This document shows positions 1 to 64,000 of a stretch of 64,000 nucleotides of DNA, piece by piece. The DNA lies in contig CAWAWS010000003.1 of the NCBI GenBank assembly GCA_963785725.1, positions 128,001-192,000 on the forward strand, written 5' to 3'. Each line of letters opens with the position of its first letter. Position 1 is the stretch's first letter. The stretch comes from an uncultured delta proteobacterium (lineage in GTDB: Bacteria > Myxococcota_A > Polyangia > Palsa-1104). Position numbers and translations under genes: made by a program. Below the pieces are notes generated by a model. The model worked only from the letters and a program-made list of their open reading frames with translations, searched no databases and was not told the origin of the DNA.

Positions 1-66
1 GCGACGGGAGTTGAACCCGTAACACTCGATGGACAGTCGAGCCGCCGGCCGTTGGCGTTCGCAGGC
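1..66 (-). tRNA. tRNA-Asp(GTC), 3' end cut by window edge
   Basis: Reverse complement folds as a cloverleaf: anticodon arm CTCGA-CT GTC CA-TCGAG, T-arm ACGGG-TTCAACT-CCCGT. Confidence 0.8.
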
Positions 67-187
67 AAAACGAAAATGAAAATGGGGTGACCCAAAAATT
101 GCACCTCCCACTCCGTAGCTCGCCGCGGAATGAACCGCGTCGGAGTGGTCCCTCGCTCGAGGTCGGCCCGGTGCCTCTGCCGTCATT

Positions 188-262
188 TGGTCAGCGTGGT
201 CGGGATCGAACCGACGATCTCCTGCTCCCAAGGCAGGCGCGTTACCGCTTCGCTACACACTG
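188..262 (-). tRNA. tRNA-Pro(TGG), CCA encoded
   Basis: Anticodon arm CCTGC-CT TGG GA-GCAGG, GGTTCGATCC T-loop, ends ACCA. Confidence 0.92.
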
Positions 263-264
263 AT

Positions 265-500
265 TGGCGTCCCGTGCGGGAATCGAACCCGCGTTCTCGG
301 ATTGAAATCAGAAGGCCTGCCCATTAGTACCTCGCCACAGCAATTTCGACCGGTCTGCGCCGGTCCGCGACGCCCATGGCTTCGTTGCGACTCCTCAGAA
401 TACAACCAGTATTCCTTCGTCCTCGCGCCTCGCCCTGGACGCCGCCTCCTCGGCGGATACCAATCAAAATCACTGTGGCGAGGTACCAGCCGAACGGGAC
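265..500 (-). tRNA. tRNA-Glu (probably TTC) interrupted by a 162-nt insertion at the D-stem/D-loop junction; possibly pseudo
   Basis: 5' part 500..488 GTCCCGTTCGGCT and 3' part 325..265 AATGGGCAGGCC...GGTTCGATTCCCGCACGGGACGCCA rejoin into a Glu-type cloverleaf (acceptor GTCCCGT/ACGGGAC). The anticodon loop has only 6 nt (TTTCAA). Confidence 0.75.
326..487. mobile_element. MITE-like or structured insertion inside tRNA-Glu
   Basis: Perfect 14-bp terminal inverted repeat GTACCTCGCCACAG (327-340) / CTGTGGCGAGGTAC (473-486), extendable to 28 bp with G-U pairs; flanked by TA on the left and CA on the right. Confidence 0.65.
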
Positions 501-502
501 AG

Positions 503-574
503 TGACGCTGGAGAGAGTCGAACCCTTCATTCCCCGACTGAGCATCGGGTGGCCTTCCGTTAGCCGACAGCGCC
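503..574 (-). tRNA. tRNA-Glu(CTC), atypical G33
   Basis: Anticodon arm CCCGA-TG CTC AG-TCGGG; acceptor GGCGCTG/CAGCGTC. Confidence 0.8.
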
Positions 575-578
575 GAAA

Positions 579-651
579 TGGAGGTCCGCCGCGGAGTTGA
601 ACCGCGCCACTGCCGATTTGCAGTCGGCATCACTCGCCGGAGCCGCGGACC
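579..651 (-). tRNA. tRNA-Cys(GCA), short D-arm, CCA encoded
   Basis: GCCGA-CT GCA AA-TCGGC; U73 discriminator followed by CCA. Confidence 0.85.
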
Positions 652-658
652 CGAGCCG

Positions 659-734
659 TGGCGTACCCCCAGGGAATCGAACCCTGCTTGACCCGCTTAA
701 CAGGCGGGTGCCATCCCAGTCCGGCGCGGGGTAC
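659..734 (-). tRNA. tRNA-Asn(GTT), CCA encoded
   Basis: CCCGC-CT GTT AA-GCGGG; acceptor GTACCCC/GGGGTAC, ends GCCA. Confidence 0.88.
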
Positions 735-770
735 GAAGTATTAAGGAGACATAGATCGCGGAAGTGCGAG

Positions 771-841
771 CTCGGGCGCGTGGAATCGAACCACGATGAC
801 GAGATCCAAATGCTCGCGTCCTGCCATTGGACGACACCCGA
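771..841 (-). tRNA. tRNA-Gln(TTG)
   Basis: Starts with U1; anticodon loop AT TTG GA; GGTTCGATTCC T-arm; G73. Confidence 0.8.
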
Positions 842-842
842 A

Positions 843-917
843 TGGAGCGCGGTGCGGGAGTCGAACCCGTCCTCGCTGACTTGGAAGGCCAGGGCCCAAC
901 CGCTAGACCAACCGCGC
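843..917 (-). tRNA. tRNA-Gly(TCC), CCA encoded
   Basis: CTGGC-CT TCC AA-GTCAG; ends TCCA. Confidence 0.92.
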
Positions 918-926
918 CGAAGATCG

Positions 927-998
927 TGCCGCCGGCAGGAATCGAACCTGCACCCAGCCGGTTAAAAACCGGCTGCTCTGCCGCTGAGCTACGGCGGC
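927..998 (-). tRNA. tRNA-Lys(TTT)
   Basis: GCCGG-TT TTT AA-CCGGC; canonical TAGCTCAG D-arm. Confidence 0.92.
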
Positions 999-1009
999 GT
1001 TGCCGCTTT

Positions 1010-1084
1010 TGGTGCGCGCCGTGGGAATCGAACCCACCTTCAACGGATTAAGAATCCGTCGCCTCACCAGTCGGCTTGGCGCGC
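1010..1084 (-). tRNA. tRNA-Lys(CTT), CCA encoded
   Basis: ACGGA-TT CTT AA-TCCGT; ends ACCA. Confidence 0.88.
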
Positions 1085-1180
1085 AATGGAGCTCTCTTCC
1101 GAAAGACGAGAGCTCTCTTCTCATGACGTCGCTATTCGATTATCAAAGCGGACGAAACCAATCGGTTTCGCCCATATTCG

Positions 1181-1265
1181 TGGGCCGCCTGGGAATCGAA
1201 CCCAGCGAGCTCCGCGGAGCGCCTGATTTACAATCAGGCCCGTCTCCATAACGGTCTAACGACCC
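1181..1265 (-). tRNA. tRNA-Tyr(GTA)
   Basis: CCTGA-TT GTA AA-TCAGG with a long variable arm (GCTCC GC GGAGC), as in bacterial tRNA-Tyr. Confidence 0.92.
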
Positions 1266-1273
1266 GGGCGCAG

Positions 1274-1345
1274 AGCGGCCGGCGGGAATCGAACCCGCCA
1301 CTCCGACTTGGCAAGCCGGCGTGTCTCCCACGACACCTCGACCGC
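1274..1345 (-). tRNA. tRNA-Gly(GCC), first tRNA of the array
   Basis: CCGGC-TT GCC AA-GTCGG; GGTTCGATTCC T-arm; U73. Confidence 0.88.
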
Positions 1346-1608
1346 AGGACGCACGAATCCCCTGGCGCGCATTCGAGCGTTCGAGCCCAAATGCGCCTTT
1401 CGGGAGCGCTGGTCTGCCGATGAGCTACGCGGCCGTCAGATGCGGAGCACCGACGGACCGCACGCCGTGAGTCGATCGCGGAAACCCCAATGGTCTCCGA
1501 CGTCGACCTCGCCGTTCGCGCTCATCTGTCCGTCGTGTTTGTCCCGCATCCTCGCTCTCGCGCGCTGCGAAGGCGCGCCTGGTTCTGGTTTCGGTCGCCG
1601 AAACGGCG

Positions 1609-1641
1609 AAGGGCCGGGAACCTCTCGGTTCACCGGCCCTT
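1609..1641 (-). terminator. Attenuator (terminator-like) hairpin upstream of the tRNA array
   Basis: AAGGGCCGG-T-GAACC-GAGA-GGTTC-CCGGCCCTT: 14 bp with a GNRA loop, but only a weak U tail (CGCCGTTTC). Confidence 0.6.
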
Positions 1642-1670
1642 GGGTCGATCCTGTGCTGCTAAGGATCAAA

Positions 1671-1823
1671 CTAAGGGCCGCTATTGTCCCAATCGAGGCA
1701 CGGCTGACGACCATGGAAATTCTCCACGATTCGTCCGCACGTACGCAGACCGGCCACGGCGACGACGCGCGTCGAGCGCGTCGTGTCTTGGCCGTTCCGA
1801 TACAATTTGGTTTCGCTCGACAT
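1671..1823 (-). CDS. Putative 50-aa leader peptide of the tRNA array
   Basis: ATG at 1823 with purine-rich AGAGGGGA about 12-14 nt upstream; the last codons CGGCCCTT are complementary to the 5' arm of the downstream hairpin. Confidence 0.55.
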   Translation of the reverse strand: MSSETKLYRNGQDTTRSTRVVAVAGLRTCGRIVENFHGRQPCLDWDNSGP

Positions 1824-2331
1824 GGAAGAATCTCGTCCCCTCTTGCTAAAGGCTACGACGAATAGAGTCAAGTAAAAATCGAAACTGCATATTCGTTTTC
1901 ATTCTACATACGAGTATTGAATTCATTATTCGCTATTCTTCTCGCGCAGATTCCCGGCGCGCACGAATCGATTGGGGACTGGACGATCGCTCGGCCATTC
2001 TTGCCGCCGGGCCGGCAGCTCCGCGCGCTCCAGCGGCCTCGCATTCCAGCGCTGAGACGATCGAGCCCGCGCTCTCGCTCGACGACGGTGTCGCCGGAGA
2101 TCGTCCTCGGCCATCGCCGCCGGAGGATCAAAGAGATCAGGACGTTAGTATCGCGGTCACGGAACGCCCGACAGCAACGTCGGCAGCGAGCACACGTCAC
2201 GATCGCAGGAGGCAACGGCGCGCGGCGTGGCCGTGACAGCCGGGCGACGCGCGACCCGCTAGGCAGTGCCGGCGTCGGCGGTGTAAGGTCGCGTCGCGCA
2301 GTAAAAGGCGCCATTCAGGGAGACAGAGGCC

Positions 2332-2886
2332 ATGGCCAAGAAGATGTCGGATACGAACAAGAACAAGCTCAAGCAGGCGCGCGAAGTGCGGCTGGCGACG
2401 CCGACCGATCTGTCCTCGGAGGCGACGCGCGACATCGGCGGCGCGCTGAACGGCATTTTGGCGGACGTGTTCGCGCTCTACTTCAAGACCAAGAACTTCC
2501 ATTGGCACGTGAGCGGACCGCACTTCCGCGACTACCACTTGCTGCTCGACGAGCAGGCGGACCAGATCTTCGCGATGGGCGATCCGATCGCCGAGCGCAT
2601 CCGCAAGATCGGCGGGCCGACGATCCGCTCGATCGGTCACATCGCCAAGCTGCAGCACATCAGCGACAACGACGCCGATTACGTCGATCCGCTCGACATG
2701 CTGGCGGAGCTGCGCGAGGACAACAAGTCGCTGGCGTCGCGGCTGCGCGATGTGCACGACCTCGTCGACGAATTCCGCGACATCGCCTCGGCCAGCCTGA
2801 TCGAAAATTGGATCGACGAGACCGAGCGCCGCACCTGGTTCCTGTTCGAAGCCAGCCGCCGCGGCGACGCCGGCACCGGCCACTAG
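2332..2886 (+). CDS. dps: Dps DNA starvation/stationary-phase protection protein
   Basis: KTKNFHWHVSGPHFRDYHLLLDEQ and D-x-IAER ferroxidase motifs. Confidence 0.95.
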   Translation: MAKKMSDTNKNKLKQAREVRLATPTDLSSEATRDIGGALNGILADVFALYFKTKNFHWHVSGPHFRDYHLLLDEQADQIFAMGDPIAERIRKIGGPTIRSIGHIAKLQHISDNDADYVDPLDMLAELREDNKSLASRLRDVHDLVDEFRDIASASLIENWIDETERRTWFLFEASRRGDAGTGH

Positions 2887-3113
2887 CCTTCACGCAGCGC
2901 GCGCCCGTGCGGGCCTCATCGTAGACGGGTCCATCGTATCGCGCGCTGTCGCAGTCGCACCGTCGACGCAAGCATGAGCAGCAGTAGGCGCTGCGAATCG
3001 GGACGCGTGGGGGCGTCGTCCCGATTCGTGGGCGCTCGTGACGCCTTGGCGCTGTCGGTGCGGCTTGGCTGCCGACGCTCAGCGGTCGTGGCGGGTCGTC
3101 GCCGGCGCGGGCG

Positions 3114-3407
3114 TCATTCGCAGACGCCGTCGCCACCGAGCGGCTCGCGCGGCGAGATCAGCGGGAACGCGCAGATGCCGTGGCAGCAGTCGCTGCTTTG
3201 GCAGCATGAGGAGCCCGACGGCAAGCAGGCGCCGCCATCACCGACGGCGCTGTTGCAGTGGCCGCCGAAGTCGTAGGCGGGCGTGGTCGTCGCCAGGTCG
3301 GCGACGGCGGCGCTGCCGTCGCCCGACGTCGACGAGTCGGCGCAGCTCGCCGCCAAGCCGAAGCCGAGCAGGAACGAGAGCGAACGAAGCCGCGACCTGA
3401 ATTTCAC
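3114..3407 (-). CDS. Small Cys-rich lipoprotein
   Basis: GTG start, signal peptide ending LAASC, C-terminal CLPSGSSCCQSSDCCHGIC knot-like motif. Confidence 0.65.
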   Translation of the reverse strand: MKFRSRLRSLSFLLGFGLAASCADSSTSGDGSAAVADLATTTPAYDFGGHCNSAVGDGGACLPSGSSCCQSSDCCHGICAFPLISPREPLGGDGVCE

Positions 3408-3418
3408 CCGACCGCGGC

Positions 3419-4001
3419 TCAAACGACGCCGACCATCAACAGCACGCCCACGCCGAGGAAGACGACGGCCGCCACCTTTTGCGTCAGGTGCGGGTCGAGC
3501 AGCTTGGCCGCACGGTTGCCGACGAAGACAGCGAGGGCGGCGACACACCACAACGCCAGCGACGAGGCGACGAAGATCGTGAGCCAGGCGTGATGCTTGG
3601 CTTCGAAGGCGGCGGTGCCGATCTGCGTCGAGATCGCCCCACTCGGCGATGAAGACGACGGCGAAGACCGTCCATAAAGCGCGCCAGAAGCCGGCTTGCG
3701 GCCGGCCGTCGGCGGATTCGTCGTCGGCGTCGGGCTTGCGGAGCCACATGACGAGCGCGCAGCCGATGAAGACGAGGCCGGAGCCGATGTGGACGATTTT
3801 CTCGGGCAGCTTGGCCAGGAGCGCGCCGGCGGCGACGGCGATGATGCTCTGCGCCGTTAGCGCCAGCGCCGCGCCGAGGAACACGGGCAGCGCGCGGTGA
3901 CGCGTGGCCAGGACCATGGCCGCCAGCGCCGTCTTGTCGGGCAGCTCGGCGAGAAAGATGACGCCGAAGACGGTCGCGAACAGGCGCGGCGCGATCGTCA
4001 G
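3419..4001 (-). CDS. TMEM165/GDT1 (UPF0016) Mn2+/Ca2+ transporter, frameshift near 3630; start uncertain
   Basis: Duplicated motifs FLAELPDKT and FIAEWGDL(TQ); hydrophobic C-terminus continues in another frame to the stop at 3419. Confidence 0.8.
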
Positions 4002-4184
4002 CTCGGTGGGAAAGTGCGGCAAGTGGGCTCCTCGTGGCCGCGATGCCGCTGCGTCCGCGTCGGCGATTCCGCGTCGTGGCGAGGATAAAGCCCGTCGCCG
4101 TCGATGGCAAGGCTGCGCGCACGGCATGGGGTCCGCCGGCGGCGCGCGTCACGCCCGCCGGCCAACGCGGTCGTCGCGCCGGCG

Positions 4185-5963
4185 TCAGCTGGCGTGGCGC
4201 AGCCGCAGCCCGACGAACGCCAGCGTCGAGCGCGCGATGGCGGCAACGAGGCGGCTCGCCGTCACGCGTGCGGGCGCGCGCAGTTCGCCGGCGGTGAACT
4301 GCCGCAACGCCTCGGCGCGCCGCAGCTTGCCGCTCGACGTGCGCGGCAACGTCCCCGGCGCCAGCACGCGAACCGTGTGCGCGCGAACGCCGGTGCGCGC
4401 GAGGATGGCGTCGCGAATGCGGTCGGCGAGCGCCGCCGCCGCGACGACGCTGCCGCCGGCGCGCTCGGCCAGGATCAGCAGCTGCTCCTCGCCGCCGTCG
4501 GGCAAAAAGCCGAGCGCCACCGCGCAGCCGTGACGCACGCCGCTGACGCGATCGAGGCACTCTTCGAACTCTTGTGGCGCGTGGTTGGCGCCGCGGATGA
4601 TGACGACGTCCTTGGCGCGCCCGCACACGTAGAGCTCACCGTCGGCGAAGAAGCCGCGATCGCCGGTGGCCAGCCAGCCGTCGAGGAGGACGCGCGCGGT
4701 CGCCGCCGGCGCGTCGAAGTAGTCGCGCATCACCGACGGCCCGCGGACCCAAATGTCGCCGAGGCGACGCTCGCCCACGTCGCCGCCGGCCTCGTCGCGC
4801 AGGACGACTTCGACGCCGGGAACGGGCACGCCGACCGAGGCGATGCGGCGGCCGCCGCGGTCGGGATGGTCGACGGCGTGCCCGCTCTTGGCCAGCCGCG
4901 ACGGATCGATCGACAGCGCGCGCGGCGGTCGTCCGCGCGGCGCGAACGTCACGGCCAGCGACGCCTCGGCCAAGCCATAGACGGGCATGAGCGACTGCGC
5001 GTCGAAGCCGTAAGGCGCGAAACGGGTGGCGAACTCATCGAGCACGCCGACCGACACCGGCTCGGCGCCGTTGAGCGCGAAGCGCCAGGTCGACAAATCG
5101 ACGCCGCGCAGCTCGGCGTCGGCGATGCGCGTCGTGCACAGCGAATAGGCGAAGCTCGGCGCCGGCGAGACCGTCGCGCGATGGCGGGAGATCGCGCGCA
5201 GCCACAGCGCCGGTCGCGCCAAGAACAGCTCGGGCGGAATGAGGACGAGCGAATCGGGCCGATAGATCGCGCTCAAGAGACAGCCGATGAGCCCCATGTC
5301 GTGATGCAGCGGCAGCCAGGAGACACCGACCTGCCGGCTGGCATCGCGCGACGGGACCATCTGCTCGATCGTCGCCAGCTGCGCCATGAGGTTGGCTTGC
5401 GTCAGCGCCACCGGCTTCGGATCGACCGTCGACCCCGACGAAAACTGGATGAGGCCGACCTCGGCCGGCAAGCGCTCGCGCTCGCCGCCCGACCGCGCCG
5501 CGGCGCCGACGTCTCCGTCGACGAGGAGACAGCCGAGCGGCGGCCGCGCCTTGGCGATGGCGACGCCGAGCAGCCGGCGAATGCGCGCGTCGGTCAAGAC
5601 CAGGCTAACGCTGACGCTCGTCATCATACGCGCCGTCGACTCGTGGAACTCGTCGAGGCGACCGAGACGCAGCGGCGGCGAGAGCGGCACCGGAATCGCG
5701 CCCGCCAGCGACACGCCGAAGAAGGCGTCGAGGAACGCCGGGCCGGTCGCCAAGACGAGGGCCACGCGGTCGCCGGGCGCGACGCCACGCGCGATGAGCC
5801 CGGCGGCGACGCCCAGCGCGCGCGCCCGAATCTGGCGCCAGGTCGCGACCGTCTCGCGCTCCTGCAGGTCGACGAAGGTCATGCCGCCCGGCCCGTCGAC
5901 GGCGGCGCGCAGGGCGGCGGCGATCGAAGCGTGCCGCGGCGCCGGCGCCGGCGCGCCCCTCAC
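4185..5963 (-). CDS. Fatty acyl-AMP ligase (FAAL)
   Basis: IQFSSGSTVDPK, SWLPLHHDMGLIG, YGLAE, TGDRG, LPRTSSGK motifs. Confidence 0.92.
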   Translation of the reverse strand: MRGAPAPAPRHASIAAALRAAVDGPGGMTFVDLQERETVATWRQIRARALGVAAGLIARGVAPGDRVALVLATGPAFLDAFFGVSLAGAIPVPLSPPLRLGRLDEFHESTARMMTSVSVSLVLTDARIRRLLGVAIAKARPPLGCLLVDGDVGAAARSGGERERLPAEVGLIQFSSGSTVDPKPVALTQANLMAQLATIEQMVPSRDASRQVGVSWLPLHHDMGLIGCLLSAIYRPDSLVLIPPELFLARPALWLRAISRHRATVSPAPSFAYSLCTTRIADAELRGVDLSTWRFALNGAEPVSVGVLDEFATRFAPYGFDAQSLMPVYGLAEASLAVTFAPRGRPPRALSIDPSRLAKSGHAVDHPDRGGRRIASVGVPVPGVEVVLRDEAGGDVGERRLGDIWVRGPSVMRDYFDAPAATARVLLDGWLATGDRGFFADGELYVCGRAKDVVIIRGANHAPQEFEECLDRVSGVRHGCAVALGFLPDGGEEQLLILAERAGGSVVAAAALADRIRDAILARTGVRAHTVRVLAPGTLPRTSSGKLRRAEALRQFTAGELRAPARVTASRLVAAIARSTLAFVGLRLRHAS

Positions 5964-6217
5964 GACGACGCCGCCCGCGCCCGCTCGACGACGCAGCGGG
6001 CCAACTCGGCGACGGTGCGCACGCGCGTCGTGTCGTCGTCGTTGAGGATGACCCGATAGCGATCTTCGAGCTCGACGGCGAGCGCGGTCAGCGACATCGA
6101 ATCGAGCCCCAAGTCGTCGACGAGCCAATCGGTCGGCCGCACCTCGCGCGGCGTGCGGCTCTCGCGCGCGACGACGCGGCGAATATCGTCCATGACGAGC
6201 GCTTCGGACACGATCAT
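5960..6217 (-). CDS. Acyl carrier protein
   Basis: DLGLDSMSL phosphopantetheine attachment motif; 4-nt overlaps with both neighbours. Confidence 0.92.
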   Translation of the reverse strand: MIVSEALVMDDIRRVVARESRTPREVRPTDWLVDDLGLDSMSLTALAVELEDRYRVILNDDDTTRVRTVAELARCVVERARAASS

Positions 6218-6795
6218 GCGAGACCTCCCGGAATGAAGCGCGGCGTGGCGGCGAATGCGCGCGCATAAGCGGGACCCAACGCCGCCTCTTCGGTCCTGAT
6301 TCGCCGCCGCAGAATGAACGCATTGCCAATCGTGAACGAGACGGCGATGACCACCGCGACGACGCTGCCGCCCAGAGCGAGCGGGACACACGCCATTTCC
6401 AGACAGACCGCGACGTAGTTGGGATGGCGAATCCAGCGATAGGGCCCGCCGACGACTGCGGGCGCGCCCGGCAAGACGATGACGCGCGTATTCCAGTGTT
6501 CGCCGAGCGCGCTAATCGCCCAATAGCGTAAGGCTTGCGCCAAGAGCGCGCCGATGAGCGCGATGACGGCGAGCGCCGACGCGTGGATAGGCGGCGATAT
6601 CCATATTTGCGCGAAACAAACGGCGAGAAACGCCATATGAAATATGGCCATGACGCGATATTCGCGCGGCCCGACTTCGACGGCGCCGCGGGCGAACGCG
6701 CGCCGCGCGTTGCGCCGCGACAGCACGAGCTCGCCCAAGCGTTCGAGCGCCAGCAGCGTGAGGAAGAGCAGATAAATGGCGCGCCAATTCACCAT
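6214..6795 (-). CDS. Isoprenylcysteine carboxyl methyltransferase-family (SrsB/BpsB-like) methyltransferase
   Basis: LGEHWNTRV and GPYRWIRHPNY motifs; membrane protein beside a type III PKS. Confidence 0.9.
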   Translation of the reverse strand: MVNWRAIYLLFLTLLALERLGELVLSRRNARRAFARGAVEVGPREYRVMAIFHMAFLAVCFAQIWISPPIHASALAVIALIGALLAQALRYWAISALGEHWNTRVIVLPGAPAVVGGPYRWIRHPNYVAVCLEMACVPLALGGSVVAVVIAVSFTIGNAFILRRRIRTEEAALGPAYARAFAATPRFIPGGLA

Positions 6796-7871
6796 TTGAG
6801 CAGCACGAGCTCGGAGCAGAAACCGGGCCCCATCGCCAACAACAGGCCGTCATCGCCGGGCCGCGCGACGGCGTCGTCCATCAAGTCACGCAGCACGAAC
6901 AGCACCGACGCCGAGGATAGATTGCCGACTTTCTCCAGCGAATCCCAAGAGCGTTGCAGCGCGCCCGGCGCCAACCCCAAGGTCTCCGATAATGCGGACA
7001 ACACTTTGGGACCGCCGGTATGCGCGACGACGTGTTTGATATCGGAACGGTCGAGCTGATATGCCGCTAAGAACGAATCGACGTCATGACCGACATATTT
7101 ATAGACGAGCTCGGGAACATTACCCGCGAGCACGATCTTGAAACCGCTATCGACCATGTCCCAGCCCATGACGCGCTCGGTATCGGGATAAAAGACGGAA
7201 CGAGAAGCGATGATGGAAGGGCCCGCGACCCGGCCGCGCGCGCGGGCGCCGCCGGCGAGAATGACCGCGGCCGCGCCGTCGCCGAAGAGGCCGGTGGCGA
7301 TGAGGTTGGCGACGGAGAGGTCGCCGCGCTGCAGCGTCAGCGAGCACAGCTCGGTCGACAACAGCAGCGCGACCTCGTCGGGAAAGGCGCGCAAATAGTC
7401 GGCGGCGCGCGCGATGCCGGCGGCGCCCGCCATGCAGCCGAGGCCGAAGATCGGCGTGCGCTTGACGTCGCTGCGCATGCCGAGGCGATTGACGAGCCGC
7501 GCGTCGAGGCTGGGCACGGCGACGCCGGTGACGGTCACGAAGAAAATGTGGTCGACGTCTTTGGGCGTCAGCTGGGCGCGTTCGAGCGCCTCACGCGTGG
7601 CCGCTTCACCGACCTCCAAGGCGACGGCGATCCAAGCGTCATTCGATTTCTGAAATGAGTCGAGGTCCTCGTAGTCTTTTAGCGGCAGCGCCAAATAGCG
7701 GCCCGATACTTTGACGGCGCGGTGCATATCCTCGACGCGCGCCGGGTTGAAGTGCTGCTTGACCCACAATCGCTTGAGCGCGTCGGCCAATTCGTCCTGA
7801 TTGGCGTAGTGTTTCGGCAGCGCGCGGCCGACCGAGAGGACCGACGGCGCGGGTGTCGCAGGTGAATTCAT
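6789..7871 (-). CDS. Type III polyketide synthase
   Basis: Cys-His-Asn triad: GLGCMAG, AHTGG, GNLSSASV; also FGDGAAA and GPGF. Confidence 0.95.
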   Translation of the reverse strand: MNSPATPAPSVLSVGRALPKHYANQDELADALKRLWVKQHFNPARVEDMHRAVKVSGRYLALPLKDYEDLDSFQKSNDAWIAVALEVGEAATREALERAQLTPKDVDHIFFVTVTGVAVPSLDARLVNRLGMRSDVKRTPIFGLGCMAGAAGIARAADYLRAFPDEVALLLSTELCSLTLQRGDLSVANLIATGLFGDGAAAVILAGGARARGRVAGPSIIASRSVFYPDTERVMGWDMVDSGFKIVLAGNVPELVYKYVGHDVDSFLAAYQLDRSDIKHVVAHTGGPKVLSALSETLGLAPGALQRSWDSLEKVGNLSSASVLFVLRDLMDDAVARPGDDGLLLAMGPGFCSELVLLKW

Positions 7872-8445
7872 GCTCACTGCTCGGTGCACGAAACGAACCA
7901 CGGCCGAGTGCGCGCAAGAACGACGCAGCCTTCGTCGGCACGGCAAGATTCGCCATTGTTTCCGGGGCTGAAGCGTTACAGGCAAAATCGCAAATCGGCC
8001 GCGATTCGTTGGGCGCGATGATGCAATTTTGCAACGCTGCGCTCACGGTGTTTTGCGACGGCCGCGACCCGCGAACGGCCGTCGCAACGCAGGTAACGAC
8101 AGGGCTCGCCGGACGAATTCGCCGCTGCCGAGCGCGAACGGCGGTTCCGCAATGCAGCACTATAGGCGTTACGTCGAAATGACACGAGCTCTCGAGCGTC
8201 CGCCCGATGCGCCGGCGGGCGAGCGAGCGCGGGTCGGCGGGCATGTCGCCGCGTAAACGATCGCGCCGCGATGCCGCGCGAATCAGCCTCGAATGCGACG
8301 CTCGCCGCAATTGACGGAGACAATCGCTTCCACATCAATGGCAATCGAAAGGCCGCATGAAGCGAGCGCCTTAACGTTGGCGTTGGTTATTCGCGATATT
8401 GGCGAGCACACGGATTCGGCCAACCGCGTGGCAGGAATGGTGGGA

Positions 8446-9402
8446 TCAGCAGCGGGTGAGGATCTCGCAGCCGTCGTCGGTGACGAGGAGCGTGTGCTCG
8501 AACTGCGCGCTGCGTTTGCCGTCGGCGGTCACGACGGTCCAGTCGTCGTCCCATTCGCTGATGTCGTAGTCGCCCATGCACAACATCGGCTCGATCGTGA
8601 AGCACATGCCGGGCTCCATGATGCGCGTCGCGGCGGGATCGACGTGATGCGGAATGTGGAGCGGCTCGTGAAAGCCGGCGCCGATGCCGTGACCGCCATA
8701 GCGGCGCACGACGGAATACCCTTGCGCGTGCGCGTGCGGCTCGATGGCACGGCCGATGTCGCCGATGGGTCGGCCGGGACGCACGGCGGCGATGCCGAGG
8801 TCGAGGCATTCGCGCGTGACGCGCACGAGGCGCTCCGATTCGCGGTCGAGCTTGCCGACGGCGAACGTGGCGTTGGTATCGCCGTGAACTCCGTCGAGGA
8901 AGATGGTGACGTCGAGGTTGACGAGGTCGCCGTCGACGAGGCGGCGATCGTCGGGGATGCCGTGGCAGACGACTTCATTCACCGAGGTGCACAGCGATTT
9001 GGGGTAACCGTGAAAGTTCAACGTCGACGGATATCCGCCGCGCGCGATGTAGGCGGCGTGGGCGACGCCGTCGAGCTCGTCGGTGGTGACGCCGGGGCGA
9101 ATTCGCGCCGCGCATTCGGCGAGGACTTCGGCGGCGGCGCGGCCGGCGCGGCGCATGGCGGCGATTCCTTCGGCCGGCAAGAGCGTGTAACGACGCGCGA
9201 CCTTGGGCTGACCGCTGTCGGCATAGTCGGGGCGTGCGATGGCCGGCGGCACCGGCCGGCGCGCCGAGACCCGGCCTTTTTTCACGGCGGCGCGCGGCAC
9301 GAGCGCGTCGATCGGGCCGTGGCAGCGCGCGTAGGTCTCGCCGCGACCGCAGGGGCACGGATCGTTCGGTGCCGGGCGGCGCGCGCGCGCGTTGGGGCTC
9401 AC
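8446..9402 (-). CDS. map: Type I methionine aminopeptidase with N-terminal SEC-C-like Zn motif
   Basis: SVNEVVCHGIP, HGDTN, GHGIG, FTIEPM, SAQFEHT; N-terminal NDPCPCGRGETYARCH. Confidence 0.92.
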   Translation of the reverse strand: MSPNARARRPAPNDPCPCGRGETYARCHGPIDALVPRAAVKKGRVSARRPVPPAIARPDYADSGQPKVARRYTLLPAEGIAAMRRAGRAAAEVLAECAARIRPGVTTDELDGVAHAAYIARGGYPSTLNFHGYPKSLCTSVNEVVCHGIPDDRRLVDGDLVNLDVTIFLDGVHGDTNATFAVGKLDRESERLVRVTRECLDLGIAAVRPGRPIGDIGRAIEPHAHAQGYSVVRRYGGHGIGAGFHEPLHIPHHVDPAATRIMEPGMCFTIEPMLCMGDYDISEWDDDWTVVTADGKRSAQFEHTLLVTDDGCEILTRC

Positions 9403-9605
9403 GAGCGGCCTCGATCGCGCGCCCAGCGTTTGACGTCCGGTCGCAGCCACAGCCGCGGCCGGCCGTTGCCGAGATCGACGACGGGACGCGGCATATCGCG
9501 ATAGCGCCGCTGATAAAGGCTGACGCTGTTGGCGTGCGCGAGCCCGAGCAGCTGGGCGACGGCGCGCGCGTCGATCAATTGACTCGTGTGTACCCAAGGC
9601 GACAT
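9399..9605 (-). CDS. Small AlpA/excisionase-like HTH protein
   Basis: LIDARAVAQLLGL...MPRPV...LWLRPDVKRW pattern; overlaps the map start by 4 nt. Confidence 0.7.
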   Translation of the reverse strand: MSPWVHTSQLIDARAVAQLLGLAHANSVSLYQRRYRDMPRPVVDLGNGRPRLWLRPDVKRWARDRGRS

Positions 9606-9680
9606 GCGCGAAAGTCTAATCCCGTAGACAGGCGTTGTCTAGCGGTGGAGACAGCTTTGCGGCGCTGCGGCGAGCGGCGG

Positions 9681-9959
9681 CTAATCGCGTGGCAGCTCGC
9701 GCATCTCTACTGTGCCGCCGGCTTCGTACACTGGATTGCCATCGAGCAGTCGGCGGGCTTGGTTGAGGCTCTCCGCCTCGACACGTCTATAGCCGGTCAG
9801 ATGTGCGGCAATCGGCGGGGATGATCCGTTCTTGTTGACGCAAACGCCGACCCCAATCGAGCTGCCTCCTCGAGGTGACCGCCTTCACGCAACTTCGAAA
9901 GATAGCGTCGGCGAGGCTTTCGGCGCGTCGTGATGCATGAGGAAGAGATAGTCGCTCAT
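9681..9959 (-). pseudogene. YciI-like protein with two frameshifts
   Basis: Manual translation across frames gives MSDYLFLMHHDA / YLSKLREGGHLE / GGSSIGVGVC...LTGYRRVEAESLNQARRLLDGNPVYEAGGTVEMRELPRD*; absent from the ORF track. Confidence 0.65.
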
Positions 9960-10039
9960 CGAACGGAGCGTAGAGCCGCGCCTCTTCCGCAGCAATCAGA
10001 ACTGATCGGGCTGTCGTGCGTCCTCTACTAAGGACACAC

Positions 10040-10810
10040 CTAATCGGTCGCGAGGAGCGGGAGAGACGCTGGATCTTGCTGATAGTAGAGCCGCAGCTGT
10101 TCGTACAGCGCCTGATGCTTTGCCTGCAGCTCGCGCGGGCTCTCGAAGAAGGCCTCGGTGACGACGGCGAAGAATTCGGCGGGGTTCTTGGCGCCATAGG
10201 TGTCGATGAGCGTCTGCCGATGATGCTCGGACGCGCTCACCAGCTCGGCATATTCGCCGCCGAGGACGCTGGCCCACGTCGCATACATCGAACGCCGCGG
10301 CAATCCCGGCGCGCCGTTGGCCGCGCCATCCTCGAGGTCGAGCTGATGGGCGAACTCGTGCAAGACGACATTGTGCCCGGTGCGCGTGGCGCCCTGAATG
10401 CTGTCCCAGCTCAGCACGAGTGCGCCGTGTTGCCACGATTCACCGAGGCGCACTTCGAAGTCGTCGCTGATGAGACCGCCCGGCAGCGGCGTGCCGATGG
10501 GAACGACATAAGCGGACGGATAGACGAGGATCGATTCCAAGCCGGGATAATAATCAGTGTCGCGATGTAACAAGAGGAGGCACGCTTCGCCGGCGATCGT
10601 GATCTTCATTTCGTCGGTCATGACGAGGCCGCCGCAGCCTTCGAAGTGTTTCTCGGCGAGAAAGACCTGCATGTGCCCGGCGAGCTCGACTCGATCGTGC
10701 TCCGGTAAGCGACGATAATAGGGCACGTTTCGCTCGAGAATGGCGTGCCATTCGGGCGGCGTCGGACGGGCGCGTAAGCCGGCGCGGTGATGATTGCGAA
10801 AGAAGCTCAT
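10040..10810 (-). CDS. MtfA-like zinc peptidase (M90)
   Basis: NVVLHEFAHQLD and YGAKNPAEFFAVVTEAFFE motifs. Confidence 0.9.
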   Translation of the reverse strand: MSFFRNHHRAGLRARPTPPEWHAILERNVPYYRRLPEHDRVELAGHMQVFLAEKHFEGCGGLVMTDEMKITIAGEACLLLLHRDTDYYPGLESILVYPSAYVVPIGTPLPGGLISDDFEVRLGESWQHGALVLSWDSIQGATRTGHNVVLHEFAHQLDLEDGAANGAPGLPRRSMYATWASVLGGEYAELVSASEHHRQTLIDTYGAKNPAEFFAVVTEAFFESPRELQAKHQALYEQLRLYYQQDPASLPLLATD

Positions 10811-11059
10811 TCAACCACTATCGATAAGGCCGGTCGCGCCGCGGCACAAGACGCAGAACGACGGCGAAATGACGAATCGCGAAGATTCGTCGTATCGCTA
10901 GGCGTGTCGGGATGTCTTCGAGGTTCGGACCGAGGCAGTTCGCCGCAAGGAGGCCCGACATGTTAAGAGCTCAGCGCGCTTGCCCAAAGGCCGGTGACCG
11001 GTAAGTGACGACGCCGCTCAGCCGCAGTTGGCCTGCCGACGGGCGAGCTTCGAGGACCG

Positions 11060-11596
11060 CTAAGGTTTGATGACGGTGCTGGCGACGGTCTTATCCCAGC
11101 TGATGGCCAGCGTGACTTTGCCCTCGGCGGCGGGCGAGAACGATATCGTCAGCTGCTCGACCGGCGTGGGCGACGTGCTCAGCTTGAGCGCAGTGCGGCC
11201 GACGTCGCTCTTGGCGTCGTACTTATAAGCGCCCCACTGCTTTGCTTCTTTATTGATGATGAGCTGCCAATCAGTGGCTTTGGGAAGCGTGAATAACGAA
11301 TAGCTGCCCTTGGCGACTTTGAGATCGCCGACGGTGACGTCGCCGTCGCAGGTGAACGTCGTGGCTTCGTCGGCGCCGGTGCGCCAGACCTCGCCGAACG
11401 GAACCAGCGCGCCGAAGATGTCGCGCCCTTTCTTGAAGGGACGACCGTATTCGATCGTGATCGTCTTGCCACCGACCGTGGTCGTGACCTTGTCGTGCGG
11501 GCTGGCGCGCTTGTCGGCCGCGTAAAGACGGGCGGCGACGAGACCGAGGACGATGATGGCGCCGGCGGCGATGACGAGTCGCGTGCTCTTTTTCAT
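11060..11596 (-). CDS. DUF2911-family secreted protein
   Basis: Signal peptide; RASP, YGRP..KGR.IFG.LVPFGEVWRTGADEAT. Confidence 0.85.
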   Translation of the reverse strand: MKKSTRLVIAAGAIIVLGLVAARLYAADKRASPHDKVTTTVGGKTITIEYGRPFKKGRDIFGALVPFGEVWRTGADEATTFTCDGDVTVGDLKVAKGSYSLFTLPKATDWQLIINKEAKQWGAYKYDAKSDVGRTALKLSTSPTPVEQLTISFSPAAEGKVTLAISWDKTVASTVIKP

Positions 11597-11978
11597 GGGA
11601 TGCTCATCATCGTACAAACGGCTCGCCGGTCAAGTGGCCGCGCTCGGAGGATTCGTCACTGCCGAAACATCGCGTCTCACTCGTTCGCTGCTATTGGTCG
11701 TTCTCGTCGCTGTCGGCGGCCAAAGCGGGCTCGCTATTGTTGCAGCGCGGGTCGCAAGCCACCGTCGTCTCGCGAAAAGACCGCATATGGCGCGTCGGCT
11801 TGCGCAACAGCGCGCCGCAGCGGGAAAGCATTCGCGAATGACCGATTGTCGGCATGACCGATAACCGTTCGCGCTCGTCATGCGTCCACAAGAATGAGCG
11901 CATGAGGGTATTCAAACTCGTCGATATGGCGACTGATTCGTCGGCGGAGACGTATATCGCGATGGATTAGCGCAACGG

Positions 11979-13202
11979 CTAAAGGCCGCGCAATCCGCCG
12001 AAAGGCGAGCCGACGCGACGCTCGTTCTCCAAATGGAACCCGAAACGAAAGCGAATACGGTGGTCGGGATCGAATAAGCCGGCCGGCGGATTCGGGAATG
12101 GCTGCGCCCGCTGAAATGCCCCGACCGCCTCGTCGTCCAAGACGCCGACGCCGCTCGACTGACTGACCTCGACGGAGACGATGTGTCCATTTTCGTCGAG
12201 CGTGACGTCGACGACCGTCACCATGTTCCTGTCCATCGCCCGGCTGCGCGGACTGCCCTGCATGCGATCGCTCGGCCGCCACTGCTCGCCGACGCGCTGC
12301 TTCACGCGATTGAAGAACGACGCATATTTGAACTCGCGCGTATTCAAGAACGTGCCTTCGCCGATCGGCACTTTGTTCAAGAAGTCGTTGGGCGCGGCAC
12401 CGACCGCTTCGGCCGGCGCGCCCGCCGCGTGAGTCTCCTCGGGCGCATCGGGCGTCCCCGCTTTGCCCTCCGAGCCCTCTTGCCCTTGCTGCGCCAACAG
12501 CGAACCCGGCCGCAGCTGCAAGCGACTGGCGAAACCGCTCGTCATCGCGGCGTCGCCTTTGACGCGCGTCTCGCCGTCGTCGCTGCGCTCGAGCGTCGCC
12601 ACTTTGGGGCGGTTCTCGCTCTTGGGAATCGCCCGCTCGGCGCTCAGCGTCTTTTCGGCCTTCGTCTTGTCCTCGGTGCCGGTGCCCTGGTTTCCCTTGA
12701 GCTTCGCCGCCTGCTCTTTGGTTTCGTTGGGCTGCACCTGCGTCTGCTTGGGCATCGCCTTGCCGTAAAACGGCGTGGTCTCGCGCGCCCGCGTCTCCTT
12801 CGCCACCGTGTTGTCGTGCTCGGCGAGATAGGCGCTGTCGGTCGGCTTCTGGTCATTGCCGGCCGCGACGTCGACGACTTGTCCCGTCGGCATCGTCTCC
12901 TTCTTGACCTCGGGGGCGCGCTTGGCCGCCGCCTTCGCCGCGGCGGCGGGCGGCTCCGGCTGGTGCGTCGAGTCCCAATCCTTGGCCGACACCGTCACCA
13001 TGTCGACGTCCTGCTCGTCGAATTGATCGGCCGGCTTGGGCGGATTGACGAGCATGGCCGCTTTGGGCGACAGCGCCTGAAACGTCGTAATGACGACAAA
13101 ATGCACGGCCAGCGACGACGCCATCCAGGCCAAGAGCCAGCCCGCCGAGCGCGGAGCCCGGCGAGAATCAATCGCGCGTATCTGAATGCTGCTCGCCAAC
13201 AT
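11979..13202 (-). CDS. TonB-family protein (N-terminal TM, TonB_C domain); start uncertain
   Basis: SLAVHF TM motif; C-terminal SSGVGVLDDEAVGAFQRAQPFPNPP. Confidence 0.85.
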   Translation of the reverse strand: MLASSIQIRAIDSRRAPRSAGWLLAWMASSLAVHFVVITTFQALSPKAAMLVNPPKPADQFDEQDVDMVTVSAKDWDSTHQPEPPAAAAKAAAKRAPEVKKETMPTGQVVDVAAGNDQKPTDSAYLAEHDNTVAKETRARETTPFYGKAMPKQTQVQPNETKEQAAKLKGNQGTGTEDKTKAEKTLSAERAIPKSENRPKVATLERSDDGETRVKGDAAMTSGFASRLQLRPGSLLAQQGQEGSEGKAGTPDAPEETHAAGAPAEAVGAAPNDFLNKVPIGEGTFLNTREFKYASFFNRVKQRVGEQWRPSDRMQGSPRSRAMDRNMVTVVDVTLDENGHIVSVEVSQSSGVGVLDDEAVGAFQRAQPFPNPPAGLFDPDHRIRFRFGFHLENERRVGSPFGGLRGL

Positions 13203-13418
13203 CGAAGGAACGCTTTCATGTAGCCCGGCGGGCCGCTTTGGGCAAGCCGCGCGGCATGGGCGGCGCCGCGTCGCTGGCGACGGTGCGAAAGCGGGAACAA
13301 AAAGCGCCGGCAGCTCGTCGGCGTGCTGGCCGGCAGGCGGCCGCTCGCCCGACGGCCGGGCGCTCGGCGCGGACGCGCGCCGGCCGGCGATCGGCGCTGC
13401 GCCTCAGGTAACGCGCGT

Positions 13419-13602
13419 GCCGGGCGAGCTGCTGTCCGCTCGCGAAAGGCATGGGGCGCCCGGCGAGCTGCTGTCCGCTCGCGAAAAGCGCGAGACGCCC
13501 GGCGAGCTGCTGTCCGCTCGCGAAAGGCGCGGGACGCCCGGCGAGCTGCCGTTGCTCGCGAAAGGCGCGGGAACTCCGGGCGAGTTGCCGTGCACTCGCG
13601 AA
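13419..13602. repeat. 39-bp tandem repeat x5 with internal hairpin
   Basis: Units start at 13419, 13458, 13497, 13536, 13575; core GCGAGC-N8-GCTCGCGAAA. Confidence 0.85.
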
Positions 13603-13763
13603 CGAGACGGCCACGAGCTGCCAGTTGCGGTCGGAAAGACGCTGGACGGTGGCGAATTGGCGGCGGCTGCGCTTGGGAAAACGCGGACAGCGGCTGATTT
13701 GGTCGCACTCAGGACGGCGCGAGAGGGCGGCCAATCGCTGGCGTTACGCTCGGGACAGCGCGA

Positions 13764-13948
13764 GACGGCCGCCACTTGCGGCAGTGCGCCGGCGAGGCGC
13801 CGGACGGCCGCCAATTGTCGGCACTGCGGAAGGCGAGCCGAAGACGGCCGCCCATTGTCGGCACTGTGCCGGGCGAGCCGAAGACGGCCGCCCATTGTCG
13901 CCAACTGCGCTCGGACAGCCGCGGGACGGCCGCCCATTGTCGGCACTG
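13764..13948. repeat. ~40-bp tandem repeat x5
   Basis: GACGGCCGCCCATTGTCGGCACTG-like core at 13764, 13803, 13843, 13883, 13925. Confidence 0.85.
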
Positions 13949-14008
13949 CGCCCGCACAGGCGGCCCAATTGGCGCGCTGCCGACGAGGCGCGAGCCGGCA
14001 TGCGTCGA

Positions 14009-14037
14009 TTGCCAAGATTAGTAAGGCACCGTAGTAT
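14009..14037 (+). promoter_or_regulatory. sigma70-like promoter of marR with overlapping palindromic operator
   Basis: TTGCCA-N17-TAGTAT; imperfect palindrome TAGTAAGGCACCGTAGTA (14019-14036); ATG 8 nt after the -10 box, so probably leaderless. Confidence 0.7.
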
Positions 14038-14045
14038 TTTCGCCG

Positions 14046-14894
14046 ATGGAGCGCTTCATTCCCAACGAGCTCGCGATCGAGATGATGCGCCGCTACAAGA
14101 AGCGCTTTCCCGATCTCGATACGAACGCCGTCGAGCTGGCGCTGCGGGTCAAGCGCTTCGCCAACCTCGCCGAGGCCCACGCCGAAGCGCACTTCGCCCG
14201 TTACGGCCTGACTGCGGGCCGTTTTCGCATCCTCATCGAGCTCTTCGAAGCCAGCGACGGATTGACCCCGAGCGCGCTCGCCGAGCATGGCTGCGTCTCG
14301 CGCTCGACCATCACCGGGCTCTTGACCAACCTCGAGAAGGACGGGCTCGTCGAGCGCGCGCCCGGCCGCGACGATGGACGCTCCTTTCGCACCCGCCTGA
14401 CCGAGGACGCGCGGCGCAAGATGGAGCGCATCTTGCCCGACCATTTCCGGCGCATGAGCGAGCTGGCGACGGTGCTCGACGACGATGAGCAGCGGGAATT
14501 CATGCGGATTTTGCGCAAGATCGAGCCGATGTTCCAGCTCGCGCCGGAGACGCAGCCGACGACGGCGCGGGCGCGCCCACCGGCGCCGCCGCAGGCGAAG
14601 ACGCCGCGCCCGCAGAGCGCGAAGACGCCGCACCTGCGGACGGCGAAGACGCCGCGCCTGCACGAGCGCGAAGACGCCGCGCCTGCAGAGCGCGAAGACG
14701 CCGCGCCCGCAAAGCGCGAAGACGCCGCACCTGCGGACGGCGAAGACGCCGCGCCTGCACGGCGCGAAGACGCCGCACCTGCGGACGGCGAAGACGCCAC
14801 TTCAACCGACGGGAAAGACGCCGCGCCCGCCCCGACGCCAGCCGACAACGGCGCGGATGAAGCCGATTCGCTGACCGCCCCGCCCGGCCGCTGA
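14046..14894 (+). CDS. MarR-family regulator with repetitive C-terminal tail
   Basis: YGLTAGRFRIL, LTPSALAE..VSRSTITGLLTNLEKDGLVER..DDGRS winged HTH. Confidence 0.9.
   Translation: MERFIPNELAIEMMRRYKKRFPDLDTNAVELALRVKRFANLAEAHAEAHFARYGLTAGRFRILIELFEASDGLTPSALAEHGCVSRSTITGLLTNLEKDGLVERAPGRDDGRSFRTRLTEDARRKMERILPDHFRRMSELATVLDDDEQREFMRILRKIEPMFQLAPETQPTTARARPPAPPQAKTPRPQSAKTPHLRTAKTPRLHEREDAAPAEREDAAPAKREDAAPADGEDAAPARREDAAPADGEDATSTDGKDAAPAPTPADNGADEADSLTAPPGR
14594..14834 (+). repeat. 24-bp coding tandem repeat x10 in the marR tail
   Basis: (G/C)GCGAAGACGCCGC-based units; the third unit is 25 nt. Confidence 0.9.
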
Positions 14895-14950
14895 AACCGA
14901 GCGGCAGGCTCGCGCATCTGACCATGAAGTCGCCCGTTCGCTCGCGAGAG

Positions 14951-15269
14951 TAGTTAGGCACCGAAGCATCAGGAGCGCCGAAGTACGCGAAAGTAGTTAG
15001 CCACCGAAGCATCGGCGTGCGGTCGGACTGAACGTCGTTAGCTAGCGAATCATCGGCGCGGTGGGACTGAATGTCGTTAGCCACCGAAGCATCGGCGCGC
15101 GGTCGGATCTGAAAGTAGCCACCGAAGCGTCGGCGCGAGCGTTCGCAAGGTAGTTAGGCACCGAATCTTCGCGAGGTAGTTAGGCACCGAATCTTCGCGA
15201 GGTAGTTAGGCCCGAATCTTCGTAAAGGCAGTCAGCCGCCGAATCGTCGCAAAGTAGTTAGCCGCCGAA
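14951..15269 (+). repeat. Array of 10 operator-like direct repeats (TAGTTAG(G/C)CACCGAA)
   Basis: Copies at 14951, 14994, 15035, 15074, 15112, 15151, 15177, 15203, 15229, 15255. Confidence 0.88.
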
Positions 15270-15291
15270 TCATCGAGGTCAGTGGAACGAG

Positions 15292-16908
15292 ATGTCTCAG
15301 GTCGTATCGCCTACCGCGCCACTGCCGCCGTCGCCGCCGCCGCGACCGATCTCCGAGACGATCACGCCCGCGATGCGCGCCATCGTCACCATCACCGTCA
15401 TGGCGGCGACCATCATGGAGGTGCTCGACACCTCGATCGTCAACGTCGCGCTGCCGAACATGCAAGGCCAGCTCGGCGCCACGCTCGACGACATCGGCTG
15501 GGTGTCGACCGGCTACATCATCTCCAACGTCATCGTCCTGCCGCTGACCGGCTGGCTCTCCGACGTCTTCGGCCGCCGCAAATATCTCGCCTACTCCGTC
15601 ATCCTCTTCACGCTGGCGTCGTTCGGCTGCGGCATCTCGCGCAGCCTCGGGACGCTCGTCACCTTCCGCATCATCCAAGGCATGGGCGGCGCCGCCTTTC
15701 TGTCGACGGCGCAAGCGACCCTCGTCGAAATCTACCCCAAGAATCGCCAGGGTTTCGCGCAGGCCATGTTCGGCATGGGCGTCGTCATGGCGCCGACGCT
15801 GGGGCCGACCGTCGGCGGCTTCATCACCGATCATTACACGTGGCCGTGGATCTTCTTCGTCAACGTGCCCGTCGGAATCTTGGCCGCCGTCCTGTGCTTC
15901 GCCTACGTGCCCGATTCGCTGGCGGCCTCGGCGCCACGACGGGCCGACTTCGCCGGCATCCTCTTGCTCGCCGTCGGGCTCGGCTCGCTGCAGACGATCC
16001 TCGAGCGCGGCGAGCAGGAGGACTGGTTCGAGAAGCCGTACATCACGGCGCTGGCGCTGACGGCGCTGTGCGGCGGGATCGCGTTCGTTTGGTGGGAGCT
16101 CAATCCGCGCAACAAGTCGCCGGCCGTGGACCTGCGCGTGCTCGCCAATCGCAACCTCGCCGCCGGCTCGGCGTTCGCGTCGGCGCTCGGCTTCGGCCTC
16201 TACGGCTCGGTGCTGCTGATTCCGCAGTTCTTGCAACGCGTGCAGGCGCATACGGCGCAACAAACGGGCCTCTTGCTGCTGCCCGGCGGCATCGCGACGG
16301 CAATGATGATGCCTATCATCGCACGCATGCTGACGCGCTTCGACCCGCGCTTCTTCATCGGCGCCGGCATGACGCTCCTCGGCACGTCGGCGCTGTGGCT
16401 GGCGCATCTGCTGACGCTGGAGACGCCGAACTCGGCCATCTTCGTGCCGCTCATCCTGCGCGGAATGGGCATCGGGCTGCAGTTCGTGCCGCTGTCGATC
16501 GTCGCCTTGGGCACGCTCAAGCCCAACAAAGTGGCCGAAGGCGCCGGCCTCTATAATCTGTTCCGGCAGCTCGGCGGCTCTTTTGGCATCGCAATTTTAG
16601 CGACGATCCTCGATCGACGGCAGAAGTTCCACTTCGATCGACTGCGCGAGCACGTCGATGTCGGCAATGTGCTCGTGCAGCAGCAGCTCGCGGCCATCAA
16701 GCTGCGGCTGGCCGGCGGCGGTTACATGCCGGGCGACATCGATCAGGCGGCGCAGCGAATCCTCGGCGGAAACGTGACGCACCAGGCGTTCAATTTGAGC
16801 TTCATCGACGCGTTTTGGGCGATGGGCTGGATCTGCTTCTCGGCGCTGCTGCTGCTGTTCTTGTTTCAGCGGGCGAAGAATCGGAATAGCGCGGCAGCGG
16901 CGCATTAA
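15292..16908 (+). CDS. DHA2-family (EmrB/QacA) MFS efflux permease
   Basis: MEVLDTSIVNVALP, GWLSDVFGRR, APTLGPTVGG, RQLGGSFGIA. Confidence 0.95.
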   Translation: MSQVVSPTAPLPPSPPPRPISETITPAMRAIVTITVMAATIMEVLDTSIVNVALPNMQGQLGATLDDIGWVSTGYIISNVIVLPLTGWLSDVFGRRKYLAYSVILFTLASFGCGISRSLGTLVTFRIIQGMGGAAFLSTAQATLVEIYPKNRQGFAQAMFGMGVVMAPTLGPTVGGFITDHYTWPWIFFVNVPVGILAAVLCFAYVPDSLAASAPRRADFAGILLLAVGLGSLQTILERGEQEDWFEKPYITALALTALCGGIAFVWWELNPRNKSPAVDLRVLANRNLAAGSAFASALGFGLYGSVLLIPQFLQRVQAHTAQQTGLLLLPGGIATAMMMPIIARMLTRFDPRFFIGAGMTLLGTSALWLAHLLTLETPNSAIFVPLILRGMGIGLQFVPLSIVALGTLKPNKVAEGAGLYNLFRQLGGSFGIAILATILDRRQKFHFDRLREHVDVGNVLVQQQLAAIKLRLAGGGYMPGDIDQAAQRILGGNVTHQAFNLSFIDAFWAMGWICFSALLLLFLFQRAKNRNSAAAAH

Positions 16909-17019
16909 AGGCGGTTCTCGATCCGCTCCCGTCGCGAACCCTGCTGCGGGCCGCGTCTGCTTCGTTGCGCATCGCTTTAGTGAACCGCCAGTCGCTTTGC
17001 TCTTCGCGCCTCGCTGCCG

Positions 17020-17121
17020 CGTAGTTGCTTCCCAGTCATGCCTCGCATGTTGCGTACGTGGTTGCTTCGCAGTCATGCCGCGCAGCTGACGCGTGCGTGG
17101 TTATTCGCAGTCATGCTTCGC
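17020..17121. repeat. ~38-bp degenerate tandem repeat x3
   Basis: CGT(A/G)GTT(GC/A)TTC(C/G)CAGTCATGC at 17020, 17057, 17096. Confidence 0.7.
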
Positions 17122-17226
17122 GTGAGCGAGATCGTCGCGCCCCGTGTTCTGCTTCGTGCGGTCAGCGGCGCTTCTTCGCCGCGGCTTCCCAGCGCGAGCG
17201 CCCGGCTGTGACGAGACTCGCCGGAG

Positions 17227-18039
17227 CTATCGTTCTTGCGCGGCTCGCGCGGCGTCGGCCTCCGCCAGCTGCTGCGCGATGCGCGCGTTCACGTCGTCGG
17301 CGTGCGTGATCGGCCCCATGTGCCCGGCGCCCGCGATGGTCGCCAGCCGCGCCTTCGGCAACGTCGCCTCGAGCAGCGCCACGACGCGCCGCGCCGCCGC
17401 CGGCGAACGCTCGCCCGTCATCAGCAGCGTCGGCGCCGTCAGCTGCGCGTAGCCCGACGCCGGCGTGCGGTCCTGCATGAGCGAGCGCACCTCGCCGTAG
17501 ACTTTACGCCCGATCTTCAAGAACGACTCGCGCTGCGCCGCCGGCAGCGACTGCCACGCGCCCGCGCCGTTCCAATAGTCGACGAACGCCGTGAACCAGG
17601 GCTCTTGCCCGCCGTGCGCATCGTCGGTGAACGCGGGGTTGTTCGACGCCCGCGCCAGATCCGCGAGCCCGACCGCATCATCGGCGCCATACAGCACGCC
17701 GAACGTCACGGGATCGTAAGCGGCGAGCGAACGCAGCTGCGCCGGGCGCTCCTTGGCCACCATGAACGCCACGAAGCCGCCGTACGAATGCCCGACGATA
17801 TGCGCCGGCTCGCCCAGCGAATCCCACAGCTCGACGATCGCCGCCACGTCGCTGCGAAAGTCGAACGGCTGATCGTCGGGCCACGGCGGATTGGCGCCCG
17901 AGCCGAGAAAATCGGGGCTGACGACGCGATGACGCGGCGCCAACCGCTCGGCGAGCCGGCGCCACTGACGCCCCGACATGCCGCCGCTGTGCAAGAGGAT
18001 CGCGAGCGAGCCTTCACCACGCACGTCGTATTTGATCAT
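17227..18039 (-). CDS. Alpha/beta hydrolase
   Basis: LLHSGG, GHSYGG nucleophile elbow, AGHM. Confidence 0.9.
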   Translation of the reverse strand: MIKYDVRGEGSLAILLHSGGMSGRQWRRLAERLAPRHRVVSPDFLGSGANPPWPDDQPFDFRSDVAAIVELWDSLGEPAHIVGHSYGGFVAFMVAKERPAQLRSLAAYDPVTFGVLYGADDAVGLADLARASNNPAFTDDAHGGQEPWFTAFVDYWNGAGAWQSLPAAQRESFLKIGRKVYGEVRSLMQDRTPASGYAQLTAPTLLMTGERSPAAARRVVALLEATLPKARLATIAGAGHMGPITHADDVNARIAQQLAEADAARAAQER

Positions 18040-18215
18040 GACGCGCTCGACTGTACCGCGCCGCCGCCGAATCCGCAGCCGCCGCCATCGCGGCGAAGTG
18101 TGCGTGCTTTCGGCGCGCGGCGTGCGCCGCAAACCCGGCGCGTCGCAGCCGACCCACGCTCGCAGCGACCGAATCCAGCCTGGCGCGCCTGCCGTCGCGC
18201 GCCGCCGCCACGGAA

Positions 18216-18839
18216 TCAGCCCGGCGGGCGACAGAACAGCGGCGTCGGCAGGTCGCTCGGCGGGTCGCCGGGGCAGCCGTAATTCGTGATCTCCGAGCAG
18301 CGACAACGATCGGGATGGATTGTACCGTCGCTGTCCTGCACGCTCGAGCCGCAGTTCGTTGCGTAGTCGCAGTCGACCTCCGCGCAGGTCGTGCGGCACG
18401 TGCCGTCGTCGGTCGTGGTGGCGCGCTGCTGCCCGTTCTTGAGCTCCTCGGCGAAGCAGACCACCGAGCTGCCGACGCCGCCGTCGGGTGCATAAGGCGC
18501 TTTGTAGCTGCACCAACCGCCGTTGAAGACCTTGATCATGTGATAGACGACGTCGGTGATCGAGTCGCGGCAGTAGGCGTCGGCGGCAGCGGCGAGCTCG
18601 GTGGCGCCGGCGTCGGGCACCTGCAGCGCCGTCGGCAGGCACACCTCCATCGCGATGTGCGCCGCGCAATGGCCGCCCGAGCAGTGCGAGTTGTCGAACG
18701 TCAGATTGCACGCGCAGTTGACGACGTCGTCGCCCGGCTGCGCGATAATCGCCGACTGTTGAATATGCCCGTTACCGGACAAGCTGCAGCCGCTAATCAA
18801 CACGATTAGACCGAAGGCGAGACGCGACAGTCGCCTCAA
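18216..18839 (-). CDS. Cys-rich hypothetical lipoprotein
   Basis: Lipobox LISGC; many Cys; TTG start overlaps the upstream stop. Confidence 0.7.
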   Translation of the reverse strand: MRRLSRLAFGLIVLISGCSLSGNGHIQQSAIIAQPGDDVVNCACNLTFDNSHCSGGHCAAHIAMEVCLPTALQVPDAGATELAAAADAYCRDSITDVVYHMIKVFNGGWCSYKAPYAPDGGVGSSVVCFAEELKNGQQRATTTDDGTCRTTCAEVDCDYATNCGSSVQDSDGTIHPDRCRCSEITNYGCPGDPPSDLPTPLFCRPPG

Positions 18840-19789
18840 TTGACGAGACCGATGTCGTTGGCGCAAGGCTCGAACTCCTTGCCATCGAGCGCCAATGAAA
18901 AGAGCGCGCCCACGATTCCGGCGGTCACGTCGTCGCTGCAGAATTTGGCGGTCGTCTCGCCGTCGTCGGTATATTCGGCGTTCCAAACCGGCTTATTGGC
19001 GTCGGTATAAGGTTTGAGCGTATCGCACTCGGTAAACTTGTTGCATTCCTCGTCCAGCGCCGCGTCGAAGTCGGGTAAGAGCATCGGGATTTGATCGAGG
19101 TCGTTCTTTTGGACGGCCGCCATTCCCAGCGAATGCACTGTGGCGGCGATCCATTGGTCATACGTCAATTGATCGGCGGCCGTGGTCGTGAATCCCGGGC
19201 TGTTTTGATAGGAGTCGATATTGTCGGCTTCGACCGCGTCGAATCCTTTGCTTTGACAGAGCTTGAAGCGCGCCAACATGATCGCTTGCAGCGTCGCGTA
19301 ATTCGGACCCGCCGGGCGCACGTCGAGCCAGAATTCGCCGGGCCAACCATCGACCGCGGCGCCCTTCAAGCTCGCTGGGAACGACGCCGAGTCGGGACGA
19401 TCGGGCTCATACGTGCCGGCGTCCATGTAGCAGACGACTTTGATGCCGGCCTGGTGCAGCAGCGTGACCTCGGCGGCGCTGTTGCCGAAGCCGTCGATGT
19501 CGTAAACGCCGACGTTGCGCATGTTGTCGGGCGGCGCGTTCTGCAGATCCCAGTAGAACGTGGCGTTCTTGGACGGATGCCACCAGCCGGCGCCGCCGTC
19601 GCCGCTCACGCTGGCGTCGCCGCCGCCGGCGAGACCGGCCAAGTCGCCGCCGCTGCCCGCGAGGCCCGCCAAGTCGCCGCCGCCGCCGACCGCGGCGTCG
19701 GCCGCGCCCTTGCCGTGCGACGACGAACAGCCGCCGAGACAAACCAGCAGAGCTCCCGCGCAAAAACCCGAGCGAGCGACAGGTCTCAT
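18836..19789 (-). CDS. GH114 endo-alpha-1,4-polygalactosaminidase-like lipoprotein
   Basis: Lipobox LGGC; VCYMDAGTYE, GWPGEFWLD, KGFDAVEADN, QKND, EEC, NAEY. Confidence 0.88.
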   Translation of the reverse strand: MRPVARSGFCAGALLVCLGGCSSSHGKGAADAAVGGGGDLAGLAGSGGDLAGLAGGGDASVSGDGGAGWWHPSKNATFYWDLQNAPPDNMRNVGVYDIDGFGNSAAEVTLLHQAGIKVVCYMDAGTYEPDRPDSASFPASLKGAAVDGWPGEFWLDVRPAGPNYATLQAIMLARFKLCQSKGFDAVEADNIDSYQNSPGFTTTAADQLTYDQWIAATVHSLGMAAVQKNDLDQIPMLLPDFDAALDEECNKFTECDTLKPYTDANKPVWNAEYTDDGETTAKFCSDDVTAGIVGALFSLALDGKEFEPCANDIGLVN

Positions 19790-20098
19790 GACTCCAAGTA
19801 TATCACGCCCGCGGCCGCGACCGTCGCGTCACCGGCCGCGGAATTGGTACGAAACCGCGCATTCGCATATTCGTGAGTATCGGTTTTCTGTTTATTTTGC
19901 GCGCCGCCTGACAATTGCTGCAACCGACGGTCAGCAGCGCTGTCCGACGGGACTGTCTCGAACGCGAGACATCGCGTGAATACGTGTCGCGAATAATCGA
20001 TTTCGATATCGCCGGTTGTTGATCCACCAAATCGGCTTCCCTATACTCTGGCCGTCGCGGAGCAGTCGAATGCGCCTGCCAGCGACGCCAACGAAGCA

Positions 20099-21289
20099 AT
20101 GAAACCCAATGTGGCGCTGTTGCTGCTCGCATTGTGCGCCGAAGGGTGCGCGACCAAGCCCTGTCGTGACGGCACCGTTTATTTGACGCTCGATTATGCC
20201 GGCGTCGCCAGCGCCGCCGACGCGATCAGGCTCGACGTCACCGTCGGCGACAGCCACCAGGGTTACACGCGCCCGCGGACGCCGGGCGCGGCCAAAGACG
20301 CGCTCGAGATCGACTTTCGCGCCTATCCGCGCGCGGCCACCGTCGTCATCGCTGCGACGGCGACGCACGGCGGGCAGACGATCGGCGCCGGCCTCACGCA
20401 AGCGACGCTCGCCGCCGGCTGCACGGCGCTGACGCTCGACGTCGGCGCGGCGACGACGAGCGGCGACGACGCCGCGGCCGACCTTGCCGTCGACGCGCAC
20501 GATCTGGCCGGCGCCGATTTGACGAGCGCGCCGCCCGATCTGACGGTCGTGCCGCCCGATCTCGCTGTCGTGCCGCCCGACCTCGCGCCGCCGGCGACGA
20601 CGCACGATTTGGCGATGGCGCCGCCGCACGACTTGGCGATAGCGCCGGTCGTCGTCGACCTGGCCGTGCCGATCGCGCCGCCCGATCTGGCGCAGCCGAT
20701 CGTCGACATGGCGCAGCCGCCCGTCATCGGCTTCAGCGGCGAATCCGACACGCCGCAGATGCCGAACAGCACGAATTACACGGCGTTCACCGACGCCTGC
20801 CCGGCCGGCCAGGCCATGTTCGGCTTCAACCTCGCCGTCGCCACCGACACGTCCGGCAACCAGCTCGGCGTCAACCGCGCCGACACGCTGTGCGCCGTGC
20901 CCGCCGTCAAACCCGCCGTCGGCGGCGGCTGGACCGTCGTCTGGGAAGTCGGCCCGACGCTGCCCGGCCACGGCACCGCCGACCAAGCCACCGTCGCCTA
21001 TCAGTGCAATACGAACGCCTTTCTCGTCGGCTTCGGCGGCCGCTCGGGGCTCTATCTCGACAAGCTGCTCATCAGCTGCGCCTCCATCCTCGTCGACGGC
21101 AACGGCAACGTCAGCGTCGGTCCCACCAGCGACAGCAACACCGGCGTCGGCGGCACCGGCGGCAGCGCCTTCGCCAACATCTACTGCCCCGCCGGCCAAG
21201 TGGCGACGATGCTGCGCACGCGCGATCAGGCCGGCTCGGCGCCCAACGCGTTCGGCTACGGCTGCAGCACGCCGGTGGTCACGAAATGA
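20099..21289 (+). CDS. Lipoprotein with PPDL-repeat stalk and lectin-like C-terminal domain
   Basis: Lipobox AEGC; PPDL repeats; GFGGRSGLYLDKL jacalin-like segment. Confidence 0.75.
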   Translation: MKPNVALLLLALCAEGCATKPCRDGTVYLTLDYAGVASAADAIRLDVTVGDSHQGYTRPRTPGAAKDALEIDFRAYPRAATVVIAATATHGGQTIGAGLTQATLAAGCTALTLDVGAATTSGDDAAADLAVDAHDLAGADLTSAPPDLTVVPPDLAVVPPDLAPPATTHDLAMAPPHDLAIAPVVVDLAVPIAPPDLAQPIVDMAQPPVIGFSGESDTPQMPNSTNYTAFTDACPAGQAMFGFNLAVATDTSGNQLGVNRADTLCAVPAVKPAVGGGWTVVWEVGPTLPGHGTADQATVAYQCNTNAFLVGFGGRSGLYLDKLLISCASILVDGNGNVSVGPTSDSNTGVGGTGGSAFANIYCPAGQVATMLRTRDQAGSAPNAFGYGCSTPVVTK

Positions 21290-21981
21290 CGCCGCGCCGG
21301 CTGCTCTTGACGATCGTCGCGCTCGTGACGCTGACGTGGCCGTCGCCCGCGCGTGCCGACGATGCGCGCGAGGCGCAGGCGCGCTCCTACTTCTCGGTCG
21401 GCCTCGGCAAGTACAACCTCGGCGAATACGCGGCGGCGATCGAGGCGTTTCAGGCCGGCTACAAGCTGAAACCGCTGCCGCTGTTCCTGTTCAACATCGC
21501 CCAGGCGGCGCGTAAGAGCGGTCGCCTCGAGCTGGCACAGGAATATTACGTGCTGTACGTCGACCGCGAGATGACGCGCTCGGCGCCGCAGCGAACCGAA
21601 GCGCGCGCGCAGCTGATTCGCGTGCGCCACGAGCTGGCGGTGGCGGCGCGCGAACGACGCAATGCGCCGCCGCCGGCGAAGCTCGCCGTCAGCGAAGACG
21701 AGCCGGCGCCGAGCGCGCCGAAGACGGCGCCGATCGTCACTCCGGCGCCGGTCGCGACGACGTCGGTGCCGGCGGCGGCGCTCGAGCCGGCGCTGGCCGC
21801 ATCGCTGACGACGCCGGCGTTGACGCGCGAGCCGGCGCCGCGGCCGGTGTGGAAGCGCGCCTGGTTTTGGGGCACGCTCACCGCCGTCGTCGTCGTCGGA
21901 GTTGGCGCGGGCGTCGGCGGCTGGTTGGCTGTACAATCTCGCGGCCCGGCTAAACCGTCGTTGGGCGCGGTGAACTTTTGA
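21286..21981 (+). CDS. Secreted TPR protein with C-terminal membrane anchor
   Basis: YNLGEYAAAIEAFQAGY..P.FLFNIAQA; PVWKRAWFWG followed by a TM segment. Confidence 0.85.
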   Translation: MTPRRLLLTIVALVTLTWPSPARADDAREAQARSYFSVGLGKYNLGEYAAAIEAFQAGYKLKPLPLFLFNIAQAARKSGRLELAQEYYVLYVDREMTRSAPQRTEARAQLIRVRHELAVAARERRNAPPPAKLAVSEDEPAPSAPKTAPIVTPAPVATTSVPAAALEPALAASLTTPALTREPAPRPVWKRAWFWGTLTAVVVVGVGAGVGGWLAVQSRGPAKPSLGAVNF

Positions 21982-22021
21982 GCCTCTTGAAGCACATGAT
22001 CATGAAGCGTGAGACAGCCTG

Positions 22022-23704
<1,683 letters not shown>

Positions 23705-23807
23705 CATCGTTCGCCGCGACCTCGCAGGCGAAAGCTTTCCAGGCGCCCGTGGTTTGCCATTTCCATAGACGCCTCGCGTCGCTCACCGGTGACGTCGAGA
23801 GTGACGT

Positions 23808-24263
23808 TCACCTGATTCTCAACGACTCTAGCCATTTGTTAGGTCGTCCTGCGTAATGATCTCGAAGCCTGTCTTCAACGTGTTCCGCATCCCAAACCGC
23901 CGCACGCTCTAGACCGATGCAGTCGTCTCGCACTGCATGCCACTCTCGTTCGCCTTGCTTTACTCGAAAACTCCCACGTTTGAGGCCGTCTTCAATGAAA
24001 AACTTTGGCAAGACTAAGAGTTCGGGGGACAGCCTTACGTTTCCAACAACAGTCCAACGGCCTGAGGTGACGGCGCTATTTACTACATAGATTTCAAATG
24101 CAATCGGTAGCCTTACGATATCTGCAATCTGCATCTCCGTCTTCGATTCGCGGTCATAGAACGCGAACAGAGGATTCTCAAGCGCTCGAGCGTACGTTAG
24201 GACGTCTTTGCCGAGAGTTATCTTAACCACGTCCCCGGTTTCTGCTCTTCTTAATCTCTTCAT
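23808..24263 (-). CDS. Imm26-like immunity protein
   Basis: GDVVKI.L...YAR.L..PLFAFYD, W.VVGN, C.GLERAAVWDAEHVEDRLRDHY pattern; visibly lower GC. Confidence 0.75.
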   Translation of the reverse strand: MKRLRRAETGDVVKITLGKDVLTYARALENPLFAFYDRESKTEMQIADIVRLPIAFEIYVVNSAVTSGRWTVVGNVRLSPELLVLPKFFIEDGLKRGSFRVKQGEREWHAVRDDCIGLERAAVWDAEHVEDRLRDHYAGRPNKWLESLRIR

Positions 24264-24277
24264 AACTTGGATTATTA

Positions 24278-24940
24278 TCAATATTCGCAGATGATTCGGT
24301 TGGTAATCGCGTTTCGGCTCAGACTTATCTGGCACCGATTCCGACTTCTTTCGACATTGCTATTAGTACCGTTGTTGTCGGAAGTATATGCGTAGGAGAA
24401 GTGGACGCGATTGAGACTTCCATCTTGGAACTCGATCGAGTTGTCGCAGGCGGATTCAATCCACCCACCAGGCTGAATGACACCGATGATACGTTGGTTG
24501 TAATTGTGGTCCCAGCCGTAGCCGAGGACGCCCGCATAGTTTACGCGACTGCGATAGGTCCGTGTGAACTCGTAGTGAACGCCGTAGCCGGCGAGCTCGA
24601 CGTCGGTTCGCGCCTCGAAGAACTCACCGTCGCCGAGGACCGGATCGCCGCCGGCGGGATGGCGCAAATAAGGCACCTTGATGGGGGCAGTCCCCGTGCC
24701 ATCGATGCGAGCTGTCGGACTAACGATGGGGGCGGGCGCGGCTGCATATTCATCGATCGGACCATCCGGGCACGTCACCGGTGGACTGAACGACCAGTTG
24801 ACTTTTGCGGCGGCTGCTTGAGTGCCGGCGGGAAGGAGACAGGTCTGCGCCTCACTTCTCGTACAAAGCAGCAGGCCGGCCAGGATAAGGGCTACACGGG
24901 CCAGCTTCGCGAGCTGCGAGTCGAAGTCGGTCAATCTCAT
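24278..24940 (-). pseudogene. Truncated Rhs/YD-repeat protein N-terminus (DUF6531-like)
   Basis: Signal peptide, then GDPVLGDGEF..TDVEL.G.G..FTRTYRS...LGYGWDHNY; ends before any Rhs core. Confidence 0.7.
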
Positions 24941-25534
24941 GACGCGGACGCCTCTTAACGGACAGGTGCGGCGCCGCACTGCACGAGCTGAGCCGGGGGA
25001 TTTTCTCACCGGCAGTGTTACCGTTGGATGGTTGCTTAGCGCCGTTGCCAGCGCTGAAGAATGCGGTGGCTACTGTAGTCAGCTGCGACATGCCGCCGCA
25101 GATCTTCAGGCTAGCTGATCGGGGCGACCTTTGGTCTACTCGGCCCCGCGTCAGCTCTCATCGCCGGCAGCGGAGGGCGGCATCGTAATATCAGTTATTC
25201 TCGACTTCTCGTTGCAGGACAAAGCGGAGAAGCGCGCGGGAACACCTAGCCGCGCGTCGACCTCAGCTCGGCTCGATAGAAGGCAATCGCATCTTCGAGC
25301 AGGGTGCTAGGTCGGCCCCGTCCTTCCTAAAGTAGCCTCCCCGAGTTTCCCGCCCGACACCGCGACCTTGTACACAGGGCCGTTCGCGCGCTGCCCGCCT
25401 ATCGGAACCCTAGCGCCAACGGCATCGAAAGCAGCCAAGCGCGCGCGACATCGCGCCACTGCGTAACCAGCTCCGGCATGCGCGACCCGGTCTTCGGCAG
25501 CTCCACGCGCACCGCTTTGTCGTCCACCGCTGCC

Positions 25535-26268
25535 TCAGCTCTTGTTGCCGGCGACGATCAGGAATATCGGGATCCGCTTCCGCCGCTCATACGTCTCGCG
25601 CGTCGTGAACATCTCCGGCCGCGGACACGCCTCGCACAGCGCGTCCACGACGAACCCCGACGAGCGCATGGCCGCGAAGTAATTCTCGACGGTGCGGTGG
25701 TACTTCTCGACCTCGCCGCCCAGCCACTTCTCGATGCGCGACCCGCTGTCGAAGTAGTTGTCGACCAGCCAATCCTGCCGCACCGTCCCCTCTTTCCAGC
25801 CGCGCGAGCAGGACGAGATGACCGGATGCTCGACCGAGAACACGAAGCGGCCGCCGTCGACGAGCGCGCGCGCAATGTCGGAGAACACGAGGCCGACGTC
25901 GGCCACGTAATGCAGCGCCAGCCGCGACACCGCCAATCGAACGCCGCCGTCGGAAACTTCCACGTCTCGACGCGCTGCTCGATGACCTGCGCCGTCGCCT
26001 CGCGGCCGGCGAGCGTCTCGCGCGCGGCCTCGGCCATCTTGCGCGAGCCTTCGACGCCGACGTAGCTGACCGCGCCGCGCACCAGCAGCTCCTTGCCGTA
26101 GGCGGCCGCGCCGCAGCCGAGGTCGAGCACGCGTCGCCCGCGCACGTCGCCGACGAGCTCGTCGAAGACCGGCGCCTCCATCGTCTCGTTGGGGCTGTCG
26201 CGACGCAGGCGCATGGCCATGTACGTCGCGAAGACGTCGTCGTAGAACTCGGGGCCGTCGGAACCCAT
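25535..26268 (-). CDS. Class I SAM methyltransferase, frameshift near 25935
   Basis: VLDLGCGAA in one frame; SRLALHYV...FVFSVEHP...YHRT in the next. Confidence 0.85.
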
Positions 26269-26684
26269 GAAGTGCACCCATTATAGCGACAACGCCGCAC
26301 GGAATCAGTGACCGACTTTCCACCCTGCCGCCGCGGCCGTCCGAGTGGCATCGGCGAGGGAGCGATTCGGCCGCCGTCGCCGTCGCTGCCGCCGACGGGA
26401 GCGACGGGTCGTGACCGGCGTCCGCGACGAGGAGGGACGCGCATGCGGGCTGTCGTGGAGGCGCTCGACCGGCGACGCGAGGCCGGGCGATGGGCTCGCA
26501 ATCGCCGACCGCGACGAGGTTGCGCGCCGCAAAATGACGCCGCTTTGGGCTCGATATCGGGCGCGAGCTTGACCGTCGCGGCCGCCGGTCGGAGGGCGCG
26601 GACCAATACTGGCTAAGCGCACTCGCCGCGAAATCAAGCTGCGGGCGCGCGAGCGCCTCGCGCGGCCAGGCGTAGACTAGAACC

Positions 26685-28227
26685 ATGGCCGACCGGCGCC
26701 CACCCGCACGCTCCGACGGCGACGCGCGCTCGGCCGACCCGCATTCGCCCGCAGGCTCCGACAGCGTCGCGCGCTCCCGTCCGCCGGCTCGCTCCGACGG
26801 CGCGCTCGTCCTCGGCAGCGCGCGCGGCCGCTGGGTGCTCGCCGCCACGGTCCTCGGCTCCGGCCTCGCCATGCTCGACTCCACCGTCGTCAACATCGCC
26901 GGCCCGTCGATGGCACGCGATCTCCACGTCGGCGTCACCGGCCTGCAATGGATCATCAACGGCTACACGCTGACGCTCTCGGCCTTCCTCTTGCTCGGCG
27001 GCGCGCTCGGCGATCGCTTCGGCCGCCGCCGCCTGTTCATGCTCGGCGTAACCTGGTTCACGCTCGCGTCCATCGCCTGCGGCCTCGCCGGCTCGACGCT
27101 GACGTTGACGCTCAGCCGCCTCCTGCAGGGCGTCGGCGGCGCGCTGCTGGCGCCCGGCAGCCTCGCCATCCTCGGCGCCAGCTTCGCGCGCGACGAGCGC
27201 GCGCGCCGCCATCGGCGCCTGGAGCGGCCTCGGCGGCGTCACCATGGCCATCGGCCCCTTCGTCGGCGGCTACCTCGTGCAGGCGGTGTCGTGGCGGCTC
27301 GTGTTCTTCATCAACGTGCCGTTGGCGCTGGCGGTGCTGCTCATGACCCACCGCTTCGTGCCCGAGAGCCGCGATCCCGACGCCGGTCCCATCGATGTCG
27401 CCGGCGCGCTCTTGGCGGCGCTGGCGCTGGGCGGCATCACGTACGCGCTCATTCAGGCGGGCGGCGATGCGCGCGGCGCCGTCGACGTGTGGCTGGCCGG
27501 GGTCGGCGGCGTGATGGCGCTCGTGGCCTTCTTCGTCGTCGAGGCGCGCCGGCGCGCGCCCATGCTCGATCTCGCGCTGTTTCGGCATCGGCCGTTCGGC
27601 GCCGCCAACGTCGAGACGCTGGTCATCTACGCGGCGCTCGGCGGCGCGCTCTTCCTCATGCCGGTGCAGCTGCAGACGGTGCTGCACTATTCCCCGCTGG
27701 CCGGCGGCGCCGCGCTGCTGCCGTCGACGGCCATGATGATGTTCCTCTCGTCGTCGATGGGACGCTTGGCCGCGCGTATCGGGCCGCGCATTCCGATGAC
27801 GGTCGGGCCGCTCGTCGCCGCCGTCGGCCTCGTGCTGCTGGCGCGCATCGACGGTCACAGCCATTACGTGGCGAACGTCTTGCCCGGCGTGCTCGTGCTC
27901 GGGCTCGGCCTATCGATCACGGTGGCGCCGCTGACGGCGACGGTCTTGGCGGCGGCGCCGGTCGGCCGCACCGGCATCGCCTCCGCCATCAACAACGCCG
28001 TCGCGCGCAGCGGCAGCTTGCTCGCCGTCGCCATCTTGCCGGGCGTGGCCGGGCTCGGCGGTGGTCACGCGCTCGATCCGGCGCGCTTCGCGGTCGGCTA
28101 TCCGCGCGCGCTCGGCTATGCCACGGGCGGCTGCGTGGCCGGCGCGCTCATCGCCGCCTGGCGCGTCATCCGGCCGCCGACCAGCGACGACCGCCCGTGC
28201 GCGCCGTTGCCCGTCCACCCGTCGTAA
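26685..28227 (+). CDS. DHA2-family MFS transporter, frameshift near 27205
   Basis: LDSTVVNIA, GGALGDRFGRRR, then GPFVGG, FFINVP in the shifted frame. Confidence 0.88.
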
Positions 28228-28252
28228 CGACGCGGACACGCAATGCGCCATC

Positions 28253-28484
28253 GGCAACAATGATGATGGCGGCCATCAAACGCGACCCATCCGCTTTCGG
28301 CGCATGTGCCTGCGCGGCGCTCCGTATCGCTGCGCAGGCCTGGGCGGCAATGATGATGATGGTCATCGAATCGCGCCAGGCGGCCTCATCGCTCCGCTGC
28401 CCATCAATAATGATGCCGGTCATCAAACGGCGCCAGGCGGCCTCATCGCAGCGCTTTGCGGCAATCATGATGGCGGTCATCAAA
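28253..28484. repeat. Four dispersed copies of a palindromic motif (CAAT..TGATG-N5-CATCAAA)
   Basis: Copies near 28258, 28348, 28405, 28462, between convergent genes. Confidence 0.75.
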
Positions 28485-28568
28485 GGTGAAGGGCCGCTCT
28501 CGCCGCTGGCGCGTCGTGCGCGACCTCGCGGCTCGCGCGTCATGCGCGGCCTCGCCGCCCCGCGGCCG

Positions 28569-29423
28569 TCAGCCGACGAGGCCGCGCACGACGTCTTCGA
28601 TGCCGACGAGGCCCCGCCGCGGCGCGCCCTTGAACGCGATCCGGCCCGCGTTGAACCCGCCCACCATCTCGCGGAACAGCGCCGCCATCTTCGGCTTCAT
28701 TCCCGCCTGCAAGAGCGCCGGCTCGATCGCCGCATCCGGCACCGGCACGACCTGCACCGGCCGCCCCAGCACGCGCGCGAACGCCGCCGCCACCTCCTCC
28801 GGCGTGTAGTCGCGCGGCCCGGCGAGCTCGATGACGCGCTCCGCCGCCGCCCCGGCGACGAGCGCCTCGGCCGCGACGCGACCGATGTCCGCCGTCGCCA
28901 CCATGCGCGCCGCGTGCCCCAACGTCAGCATCGACGGCAAGACGCCGTCCGCCTTCGCCGGATGCACGACCGCGCCCCAGTTCTCCATGAAATAGGCCGC
29001 GCGCACGGCCGTCAGCGCCAGCCCCAACGACCCGAGCGCCGCCTCCAGCCGATGATTGCCGACGATCGGCCCCGTTCCGCTCGCCAGCTCGGCGCCGATC
29101 GACGACAACATGACCACGTGCTTCGGCTTGGCCGCCTGCAGCGCCGCCGTCCAGCTCGCGATCAGCGTCGCCTGCGTCGCCAGCAGGTCGTCGGCCTGAT
29201 GATTGGGCGGCAGCATCACGTAGACGCCGTCGGCCCCACGCAGCGCCGCCGTCAGCGCCGCCGTGTCGCTCAGCTCGGCCACGGCCACCTCGGCGCCGCG
29301 CGCCTTCCAATCCGCGCCCTTCTTGGCGTCGCGCACGATGACGCGCACCGCGTGGCCTTGCGCCAACAACGCCTTCGCCGCCGCTCCGCCGGTATTTCCA
29401 CTCGCTCCGCTGATGACGAACAT
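28569..29423 (-). CDS. NmrA-family NAD(P)H-binding protein
   Basis: ISGASGNTGG Rossmann motif, YFMENW, VATADIG. Confidence 0.9.
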   Translation of the reverse strand: MFVISGASGNTGGAAAKALLAQGHAVRVIVRDAKKGADWKARGAEVAVAELSDTAALTAALRGADGVYVMLPPNHQADDLLATQATLIASWTAALQAAKPKHVVMLSSIGAELASGTGPIVGNHRLEAALGSLGLALTAVRAAYFMENWGAVVHPAKADGVLPSMLTLGHAARMVATADIGRVAAEALVAGAAAERVIELAGPRDYTPEEVAAAFARVLGRPVQVVPVPDAAIEPALLQAGMKPKMAALFREMVGGFNAGRIAFKGAPRRGLVGIEDVVRGLVG

Positions 29424-29513
29424 GGGCTTCTCCTGTCGGTTGTGACTGCGGGACGAGAGGAAAGATGCGCCCGGCCACGCCATTCGTACAATTCATTGTT
29501 ATCATCACGACCC

Positions 29514-30527
29514 ATGAACGGCGTGCATGTCGAAGCGTTCGATCTCAACCTGCTCTTGGCCTTCGACGCGCTGTGGACCGAGCGCCACGTCACGCGCGCC
29601 GCGCGCCGCGTCGGGCTGACGCAATCGGCGATGAGCCACGCGCTCGCCCGCCTGCGCACGCAGCTCGACGATCCGCTGTTCGTCACGACGCCGCGCGGGC
29701 TCATGCCGACGCCGCGGGCGCACGCGCTGGCGCCGCCGCTGGCCGAGGCGCTGACGCTCGTGCGCGACGCGGTCAAGCCGCCCCAGTTCGTGCCGGCGAC
29801 GCTGCAGCGGACGTTCACGATCGGCAGCAACGACTACGGCGACGTGGCGTTGCTGCCGCAGCTGGTGGCGCGCCTGGAGCGTGAAGCGCCGGGCGTGCGC
29901 CTCATCTTGCGGCCGATCGTCGGCGACGGCGAGCGCGCGCTGCTCGACGGTCAACATGACCTCATGTTCAGCGTGCCGCACCCGGCCGCGCCCGACGTCT
30001 TCGGCGAGACGCTGTTTCACGATCACTTCGTGTCGCTCCTGCGCGCCGACCATCCCGCGGCGCGCCGCCCGCTGACGCTCGATCGCTTCGTGGCGCTGCG
30101 CCATCTGCTGATTTCGCCGCAAGGCATGGGCGAGGCGGCGGTCGACGTCGCGCTGCGCGCGCGCGGCCGCGAGCGCGTCATCGCCGTGCGCCTGCCGCAT
30201 TTCCTGTCGGCGCCGCTGGTGGTCGCGCAAACCGACCTCATCGTGACGATGCCGGAGCGCGTGGCGCAAGCGGTGGCGACGCAGCAGCGGTTCGTCGTCC
30301 GTCAACCGCCGGTGCAGCTGCCGAGCATCACCTTCAACATGTTCTGGCACGCGCGCAACGACGCCGACCCGTTGCATCGTTGGATTCGCACGCTGGCGGC
30401 GACGGTCGCCCGCGGTAAGCCAGCCCGCGCGAAGGCAGGCGCCGGCGCGCGCGACCGCCGCGTCGACGCGGGCGCCTCGGACGCCGGCCGCGTCGACCGC
30501 AAACCGCGCGGCCGCCGTCGCCGCTGA
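29514..30527 (+). CDS. LysR-family regulator (divergent from nmrA)
   Basis: DLNLLLAFDAL..ERHVTRAARRVGLTQSAMSHALARLR. Confidence 0.95.
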   Translation: MNGVHVEAFDLNLLLAFDALWTERHVTRAARRVGLTQSAMSHALARLRTQLDDPLFVTTPRGLMPTPRAHALAPPLAEALTLVRDAVKPPQFVPATLQRTFTIGSNDYGDVALLPQLVARLEREAPGVRLILRPIVGDGERALLDGQHDLMFSVPHPAAPDVFGETLFHDHFVSLLRADHPAARRPLTLDRFVALRHLLISPQGMGEAAVDVALRARGRERVIAVRLPHFLSAPLVVAQTDLIVTMPERVAQAVATQQRFVVRQPPVQLPSITFNMFWHARNDADPLHRWIRTLAATVARGKPARAKAGAGARDRRVDAGASDAGRVDRKPRGRRRR

Positions 30528-30737
30528 CCGCGCACGCCGCCGACCGGCAGCGTGACCCGTGCTATCCGAGAGACACGCCGCCGACTCCGTCCGTCTGCTG
30601 CTGCGCCAACTGTATGGCGTTCAATATATTTGCGCGGCGAGAGCGAATGGGCACACACGGTCGCGCATCCCGCGCCAAACCGCCGCCTCGCCGTGCGCGC
30701 CATCGCCGGCGCAACTGCGCGCCGAAGCTTTGCTACG

Positions 30738-32484
30738 ATGCGCGCCATGCGGATCTTGCGATCGCGCCTGAGCTCAGGCGCACTCTCGTGGCTCTCACTT
30801 CCGGCCCTTTTGGCCCTCCTCGCCGCTCCGGCCCGCGCCGCCTCGCCGACGCCGGCCACGGGCGAGCTGCTCTTCAAACAGCGCTGCGGCGTCTGCCATC
30901 CCGTCGACCACGGCAGCGCGCAAGGGCCCGGCCTCGGCCGCATCGTCGGGCGCCGCGCCGCTTCGCTGGAAGGCTTCGGCTATTCGCCGGCGCTGCGCGC
31001 TTACAAACAGGTGTGGACCGAAGCGGCGCTCGACAAGTTCCTGGCCGCGCCCGCCGAGGTCGTGCCCGGCACGATCATGCCCATCCCCACGCCTGACGAT
31101 GACGAGCGCCACGCCATCCTCGCCTATTTGCGCACGCTCCACGACACGCGCGTCCCGGCCAAAATCGCGCCCACCGCGACCAAGCCGACGCCGCCCACCG
31201 ACCTCGGCAAGGTGCGGCTGGACAAGGCGGCGTTCGGCGACTATCGCGACGACGCGCCCGGCGTGCGCCGCCATATCACCGTCGCGGCGCTGCCGCCGCC
31301 GTTCGCATCGCGCTCGTCGAGCAATGGGCCGCGCGTCGTGGCGCCGCCGGCGGGCGCGAAGTTGCGCGTGCCCGCCGGGTTCACGGTGACGCAGTTCGCG
31401 CACGGCCTCACGCAGCCGCGCGTGCTGCGCGTCGCGCCCAACGGCGACATCTTCGTCGCCGAGAGCGAAGCCGGCCGCGTCCGCATCCTGCGCGCCAAAG
31501 ACGGCGCGGCCGCGCCCGAGACGATCGAAGTCTTCGCCGACGGCCTCGATCGTCCGTTCGGCATCGCCTTTTACCCGCCCGGCCCGTCGCCGCGCTTCGT
31601 CTACATCGCCGAGAACAACCGCGTCGTGCGCTACGCTTACAGCGCCGGCGACTTGCGCGCGCGCGGCAGAGCCGAGGTCATCGTCGCCAAGCTCACCGAC
31701 GGCAGCGACGGCCACTGGACGCGCGACCTCGCCTTCTCCGCCGACGGCAAACAGCTGTTCGTCTCGGTCGGCTCCGGCTCCAACGTCGCCGAGGGCATGG
31801 ACAAGCGCCCGCCCACCGACCTCGCCGCCTGGGAAGCCGCCGAAGGATTGGGCGCCACCTGGGGCGACGAGCGCCATCGCGCCGACGTCCTCGTGTTCGA
31901 TCCCGAGGGCAAAGGCGGCAAAGTCTTCGCCAGCGGCATTCGCAACTGCGTCGGATTGGCCGTGCAGCCCGAGACCCACGCGCTGTGGTGCTCGACCAAC
32001 GAGCGCGACGGCCTCGGCGATAACCTCGTTCCCGACTACGTGACGCAGCGTGCGCGCCGGCGCCTATTACGGTTGGCCTTGGTATTACATGGGCAACCAC
32101 GAAGACCCGCGGCTCAAAGGCGCGCGCCCCGATTTGGCCGGCAAAGCGACGGTTCCCGATGTCTTGTTACAGCCGCATTCGGCGTCGTTGGAAATGACGT
32201 TTTACGACGGTAACGCGTTTCCCGCCGCTTATAAGGGTGACGGTTTCTCGGCATTGCACGGCTCATGGAATCGCGCCGGCCGCACCGGCTATAAGGTCGT
32301 CCGCATTCGCACCGAACACGGCATACCGACGGGCGAATACGAAGACTTCCTCGTCGGCTTCGTCGTCGACGAGGACAAAGTGTGGGGCCGCCCGGTCGGC
32401 GTCGCCGTCGCCCACGACGGCGCGCTCTTGATCAGCGAAGACGGCAACAGCACGATCTGGCGCGTCACGTATACCGGCCGCTAA
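30738..32484 (+). CDS. Cytochrome c fused to glucose/sorbosone dehydrogenase beta-propeller, frameshift near 32047
   Basis: CGVCH heme motif and PGTIM; GHWTR, VSVGSGSN, GIRNCVG, NERDGLGDNLVPDY, YGWPW, HGSWNR, GRPVGV. Confidence 0.88.
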
Positions 32485-32501
32485 TCGGCCAACTGAATTC
32501 G

Positions 32502-35500
32502 TTACGGCTCGTAATTCAGATTCGGGCTCAGCCAGCGCTCGACTTCGGCGATCGTCATGCCTTTACGCGCGTGATAGTCGGCCACCTGATCGCGATCGAT
32601 CTTACCCAGCGTGAAATACCGCGACTCCGGATGCGCGAAATAGAGCCCGCTGACGCTCGATCCCGGCCACATCGCGTACGACTCGGTCAATTTCATTCCC
32701 GTCTTCGCTTCGACGTCCAATAAGCGCCACAGAATACCCTTCTCCGTATGATCGGGGCACGCCGGATATCCCGCCGCCGGCCGCAGACCGCGATATTTCT
32801 CGGCGATCAACTGTTCCGGCGTCAGATTCTCGGCGCGACCATAACCCCATTCATCGCGCACGCGTTTATGCAGATATTCGGCGAACGCCTCGGCCAGGCG
32901 ATCGGCCAGCGCCTCGGCCATGATGGCGTTGTAATCGTCCAGCTTGGCTTTGAATCCGTCGCACAGCTCCTTCAACCCGATACCGGTCGTGACCGCGAAT
33001 GCGCCCACATGATCGGCCATTCGCGTCGCCTTGGGCGCGACGAAATCCGACAAGCTGCGCGAGGGCTCGCCCTTTTCGCGCTGCGTCTGCTGGCGCAAGA
33101 AATGAAACCGCTCGCGCACTTCCGCGCGCGATTCATCGGTATAGAGCTCGATATCATCGCCGACCGTATTCGCCGGAAACAGGCCATACACCGCGCGCGC
33201 CGTCAGCAGCTTATCGGCGATGATCGTATCGAGCAGCGCATTGGCCTCCTTGAACAAGAGCCGCGCCTGCTCGCCGTACTTCTCGTGCTCGAAAATGCGC
33301 GGATAGACGCCTTTCAATTCCCACGTATGAAAGAACGGCGTCCAATCGATATAGTCGCGCAGCACGGCCAGCAGGAAATCGTCGATCACTTGCGCGCCGA
33401 TGCGCTCCGGCCGCGGCAGATCCTCTTCACGCCACACGATCGGCGTGCGATTGGCGCGCGCGTCGGCGAGCGGAATCAGCTTATGCCGCGACGTCCCGTG
33501 CGTACGCCGCAGCTTCTCGTATTCTTCGCGATGCTGCGCGACGAACGCCGCTTTGTTCTCGCGGCTCAATAAACTCGTGGTCACGGGAACGGCGCGGCTG
33601 GCGTCGAGCACGTGCACGACCGGCTCCGAGTAATGCGGCGCGATCTTCACCGCCGTGTGCGCGCGGCTCGTCGTCGCGCCGCCGATCAACAGCGGCAACT
33701 TGAAATTCAGCCGCTCCATTTCGCGCGCGACGTGCGTCATCTCATCGAGCGACGGCGTAATCAGCCCGCTCAAGCCGATCAGATCGGCCTTCTCCGCTTT
33801 GGCGCGCTCCAAAATCTTCTCGCACGACACCATGACGCCCATATCGATGACGTCGTAATTGTTACAAGCGAGCACGACGCCGACGATATTCTTGCCGATA
33901 TCGTGCACGTCGCCTTTGACCGTCGCCAACACGATCTTGCCTTGCGTGCGCACCACTTCGCCCGCCGCCGCTTGCGCCGCTTTCTCCGCTTCCATGAACG
34001 GCGTCAAATAAGCGACCGCCTTCTTCATGACGCGCGCCGATTTGACGACCTGCGGCAAGAACATCTTACCGGCACCAAAAAGATCGCCGACGACGCTCAT
34101 TCCGTCCATCAGCGGCCCTTCGATGACGAGCAGCGGACGACCTAATTTGGCGCGCGCCTCTTCGGTGTCGACCTCGATGAAGGCTTCGATTCCTTTGACG
34201 AGCGCATGCGAAAGGCGCGCTTCGACCGTGCCCTTACGCCACTCTTCTTCCTGCTTTTGCGCGGCCGCCGTGCCGCCCGCCGCCTGCGTCTTCAGCTTCT
34301 CGCCGAAGTCGACCAAGCGCTCGGTGGCATCGGGACGGCGATTGAGCAGCACGTCCTCGACCAGCACTTTGAGCTCGGGCTCGATCTCCTCGTAGACCTC
34401 GAGCATACCGGCGTTGACGATACCCATGTCCATGCCGGCGGCGATGGCGTGAAAGAGAAACGCCGAATGCATCGCCTCGCGAACGCGATTATTGCCGCGA
34501 AAGCTGAATGAGATATTGGAGACGCCGCCGCTCACCTTGGCGTGCGGCAGATTCTCCTTGATCCAGCGGGTGGCCGCGATGAAGTCGAGCGCGTAATTGT
34601 TGTGCTCCTCCATGCCCGTGGCCACGGTGAGGATATTGGGATCGAAGATGATGTCTTCGGGCGGGAAGCCCACTTCATCGACGAGAATGCGATAGGCCCG
34701 CTCGCAAATGCGAATCTTGTCTTGATAAGTGGCCGCTTGGCCTTGCTCGTCGAACGCCATGACGACGACGGCGGCGCCGTATTTCAATACAGTCAGCGCG
34801 TTCTGCCGAAACTTGTCCTCGCCCTCTTTGAGCGAGATCGAATTGACGATGCCTTTACCTTGTAAGCATTTCAGGCCCGCTTCGATGACGATCCACTTGG
34901 ACGAATCGACCATGAACGGCACCTTCGCCACTTCCGGCTCGCTCGCCAGCAGCGACAAAAAGCGACTCATGGCGGCGACGCCGTCGATCATGCCTTCGTC
35001 CATGCAAATATCGATGACGTTGGCGCCGTTCTCGACTTGTTGCCGCGCGATGCTGACGGCCTCTTCGTAATTCCCCTCTTTGATCAGCTTGGCGAACTTG
35101 GGCGAGCCGGCGACATTGGTGCGCTCGCCGATCATCAAATACGTGCCCGGCTGCGACGTAAACGGCTGCGACCCCGACAGACGCAACGGCCGCTCGGGCT
35201 CGAAGCCGACGCGCGGCACGGCGATCGACGAGTGGTCGACGATCGCCCGCGGCGCGCGACCCGTCAAGGCTCGGCTAATCGCCGCGACATGCTCGGGCGT
35301 ATTGCCGCAGCAGCCGCCGGCGATATTCAACAGGCCGCCCTCCGCGAAATCGCCGAGAAAGCGCGCCATATCGGCCGGCTCCAAGTCGAACCCGGTGGGC
35401 GACAACGGATTCGGCAAGCCGGCGTTGGGATAACAGGAAATGGCGCAATCGGACTTCTCCGACAGCTCCGTCAAAAACGGATACATCAGATCGGGGCCGA

Positions 35501-36311
35501 GCGAGCAATTGAGGCCGACCGCGAGCGGATTGGCGTGTTTGACCGCGTTCCAAAAGGCTTCGATCGTCTGCGCCGAGATCATGGTCTCGCCACCGCGACC
35601 GACCGCCGCCGAGACCATGATCGGCAGCTCTTTATGATCTTCCGCGAAGACGTCGGCGATGGCGACGAGCGCCGCTTTGGCGTTGAGCGAATCGAATATC
35701 GTCTCGACCAATAGAATATCGGAGCCGCCGGCGATGAGCGCGCGCACCTGCTCGGCATAGGCGATTCGCACTTGGTCGAACGTGACGACACGAAAGCCGG
35801 CGTCATCGGCGTCGGGCGAATTCGACAACGAGACCGTGAGCGGGCCAATGGCGCCGGCCACGAAGCGCGGCTTGCCGTCGACTTGCGCCATGCGGTCGGC
35901 CAATTCGCGGCATTGCCGCGCCGACTGCTCGTTGATCTCCCACGCCAGACCGCTCAACATCTTGTCTTCGATGATGCGCTGATAGAACTCGGGATCTTTG
36001 CGTCCGCCGTGCTCGCGCGGATCGTCGACGAAGAATTCGCTCTGCGTGATGCTGGTGGCGCCGAACGTATTGGTCTCGATGATATCGGCGCCCGCCTCCA
36101 AAAAGCGCCGATGAATGTCGCAGATCATCTTCGGCTGCGTGAGCGAGAATAGATCGCCGTTATTCAGCAGGTCTTTATTGGCATGTTTGAAGCGCTCGCC
36201 GCGAATATCCGCTTCGCTCATTCCATAGCTGCGAATGGTCGTTCCCATCGCACCATCGATGATGACGATGCGCTGCGCGAGAAGCTGCTTCAGTGGGTGA
36301 AGCTGGGACAT
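32502..36311 (-). CDS. metH: Cobalamin-dependent methionine synthase
   Basis: [34 protein letters not shown]; 1269 aa. Confidence 0.98.
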
Positions 36312-36352
36312 TTAAACGACGTCTCCTTGCCGGTCATTCTGCCTATTCGACA

Positions 36353-37333
36353 TCATTGACTGCTCGCGCTCTCCGCCTTGACGCTGCGCTGCGGATGCGC
36401 CGATTTGGCGCGCGGCAGCTTGTCCGCGATCGCCAACACGACCTGCAGATGCGGCTTGCGCGCCTCGCGACAGGCGACGCCACAAGACGCGACGTCGAGC
36501 CCCACTTTCGTCAACAATCGCTTCAATGCCCGCGGCGCGAACCCCGGATGGCGCTCGCCATAACGCGCGGTCACTTCGATCTGCTTATGCTGGTCGAGAC
36601 ACAACAAGACGAGCCGGCCGCCCGGCCGCAATACGCGCGCACATTCGGCGAGCGCCCGCGCCGGCTGCGCCGCGTACGTCAGCGTATGAAACATCAAGAC
36701 GGTGTCGAATGACGCGTCGGCGAATGGTAACGCGTGCACGTCGGCGACTTGCGCGCGCACGTGCGACTGTTTCGCCAGTCGCTCTTTGGCCGCCTCGATC
36801 ATGCGGTCATTGGTGTCGATACAGGTGAGCGTGCGGCAATAAGGCGCGAGCGAGCTGGCGGCCGCGCCGTCGCCGGAGCCGGCGTCGAGCACGTCGCCGA
36901 GGTCGAGCAGCGCCGCGATGCCGACGGCCAAGGAATGCCACGTGCGGCCGGGCGAGTAATCGCGCTCGATCTCGTCGACGAGCGCCTCGGGCAGCCCGCC
37001 GCGGCGCTCGGCCTCGAGGTCGAGCAGGCGCTTTTGATCGCCGTCGAGCGTCGGGTCGTTCGACGCCGCGGCCTCGTCGAGCAGCACGCGCGCCGTCGCC
37101 GGCAAGCGATCGGTCGCCAGCGCGTAGAACGACTGCGAGCCCTTGCGCCGATCGCGCACGAAGCCGGCGTCGCGCAAGCGGCCGAGGTGCGTCGAGACGC
37201 GCGGCTGCGGAATTCCGGTGACGCGCACGAGCTCGGTGACGCACAGCTCCCGGTCGCGCAAGAGCGCGCACAAGCGAATGCGGCTCTCGTCGCCGAGCAG
37301 GTTCAGCGTGTCGATGTAGTGCGCCAGGCTCAT
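36353..37333 (-). CDS. ArsR-HTH plus methyltransferase regulator (SahR-like)
   Basis: ELCVTEL..QPRVSTHLGRLRDAG HTH; VLDAGSGDG; directly upstream of metH. Confidence 0.88.
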   Translation of the reverse strand: MSLAHYIDTLNLLGDESRIRLCALLRDRELCVTELVRVTGIPQPRVSTHLGRLRDAGFVRDRRKGSQSFYALATDRLPATARVLLDEAAASNDPTLDGDQKRLLDLEAERRGGLPEALVDEIERDYSPGRTWHSLAVGIAALLDLGDVLDAGSGDGAAASSLAPYCRTLTCIDTNDRMIEAAKERLAKQSHVRAQVADVHALPFADASFDTVLMFHTLTYAAQPARALAECARVLRPGGRLVLLCLDQHKQIEVTARYGERHPGFAPRALKRLLTKVGLDVASCGVACREARKPHLQVVLAIADKLPRAKSAHPQRSVKAESASSQ

Positions 37334-37339
37334 ATGCGA

Positions 37340-37359
37340 ATATCCCGATTGGCAGATAT
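37340..37359. promoter_or_regulatory. Candidate SahR-type operator
   Basis: 20-bp ATATC-N10-GATAT palindrome 6 nt upstream of the ATG, overlapping the -10 of minus-strand TTGACA(37383-37378)-N17-TATATC. Confidence 0.65.
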
Positions 37360-37472
37360 AGGAGGATCGCGCACCGCTGTCAAGCGGCGTCGACGAGGCG
37401 CGTCATGACCCTTACAGCGTCTGGTGCCATGGTTTCAATGACTTGCGTGCTGCGGTACGCTGGCGAGCGCGC

Positions 37473-38297
<825 letters not shown>

Positions 38298-39389
38298 CGC
38301 CGTCGTAAGCGCCGCTCGTGCGGATCCAGCGATTGAGCGCGTCGCGCTTGGCTTCGCCGGCGGCGGTGTGCAGCTGCGTGCCGTCGAACGGCATGATGGT
38401 GCCGCCGAGGACGACGCGGCCGAGCGCGTGCGCGCGATCGATGATTTGGCGATGGGCGGCGATGAGCTGCGCCGCCGTCGGCAGAGGCTCGTCGGCCGTC
38501 GCGGGCGTGATGATGTCATTGATGCCGAGCAGCACGACGATGAACTTCACGCCCGGCTGCGCCAAGACGTCGCGATCGAGCCGCGCCAGCGCGTTGTCGC
38601 TGCCGAGCTCGCGCAGGAGCGCGTTGCCGCTGATGCCGGCGTTGACGACGGCGCGCGGCGGCGCGTGCTTGGCCGTTTGCAGCCGCTCGGCGAAGAAGTT
38701 GGTCCAGCGATGGTTGGTGTCGGTCGTCGACTGCATGCCGTCGGTGATGGAGTCGCCGAACGCGACGATCAGCTCGGCGCGCGCGCTCGCTTCGACGTCG
38801 ACGCCGGACAGGACGTACCAAGACTCCGACGAGCCGGCCGGGCGGAAGGATTCGGCGCCGCCAAAGTCGCCGGCGGCCGACAGATACGTCGTCTGCTCGG
38901 CGGTGGCGTGCTCGGTCCCGATCTGTTGTGCGCCGGGAAAGTACAGGCTGATCGCGAGATCGGTCGACGCCGACACCGGCAAGGCCAAGGCGTCGCTGAC
39001 GACGAGCGCGCCCGGCGGAATCGTCACGCTCGTCGCGCCGCCGAACGTGAGCGCGCGATCGCTGCCGGTCACGATCGCCGCCTGCGCGCGCTGAAACGCC
39101 ACATGCGCCGCGCCGATCGTCAACGGCACTCTGCCGTACGTGTTCGACAGCTTGACGGCGAGGCGCTCGCCGCCGAGGCTGAGGCGCACCACCTGCCGCA
39201 GCGTTTGACCGTCGACGCGCAGCGGCGGATCGGCCGGCTGCGGGCTCGCGGTCCAGCTGGCGATGAAGCGGCGCTCGCGATCGCGCCAACCGGACGGGCG
39301 CAGACAGCCGGCCAGCGACGTGACCAACAACAGCAGCGGCACGAGCCAAGCCGAGCGCGACGAAGAGGTCATGGCGTTCGCCGGCTGCG

Positions 39390-40343
39390 CTATTGCCCGA
39401 GGTCGGCGGGCGCGGCGCCGTCGCGCTTTTCGTGGGCGCGGCGGCTGTAGGACTCGCTGTAGACGTCGGCGCGAAAGCGCAGCAGCGGATCGGCCGACAA
39501 CTCGAGGCCGGGGACGACGCCGGTCGGATCGAACACCAGCGTCTCGAGCGCGCGCTGATCGGGCGCGACGGCGGTGACGGTCAGCGTGCCGGCGTCGAGC
39601 GTGCGGCGATTGTCGGGCCAGGCGCGCGTGGCGTCGTCGAGCGGATCGCCGGGCGCGGGAAGCTGCAGCTGCAGCCGCCACGACAACGGGCCCGTCGCCA
39701 AGCGCGCGCGCAGCTCGGCCAACAAATATTGCGCGTGCGGCGCGCCGTTTTGCGGCGCGACGGTGGCGGCGGGAATCCAGGCATAACGAAACGGCTGCCG
39801 CGTCGCATCCGGCGCCACGAGGCCATACGTGTGAATGCCGTTGAAGCGCACGTGCGCGAAGCTCGTCGCCGGCCGCATCGTGGCGATCGCCTTGACGGCC
39901 GCGAACGCCGACGGCCGCGACCACAGATACGCCAGAATCTTCAGCGGATTGGGCTTACCGAACAGCGACGGCTTCTGCGCGCGCGTAATCCGTATGAAAT
40001 CCTCGGGCGTGCGGGCGACGAACGACGGCAGATTCGCCGCCGCCCAGCTGGCCACGGCGCCCGACGGCAGCTGGAAGCGCACCGCCAAGCCCAGCACTTT
40101 GCCGACGGTGGGCGACATGCGATCGGGCGCGTGCGGGCTGCCCGAGGCGTTCGACAGCCGCACCTGCGCGGGGATGGCGGCGCCTTGGAAGTGCTCGGCC
40201 GTCGTCAGCGCGCGCATCGCCGGCGTCGCCGCGAACGTGGCCGCGCACACCAGGCCGCGCGCATGGGCGCGACGATAGCCGCGCTCGACGCCGGTGTATT
40301 TCTCCATCGCTTCGACAGCGGAATCGACGAGCGGCGAGCTCAC
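39390..40343 (-). CDS. Catalase-related heme peroxidase (SrpA-like)
   Basis: RRAHARG, VRLS, FDP, DPLL.FR..VY..SY.RR. Confidence 0.85.
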   Translation of the reverse strand: MSSPLVDSAVEAMEKYTGVERGYRRAHARGLVCAATFAATPAMRALTTAEHFQGAAIPAQVRLSNASGSPHAPDRMSPTVGKVLGLAVRFQLPSGAVASWAAANLPSFVARTPEDFIRITRAQKPSLFGKPNPLKILAYLWSRPSAFAAVKAIATMRPATSFAHVRFNGIHTYGLVAPDATRQPFRYAWIPAATVAPQNGAPHAQYLLAELRARLATGPLSWRLQLQLPAPGDPLDDATRAWPDNRRTLDAGTLTVTAVAPDQRALETLVFDPTGVVPGLELSADPLLRFRADVYSESYSRRAHEKRDGAAPADLGQ

Positions 40344-40406
40344 GGCGGGCTCCTCTTCTCTGTGTCACCGCTGAACATTGCGGCGGCCGGGACGGTAGCA
40401 CGAACC

Positions 40407-41180
40407 TCAGCGGCGATCGCAGACCGCGAGGACGCCCATGAACTGCCCGTCGTCGTAGCGGTTCAGCGACGGCGCGTAGAGGCGCGAGATGGTGCCGTCG
40501 AGATAGAGCGCGTCGGCGCAGCCGAGTCGGTCGCGAAAGAGGCAGGCGAAGTCCCAGAACGTGATCGGTCCGCGCGTGACGGCGAGCCAGACTTCGTTGG
40601 GCGTGCGCACGCCGACGCCGCTGCGGATGAGCGCGTTGTGCGACGCGTGGATGAAGCGCGGATGCAAGACGCCGCCGGCGAGCAAGAGCGGGCCCGATTG
40701 CGTCGCCAGCTGCACGTCGCGCGCGTCGAAGCGGCTCGACTCGACCACGCTCGCGCCCGCTTTACCGACGAGGAATACGCCGTTGGGCAAGAGGTAGAAG
40801 TTGCCGTCGCCGCCGCCGCGCGCCAGCGGATGGCGCACCTGGCCGTCTTCGATGTGCACGCCGACGGGCGCGTCGGTGGCGAAGATGCCGGCGTTGGTCA
40901 GCGCCACCGGCCGCTCGCCGCGCGCGCGTAGCCAGTCGTCGACGGCGCGCAAGCTGCCGAAGCGGCTGCCGTCGGGCCGCTGCCAATGCAGCGACAGGCG
41001 CGCGCGGGTCAGCTCGACGCAGACGAGATCGACGTCGACGCCGGCGTATTCGATCGTCGACACCCCGACGCCGGGCGGCCGCTGGACGTTTTTGCGGCGC
41101 GCGAGCGCAGGCTGAGCCAAGAGGTCGGCGCCGAGCGCGGCCAAGCCGCCCAGCCACGCGCGTCGCGACAGGCGCATCAC
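40407..41180 (-). CDS. Phosphodiester glycosidase-family (YigE/DUF2233) protein, Tat-like signal
   Basis: SRR signal; NAGIF, GNFYLLPNGVF, TQSGP, ALYLDGTIS. Confidence 0.85.
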   Translation of the reverse strand: MMRLSRRAWLGGLAALGADLLAQPALARRKNVQRPPGVGVSTIEYAGVDVDLVCVELTRARLSLHWQRPDGSRFGSLRAVDDWLRARGERPVALTNAGIFATDAPVGVHIEDGQVRHPLARGGGDGNFYLLPNGVFLVGKAGASVVESSRFDARDVQLATQSGPLLLAGGVLHPRFIHASHNALIRSGVGVRTPNEVWLAVTRGPITFWDFACLFRDRLGCADALYLDGTISRLYAPSLNRYDDGQFMGVLAVCDRR

Positions 41181-41230
41181 GCCATTCTACGACGTGCGGC
41201 GCGGCGAGCTACCTCTTGGATTCGCGAGAG

Positions 41231-41446
41231 TTAGCGGGCGACGCAGGTCGAACAGTCGTGCGTCGGGTCGCCGCTGCCGAAGATGCCGGTGTCGGGCGTG
41301 GCCGCCAGCGTCACCGAGTCGCCGGGCGATTCGAACGTCGGCCGCTGCTGCTTCGTCATTTCGCGAAACTGCTTGTGAACCGCCATGCTCTGCGGCGTAT
41401 CGGCACAACCGGCGACGAGAAGGCAGCCCAAGATCCAGCGCTTCAT
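41231..41446 (-). CDS. Small lipoprotein with C-terminal CxxC
   Basis: MKRWILGCLLVAGC lipobox; HDCSTC. Confidence 0.6.
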   Translation of the reverse strand: MKRWILGCLLVAGCADTPQSMAVHKQFREMTKQQRPTFESPGDSVTLAATPDTGIFGSGDPTHDCSTCVAR

Positions 41447-41548
41447 GCCGATCGCATAGCACGAGCGGCACAAAGCGTACAGCCGCGCGCATGAACGCGC
41501 ACGCCGGCCGTCACGGCGGCGTCACGATCGCGGTTTCCGGCGTTGCGG

Positions 41549-43321
41549 CTACAGCCGCGGCGCGTGGTCGGCGTCGGCGCGCGTGCGCTGGTCGATCGGC
41601 TGGCTGGCGAGCACGAACACGACGAGCCGCGACCACGGCGCGCCCGGCGAACGATAGTGCGCGACGGCGATGGCGACGTTCTGGAGCCGCGGCTGCAGCA
41701 GATCCTGCGGAAACACCAGCGCCTCGAGCGACGACGTCTCGAACACCCAGCCGAGGAGCTGCGTGCCCGGATGCGTCTCGGCCGCGTGGTGCAGCGCGCG
41801 ATGGAGCGCCGGCGAAGGCGCGCTCTGTCCGCTCTGCACGCGCGCCGCCGCCTCCTCGACCTCGCGCGTCAGCTCGGGCGACGCCGGCAGCGGCGCCATC
41901 GCCGTCGTCACGCGGGCGTGCGTGAGCCGGCCGAGCAGGCGCTGCGCGTCGGCGCCGTGGTTGGCCCCGTCGAACAGCTGATAGCTCGACGCGACCAGGC
42001 CGACGAGCGGATTCTTGGCGTCGACGACGGGACCGAGCGCCACGAGCCGCGTCGCGCGATCGAGCAGCGCCTCGCGACCCGACGGCCGCTCCAGCATGCT
42101 GTCGACGAGCCGCCCCAGATCCTGCGTGTGCGCGACGAGACCGTAGGTGAAGCCGCCCGAGCGAATGTTGCCGTCGACCTCCCAGCCGGCGCGTAGGCCG
42201 AGCACGACCTCGTCGACCACCTGCTCGGGCTCGGTGCCGGCGAGCGCGGCGAAATAGTGCGGCGCCACCGCTGCGGCGACGGCGCTCTGCCGCTCCGACA
42301 GCGCCACCGGCGGCAGGCCGGCGTCGTGGCGCACGTCGTTGATGAGGCCGAGCAGCTGCGCGCGCGGCTCCGGTCCGACGGGCAGCGCGCGGTTGACGTA
42401 GCCGGCGCTGTCGTAGCTGTTGCCGGGCGCGCCTTGCGGCCACACGATCAGGCGCGCCGCGACGGTGCCGACGATGCGGCCGGCCTGAAACGACGCGATC
42501 TCGAGCCACGCGCTCGTGTCGTTGACGTCGGCGTCGCAGCTGACGAGGAAGCGCGGCAACGCGATCGTCGGATCGACGGCGCAGCGGCCGAAGCCGAAGT
42601 GGCCGCGATTGATGAGCGCCTCGACGTGCTCGGCCGGCGCCAACAGCTCGCCCTGCACGTTGACGGTTCCGGTCGGCCCGGTCTGCAGCGCCAGCGGCTC
42701 GAGCTTGGCCTGCAGCCGCGAGGTCACGATCATGGCGACGGCGCGATCGCCTTGCCGGCCGAACCAAATGGCCGCGCGCTGGCTGCCGTGCAGCATCGCG
42801 CGCAGCTCCGTCGTCAGATTGGGGCGAATTTGCGTGAACAGCGCGGCCTCGGGACCGCTCGTGTGGCCGGGGAAATAGCGGAAGCTCAAGGTGTCGGACA
42901 CGGCGCCGCAGCGCGCGGCGATGAACGCCGCCAGCCGCTCGGTCGGCAGCGCGTCCTTGGCGACATAAAAGAGGCCGGTCTCGCGCGCCACGCAGTGCAG
43001 GCTCTCGGGCAGCGCGATGGCGCCGTTTTGCTCGCCGGCGAGCTGCTCCAAGAGCGCCTGCCAAGCCGAGTCGTCGTGATGCGGCTGGGCGACGATGCCG
43101 TCGGGCAAGGGGCCGGTCAACGGCCAGCGCTCGACGTCCGCGGCCGCGGTGCGCACGAGCTTGGCCGGCGCCGGCGCCGCGGCGATGCGCTCGAGCCGCT
43201 CGCGCGACGGAAACTGCTCGCGAAAGGCGCGCGCCGCCGCCTCTTCCTGCGCGCTGCCTTTCGTGGTCGCGCAGCCGGCCGCGCAACACGTCGCCAACGC
43301 CATCAGCCACAGCCGCTTCAT
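41549..43321 (-). CDS. Lipoprotein with CAP/SCP-like domain
   Basis: AAGC lipobox; LLGLINDVRHDAGLPPV pattern. Confidence 0.65.
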   Translation of the reverse strand: MKRLWLMALATCCAAGCATTKGSAQEEAAARAFREQFPSRERLERIAAAPAPAKLVRTAAADVERWPLTGPLPDGIVAQPHHDDSAWQALLEQLAGEQNGAIALPESLHCVARETGLFYVAKDALPTERLAAFIAARCGAVSDTLSFRYFPGHTSGPEAALFTQIRPNLTTELRAMLHGSQRAAIWFGRQGDRAVAMIVTSRLQAKLEPLALQTGPTGTVNVQGELLAPAEHVEALINRGHFGFGRCAVDPTIALPRFLVSCDADVNDTSAWLEIASFQAGRIVGTVAARLIVWPQGAPGNSYDSAGYVNRALPVGPEPRAQLLGLINDVRHDAGLPPVALSERQSAVAAAVAPHYFAALAGTEPEQVVDEVVLGLRAGWEVDGNIRSGGFTYGLVAHTQDLGRLVDSMLERPSGREALLDRATRLVALGPVVDAKNPLVGLVASSYQLFDGANHGADAQRLLGRLTHARVTTAMAPLPASPELTREVEEAAARVQSGQSAPSPALHRALHHAAETHPGTQLLGWVFETSSLEALVFPQDLLQPRLQNVAIAVAHYRSPGAPWSRLVVFVLASQPIDQRTRADADHAPRL

Positions 43322-43442
43322 CGCGATCTCGCGCATGAACGCCGCCATAGCACGAGAGGCGCAACCGATTTGGTGGCGATGATCACGAGGAACGAGCGGA
43401 ATGGACGAATGAAGGATCGAGGCTAGCGGACTCGAGCGAAGG

Positions 43443-44909
43443 CTACTTCGTGGGCGACTGGAACGAGGCGATGGCGGCGAGCATCTCGGCTTTGACCGGC
43501 GCCGACGCGTTGGCGGGCGCGAACGCGTACACTTGGAACGCGTTGCCGCCGGCGACGAACACGCCGTACATCTGCACCAGCTCCATGCCGTTGACGTTGC
43601 CGCGCGCCTCGATGACGCGACCCGAGCCGATGTTGGTCATGCGCACGACGTGGAACTTCTTGGCCGACGACTTGGCGCTGCGCAGCACGAGGCCGGCCAG
43701 CTGATCGAGCGTCAAGCTCTGGCCGCCCAAGCTCTCGCCGATGACGAGGACGTGCGCGTCGGCGTCGGCGCGCGTGATCCAGCGGTCGGCCAGCTTGTTC
43801 TGCTCGTGCGTCGTCTTCGAGGGCACGATCGTCCACTTGTCGCTCGGCATCTGCAGCTTCCAGTCGTAGCGCTCGCCGACCACGACGCCCGACTCGGCGC
43901 TCGCCGCCGCCGGCTCGGCCGTGGTCGCCGTCGCCGCTTGCGTCGGCTCGGGCGCTTGCACCGTCTTGGCGGCGATCTGGTTGGCGAACGCCTGCGCTTT
44001 GACCTTCTTCGTGTAGTCCTCGAAGCCTTTGGCCGCGAGGAATCCCCAGATGGCGACGATGAAGATCATCGACGACGCGCCGCCGCCGCTGGCGAAGCCG
44101 AACATCGGCGCCAGCGGATAGGCGAAGAAGCCGCGACCGACGACCGGGATCGTGCCCGGCAGCGCCATCTCCCGCAGCGCCGCGATGCGCTTGGGCAGAT
44201 ACGGATGCGTCGAGTTCAGCTCGTACACGGCCATCCAGAAGCCGCCCGTCTCGTGGCGCTGCTCGACGAAGGCGTCGAGGTTCATGACGCGGCCGGCGCG
44301 ACGACCGGCGGCCAAGATGGCGAGCGCGCGCGACGAAATCTCGAGGTCGCCGACGAACGAGTGGCCGGCGCGATCGCAGGTGTACTCGCAGGCGCGCGAA
44401 TAGGCCGGTCCGAGCAGCGGGATGATGCGGATCGGCATCAACATCCAGTTGAGATGGCCGGCCGCGAGGTGCGCCACTTCATGCGCGATGACGAAGTCGA
44501 TCTCCGACGGTCCCAACACCGCGCTGCCGCCGTCACAGGCGTCGACGAGCTCGGAGTTGAGGATGACGAAGCGGCGACCGAGCAGCTTGGTGGCGAAGGC
44601 GTTCAGGATGCCGCCCGACTGCATCAGATAGGCGGCCGGCGGCTCGCGCAGACCGAGGCGCTGCGACGCGGCCACGACCTTGTTCCACAAGTGCGGCAGC
44701 TGTTGCGGCCCGAGGCGCACGGCGTTGCCGCGCACGTGGGCGAGATGGAGCGCGTGGGCGACCAGGATGACGAGCGCGATGAGCGCGCCGTAGATCGCGC
44801 CGATGATCGAGACGACCACCAGCAGCCAAGAGACGATCGCGATGCCAATGGCGAAGCCGCGTAGCGTGCGCTCTCTTTTCGACCTGAGCTCTTCTGGAAA
44901 CGTGTTCAT
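43443..44909 (-). CDS. M48-family membrane metallopeptidase with C-terminal extension
   Basis: LNAFA, AHEVAH, YSRACEYTCDR, STHP...RI. Confidence 0.88.
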   Translation of the reverse strand: MNTFPEELRSKRERTLRGFAIGIAIVSWLLVVVSIIGAIYGALIALVILVAHALHLAHVRGNAVRLGPQQLPHLWNKVVAASQRLGLREPPAAYLMQSGGILNAFATKLLGRRFVILNSELVDACDGGSAVLGPSEIDFVIAHEVAHLAAGHLNWMLMPIRIIPLLGPAYSRACEYTCDRAGHSFVGDLEISSRALAILAAGRRAGRVMNLDAFVEQRHETGGFWMAVYELNSTHPYLPKRIAALREMALPGTIPVVGRGFFAYPLAPMFGFASGGGASSMIFIVAIWGFLAAKGFEDYTKKVKAQAFANQIAAKTVQAPEPTQAATATTAEPAAASAESGVVVGERYDWKLQMPSDKWTIVPSKTTHEQNKLADRWITRADADAHVLVIGESLGGQSLTLDQLAGLVLRSAKSSAKKFHVVRMTNIGSGRVIEARGNVNGMELVQMYGVFVAGGNAFQVYAFAPANASAPVKAEMLAAIASFQSPTK

Positions 44910-45367
44910 TTCCCCACCGACCTTTTGTTGACTGGATTGCAATCGGACTGATTGGCAATTCAGCCTTTGTTATGTGGGGACACTAGCACCGCTGAACACA
45001 CATGCGCACCGACAAAAGCAAGCCAATCGACGATTCAAGCGGCTGAATAGATTACGGAAACTGTCTCGCGCGCGAGACAGATCGACGTCATTTCGGCTCA
45101 ACGAATAGGGATTATCGGAGTGCAGATGACGCAGTCGAACTCTGCGTTAGCGGATTGTTCGATCGCGCAGTCGCGACTGATTGCATCGATTAGATGGACG
45201 CGCAGTCGACTGGAGCCGCCGGCGCACTTCCAAACGGCTGGCGGTGGACTGCCAAGCGGGACGATCGATTCCGACGGGACGATCGATTCCGGAGGATGGT
45301 GGGCTCGCAGGAATTTCCCCCGTCCGCCCTCCCAATTATCGGGCTCGCTGCGGAAAAGTTGCGGGGC

Positions 45368-46345
45368 CTATTCGAATTTGACCTTCGTCAGCTGCTCGCT
45401 CACTTGCCATAGCCGCGCCGCCGACTCCGGATTCGTCGCCCACGGATTGACGCCGCTCGGCGCATTCGGATCGGCCGAGCCGACGACGGCGACCTCGCAA
45501 TCCTCGCAGTAAACACCGCCCAGCTTGTCGAGCCGCGGGCTCGTCGCGCACCAGACGATCGACGCCGCGCCCTGCTCCACCGTCTTCCGGCCTTTGGCCG
45601 GGTCGACGATGGGCCGCCCGTGGTCGTCGATGGCGCCGAGCCGATGCAGCTCCTCGCGCGACATATGGCGCGCCAAGTCGGTGATGATGCCGCCCGGATG
45701 CACCGAAAACGCGCGCACGCCGTGTGCTTGCCCGAGCTGATCGAGCGTCAGCGCGAACAGGATATTCGCCGTCTTCGACTGCCCATAACCGACCCACGGA
45801 TCATAAGGACGACGCTCGAAGTTGAGGTCGGCGAAATCGACCGGCGCGCGCCGATGACCGCGCGATGACACGGCCACGACGCGCGCCCGCTTGGCGCGCA
45901 CGAGCGCCGGCCACAGCCGCGCCGTCAGCTGAAAGTGGCCGAGATGATTCGTCGAGAGCTGCGACTCGTTGCCGCGCGCATCGCGGGTCAAGGGCGGCGC
46001 CATCACGGCTGCGCAATTGACGAGGATGTCGAGCGTCCCATGCTGCGCCGAGAAGCGCGCCGCGAACGCGTCGATCGATTGCGGATCCATGAGGTCGAGC
46101 GCTTCCAGCTGCGCGCGCGGCACGGCCTGCAGGTTTCGCCGTGCCTTGTCGGCGTCGCGTGCCGGTACGATGACGGTGCAGCCCGCGTCCGACAGCGTGC
46201 GCGCGACCTCGACGCCGAGGCCGGAATAGCCGCCGGTCACGATCGCCACTTTGCCGGTGAGATCGATGCCCTTGATGACGTCGTGGGTCGTCGAGGCCGC
46301 TCCGAAGCCGGAGCCAATCGGAGCCTGTGCAGTCGTGGTCGCCAT
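45368..46345 (-). CDS. SDR oxidoreductase (retinol dehydrogenase-like)
   Basis: TGGYSGLG, NHLGHF, YGQSKTAN, VHPG. Confidence 0.93.
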   Translation of the reverse strand: MATTTAQAPIGSGFGAASTTHDVIKGIDLTGKVAIVTGGYSGLGVEVARTLSDAGCTVIVPARDADKARRNLQAVPRAQLEALDLMDPQSIDAFAARFSAQHGTLDILVNCAAVMAPPLTRDARGNESQLSTNHLGHFQLTARLWPALVRAKRARVVAVSSRGHRRAPVDFADLNFERRPYDPWVGYGQSKTANILFALTLDQLGQAHGVRAFSVHPGGIITDLARHMSREELHRLGAIDDHGRPIVDPAKGRKTVEQGAASIVWCATSPRLDKLGGVYCEDCEVAVVGSADPNAPSGVNPWATNPESAARLWQVSEQLTKVKFE

Positions 46346-46401
46346 GGCGTGACTCCTATTCGTGGGTGTTCGTTGCCAATCGCAGTCGTGTGCGGCGCGC
46401 G

Positions 46402-46980
46402 CTATCTCGCCTTGGGCACGAGCGCGCGCACCGCGATGTCCATGTGCGCCGCAAACTCGGCGCGCGTCTTCACTTTGTATTTCCAGCCGCGCGCGCAGGC
46501 ATGGAGCGTCTGCGCCAGCTGCAGCGGCGTCACGCGCGCCGCCTTGCAGGCCGCGGCCAGCGGCGAGTCCGTGATGGCGCGCGCCAGCTTGCGCTCGAAC
46601 GCGGCGCCATAGTCGGCGACCATCGTGCCGAGCACGGCGCGACCGCCTTCGCCGAGGTCGACGCCGTCGCTGCCGAGCTGCTCCAGGTAGCGCCCGCTCC
46701 ATTCGTCGAGCGCGCGCACCAGCCGCGGGCCGATGCCGAGCGCGTCCGCGAGCGCGACCTCGACGTCCGCCATCGCCGCGTCCAGCCCCGACTGAATGGC
46801 CTCGCGAAACAGCGTCTCTTTGTCGCTGAAATGGCCATAGAGCGCCTGCCGCGACAGCTCGGCCTCGCGCGCGATGTCATCCATCGACGTCTTGCGAAAG
46901 CCGTAGCGCAAGAAGGTCGCCAGCGCCGCTTGCAGCAGCGCCGCCCGCCGATCGACTGAAGCTGCTGACTTCGGGCTCAC
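46402..46980 (-). CDS. TetR-family regulator
   Basis: FLRYGFRKTSMDDIAREAELSRQALYGHFSDKETLF. Confidence 0.93.
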   Translation of the reverse strand: MSPKSAASVDRRAALLQAALATFLRYGFRKTSMDDIAREAELSRQALYGHFSDKETLFREAIQSGLDAAMADVEVALADALGIGPRLVRALDEWSGRYLEQLGSDGVDLGEGGRAVLGTMVADYGAAFERKLARAITDSPLAAACKAARVTPLQLAQTLHACARGWKYKVKTRAEFAAHMDIAVRALVPKAR

Positions 46981-46982
46981 AC

Positions 46983-47024
46983 GACAAAGGATGACAAACA
47001 TGACAATATTGTCAAGTTTGACAA
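46983..47024. promoter_or_regulatory. Candidate TetR operator cluster
   Basis: Perfect palindrome TGACAATATTGTCA (47001-47014) plus further GACAA half-sites just upstream of the tetR start. Confidence 0.7.
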
Positions 47025-47060
47025 CGCAGAGAATGGCCAACCCGAAGCGGTCGTTGCGGA

Positions 47061-47462
47061 TTACTTTTTGGCGCGGGGCGTGCGGCCGGCGGCGTAACAG
47101 ACGACTTCGATGTTGTTGCGCTCGGGATCGCGAACGAAGGCGGCGTAATAGTGCGGGCCGTAGTCGGGCCGCGGGCCGGGCGAGCCGTTGTCCTTGCCGC
47201 CGGCGGCGAGCGCCGCGCGATGGAAGGTGTCGACGGCGGCGCGCGTGCCGACGCGGAAGGCGTAGTGGCCGCCGCCGGCCGCTTTGCGATCGCGTGCGAG
47301 CCAGAAGATCTTGTCGTCGCCCGAGCCCATGCCGAAGGCGGAGCCGACGTCCATGTTGACGCGCATGCCGATGGCGCCGAGCGCCGCCTCGTAGAACTTG
47401 CGCGCCTTGGCCAGACCGCGCACGGCCAGGCCGATGTGATCGAGCTCGACGTGATTTTTCAT
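47061..47462 (-). CDS. VOC/glyoxalase-family protein
   Basis: LDHIGLAV, HYAF, GGKDNGSPGPR, YYAAFVRDPERNNIEVVC. Confidence 0.9.
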   Translation of the reverse strand: MKNHVELDHIGLAVRGLAKARKFYEAALGAIGMRVNMDVGSAFGMGSGDDKIFWLARDRKAAGGGHYAFRVGTRAAVDTFHRAALAAGGKDNGSPGPRPDYGPHYYAAFVRDPERNNIEVVCYAAGRTPRAKK

Positions 47463-47801
47463 GACGCCCGTTGTTCTAGACATGCAGCGCGCGAACGCCA
47501 CTGCCCGCGCGCCCCGCAATGACAGTGACAATCGAGCTTCAATTCCGCGACGAGCGTCGAACGGCCTAAACCGACCCCCGAACGAGCATAAAGGAGCGCT
47601 GAACGACCGGAGGAGCGCAGCACCGGCGTCAAACGAGCGCGAAGGCGGGCAAACCACGAGAGCACAAAGCGGGGGCTCGGCACACGAGCGCGCAAAGCGC
47701 GCGTCGGCCGCGAGTGCGGCCGTGGGGAGGCTCATTGGGCTGTGCCCAATGAGGGGTGCTTGCACCCTTAGATCGAGACGCCTTAAATCAGCTTCGCTGA
47801 T

Positions 47802-48167
47802 TTAAGGCGTGCAGATGTTGAACTCGTTGCCGTCTTGATCTTGGAACGTGACGCAGCCGGTGCCGTACGGGCAGTTGGCGCCGCCGTCGGGGCACTGCGT
47901 GTAGCACTGGCTGTTCACACAGATGGACGAGAAGTTCGATAGATCTTGCGGGCAGTCGGTGTCGACGGTGCAGCCGACGGTGCACAAGTTGCCGGTGAAG
48001 CCGGCCGAGACCGGCAGCGTCGTGCCCGAGCAGACCGTGCCCTGATCGCACACGTCGCCGGGCTGACACGACTCATAGGGCTCATCGACCGCGACGGTGC
48101 TGCCACCGCCGCCGCCGCAACCGAGGACCGAGAACGCCAGAGCAACTACGAACGTCAAGCGAGTCAT
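47802..48167 (-). CDS. Cys-rich lipoprotein
   Basis: VLGC lipobox; about 12 further Cys in repeated C-x-C patterns; AGGAG RBS. Confidence 0.8.
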   Translation of the reverse strand: MTRLTFVVALAFSVLGCGGGGGSTVAVDEPYESCQPGDVCDQGTVCSGTTLPVSAGFTGNLCTVGCTVDTDCPQDLSNFSSICVNSQCYTQCPDGGANCPYGTGCVTFQDQDGNEFNICTP

Positions 48168-48694
48168 GTCGCATCTCCTGTGAAATAAAGAACCCTGATC
48201 GTCGTTCCCATTGGCGCCGGGTCAAGTCTTTTGCGCGTTAATCGGCGACCCGATGGCGATTGTGGCGCCTGTCCGACCTCGCTCGCGACGCGAAGGTTGC
48301 CGCCGTTCGGCGCGACGATTTCGCCGCCTGCGACCCGCGAATCGGCATCACCGATGAGAATCTCGCGCTATTTCGATCACTTTGTGCCGTGACGCCGAGC
48401 GCGCGCGTCATGGATGGCGGCGGCAAAATCGATTCTCCGACCATCGATCGCCCAACGAATGATCGAGCACGCCCTCCTCGCCCAAAACGGCCGCGACGTG
48501 TTCTGTCGATGCGCGCGTCAGCCGGGCTGCTGCCGACTGCGAACCCGGCGCCGGATTGTAAACTCGCCATGGACGACCGAGGCGCGCGCTCCGCAGTCGC
48601 TGCGCCTGATTCCCTACATTGTCGCCAAGTTGCACTCGGCCCCCGTTGGCGCGACTGGTGCAAACTGGGTCGTTCGTACTTGGGGGATTCGAGC

Positions 48695-51320
48695 GTGAGC
48701 ATTCGGCGCAACCGGGCGGCGGCGATCTTTTCGGCGGTGAGCGTGTGGGCGAGCCTGGCGAGCGCGTCGCCGGCGCGGACGAGCGGCAAGCTCGATCCCA
48801 ACGTGGCGCGCGTGCTGGCCACGGGGCTCACGAGCCCGCATTCGCGCCGGCCGCGGCAGCCGGGCCGCGCGCGCGTCGTCGTCGAGCTGGCACAAGAGGC
48901 GACGCCGGCGAGCCTGGCGCAGCTGGAGGCGACGGGCGCCGAGCTGACGCGCGTCGACGGCAAGGTCGTCTACTATCGGCGCTTCGTGCCGGCGCAGCTG
49001 ACGAGCCGCGTGGCGCCGGCGCTGGCGGCGCTGCCGACGGTGACGCGCGTGCATTCGGCGAGCGCGACCCCGCCGTTGCCGCTCGACCGCTCGGCGCAGC
49101 TGGTGCGGCTGGCCGACGCGCGCGGCGCGCGGCCCGGCCTCGACCTCATCGCCGGCCAAGGCATGCTCATCGGCGACGTCGACACCATCGATCGATCCCT
49201 TCGAGCCCACGTTCTTCAGAGGCGACGGCGGCTATTACGACTGGATCGACGTCGACCACGACGGCGTCTTTACGCCCGCCCGCGACGCCATCGATCTCGA
49301 CGGCGACGGCAAGGTCGGCAAGCACGAGCTGGCGCAGGCGATCCTCGCCAGCCCCGTCGACTTCTACGGCGAGGCGCTGCCGGCGCACGCCATCGGCTTC
49401 GATCCCGGCATCGACTGGGTCTATCTCGACCAAAACGGCAACGGCAAGCGCGACTACGGCGCCGCCGCCGGCTTCGACGACACGACGCCGGCGTTCGGCG
49501 AGCCGCTGTTCACGCCCGACGACGTCAATCGCAACGGCCAGATCGACGTCGGCGAGCGCTTCGTGCGCCTCAAAACCAGCAAGCTGCGCGCCATCTACGT
49601 CAACCTCGACACGCCCAAAGTCAGCCAAGTCTTCACCCGCGGCGTCAACTTGTCGGCGACGCAGATCGACTACACCGCCGGCCAGCTCTACGGCAGCGCC
49701 GACGCCTTCCACGCCACGCCCGCCGACACCATCCTCGTCGGTGACGTGCCGCTGGTCGGGCGCCGCTGGGTGGGCATGGCGCCCGAGGCCGACCTCGTCT
49801 TGGCGTGGGATCCCGAAGGATTGCCGACGGCGGGCGCGGCCTGGGCGCTGCAGCAGAAGCCGAACGTCATGCTCTACGAGCTGGCGGAGTGGGTGTCGTT
49901 CCCGCTCGATGGCTCGGACGCGCTGTCGCAGATGATCGACAGCGCCACCGTCAACGACGGCGTCACCAACGTCTGTCCGACGGGCGACCAAGGATCGGCG
50001 CGCAAGCACGCCGGCATGCAAGTGGCGCCCGGCGGCGACGGCACGCTCGCGTTCGACCTGCCGGCGCACGCGCAAGCGCTGACCGGCGCGCTCGGCACCG
50101 TCTGGGTCTCGGTCGACGTGCAAGGCGGCGCGCCGTCGCAGCTGGCGCTCGTCGGACCTTCGGGCGATCGCTACGATCTGCTGGCGAGCGCGCAAGGCAC
50201 GCTGCACGGCGGCGCGAGCTATTACGCGACGACGCAGACGACGCCGCGCGCGACCTGGTTCGCCGACGTCGTGCTCTACAACGGCACGGCGACGACGCCG
50301 CTCGACATCGGCAACTGGACGCTCGACGTCGGCGGCGCGGCGGCGGGCACGCTCATCGTCGACGCCTACTTGACCGACGATCGCACGAGCTTCAGCGTCG
50401 GCGCCGCCTGGGACGCGAGCGTGGCCAGCGATCGCAGCACCATCGGCATTCCGTCGGTCGCCGATCACTGCATCGCCGTCAACGCGCAGCCCGATCACCT
50501 CGATAGCAACGGACAAGAGCCTTGGTACGACAGCTATTGGGCGGTTTATGATCTGCCGCCCGGTTATGTCGATACCGATTTGACGTTGCGCGCCTATTGT
50601 CCGCTGGGGCCGCGCATCGACGGCGTCATGAAGCCCGACGTCACCGCGCCCGATAATCCGTGGGGCGCCGTGCCGCACGACGCGGAGGCGAAGTCGCCGT
50701 TCGGCAGCTTCACCGTCTTCGGCGGCACCTCGGGCGCGTCGCCGCACGTCGCCGGCGTGGCGGCGCTGTTGGCGCAAGCGGGCATCAGCGGCGACGCCGC
50801 GCGCGACGCGCTGCGCGCCGGCGCCGACGCCGACGGCATCACCGGCGCCGTGCCCAACGGCAGCTACGGCTACGGCCGGCTCGACGCCGCCGGCGCACTC
50901 GGCGTCAAGACCGTCGGCGCCGACGTGAGCGTGACGTTGGCGGTCGATCCGCCGAAGCCGGCGCGTGGGCAGCCGTTCCGGCTCGTGCCGACGCTGGCCG
51001 GCGACGTCGACGGCGCGCAGGCCGAGTGGGACGTCGGCTACGACGGCACGTGGGACACGGCGTATGCGGCGGTCGCGCCCTACGCCGACCTGACGAGCGC
51101 GGCCGGCAAGCACGGCTACAAAGTGCGCGTCCGCAACGCCGCCGGCCACGTCGCCGAAGCCGTGGCCTGGGTCGACATGGCGGCGCCGGCGACGCACGGC
51201 TGCAGCTTCGCGCCCGGCGCAACCGACGACGACGACGAACAGGATCACACCGGCGGCTGGGCCGGCGCCTTGAGCGCGCTGTTGTTGCTGCTCGGCCTCC
51301 GCAAACGCTTCGGCCTCTAA
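48695..51320 (+). CDS. S8 (subtilisin-like) serine peptidase with MYXO-CTERM-like tail, frameshift near 49190
   Basis: IGDVDT, KPDVTAP, GTSGASPHVAG, YGYGRLD; C-terminal GCSFAPG...LLLLGLRKR. Confidence 0.85.
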
Positions 51321-51761
51321 GCCTTGGAGCGGCCGACAGCCAACAGCGACCGCTCCCGCCGCGCCTGCGTCAGGCCCTTCGCGCAGCCGACGCGGTCGAG
51401 TGCACGATCACCGTCGGTCGGCGCGATCAGGCTCAGCTGCGACGAGCAGCCTACAGCCGAGCGGTGTCGCTCACGAGCGAAGCCGAACGAGAACTCCGAG
51501 ATATCCGGCAGCATCAACCGACAATCATCAAATGACATGGATGAGCGGCGTGACCCCCAATGCCTCCTATTCGACCCCTTTAACAGCGTGACAGTTACCG
51601 TAGGGCAGCCAATGCGCGCCGCGACTCCAATGACATGCGACATTCTGTCGCCGGAACAGACGTTCGGGGCATCCGAGCCGCCGAGCGCCACTTCACTAGC
51701 GACGTTGGCGGTGAAGAAAACGAGCCACGCGTGAATGCGCGCGATCGTGCGCAGCGCGCGA

Positions 51762-52868
51762 CTATGGCGCCGACATAGCCGACGATCCGTCCCGTCCGCA
51801 ACGAACGAGCACGTGCCATAGGAGCTTCAGCTCCTGGACGACTTCCGCATAAGCGCCACGATCGGCCCACGCCGCGGGATCGCGAAACAGCGCCACCGCC
51901 GCCTCGCCGATCGCGCGCGCGTCGACCTGGCCGTTGCGCGCGACGCGCGCGGCCAGCGACGGCATCGTCGGCCCCCGCACGTCGACCGGCACCTCGAGCG
52001 CGGAGAGCGTCGAGCCCGCGTGAAAATGGAGCGCGACGCCGTAGCGCGCGCACAGCGCCTCCAGCAGCGCGCCCGTCGGCGTGCCGGCGAACGACGGGTC
52101 CGCCACCAAGGCCTCGACGTCCTCGGCCAGCGCGATCGGCCCGTGCACTTGCGCCTCGACGAACTGGTCGAGGTTCCGCGAGAGCGGTCGCGACATTCGG
52201 GCGGCGATGGGCTCGTCGAGCCGCGTGCGCAGGTGGCTGACAATCCGCGCCGGCCGAATGTCGCGCTCGCCGGCGGCGGAGTCGCGCGTGAATGCCTCGA
52301 ACAAGAGCGCGCCAACGACGTCGTCGAGCTCCTCGAAGCTGCCGGCCAGGGTCGACTCTTGCGAGCCCAGGTACGTAAAGGTGCAGCGCGGCAACACCGA
52401 GGAGCGCAAGAGCAGGTACGAGGAGCCGAACCGCGGCGCCGGGCCGTCGGGCTGAAGGAAGAGGTCGAGCGCGCCGTACTTCGGCCGATGCGCGCTCGCC
52501 GTTCCGTCGAGCTGGTAGGCGCCGCCGAATAGGCGCCGCTCCCACTCGTCGCGCGGGCTGCCGGCGAATGGCGCAACGTGGCCGTTCGACAAGCGCGTCT
52601 CGAACTGACTGCGGTACGCGCCCGCGTCGAGGATTCCGGCGGCGACGCTGTGCCCGTTGGCATCGGGGCGATCGGGATGAAAGTGGACCGCGACGCGCGC
52701 CCGTGACCGCAGCATCGCCATCGCTTCGTCGTACGCGGCCCACGTCGCGTTCGACATGCGAAGGAGCTCGTCGATGCGCTCACGCGCCGCGTCCCGGCGC
52801 AGCCGCGCCTGCGCAGTCACGTGCGCGATCGCCTGCTCCTGCGATCGATGCAGCGCCATCGCGATCAT
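51762..52868 (-). CDS. DUF3626-like protein
   Basis: HFHPDR, YRSQFET..SNG, RPKYGAL, RFGSSY, FVEAQVHG. Confidence 0.8.
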   Translation of the reverse strand: MIAMALHRSQEQAIAHVTAQARLRRDAARERIDELLRMSNATWAAYDEAMAMLRSRARVAVHFHPDRPDANGHSVAAGILDAGAYRSQFETRLSNGHVAPFAGSPRDEWERRLFGGAYQLDGTASAHRPKYGALDLFLQPDGPAPRFGSSYLLLRSSVLPRCTFTYLGSQESTLAGSFEELDDVVGALLFEAFTRDSAAGERDIRPARIVSHLRTRLDEPIAARMSRPLSRNLDQFVEAQVHGPIALAEDVEALVADPSFAGTPTGALLEALCARYGVALHFHAGSTLSALEVPVDVRGPTMPSLAARVARNGQVDARAIGEAAVALFRDPAAWADRGAYAEVVQELKLLWHVLVRCGRDGSSAMSAP

Positions 52869-53039
52869 GATGAGCCCATTTCTTATATCAAAGCGCGCTC
52901 ATGAGTGTAGGTCGCGTACCGCAATCGATATGAAGTGAATGATCATTTCGATTACGACTTGACTTGGGCGCGCGCGAATATCAATGTGCCTTCAGTCCGG
53001 ACCTCAGCCACCCGGCAATTCTTCTTCGGCTGTTCGAGA

Positions 53040-53276
53040 TTGTTTAGATGTCAGCTCTGTAAGCAAGTCGCCCCGCCTCGCATTTCCCAGACCCGAATCG
53101 TCGTCGAGACCCGCGCGATCGTCTATCCACGACGAGCGCACGCGCACGGTTTACGCAGTCTTGCGCGCGATCGTTGGGACGACGATCCCGGCGGAACCGG
53201 CACCGCCATCGTGCGCGAAGCCGTCGCCTGCCCCGACTGCGCCCGCAAGGCCGCGCCGGTCGTCAGACGCGAATGA
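53040..53276 (+). CDS. Small zinc-ribbon-like protein
   Basis: TTG start; FRCQLC ... DDPGGTG..IVRE..ACPDC. Confidence 0.6.
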   Translation: MFRCQLCKQVAPPRISQTRIVVETRAIVYPRRAHAHGLRSLARDRWDDDPGGTGTAIVREAVACPDCARKAAPVVRRE

Positions 53277-53362
53277 CCGTCTGCGCGACGAGCGAGCGCC
53301 CGGCAATCGAATAGGAACCCGTGGTCGTGCATATCGCGTAGCGCAGCGCGTGGAAGCGCGGC

Positions 53363-53788
53363 TCATTCGCGGTCGAGGATCTGTCGCGCTTCCGTCTGGA
53401 TGGTCGCGGGCGCGCCGCTGAAATAGCGCTGCACGGCGTTGGCGCCGGCCCGATCGGTCAGCGGCGTCGCGCGCAGCGCGTCGAGGCGCTCGATCCAAAA
53501 CTCGAACGTCGCCAGCAAGCTGACGACCTGGCCGCCGCTGAACGCATGCTCGCTCGCGACCGCGCGAATCTGCGCGATCTTGCCGTCGGCGAAGGACTCG
53601 GCCGTCACGGCGGCCAATAAGGCGTCGAACGTCGCCGCATCGGTCGGCCGTCGCGGATGCGGATGCGGATATGGATAGGGCGTGCCCGCGCTCGCGGTCG
53701 AGGCCAACAGGCCGACGGTCAACACCGATTGCATGAGTAGACGCACCACAGGCTTGGACGTCGCCGCGCGCGCTTTATTCGCGGTCAT
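53363..53788 (-). CDS. Secreted DUF4476-like protein
   Basis: Signal peptide; F..LL..V.AESF.D.K pattern. Confidence 0.6.
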   Translation of the reverse strand: MTANKARAATSKPVVRLLMQSVLTVGLLASTASAGTPYPYPHPHPRRPTDAATFDALLAAVTAESFADGKIAQIRAVASEHAFSGGQVVSLLATFEFWIERLDALRATPLTDRAGANAVQRYFSGAPATIQTEARQILDRE

Positions 53789-54079
53789 CTGAAATTCGCG
53801 CGCGCCAGCGTCATCCCGACATCCTAGGCGCAAAACCGCGCGCAGCCATCGGCCGGCGCCCCGATCGACGCGTGCGGACCGGCACATGTTGCTGCGGGAG
53901 ACCGTCCATCCGCTATCGTTGACAAACGTCCGTTATATTAGATATCGTCATCCAACGTCGGCCGATGCGGGAAATTACGCCATGAATCGCGGCTACGCAG
54001 GCCGATACGGCGCGCTCACGGCGCCGGCTAGCGGATTCGTCCGTTATGGCGGATGGCGCGCTGACGCGAGGCGGGCCGC

Positions 54080-55890
54080 GTGAACGACTCGCTGGCGATC
54101 GCGGCGCCCAGCGCCGAGCCGGTGCGTTCGGCGTACGACGGCGACAGCCTGCGCAAAGACGTGCTCGCCGGCATCACCGTCGCCGCCATCTCGCTGCCGC
54201 AGGCGATGGCCTACGCGCTCATCGCCGGCGTCGACCCGCGCTTCGGGCTCTACTCGGCCATCGTCGTCACCGCCATCGCGTCGCTGTTCGGCTCGTCGTC
54301 GCACCTCATCAACGGCCCGACGAACGCCATCTCGCTCGTCACCTTCAGCGCGCTCGCCTACTTCGAGCCCGAGGCCAAGCTCGACGCCTACGAGGCCATG
54401 TTCTTGCTCGGCATCCTCGTCGGCGCGCTGCAAATCGTCATCGCCGTCCTCAAGCTCGGCGACCTGACGCGCTACATCTCCGAGGCCATCATCGTCGGCT
54501 TCATGGCCGGCGCCGGCCTGCTCATCGCGCTCGGCCAGGTCGGCGAACCTCGTCGGGCTCGCCGATCGCGGGACGCGCCATCAGACGGTCATTCATCGGC
54601 TGTGGCTGACGTTGGCCGGCGACGGGCACGTCAACCCGCGCGCGGCCGTGCTCGGCGTGGCGACGATCGTCCTCGTCGTCGCCGCGCGTCGCCTTCTGGC
54701 CGCGCTCAGGCTGCCGAAGGTCGACCTCCTCCTGGCGCTGCTCGCCGCCGCCGCCGTCGCCGCGCAGCTCGGCTGGACGACGGCGCGCGCCGATGGCTCG
54801 ACGCTCGTCGCCGTCGTCGGCAACGTGCCTGCCGGCCTGCCCGCGTTTCACGTGCCGGCGATTCAGCTCGCCTGGCTGCGCGAGCTCGGCGGCAGCGCCG
54901 GCGCCATCGCCGTCCTCGGCCTGCTCGAAGCCATCGCCATCTCGAAGTCGATCGCCAATTCGACGGGACAACGCCTCGACTACAACCGCCAATGCCTCGC
55001 CGAAGGGCTGGCCAACCTCGGCGGCGGCTTCTTCCAATGCCTACCCGGCTCGGGCTCGCTCACGCGCTCGGCCATCAACCATCAGGCCGGCGCCGTCAGC
55101 CGCGCGTCGGGCCTGTTCGCCGCCGCGACGGTCGCCGTCGTCGTCGCGCTGTTGGCGCCGCTGGCGCGCTTCGTCCCCAAAGCGGCGCTGGCCGGCCTGC
55201 TCATGGTCACCGCCGTCCGCCTCGTCGACTGGCGCCGCCTCGCCTACGCGCTGCGCGCCTCGCGCTTCGACGCCGCGCTCGTCGTCGTCACGGCCTTCAC
55301 CGCCATCTTCCTCAGCGTCGAATATTCGATCCTCGTCGGCGTCGTGCTGTCGATCGTCCTCTTCGTCCCGCGCGCGGCCAAGCTGCAGGCGCGCGAGCTG
55401 ACGGTCGCCGCCGACCGTGTCATCCGCGGCCGACAAACGGGCGATCCGCAGTGCCGCCCCATCGTCATCTACGACCTCGAGGGCGAGCTCTTCTTCGGCG
55501 CCGCGCTGCAGCTCGAGCGCCACTTCGACGAGCTGCGCCAACGCACGCGCGCCGGCGCCAAAGTCGTCATCTTGCGCCTGCGCCGCACGCGCAACCCCGA
55601 TTCTCGTGTGCCTCGAGCGCCTCGAGCAGTTCATCCGCGAGCTCGACGGCCGCGGCATCGTCGTGCTCTTGAGCGGCGTCGGCGCCGACGTCAGCCGCAC
55701 GATGGACAACTTACGCTTCCACCGCTGGCTGCCGCGCGAACGCGTCTTTCTGCGCGCGGTCGAGGCGCCCGGCTCGTCGACGATCGCCGCCGTCCGCCAC
55801 GCCTATCGACTGTTGCCGGCCGACACCGCAGCCTGCGCGCATTGCGCCGCCATTCGCCCCGCCGCGCCCGACATTTACTACATGATCTGA
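54080..55890 (+). CDS. SulP/SLC26 anion transporter with STAS domain, frameshifts near 54545 and 55600
   Basis: DVLAGITVAAISLPQAMAYALIAG, GPTNA, GSGSLTRS, LEGELFFG. Confidence 0.88.
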
Positions 55891-55918
55891 CGTCAACCGC
55901 GAACGGTCAGGCCACGCA

Positions 55919-56395
55919 TCAGAGTCGTCTCCAAAGGCGCAACGGCCGATCCGATGCGTCCTCGACTTTCTCCCAGCCGAGTCGCTCGTAAAGGCGTAGC
56001 GCTGGATTCGTACGACCGACGGACAGACTGACGCCCGAAACACCTCGAATACGCGCCGCCGCAATGAGCTCATTGAGGAGCTCAGTGCCAATTCCTCGAC
56101 CGCGATGGCTGTCGGCGACTGCGATGGACATGACCGGCGTACTGCTGTCGATGAATCCGGTCAGCCCCGCTTCGTCTCCAGTGAAGCGGCGACACCACGC
56201 CGCACCCAAGGGGATTTCCTCCTCGGCGACAACGCCCAGATCCCCGGCGCGCATCCAGCCTTCGATCCAAGGAATGACGTGCGGCGCGCAGGCGGCCTCC
56301 TCCAGCGGCGGAATACGCCCCGGCCGAAAAGCGGCCTGGACGATCATCTGCCGCAGAAACTCCAAGTCGCCTTCATTTGCCTGACGAAATCTCAT
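55919..56395 (-). CDS. GNAT acetyltransferase
   Basis: RGRGIG acetyl-CoA motif, NPALRLYERLG. Confidence 0.9.
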   Translation of the reverse strand: MRFRQANEGDLEFLRQMIVQAAFRPGRIPPLEEAACAPHVIPWIEGWMRAGDLGVVAEEEIPLGAAWCRRFTGDEAGLTGFIDSSTPVMSIAVADSHRGRGIGTELLNELIAAARIRGVSGVSLSVGRTNPALRLYERLGWEKVEDASDRPLRLWRRL

Positions 56396-56457
56396 TGACG
56401 ATGATTGTCGGCTCCTAGCCGCGACCGTTCAACCGCGGCGAGCCCGATGCTTAGCGC

Positions 56458-58758
56458 TTAGAAGCGGTAGCTGGCGCGCGCGAAGAAGTTGAAGCCCGGC
56501 GCCGGATTGGGCGTATTTTCCAGCGTCGGCGTCAGGTCATTGAAGTTATCGGGGAACCAATAGCGCTGATTGAGCACGTTGTAGAACTGACCGCTCAGCT
56601 GGAAGCGCTCGTCATTGAAGCGCAAGCGAAAGCCGAGCTGCAGGTTCGCCACCGGCGTCAAGCGATCGAACGTCAGCGACGACTGCGGCGCGACGGTCGT
56701 GCCGGTAATGTTGTTACCGACGCCGCCATAACTCGTGCCTGGCGACGTCGGATAGCGATTGACGTCCTCGTAAGCGCCGAACACGTTCAAGTTGGCGTTG
56801 AGATCGAGCAGCCCTTTGACGATGTTGAACGAGCCGCCGATGACGAGCCAGTTGTTGGGCGTGGCGCGAATGACGCCGGCGTCGGTCGTGATCGCATAAA
56901 GGTAAGTATAAGACGCCTGCAAGAAGTGATTGCCGTTCAAATAGAGCTTGCCGTAGGCCTCGACCGAGTGAATGGCGCGCTTACCGAAGTTGTCGTACGC
57001 GCCGCGCTGAATCTGAATCAGATTCGATAGTACGGTGTACGAATAATCGGCGCGCAGCTCGAGCTCGCGCACTTTGCGCACGTTGCGCAGCACGCGCGCG
57101 TTGAGCTCGCCCTGAAACGCCTGCGACGACTCCGTCTGCAAATGCGGGTTCGAGCCGTAATCGATGCCACCGGCGGGAATCGACGTGTTCTGAAACACCG
57201 GCGCGCGGAAGCCCGTCGCGTAGTTCGCCTTCACGTGAAAGTCGGGCAGGAAGTTCCAGACGATGGCGGCCGAGCCGAGCGGAATGAGGTCATACGGCAG
57301 ATCGCCGAAGCCCTTCTGCAGACGAACACCCGCGTCGAGGGTCAGCTTGCGGAACGGATGCCACTGCGCGTCGACATAACCGGCGGCGACATAACGACCG
57401 GTATCGGAGGCGAAGACGCGCGGACAGGTCGGCAGCGGCGCGGTGCCGTTGGCGTTGACCGGGCAAAGCAGCGGCAAGAGCGTGCTGTCGAGCGGCTCGT
57501 TGAACTTCTGCGTCGAGTCGCGCACGCCCTCGTAAAAGAACTCGCCGCCGACGAGCAGACGAATATTGAGCGGCAAGTCGTAGTCGAGATCGGCCGTCGT
57601 TCCGGCGCGGAAGATGAACTGATTGACCGAGAAGTTCAAGCCGCCGAGGCCGGTCAGCTGACCATCGGCGCCGAGCTTGTTGGGGAAGAAGAACGACGGC
57701 GGAAACAGCGTATCGCCGAAGTTACGCACGAACTCGGTGCCGTACCCTTTGACGGTGAACCCGAGCTTCTCGTTGAGGAAGCGATCTTTGTACTCGAGCA
57801 TCGCGTAGCGGTCATAGAGGTTCCAAAGGTTGTTCTTACCGCTTTGCAGTGCATTGGCGAAGATGATGCCCGAGTGCTGATCGCCGAACGGCACCATGTA
57901 ATAGAGGCTGAGCGGCCCATACGAGTATTTGCCGTCGATGGTGACGAGCCAGCTGCGCGCCGGATCGCTCGTCGACACGTTGCCGTAGAACGCGTTACCG
58001 CCCGGCTGCGGCGACGGCGCCGACGTGATGAACTGCGGCGCCGTATAGACTTCGCCGATATCGCTCTCGTAAGAGACGTGCTGAAAAATCCTCAGCTTTC
58101 CCGCCAAGAACGTCTTACCGAACATCGCATATGTCTTGAAGTCCTGCTTATTGCCGTTGCCGTCACCATAACCGGCCGCGATCTCGACGCCGTTTACGTC
58201 CTCGGCGTCTTTGGTGATCATATTGACGATACCGAGGAACGAGTTGGCGCCCCAAAGCACGCCGCCCGGGCCGGTGACGACCTCGATACGCTTGATGTTC
58301 TCGACCGGCTGCGTGCGGTTGGACCAGGACAAATTGCCCCAGGGATCGAAGAGCGACATTCCGTCGCGCATGAAGAGCGCGGCCTGACTGACGCCGCGCA
58401 CCATCGGCAGCTGCACTTGATTGCCGAGGCCGTGCTCGTCGAGCCAACCGGGCACGGTCTCCAGCGCCTGCATGATCGTGCGATGGCCGCGCTCTTTGAT
58501 CTCGTCGGCCGTGATGATCGTGATGATCGCCGGCGCCTCTTGCACCGTCGTCACGCCCTTCGCCGCCGAGGTCACGACGTTGGCGAGGTCGATCTCGCGA
58601 TCGGCGTCGAGCGCGATATCGGGCTCGTTGGTGCTCGACTCCGAAGGCTGCGGAACCGGATCGGGCAGCGCCACGTCCTGCGCAAACGCCACATTCGCCG
58701 TCGACAATACAATCGCGACGAGCGACGAGATGAACGACGCTGCCAGCATTCGTTTCAT
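56458..58758 (-). CDS. TonB-dependent receptor
   Basis: Plug EAPAIITIITADEI..G, IKRIEVVTGPGGVLWG, ends YRF. Confidence 0.93.
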   Translation of the reverse strand: MKRMLAASFISSLVAIVLSTANVAFAQDVALPDPVPQPSESSTNEPDIALDADREIDLANVVTSAAKGVTTVQEAPAIITIITADEIKERGHRTIMQALETVPGWLDEHGLGNQVQLPMVRGVSQAALFMRDGMSLFDPWGNLSWSNRTQPVENIKRIEVVTGPGGVLWGANSFLGIVNMITKDAEDVNGVEIAAGYGDGNGNKQDFKTYAMFGKTFLAGKLRIFQHVSYESDIGEVYTAPQFITSAPSPQPGGNAFYGNVSTSDPARSWLVTIDGKYSYGPLSLYYMVPFGDQHSGIIFANALQSGKNNLWNLYDRYAMLEYKDRFLNEKLGFTVKGYGTEFVRNFGDTLFPPSFFFPNKLGADGQLTGLGGLNFSVNQFIFRAGTTADLDYDLPLNIRLLVGGEFFYEGVRDSTQKFNEPLDSTLLPLLCPVNANGTAPLPTCPRVFASDTGRYVAAGYVDAQWHPFRKLTLDAGVRLQKGFGDLPYDLIPLGSAAIVWNFLPDFHVKANYATGFRAPVFQNTSIPAGGIDYGSNPHLQTESSQAFQGELNARVLRNVRKVRELELRADYSYTVLSNLIQIQRGAYDNFGKRAIHSVEAYGKLYLNGNHFLQASYTYLYAITTDAGVIRATPNNWLVIGGSFNIVKGLLDLNANLNVFGAYEDVNRYPTSPGTSYGGVGNNITGTTVAPQSSLTFDRLTPVANLQLGFRLRFNDERFQLSGQFYNVLNQRYWFPDNFNDLTPTLENTPNPAPGFNFFARASYRF

Positions 58759-58760
58759 CG

Positions 58761-60623
58761 TTATTGCTCCACGATGATGAACTCGACGCGGCGATTCTTC
58801 GCGCGAGCCTCGGCCGTCTTGCGTTTGTCGATCGGGTGCGTGTCACCATAGCCGACGGCTTGCAGCCGCTCCGGCTCGACACCCTTACGAATCATGAACG
58901 AGCGCACCGCTTCGGCGCGCAGCTGCGAGAGCTCCAAGTTCTTCTTCGGCGACCCGACGTCGTCGGTGTGGCCTTCGACGCGGATGCGCTTCACTTGCGG
59001 ATTCGACTTCATCTTCTCGGCGACGCGCTCGACCAACGCCTGCGAACGCGCGATCAACCGATCCGAGCCCTCTTCGAACTGAATGTTCTCGGGTAGCTCG
59101 ATCTTCCCGCCCGTAATCGCGATACCGCCGCCGCTCGTGCCCGAATCGGGGCAGCCGTCGCCGTCGTCGATGCCGTTGAACGTCTCCGGCTCGTTCGGGC
59201 ACTTATCGACCGCGTCGGGAATGCCGTCGCCGTCGTTATCCAAATCGGGGCAGCCGTCATCATCCTGGAATCCATCTTTGTCTTCCGGATCATTCGGGCA
59301 TTTATCCTGCGCGTCGGGAATTCCGTCGCCGTCATTATCGATATCGGGGCAGCCGTCTTCGTCCTGATAACCGTCACGATCTTCGGGCTCGTTCGGGCAT
59401 TTATCGTTCTTATCGGCAATGCCGTCTTGATCGTTATCCAAGTCGGGACAGCCGTCTTCGTCGTCGAAGCCGTCCTTGTCTTCCGGCTCGGTCGGACACA
59501 AATCGGACGCGTCGGGAATGCCGTCGCCGTCGCTGTCGATGCCGCCGCCGACGCCGCCTTTGCCGCCTTCGGCGGGCGCCCACGTCACGCCGCCGAACAC
59601 GCGGAAATCGTCGTGTCGCTCGGACGTCGTGATGACGCCGGCGCCCGCGCCCACGCCGACTGAGACGTCGCGCGCCGGGAAGAACTGAAAGCCGCCCAAT
59701 ACATCGGCGGTGAAATCCTTACCAGCATCGAGCGGACCCGACGCCGAGCCGACGAGCGGAATGAGGCCGAATACTTCCGCCGCCACGCCGGCCCAGCGCA
59801 CGAAGCGATAAGCGACGCCCGCCGACCACGTGAGCTCGTCGCTGACATCGATGAGCGAGCGCGGCCGCGCGACGCCGGTCGTCCCCGATTGCACCGGATC
59901 ATTGGGCGAATAAATGATCGTCTCTTTGCGAACGATGGCGCCCACGTTGAGGGCGACCGTAAACGGCCCGCGCGTCACGTCGGCGATGAGCGTCGGGCGA
60001 AACGTGAAGTCGGTGTCGCCGAGAAATGCCGCGTCGTCGCCAAAGGGCAACGTGACGACGGCCGATAAGCCCATACCGAAGATTCCCGCGCGGAACAGCC
60101 GCGCTTTGAAGCCAATGCGCCAATCGAGCGGCGCGGCGTTCGGCGGCGGCACGTTGGTGAAGCTGCCGTTGCTATAGAATCCGGTGCGGCTGATATTCGG
60201 ATCGGAGGCCGATCCGTAAGTGCCATATTCCGCCGTATAACTCTGCGCCGACACCGGCAAGTCGATGACGAGCTCGAGCCAATCGGTGAGCCCCAAGTGA
60301 ATGCCGAAGTTCAGCACCGCTTGATAACCCATCACCGACTGCAAACCGGGCGCTTTCGGGTTCGCGCTCGCCAATGAGCAAGTGCTCGTCAATGGACAGA
60401 GCCCGAGTCGCAGCGGATTCTGCGCGTAATTGAGGAATAGCTTGAAGCCGAAATCCCATTGATGGGAAGTCTGCGAACGATCGACGGTAAAGATGCCGTA
60501 GCTGTCGAGCGCGGGATGAAAGAGCTCGGAGTCGACGCCACGCTGCGCCTCGGCGCGACCGCCGGTAGCCAGGACCGCGCACAGCGCGGCGGCAGCGAGA
60601 ATTGACGCACTCAGTCGATGCAT
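58761..60623 (-). CDS. OmpA-family protein with N-terminal barrel and TSP3 repeats (TraB-like architecture)
   Basis: DxDxDGIPD..DKCPNEPED repeats; VEGHTD, NLELSQLRA, KNRRVEF. Confidence 0.9.
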   Translation of the reverse strand: MHRLSASILAAAALCAVLATGGRAEAQRGVDSELFHPALDSYGIFTVDRSQTSHQWDFGFKLFLNYAQNPLRLGLCPLTSTCSLASANPKAPGLQSVMGYQAVLNFGIHLGLTDWLELVIDLPVSAQSYTAEYGTYGSASDPNISRTGFYSNGSFTNVPPPNAAPLDWRIGFKARLFRAGIFGMGLSAVVTLPFGDDAAFLGDTDFTFRPTLIADVTRGPFTVALNVGAIVRKETIIYSPNDPVQSGTTGVARPRSLIDVSDELTWSAGVAYRFVRWAGVAAEVFGLIPLVGSASGPLDAGKDFTADVLGGFQFFPARDVSVGVGAGAGVITTSERHDDFRVFGGVTWAPAEGGKGGVGGGIDSDGDGIPDASDLCPTEPEDKDGFDDEDGCPDLDNDQDGIADKNDKCPNEPEDRDGYQDEDGCPDIDNDGDGIPDAQDKCPNDPEDKDGFQDDDGCPDLDNDGDGIPDAVDKCPNEPETFNGIDDGDGCPDSGTSGGGIAITGGKIELPENIQFEEGSDRLIARSQALVERVAEKMKSNPQVKRIRVEGHTDDVGSPKKNLELSQLRAEAVRSFMIRKGVEPERLQAVGYGDTHPIDKRKTAEARAKNRRVEFIIVEQ

Positions 60624-61166
60624 GATCCGCTAACGCCCCCTTCGACGATCGCGACCCGTAAAGCTATGAGCTTGCGCAAAAACCATATACGAAAGCAAAA
60701 TAATTGAATCTAATTTCGTGCGCGATTTTGCGCGTAACGCCTAAGTGGCCGCGTGTTTCCGGGTGCGTGGAACACAGGCTTCGCTCGTCGACGCGAGGCT
60801 TCCTCTTACTTTGTTGACGAGATGTCTCCATTTCGCCCCTTGCTTATTTAGGCGACGCGACAAATTCCGATCACGCTAGAAAAATGCACCACTGTCCGGC
60901 AAGCGTTCGGCGCTCTGTTTCGCGGACGCCAACGCGGCGATAGTCGCGGGGCATCCGCAAGCGCAATGACCAAAGTCCGGCGGCGCAGCCGCGCGACGCT
61001 GGTCGACGGAGACGATCCGCGCTACGCGACGAGAAGCCGGTCGCCGTACCAATCGGCGATCGACCCGGTCGCAGCGGAATCTAATGAGAGCGGGGATTGA
61101 GCGGGGATTTTCGGTCGTAGCAAACGCGCAAGCGGGATTACGACGTGCGGTGGCGAGAGTGGGCGC

Positions 61167-64000
61167 TTACAACGCGGGCTGCTTGGGAGCCGGGATGCGC
61201 TGCGCCACGCGCGGCTCGCTGCGCTCGACCACGATCGTCCGCTGCGACTGCACCTGCGCCGACTCGCGCGCAACGATCGTGACGAAGTTGGCGCCCGGCC
61301 ACAGCGGAATATCGGCGTCGAACGCCTGCGTCGCCGGATTGGTCGCCTTGCGATTCGAGCGGTAGAAGACTTTGCGGCGATCGATCTTCGCCGTCCGATT
61401 GGACACGAAGACGAACAGATCGGTCACGCGATCGTCATCTTTGGCCGTCCCGCTCAAACGAATCGTCGACGCATCGACGATGCCCGGCTGCGGCGTCAGC
61501 TCCAGCGTCGGCGGCGAGACCTCGCGCGCCGTCGGCCGCGCCAGCTTGGCGTTCGCGGCCACGATCGGAAAGGACAGCTTATCCGTCACGTACTCGTGCA
61601 GCACCGAATCGTAGACGGTCAGCTCGACTTTTGCTGCGTCGCCTTTGTATTCGGGACGCACGTCGAACGTGAAGTCGACCGACTTTGCTTCGCCCGGCGC
61701 CAGATTGTCGACATTGAAGCGGCCCTTATTGATGAAGAGCCCTTCATCCGACAGATTGCGCAGCTGCGCCAACGTCTCGTTCGCCTTACCGGTACCTGCA
61801 TTCTTTACGGTGACATGCAGTCGCACCGACTCGCCGCGCTGCAATAGCCCGTCGCCATTGCCTTTGATGTCGTCGAAGATTTGATAAGCGTACGAGAACA
61901 TCGGTCGCGCCGGCCCGTCCACTTTGACGACGAGCTCGCTGGCGTCGAGCTGCGCCTTGGCGCCGTGCTCCTCGGCGACATTCAGCGTCAGCGGATCGAC
62001 GCGCGTCAACGCGTCTTTCGGCAGTTTGACCGGCATCGTAAAGGCGCGCGACTCGCCCGGCTTGATACGACCGAACAAGAACTCGCGACCGTCGAAATAA
62101 GGATCGTCCGCCTTCAACGCCGCCCGCACTTGCGTGGCCACGCCCTGGCCTTTATTGGTCACTTTCGCGGTCAACTTGATGGTGTCGCCCGCGCTCGCTT
62201 CCGCCTTATCCGCGACGATCGACGCCACCAGCAGCGGCGACGGGCCGGCGACGCTGCCGCCCGACGTCCAATCGATGCCCTGCTTCTTCAGCGCGTCGAC
62301 GATGCGACGCTCCTCTTCGCCGGCTTTCTTGTCGAAGAACGGCTGCGCCGAGGCCAGCACTTCACGCCGCTTCCAGCCCTTGGCCGACGACAAAAGGTCG
62401 CGCGCGAAATCGACCTCGTAATCCTCGACGAGCGCATCGGGATCGCGAAACGCCGCTTCGTCACTATCGCTGCCATTGTCGTCATTGGCGTCGCCGTCGT
62501 CATCATCGTCGGCCGACGGCAACCGCTTGTTCGAATCGCGCGCCAGATACTTGAACGTCGCGAACGGCTTATCGCCGCTGGCCGCATATTTCGACTGCAA
62601 ATGCGCCTCCAGATCGGCTTCGCTCATGCCCTTATAGTCGCGATAGAACCAGACGCCTTGATCCTTGTCGAAGACCACCTTATCGAGCTCGACGTCGGGC
62701 GTGATACCGACCGACTGAATCGAGACGTCACCGGGCGTCAGATACTGCGCGATCGTCAGCTTGAGCGCCGAGCCGTCGCCGTTCTCGTAGACCAGCTGCA
62801 CCGAGCCTTTACCGAAGCTGCGCGTACCGATGATCACGGCGCGATCGAGGTTCTTGAGTGCACCGGCGACGATCTCGGAGGCCGAGGCCGAGCCGTGATT
62901 GACGAGCACCGCCATCGGAATCTGCGACTGCGAGCCGGGCGTCGCGCGCTTCTCTTCGCGCTGTTTGTTGGCGTAACCGACCGTCGTCACGATCGTCCCC
63001 GAATCGACATATTCATCGACGACCTTGACCGCCTGATCGAGCAATCCGCCGGGATTACCGCGCAGGTCGAGCACCAACGACTTGAGCCCCTTGGACTTCA
63101 AATCGGCCATCGCATGACGCATCTCATTGTCGCTGTTGCCGGCAAAGCTCCCGTGCAGCTTGATGAGACCGACGCCATTGGCGAGCATCTTGTAATCGAC
63201 CGTCACCGTCGTGACGATGGCGCGCCGAATGGTCAGCTTACGCGCCTGGTTGTTGGTCTCGTTGGCGTGGCGCACCCAAATATTGACGGTCGTATCGGGA
63301 TCGCCCGACATATGCGCGACGGCGTCATTGAGCAGCATATTGATCGTCGATTGACCATCGATGCGCACGATGCGATCGCCGGTGCGAATCCCGGCATTGA
63401 ACGCCGGCGTGCCCGGAAACGGCTTCAACACCGTCAATTCGCCCTTACGCAGACCAATGAGAATGCCGAGACCGCCGTAAGAGCCGCGCGTGTGCTGTTG
63501 CATCTCGGTAAACGACGCCGGATCGAGCAGCATCGAGTGCGGATCGAGCGTCGAGAGCATGCCATTCGTCGCCGCGTAATCGATGTTGCGCACGCTCTCG
63601 AAGTCGAGACCGGGCGGCAGATTGAGCGCGACGAAGCGGAAGATCTCTTTCATCTTCATCGACAACGACCAGGGCGAATCGACATCGGCGATCGAGAACT
63701 CTTGCCGCGCCGTATCGACACTCACTTTGACTTTGTTCTGCTCGGGATGCGGCTCGACGAGAATCTCCGCTTCCGACTTTTGCACTTGGTCGAGCGCCGC
63801 CAATAGCATTTGCTTGGGATCGACGCGCGTCGGATCGACATACGAGTCATTGACGCGCATGAGCGTATTGTTGAAGACGTGGAGCGCGGACAAATCATAA
63901 GGGTGCTTATTGTCGCTCGGCTCGGCGCGCAGCGGCGTGGCGCCGATGTCGACGATCCCGGCCGAGCCCGACTTGCGGACGGTCAGAAATGTCGCCAGGA
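61167..64000 (-). CDS. S41/CtpA-type PDZ serine peptidase with CARDB-like C-terminus (myxobacterial type); 5' end outside window
   Basis: LDPHS, GGLGI, DLRGNPGG, SASASEI, FGKGSVQ; the frame stays open to the window edge. Confidence 0.92.
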   Translation of the reverse strand, partial: LATFLTVRKSGSAGIVDIGATPLRAEPSDNKHPYDLSALHVFNNTLMRVNDSYVDPTRVDPKQMLLAALDQVQKSEAEILVEPHPEQNKVKVSVDTARQEFSIADVDSPWSLSMKMKEIFRFVALNLPPGLDFESVRNIDYAATNGMLSTLDPHSMLLDPASFTEMQQHTRGSYGGLGILIGLRKGELTVLKPFPGTPAFNAGIRTGDRIVRIDGQSTINMLLNDAVAHMSGDPDTTVNIWVRHANETNNQARKLTIRRAIVTTVTVDYKMLANGVGLIKLHGSFAGNSDNEMRHAMADLKSKGLKSLVLDLRGNPGGLLDQAVKVVDEYVDSGTIVTTVGYANKQREEKRATPGSQSQIPMAVLVNHGSASASEIVAGALKNLDRAVIIGTRSFGKGSVQLVYENGDGSALKLTIAQYLTPGDVSIQSVGITPDVELDKVVFDKDQGVWFYRDYKGMSEADLEAHLQSKYAASGDKPFATFKYLARDSNKRLPSADDDDDGDANDDNGSDSDEAAFRDPDALVEDYEVDFARDLLSSAKGWKRREVLASAQPFFDKKAGEEERRIVDALKKQGIDWTSGGSVAGPSPLLVASIVADKAEASAGDTIKLTAKVTNKGQGVATQVRAALKADDPYFDGREFLFGRIKPGESRAFTMPVKLPKDALTRVDPLTLNVAEEHGAKAQLDASELVVKVDGPARPMFSYAYQIFDDIKGNGDGLLQRGESVRLHVTVKNAGTGKANETLAQLRNLSDEGLFINKGRFNVDNLAPGEAKSVDFTFDVRPEYKGDAAKVELTVYDSVLHEYVTDKLSFPIVAANAKLARPTAREVSPPTLELTPQPGIVDASTIRLSGTAKDDDRVTDLFVFVSNRTAKIDRRKVFYRSNRKATNPATQAFDADIPLWPGANFVTIVARESAQVQSQRTIVVERSEPRVAQRIPAPKQPAL

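Follow-up and report, generated by a model that had tools for sequence, protein, structure and literature searches.

A leader reading frame with many amino-acid types as a likely ribosome-controlled attenuator of a tRNA array that carries Ro60 and RtcB genes

Leaders of the trp and his type are short, and a single amino acid dominates them. In the whiB7/wblC attenuators of mycobacteria and Streptomyces a long, sequence-variable upstream ORF (uORF) is used, full translation of which gives an intrinsic terminator and stalling on which gives an antiterminator; the M. smegmatis whiB7 uORF contains 19 of the 20 amino acids, only Cys being missing, and its content sets what is sensed (10.1101/2023.06.02.543512). 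WblC activates genes that include six tRNA genes, so tRNA control there is indirect (PMC7157823). E. coli toiL responds to antibiotics from at least five classes (10.1101/682021).

The trn operon of Anabaena is a long tRNA array present besides a housekeeping set, linked to rtcB and induced by translational stress (PMC8421152, PMC10272220), and is controlled by the repressor TrcR on repeats over the -10 box (PMC10272220). The Salmonella rsr-yrlBA-rtcBA operon, with Ro60 and RtcB, is induced by damaged tRNA, RtcR activating it via tRNA halves (PMC7790460). The words 'attenuat', 'leader', 'terminator' and 'Ro60' do not occur in the main text of PMC8421152, and searches of the literature, confined to main texts and thin for subscription papers, found no leader attenuator for tRNA arrays or rtcB. 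A first, sequence-only reading of the locus described here knew of no pan-amino-acid attenuator for tRNA arrays. The whiB7 leader is nearly complete, and direct control of a tRNA array was not found in the searches. Broad amino-acid sensing by a leader is not new; its setting before a tRNA array was not found in print.

The features of the locus, in the window (the whole stretch of 64,000 nucleotides that was analysed, from the genome G000), are as follows.

1843..1871, minus strand: predicted sigma-70-type promoter, TTGACT-17 nt-TAGCAA, by pattern match; a stricter scan did not call it
1671..1823, minus strand: leader ORF of 50 codons plus TAG with all 20 amino acids, from the ORF list and its translation
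1673..1680, minus strand: predicted antiterminator strand CGGCCCTT, made of the last ORF codons and the first base of the stop
1645..1669, minus strand: inner hairpin bringing the antiterminator strands together; its stem is kept among homologs and its sequence varies
1609..1641, minus strand: predicted terminator hairpin of 14 pairs with a GAGA loop, whose 5' arm (1641-1634) is common to the antiterminator
1601..1610, minus strand: interrupted U tail, 5 T of 10; longer T runs stand here in the relatives G004 and G002
188..1345, minus strand: first 10 ARAGORN tRNA genes of the array, which continues past window position 1 to G000:C3:124966
1135..1146, minus strand: boxA-like motif inside the array, by pattern match

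The closest model for the leader is the whiB7/wblC uORF attenuator; by analogy it would work like that family without being a member of it. As there, the uORF lies between the (predicted) promoter and the genes, its peptide sequence varies, and its 3' end is predicted to form an antiterminator exclusive with the terminator. Compared with the intrinsic terminator of whiB7/wblC, the hairpin here is strong and conserved, with a tail that is interrupted in the window copy. Unlike the whiB7 uORF, which is Ala-enriched and gates a transcription factor, the window leader has two Ala in 50 codons and would gate a tRNA array, Ro60 and RtcB directly; leaders of its kind occur in other phyla and show a surplus of amino-acid types. 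The trp/his analogy drawn in the sequence-only reading holds in that ribosome position would select the fold, although whiB7/wblC is the closer model. A leader of the trp/his type itself was rejected (50 codons, no run of one residue longer than two, and tRNA and RNA-repair genes as targets), as was a T-box, since no Rfam model, T-box or other, matched over the leader. Switching of folds by ribosome position would be shared with toiL, which acts on translation initiation and Rho-dependent termination.

The array comprises 20 ARAGORN tRNAs (G000:C3:124966-129345), 10 of them inside the window, which corrects an earlier count of 12 or more. Genes for Ro60 (TROVE and vWA_Ro60 domains) and RtcB lie in the array past the window edge, and a Dps-like gene near it is oriented away from it. 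Like the Anabaena L-array, this is a long one-strand array linked to rtcB, with a dispersed housekeeping tRNA set elsewhere in the genome; unlike it, TrcR-type repeats over the -10 box are not present at the predicted leader promoter. The Ro60 and RtcB genes recall the Salmonella operon, which differs in that a full tRNA array stands in the operon here and that RtcR was not found in G000 (no PF06956 match in an assembly 88% complete); RtcR control as the main reading was rejected. The nearest relatives of the Ro60 are titled Polyangia, Kofleriaceae or deltaproteobacteria, which makes it likely that the DNA is myxobacterial, and a Y-RNA-like element follows the Ro60 gene (L001:13251-13351, minus strand; RF01053 at 40.2 bits against a cut-off of 80). 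The boxA-like motif at 1135..1146 is a candidate; G000's only two matches are in its two arrays, and 2 of 34 other array loci match the narrow pattern.

Several further elements were observed in and around the array. By eye, a 160-nt element with terminal inverted repeats (window 327-487, minus strand) splits an apparent tRNA-Glu(TTC) that ARAGORN misses, and relatives of it lie immediately upstream of the leader of the second G000 array (C39) and within that array. At L001:15555-15750 (minus strand; G000:C3, outside the window) a tRNA-like RNA is interrupted by about 130 nt of inserted sequence; Rfam has no match for it, and the G004 and L119 arrays contain a similar element. Between the terminator and the first tRNA, window 1393-1434 (minus strand) looks by eye like a decayed 5' half of tRNA-Thr, where G004 has an intact tRNA-Thr(CGT). 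The same spacer holds a 37-codon ATG frame (1436-1549, minus strand) with 19 amino-acid types by hand count, which sits within a long hairpin and has no terminator after it. Elsewhere, G000:C8:108000-112200 is AT-rich, carries two tRNA-Tyr copies and differs from the rest of the genome; it may be foreign or mis-binned.

The leader ORF runs, as first read, from ATG at 1823 to TAG at 1673-1671 on the minus strand, contains every amino acid and is the tail of a listed 66-aa TTG frame (1871-1671). All 20 types occur within codons 1-45, codon 45 being the sole Trp, and the longest run of one residue is two. The peptide has no Pfam match, and a functional peptide was rejected because pN/pS of the leader peptides is 0.65-1.45 (about 1) in five families. 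Among the other sense frames of the leaders only 22 of 92 are open. By sequence comparison, the leader reading frame is kept and the peptide sequence is not.

If TTGACT-17-TAGCAA is the promoter, the RNA would start near 1836. The long Shine-Dalgarno spacing raised as a caveat in the earlier reading then takes another form, as GAGGGG would lie mostly upstream of the likely RNA start if 1871-1843 is the promoter. Promoter-like boxes stand upstream of the ATG in 35 of 50 leaders, compared with 4.4% of shuffles, and the C39 paralog has the same pattern; in nine leaders the ATG follows the -10 box by 5-9 nt. No second promoter-like match was found between 1610 and window position 1. Beyond the -35 box, the upstream DNA (window 1880-1940, minus strand) is AT-rich and, as judged by eye, kept in relatives; it is a candidate UP element or protein-binding site.

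Both predicted folds lie where they had been placed: CGGCCCTT at 1680-1673 and AAGGGCCG at 1641-1634 are the predicted antiterminator arms, the hairpin at 1641-1609 has 14 pairs, a GAGA loop and one bulged base, and the GATCCT/AGGATC inner stem (1667-1662 with 1652-1647) appears in the predicted fold. Folding of the leader region has z = -3.2 against shuffles. The U tail is as weak as had been noted (a simple terminator scan makes no call), and in the predicted fold the tail after the hairpin can itself form a hairpin. Pairing was measured as the interaction energy between the last 33 nt of the ORF and the RNA up to the terminator loop, against dinucleotide shuffles; for the window this is -14.5 kcal/mol (z = -2.9, P = 0.013). 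An earlier statistic, the count of paired arm bases, did not separate leaders from shuffles (window P = 0.29). With interaction energy, z ≤ -2 was found in 38 of 47 leaders (L079 omitted for a mis-assigned terminator; five leaders before other genes kept apart, 1/5) and in only one of 80 ordinary G000 gene-end terminators, from a total of 93 (mean z 0.06). When partners were swapped among 12 leaders the own ORF end was strongest in eight, and that of the window ranked second, after a relative. Between families the terminator sequences are wholly different and the ORF ends change along with them; alignment A1 of the leaders carries a register offset of one column between two subfamilies.

A ribosome was modelled as a mask reaching 12 nt beyond the A-site codon. 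In the nascent RNA the predicted antiterminator probability was 0.85-0.98 for the stalls tested at codons 2-45, 0.46 at codon 46 and 0 from codon 47. In the full RNA at equilibrium the terminator has a probability of 0.91-0.97 at every ribosome position, and in the window copy it is more stable than the antiterminator fold by about 11 kcal/mol. The switch would have to be kinetic, because the finished RNA prefers the terminator. The earlier proposal that stalling at any codon gives read-through agrees with the model for the stalls tested at codons 2-45, while the last four codons are predicted to be non-inducing.

The leader is probably a ribosome-controlled transcription attenuator for the tRNA array with its Ro60 and RtcB genes. 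Sequence and comparison give the reading frame, the two folds with their conservation, and the excess of amino-acid types; from these we infer what polymerase and ribosome would do. RNA polymerase would start near 1836 with a ribosome behind it. A ribosome at codons 47-51 would cover 1680-1673, so that the terminator forms and the transcript ends near 1601-1605. A stall within codons 2-45 would instead let the ORF end pair with the hairpin 5' arm before the 3' arm exists; with the antiterminator formed, polymerase would continue into the tRNAs, Ro60 and RtcB. Since almost all amino acids and many decoding classes occur in the frame, it would be enough for nearly any one tRNA to become scarce or be cleaved, or for an antibiotic to act on the ribosome.

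In four bacterial phyla the predicted layout recurs: a promoter, then a short ORF that stops some 25-40 nt ahead of a terminator. In G000, the C39 array, which has a TROVE gene, shares promoter pattern, start, stop register and hairpin, with an ORF of 49 codons and 18 amino-acid types that lacks Gln and Trp. A third copy (G000:C14:191790-193216) precedes a frameshifted EF-Tu paralog, whose frameshifts are perhaps assembly errors; its ORF has 14 types in 48 codons. An array with a related leader is present in two of the four genomes of the genus, the leader of G004, which has a long T tail, showing 20 types in 49 codons and that of G002 showing 18 types in 50 codons. A search with the hairpin pattern matched 44 metagenome stretches and no viral contigs. 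About half of the matches have a short ORF stopping about 27-38 nt ahead of the hairpin, mostly ahead of tRNAs and once ahead of Hen1, and about half are ordinary terminators or chance. The RNA model R1 gave seven weak matches in six of 150 other genomes of the phylum; as on inspection these are hairpins at gene or tRNA ends and not leaders, R1 is specific to close relatives.

A survey of 80 Ro60 loci comprised 38 with at least two upstream tRNAs and enough DNA, 36 without an array and six that were too short. A terminator and short ORF were present at 31 of the 38 Ro60-linked arrays from other genomes (28 strictly, three more by a looser criterion), which belong by title to Myxococcota groups, Actinomycetota (Gaiellaceae, Solirubrobacterales), Chloroflexota and Verrucomicrobiota. 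The leader was missing at the other seven: one truncated contig, two Armatimonadota and four Deinococcaceae. Array-less loci had it in 3 of 36 cases within the 800 nt before Ro60. A blind set was then assembled by a fixed rule, blind to composition, with new loci from relatives of three other genomes; terminator and ORF were found at 21 of its 32 array loci, 19 with pairing z ≤ -2, and at 11 there were none. The check proposed with the first reading gave a positive result: a short ORF is retained in related arrays, and its stop falls within a strand able to pair with the 5' side of the terminator. Apart from arrays, the same leader stands before genes of translation or RNA repair (the EF-Tu paralog, Hen1), and a similar leader precedes genes without a clear link to translation in L112, L113 and L117.

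Two other arrangements were seen among these arrays. Gaiellaceae-type arrays have a conserved, RNA-like spacer of 300-400 nt from the terminator to the first tRNA (L069:4630-5040; same place in L053, L060, L062, L071, L075, L081, L083 and L088), which opens with a tiny frame of about seven codons; Rfam gave no match for the conserved spacers of L069 and L079. Tandem pairs of leader-terminator units stand before Chloroflexota arrays (L045:4300-5100, L072:4880-5300).

The window copy alone is modest evidence for variety. The chance of a complete ORF is 0.016 by base shuffle, 0.008 from 50-codon windows of long G000 ORFs and 0.077 under the strictest shuffle, which preserves codon position; total codon variety (34 against 33.3 expected) is not above chance. 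Variety was examined further in 44 array-linked leaders, whose ORFs and starts were picked by the authors after inspection; the near-identical duplicates L094, L095, L110, L125 and L128 and the truncated L126 were dropped, and 13 leaders not clearly before an array were kept outside. Complete leaders numbered 10 against 0.8 expected, and 19 leaders had at least 19 types against 3.9 expected. Expectation is exceeded in 12 of 16 families (p = 0.0015 once the window copy is excluded). With codon-position composition kept (41 leaders, 15 families) 10 are complete against 1.4 (p = 0.026, or 0.054 without L079), and decoding classes are also in surplus (p = 0.003). In the blind set, which is one family plus one order and so not independent, with several Chloroflexota peptides close kin, 19 of 19 exceed expectation (mean z 1.7), four being complete against 0.4 and 13 having at least 19 types against 2.3. 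There is no surplus in 4 of 16 families, the three arrays of G038 (16-18 types in 70-76 codons) among them; the leaders of L029, L032 and L072 show none, and the L113 leader is complete (68 codons) yet precedes no tRNA. The pan-amino-acid reading proposed at the outset holds as a tendency rather than a rule: variety is above chance across families, typically with 17-20 types. We judge the surplus itself to be real; its purpose we infer.

One purpose is plausible, and we put it forward tentatively: selection on the codons may have favoured coverage of every amino acid and of most tRNA species, making the leader a sensor of tRNA-pool integrity in at least four phyla with no protein regulator. 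Any single tRNA loss, from starvation or from the anticodon nucleases of toxins, rivals or phage defence, would stall the ribosome and turn on a replacement tRNA set and the Ro60-RtcB repair kit. L079, with 20 amino acids and 31 different codons over 31 positions, is the extreme case for such a sensor. The wide content may instead have arisen incidentally, through base composition, RNA structure or the avoidance of runs prone to stalling and not through selection to sense single tRNAs, in a real attenuator that is a general sensor of antibiotic stalls. The borderline result of the strictest null and the absence of Trp, Gln, Tyr or Lys from many leaders fit this, as does the fact that toiL and whiB7 answer several antibiotics without complete amino-acid content. 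We nevertheless consider it unlikely, since the surplus is seen again in the blind set and in decoding classes, in 25 of 44 leaders the coding frame outscores each of the other five and in 11 it draws level, and leaders of the same RNA family that precede the EF-Tu paralog or Hen1 show no surplus, with 14 types.

Attenuation in the window is also to be weighed against control by a protein at the promoter, as by TrcR in Anabaena, with the ORF a small gene or chance frame, the terminator ordinary and the array reached by leaky termination. The AT-rich stretch, conserved by eye, might bind a protein, termination at the weak tail would be leaky, and a TrcR-like half-site with one mismatch lies at 1901-1908, about 30 nt upstream of the -35 box. 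That half-site has no partner, lies away from the -10 box and is among four such matches found in 19 kb; with no TrcR-type repeats over the -10 box, TrcR control was rejected as the main reading. With a peptide that is not conserved and a pairing that ordinary gene ends do not have, protein control in place of the leader is very improbable, although a protein regulator could act in addition to it. Hardly more credible, and if anything slightly less so, is that the leader family works through pausing, Rho or RNA processing and not intrinsic termination, or that the window copy has decayed to a pause site. The self-folding interrupted tail, the dominance of the terminator at equilibrium, the decayed tRNA-like piece in the spacer and frameshifts in the assembly point that way; T-rich tails at the same place in close relatives point the other, and 5 T of 10 is the median for 27 strong G000 gene-end hairpins with TT next. 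Attenuation by ribosome position, the interpretation first offered for this DNA, is thus supported, on sequence and model, by a short ORF and pairing kept in related arrays and by variety above chance.

Among silent tRNA arrays, only that of Anabaena has a known switch (TrcR), and for RNA-repair operons control by RtcR is known. The leader would be a third, protein-free route, and would explain how arrays move between phyla with their control attached. A single reporter would put the role of tRNA arrays within reach of a test. Selection of a reading frame for variety and not for its peptide would be of a measurable type, and would offer a means of finding such switches.
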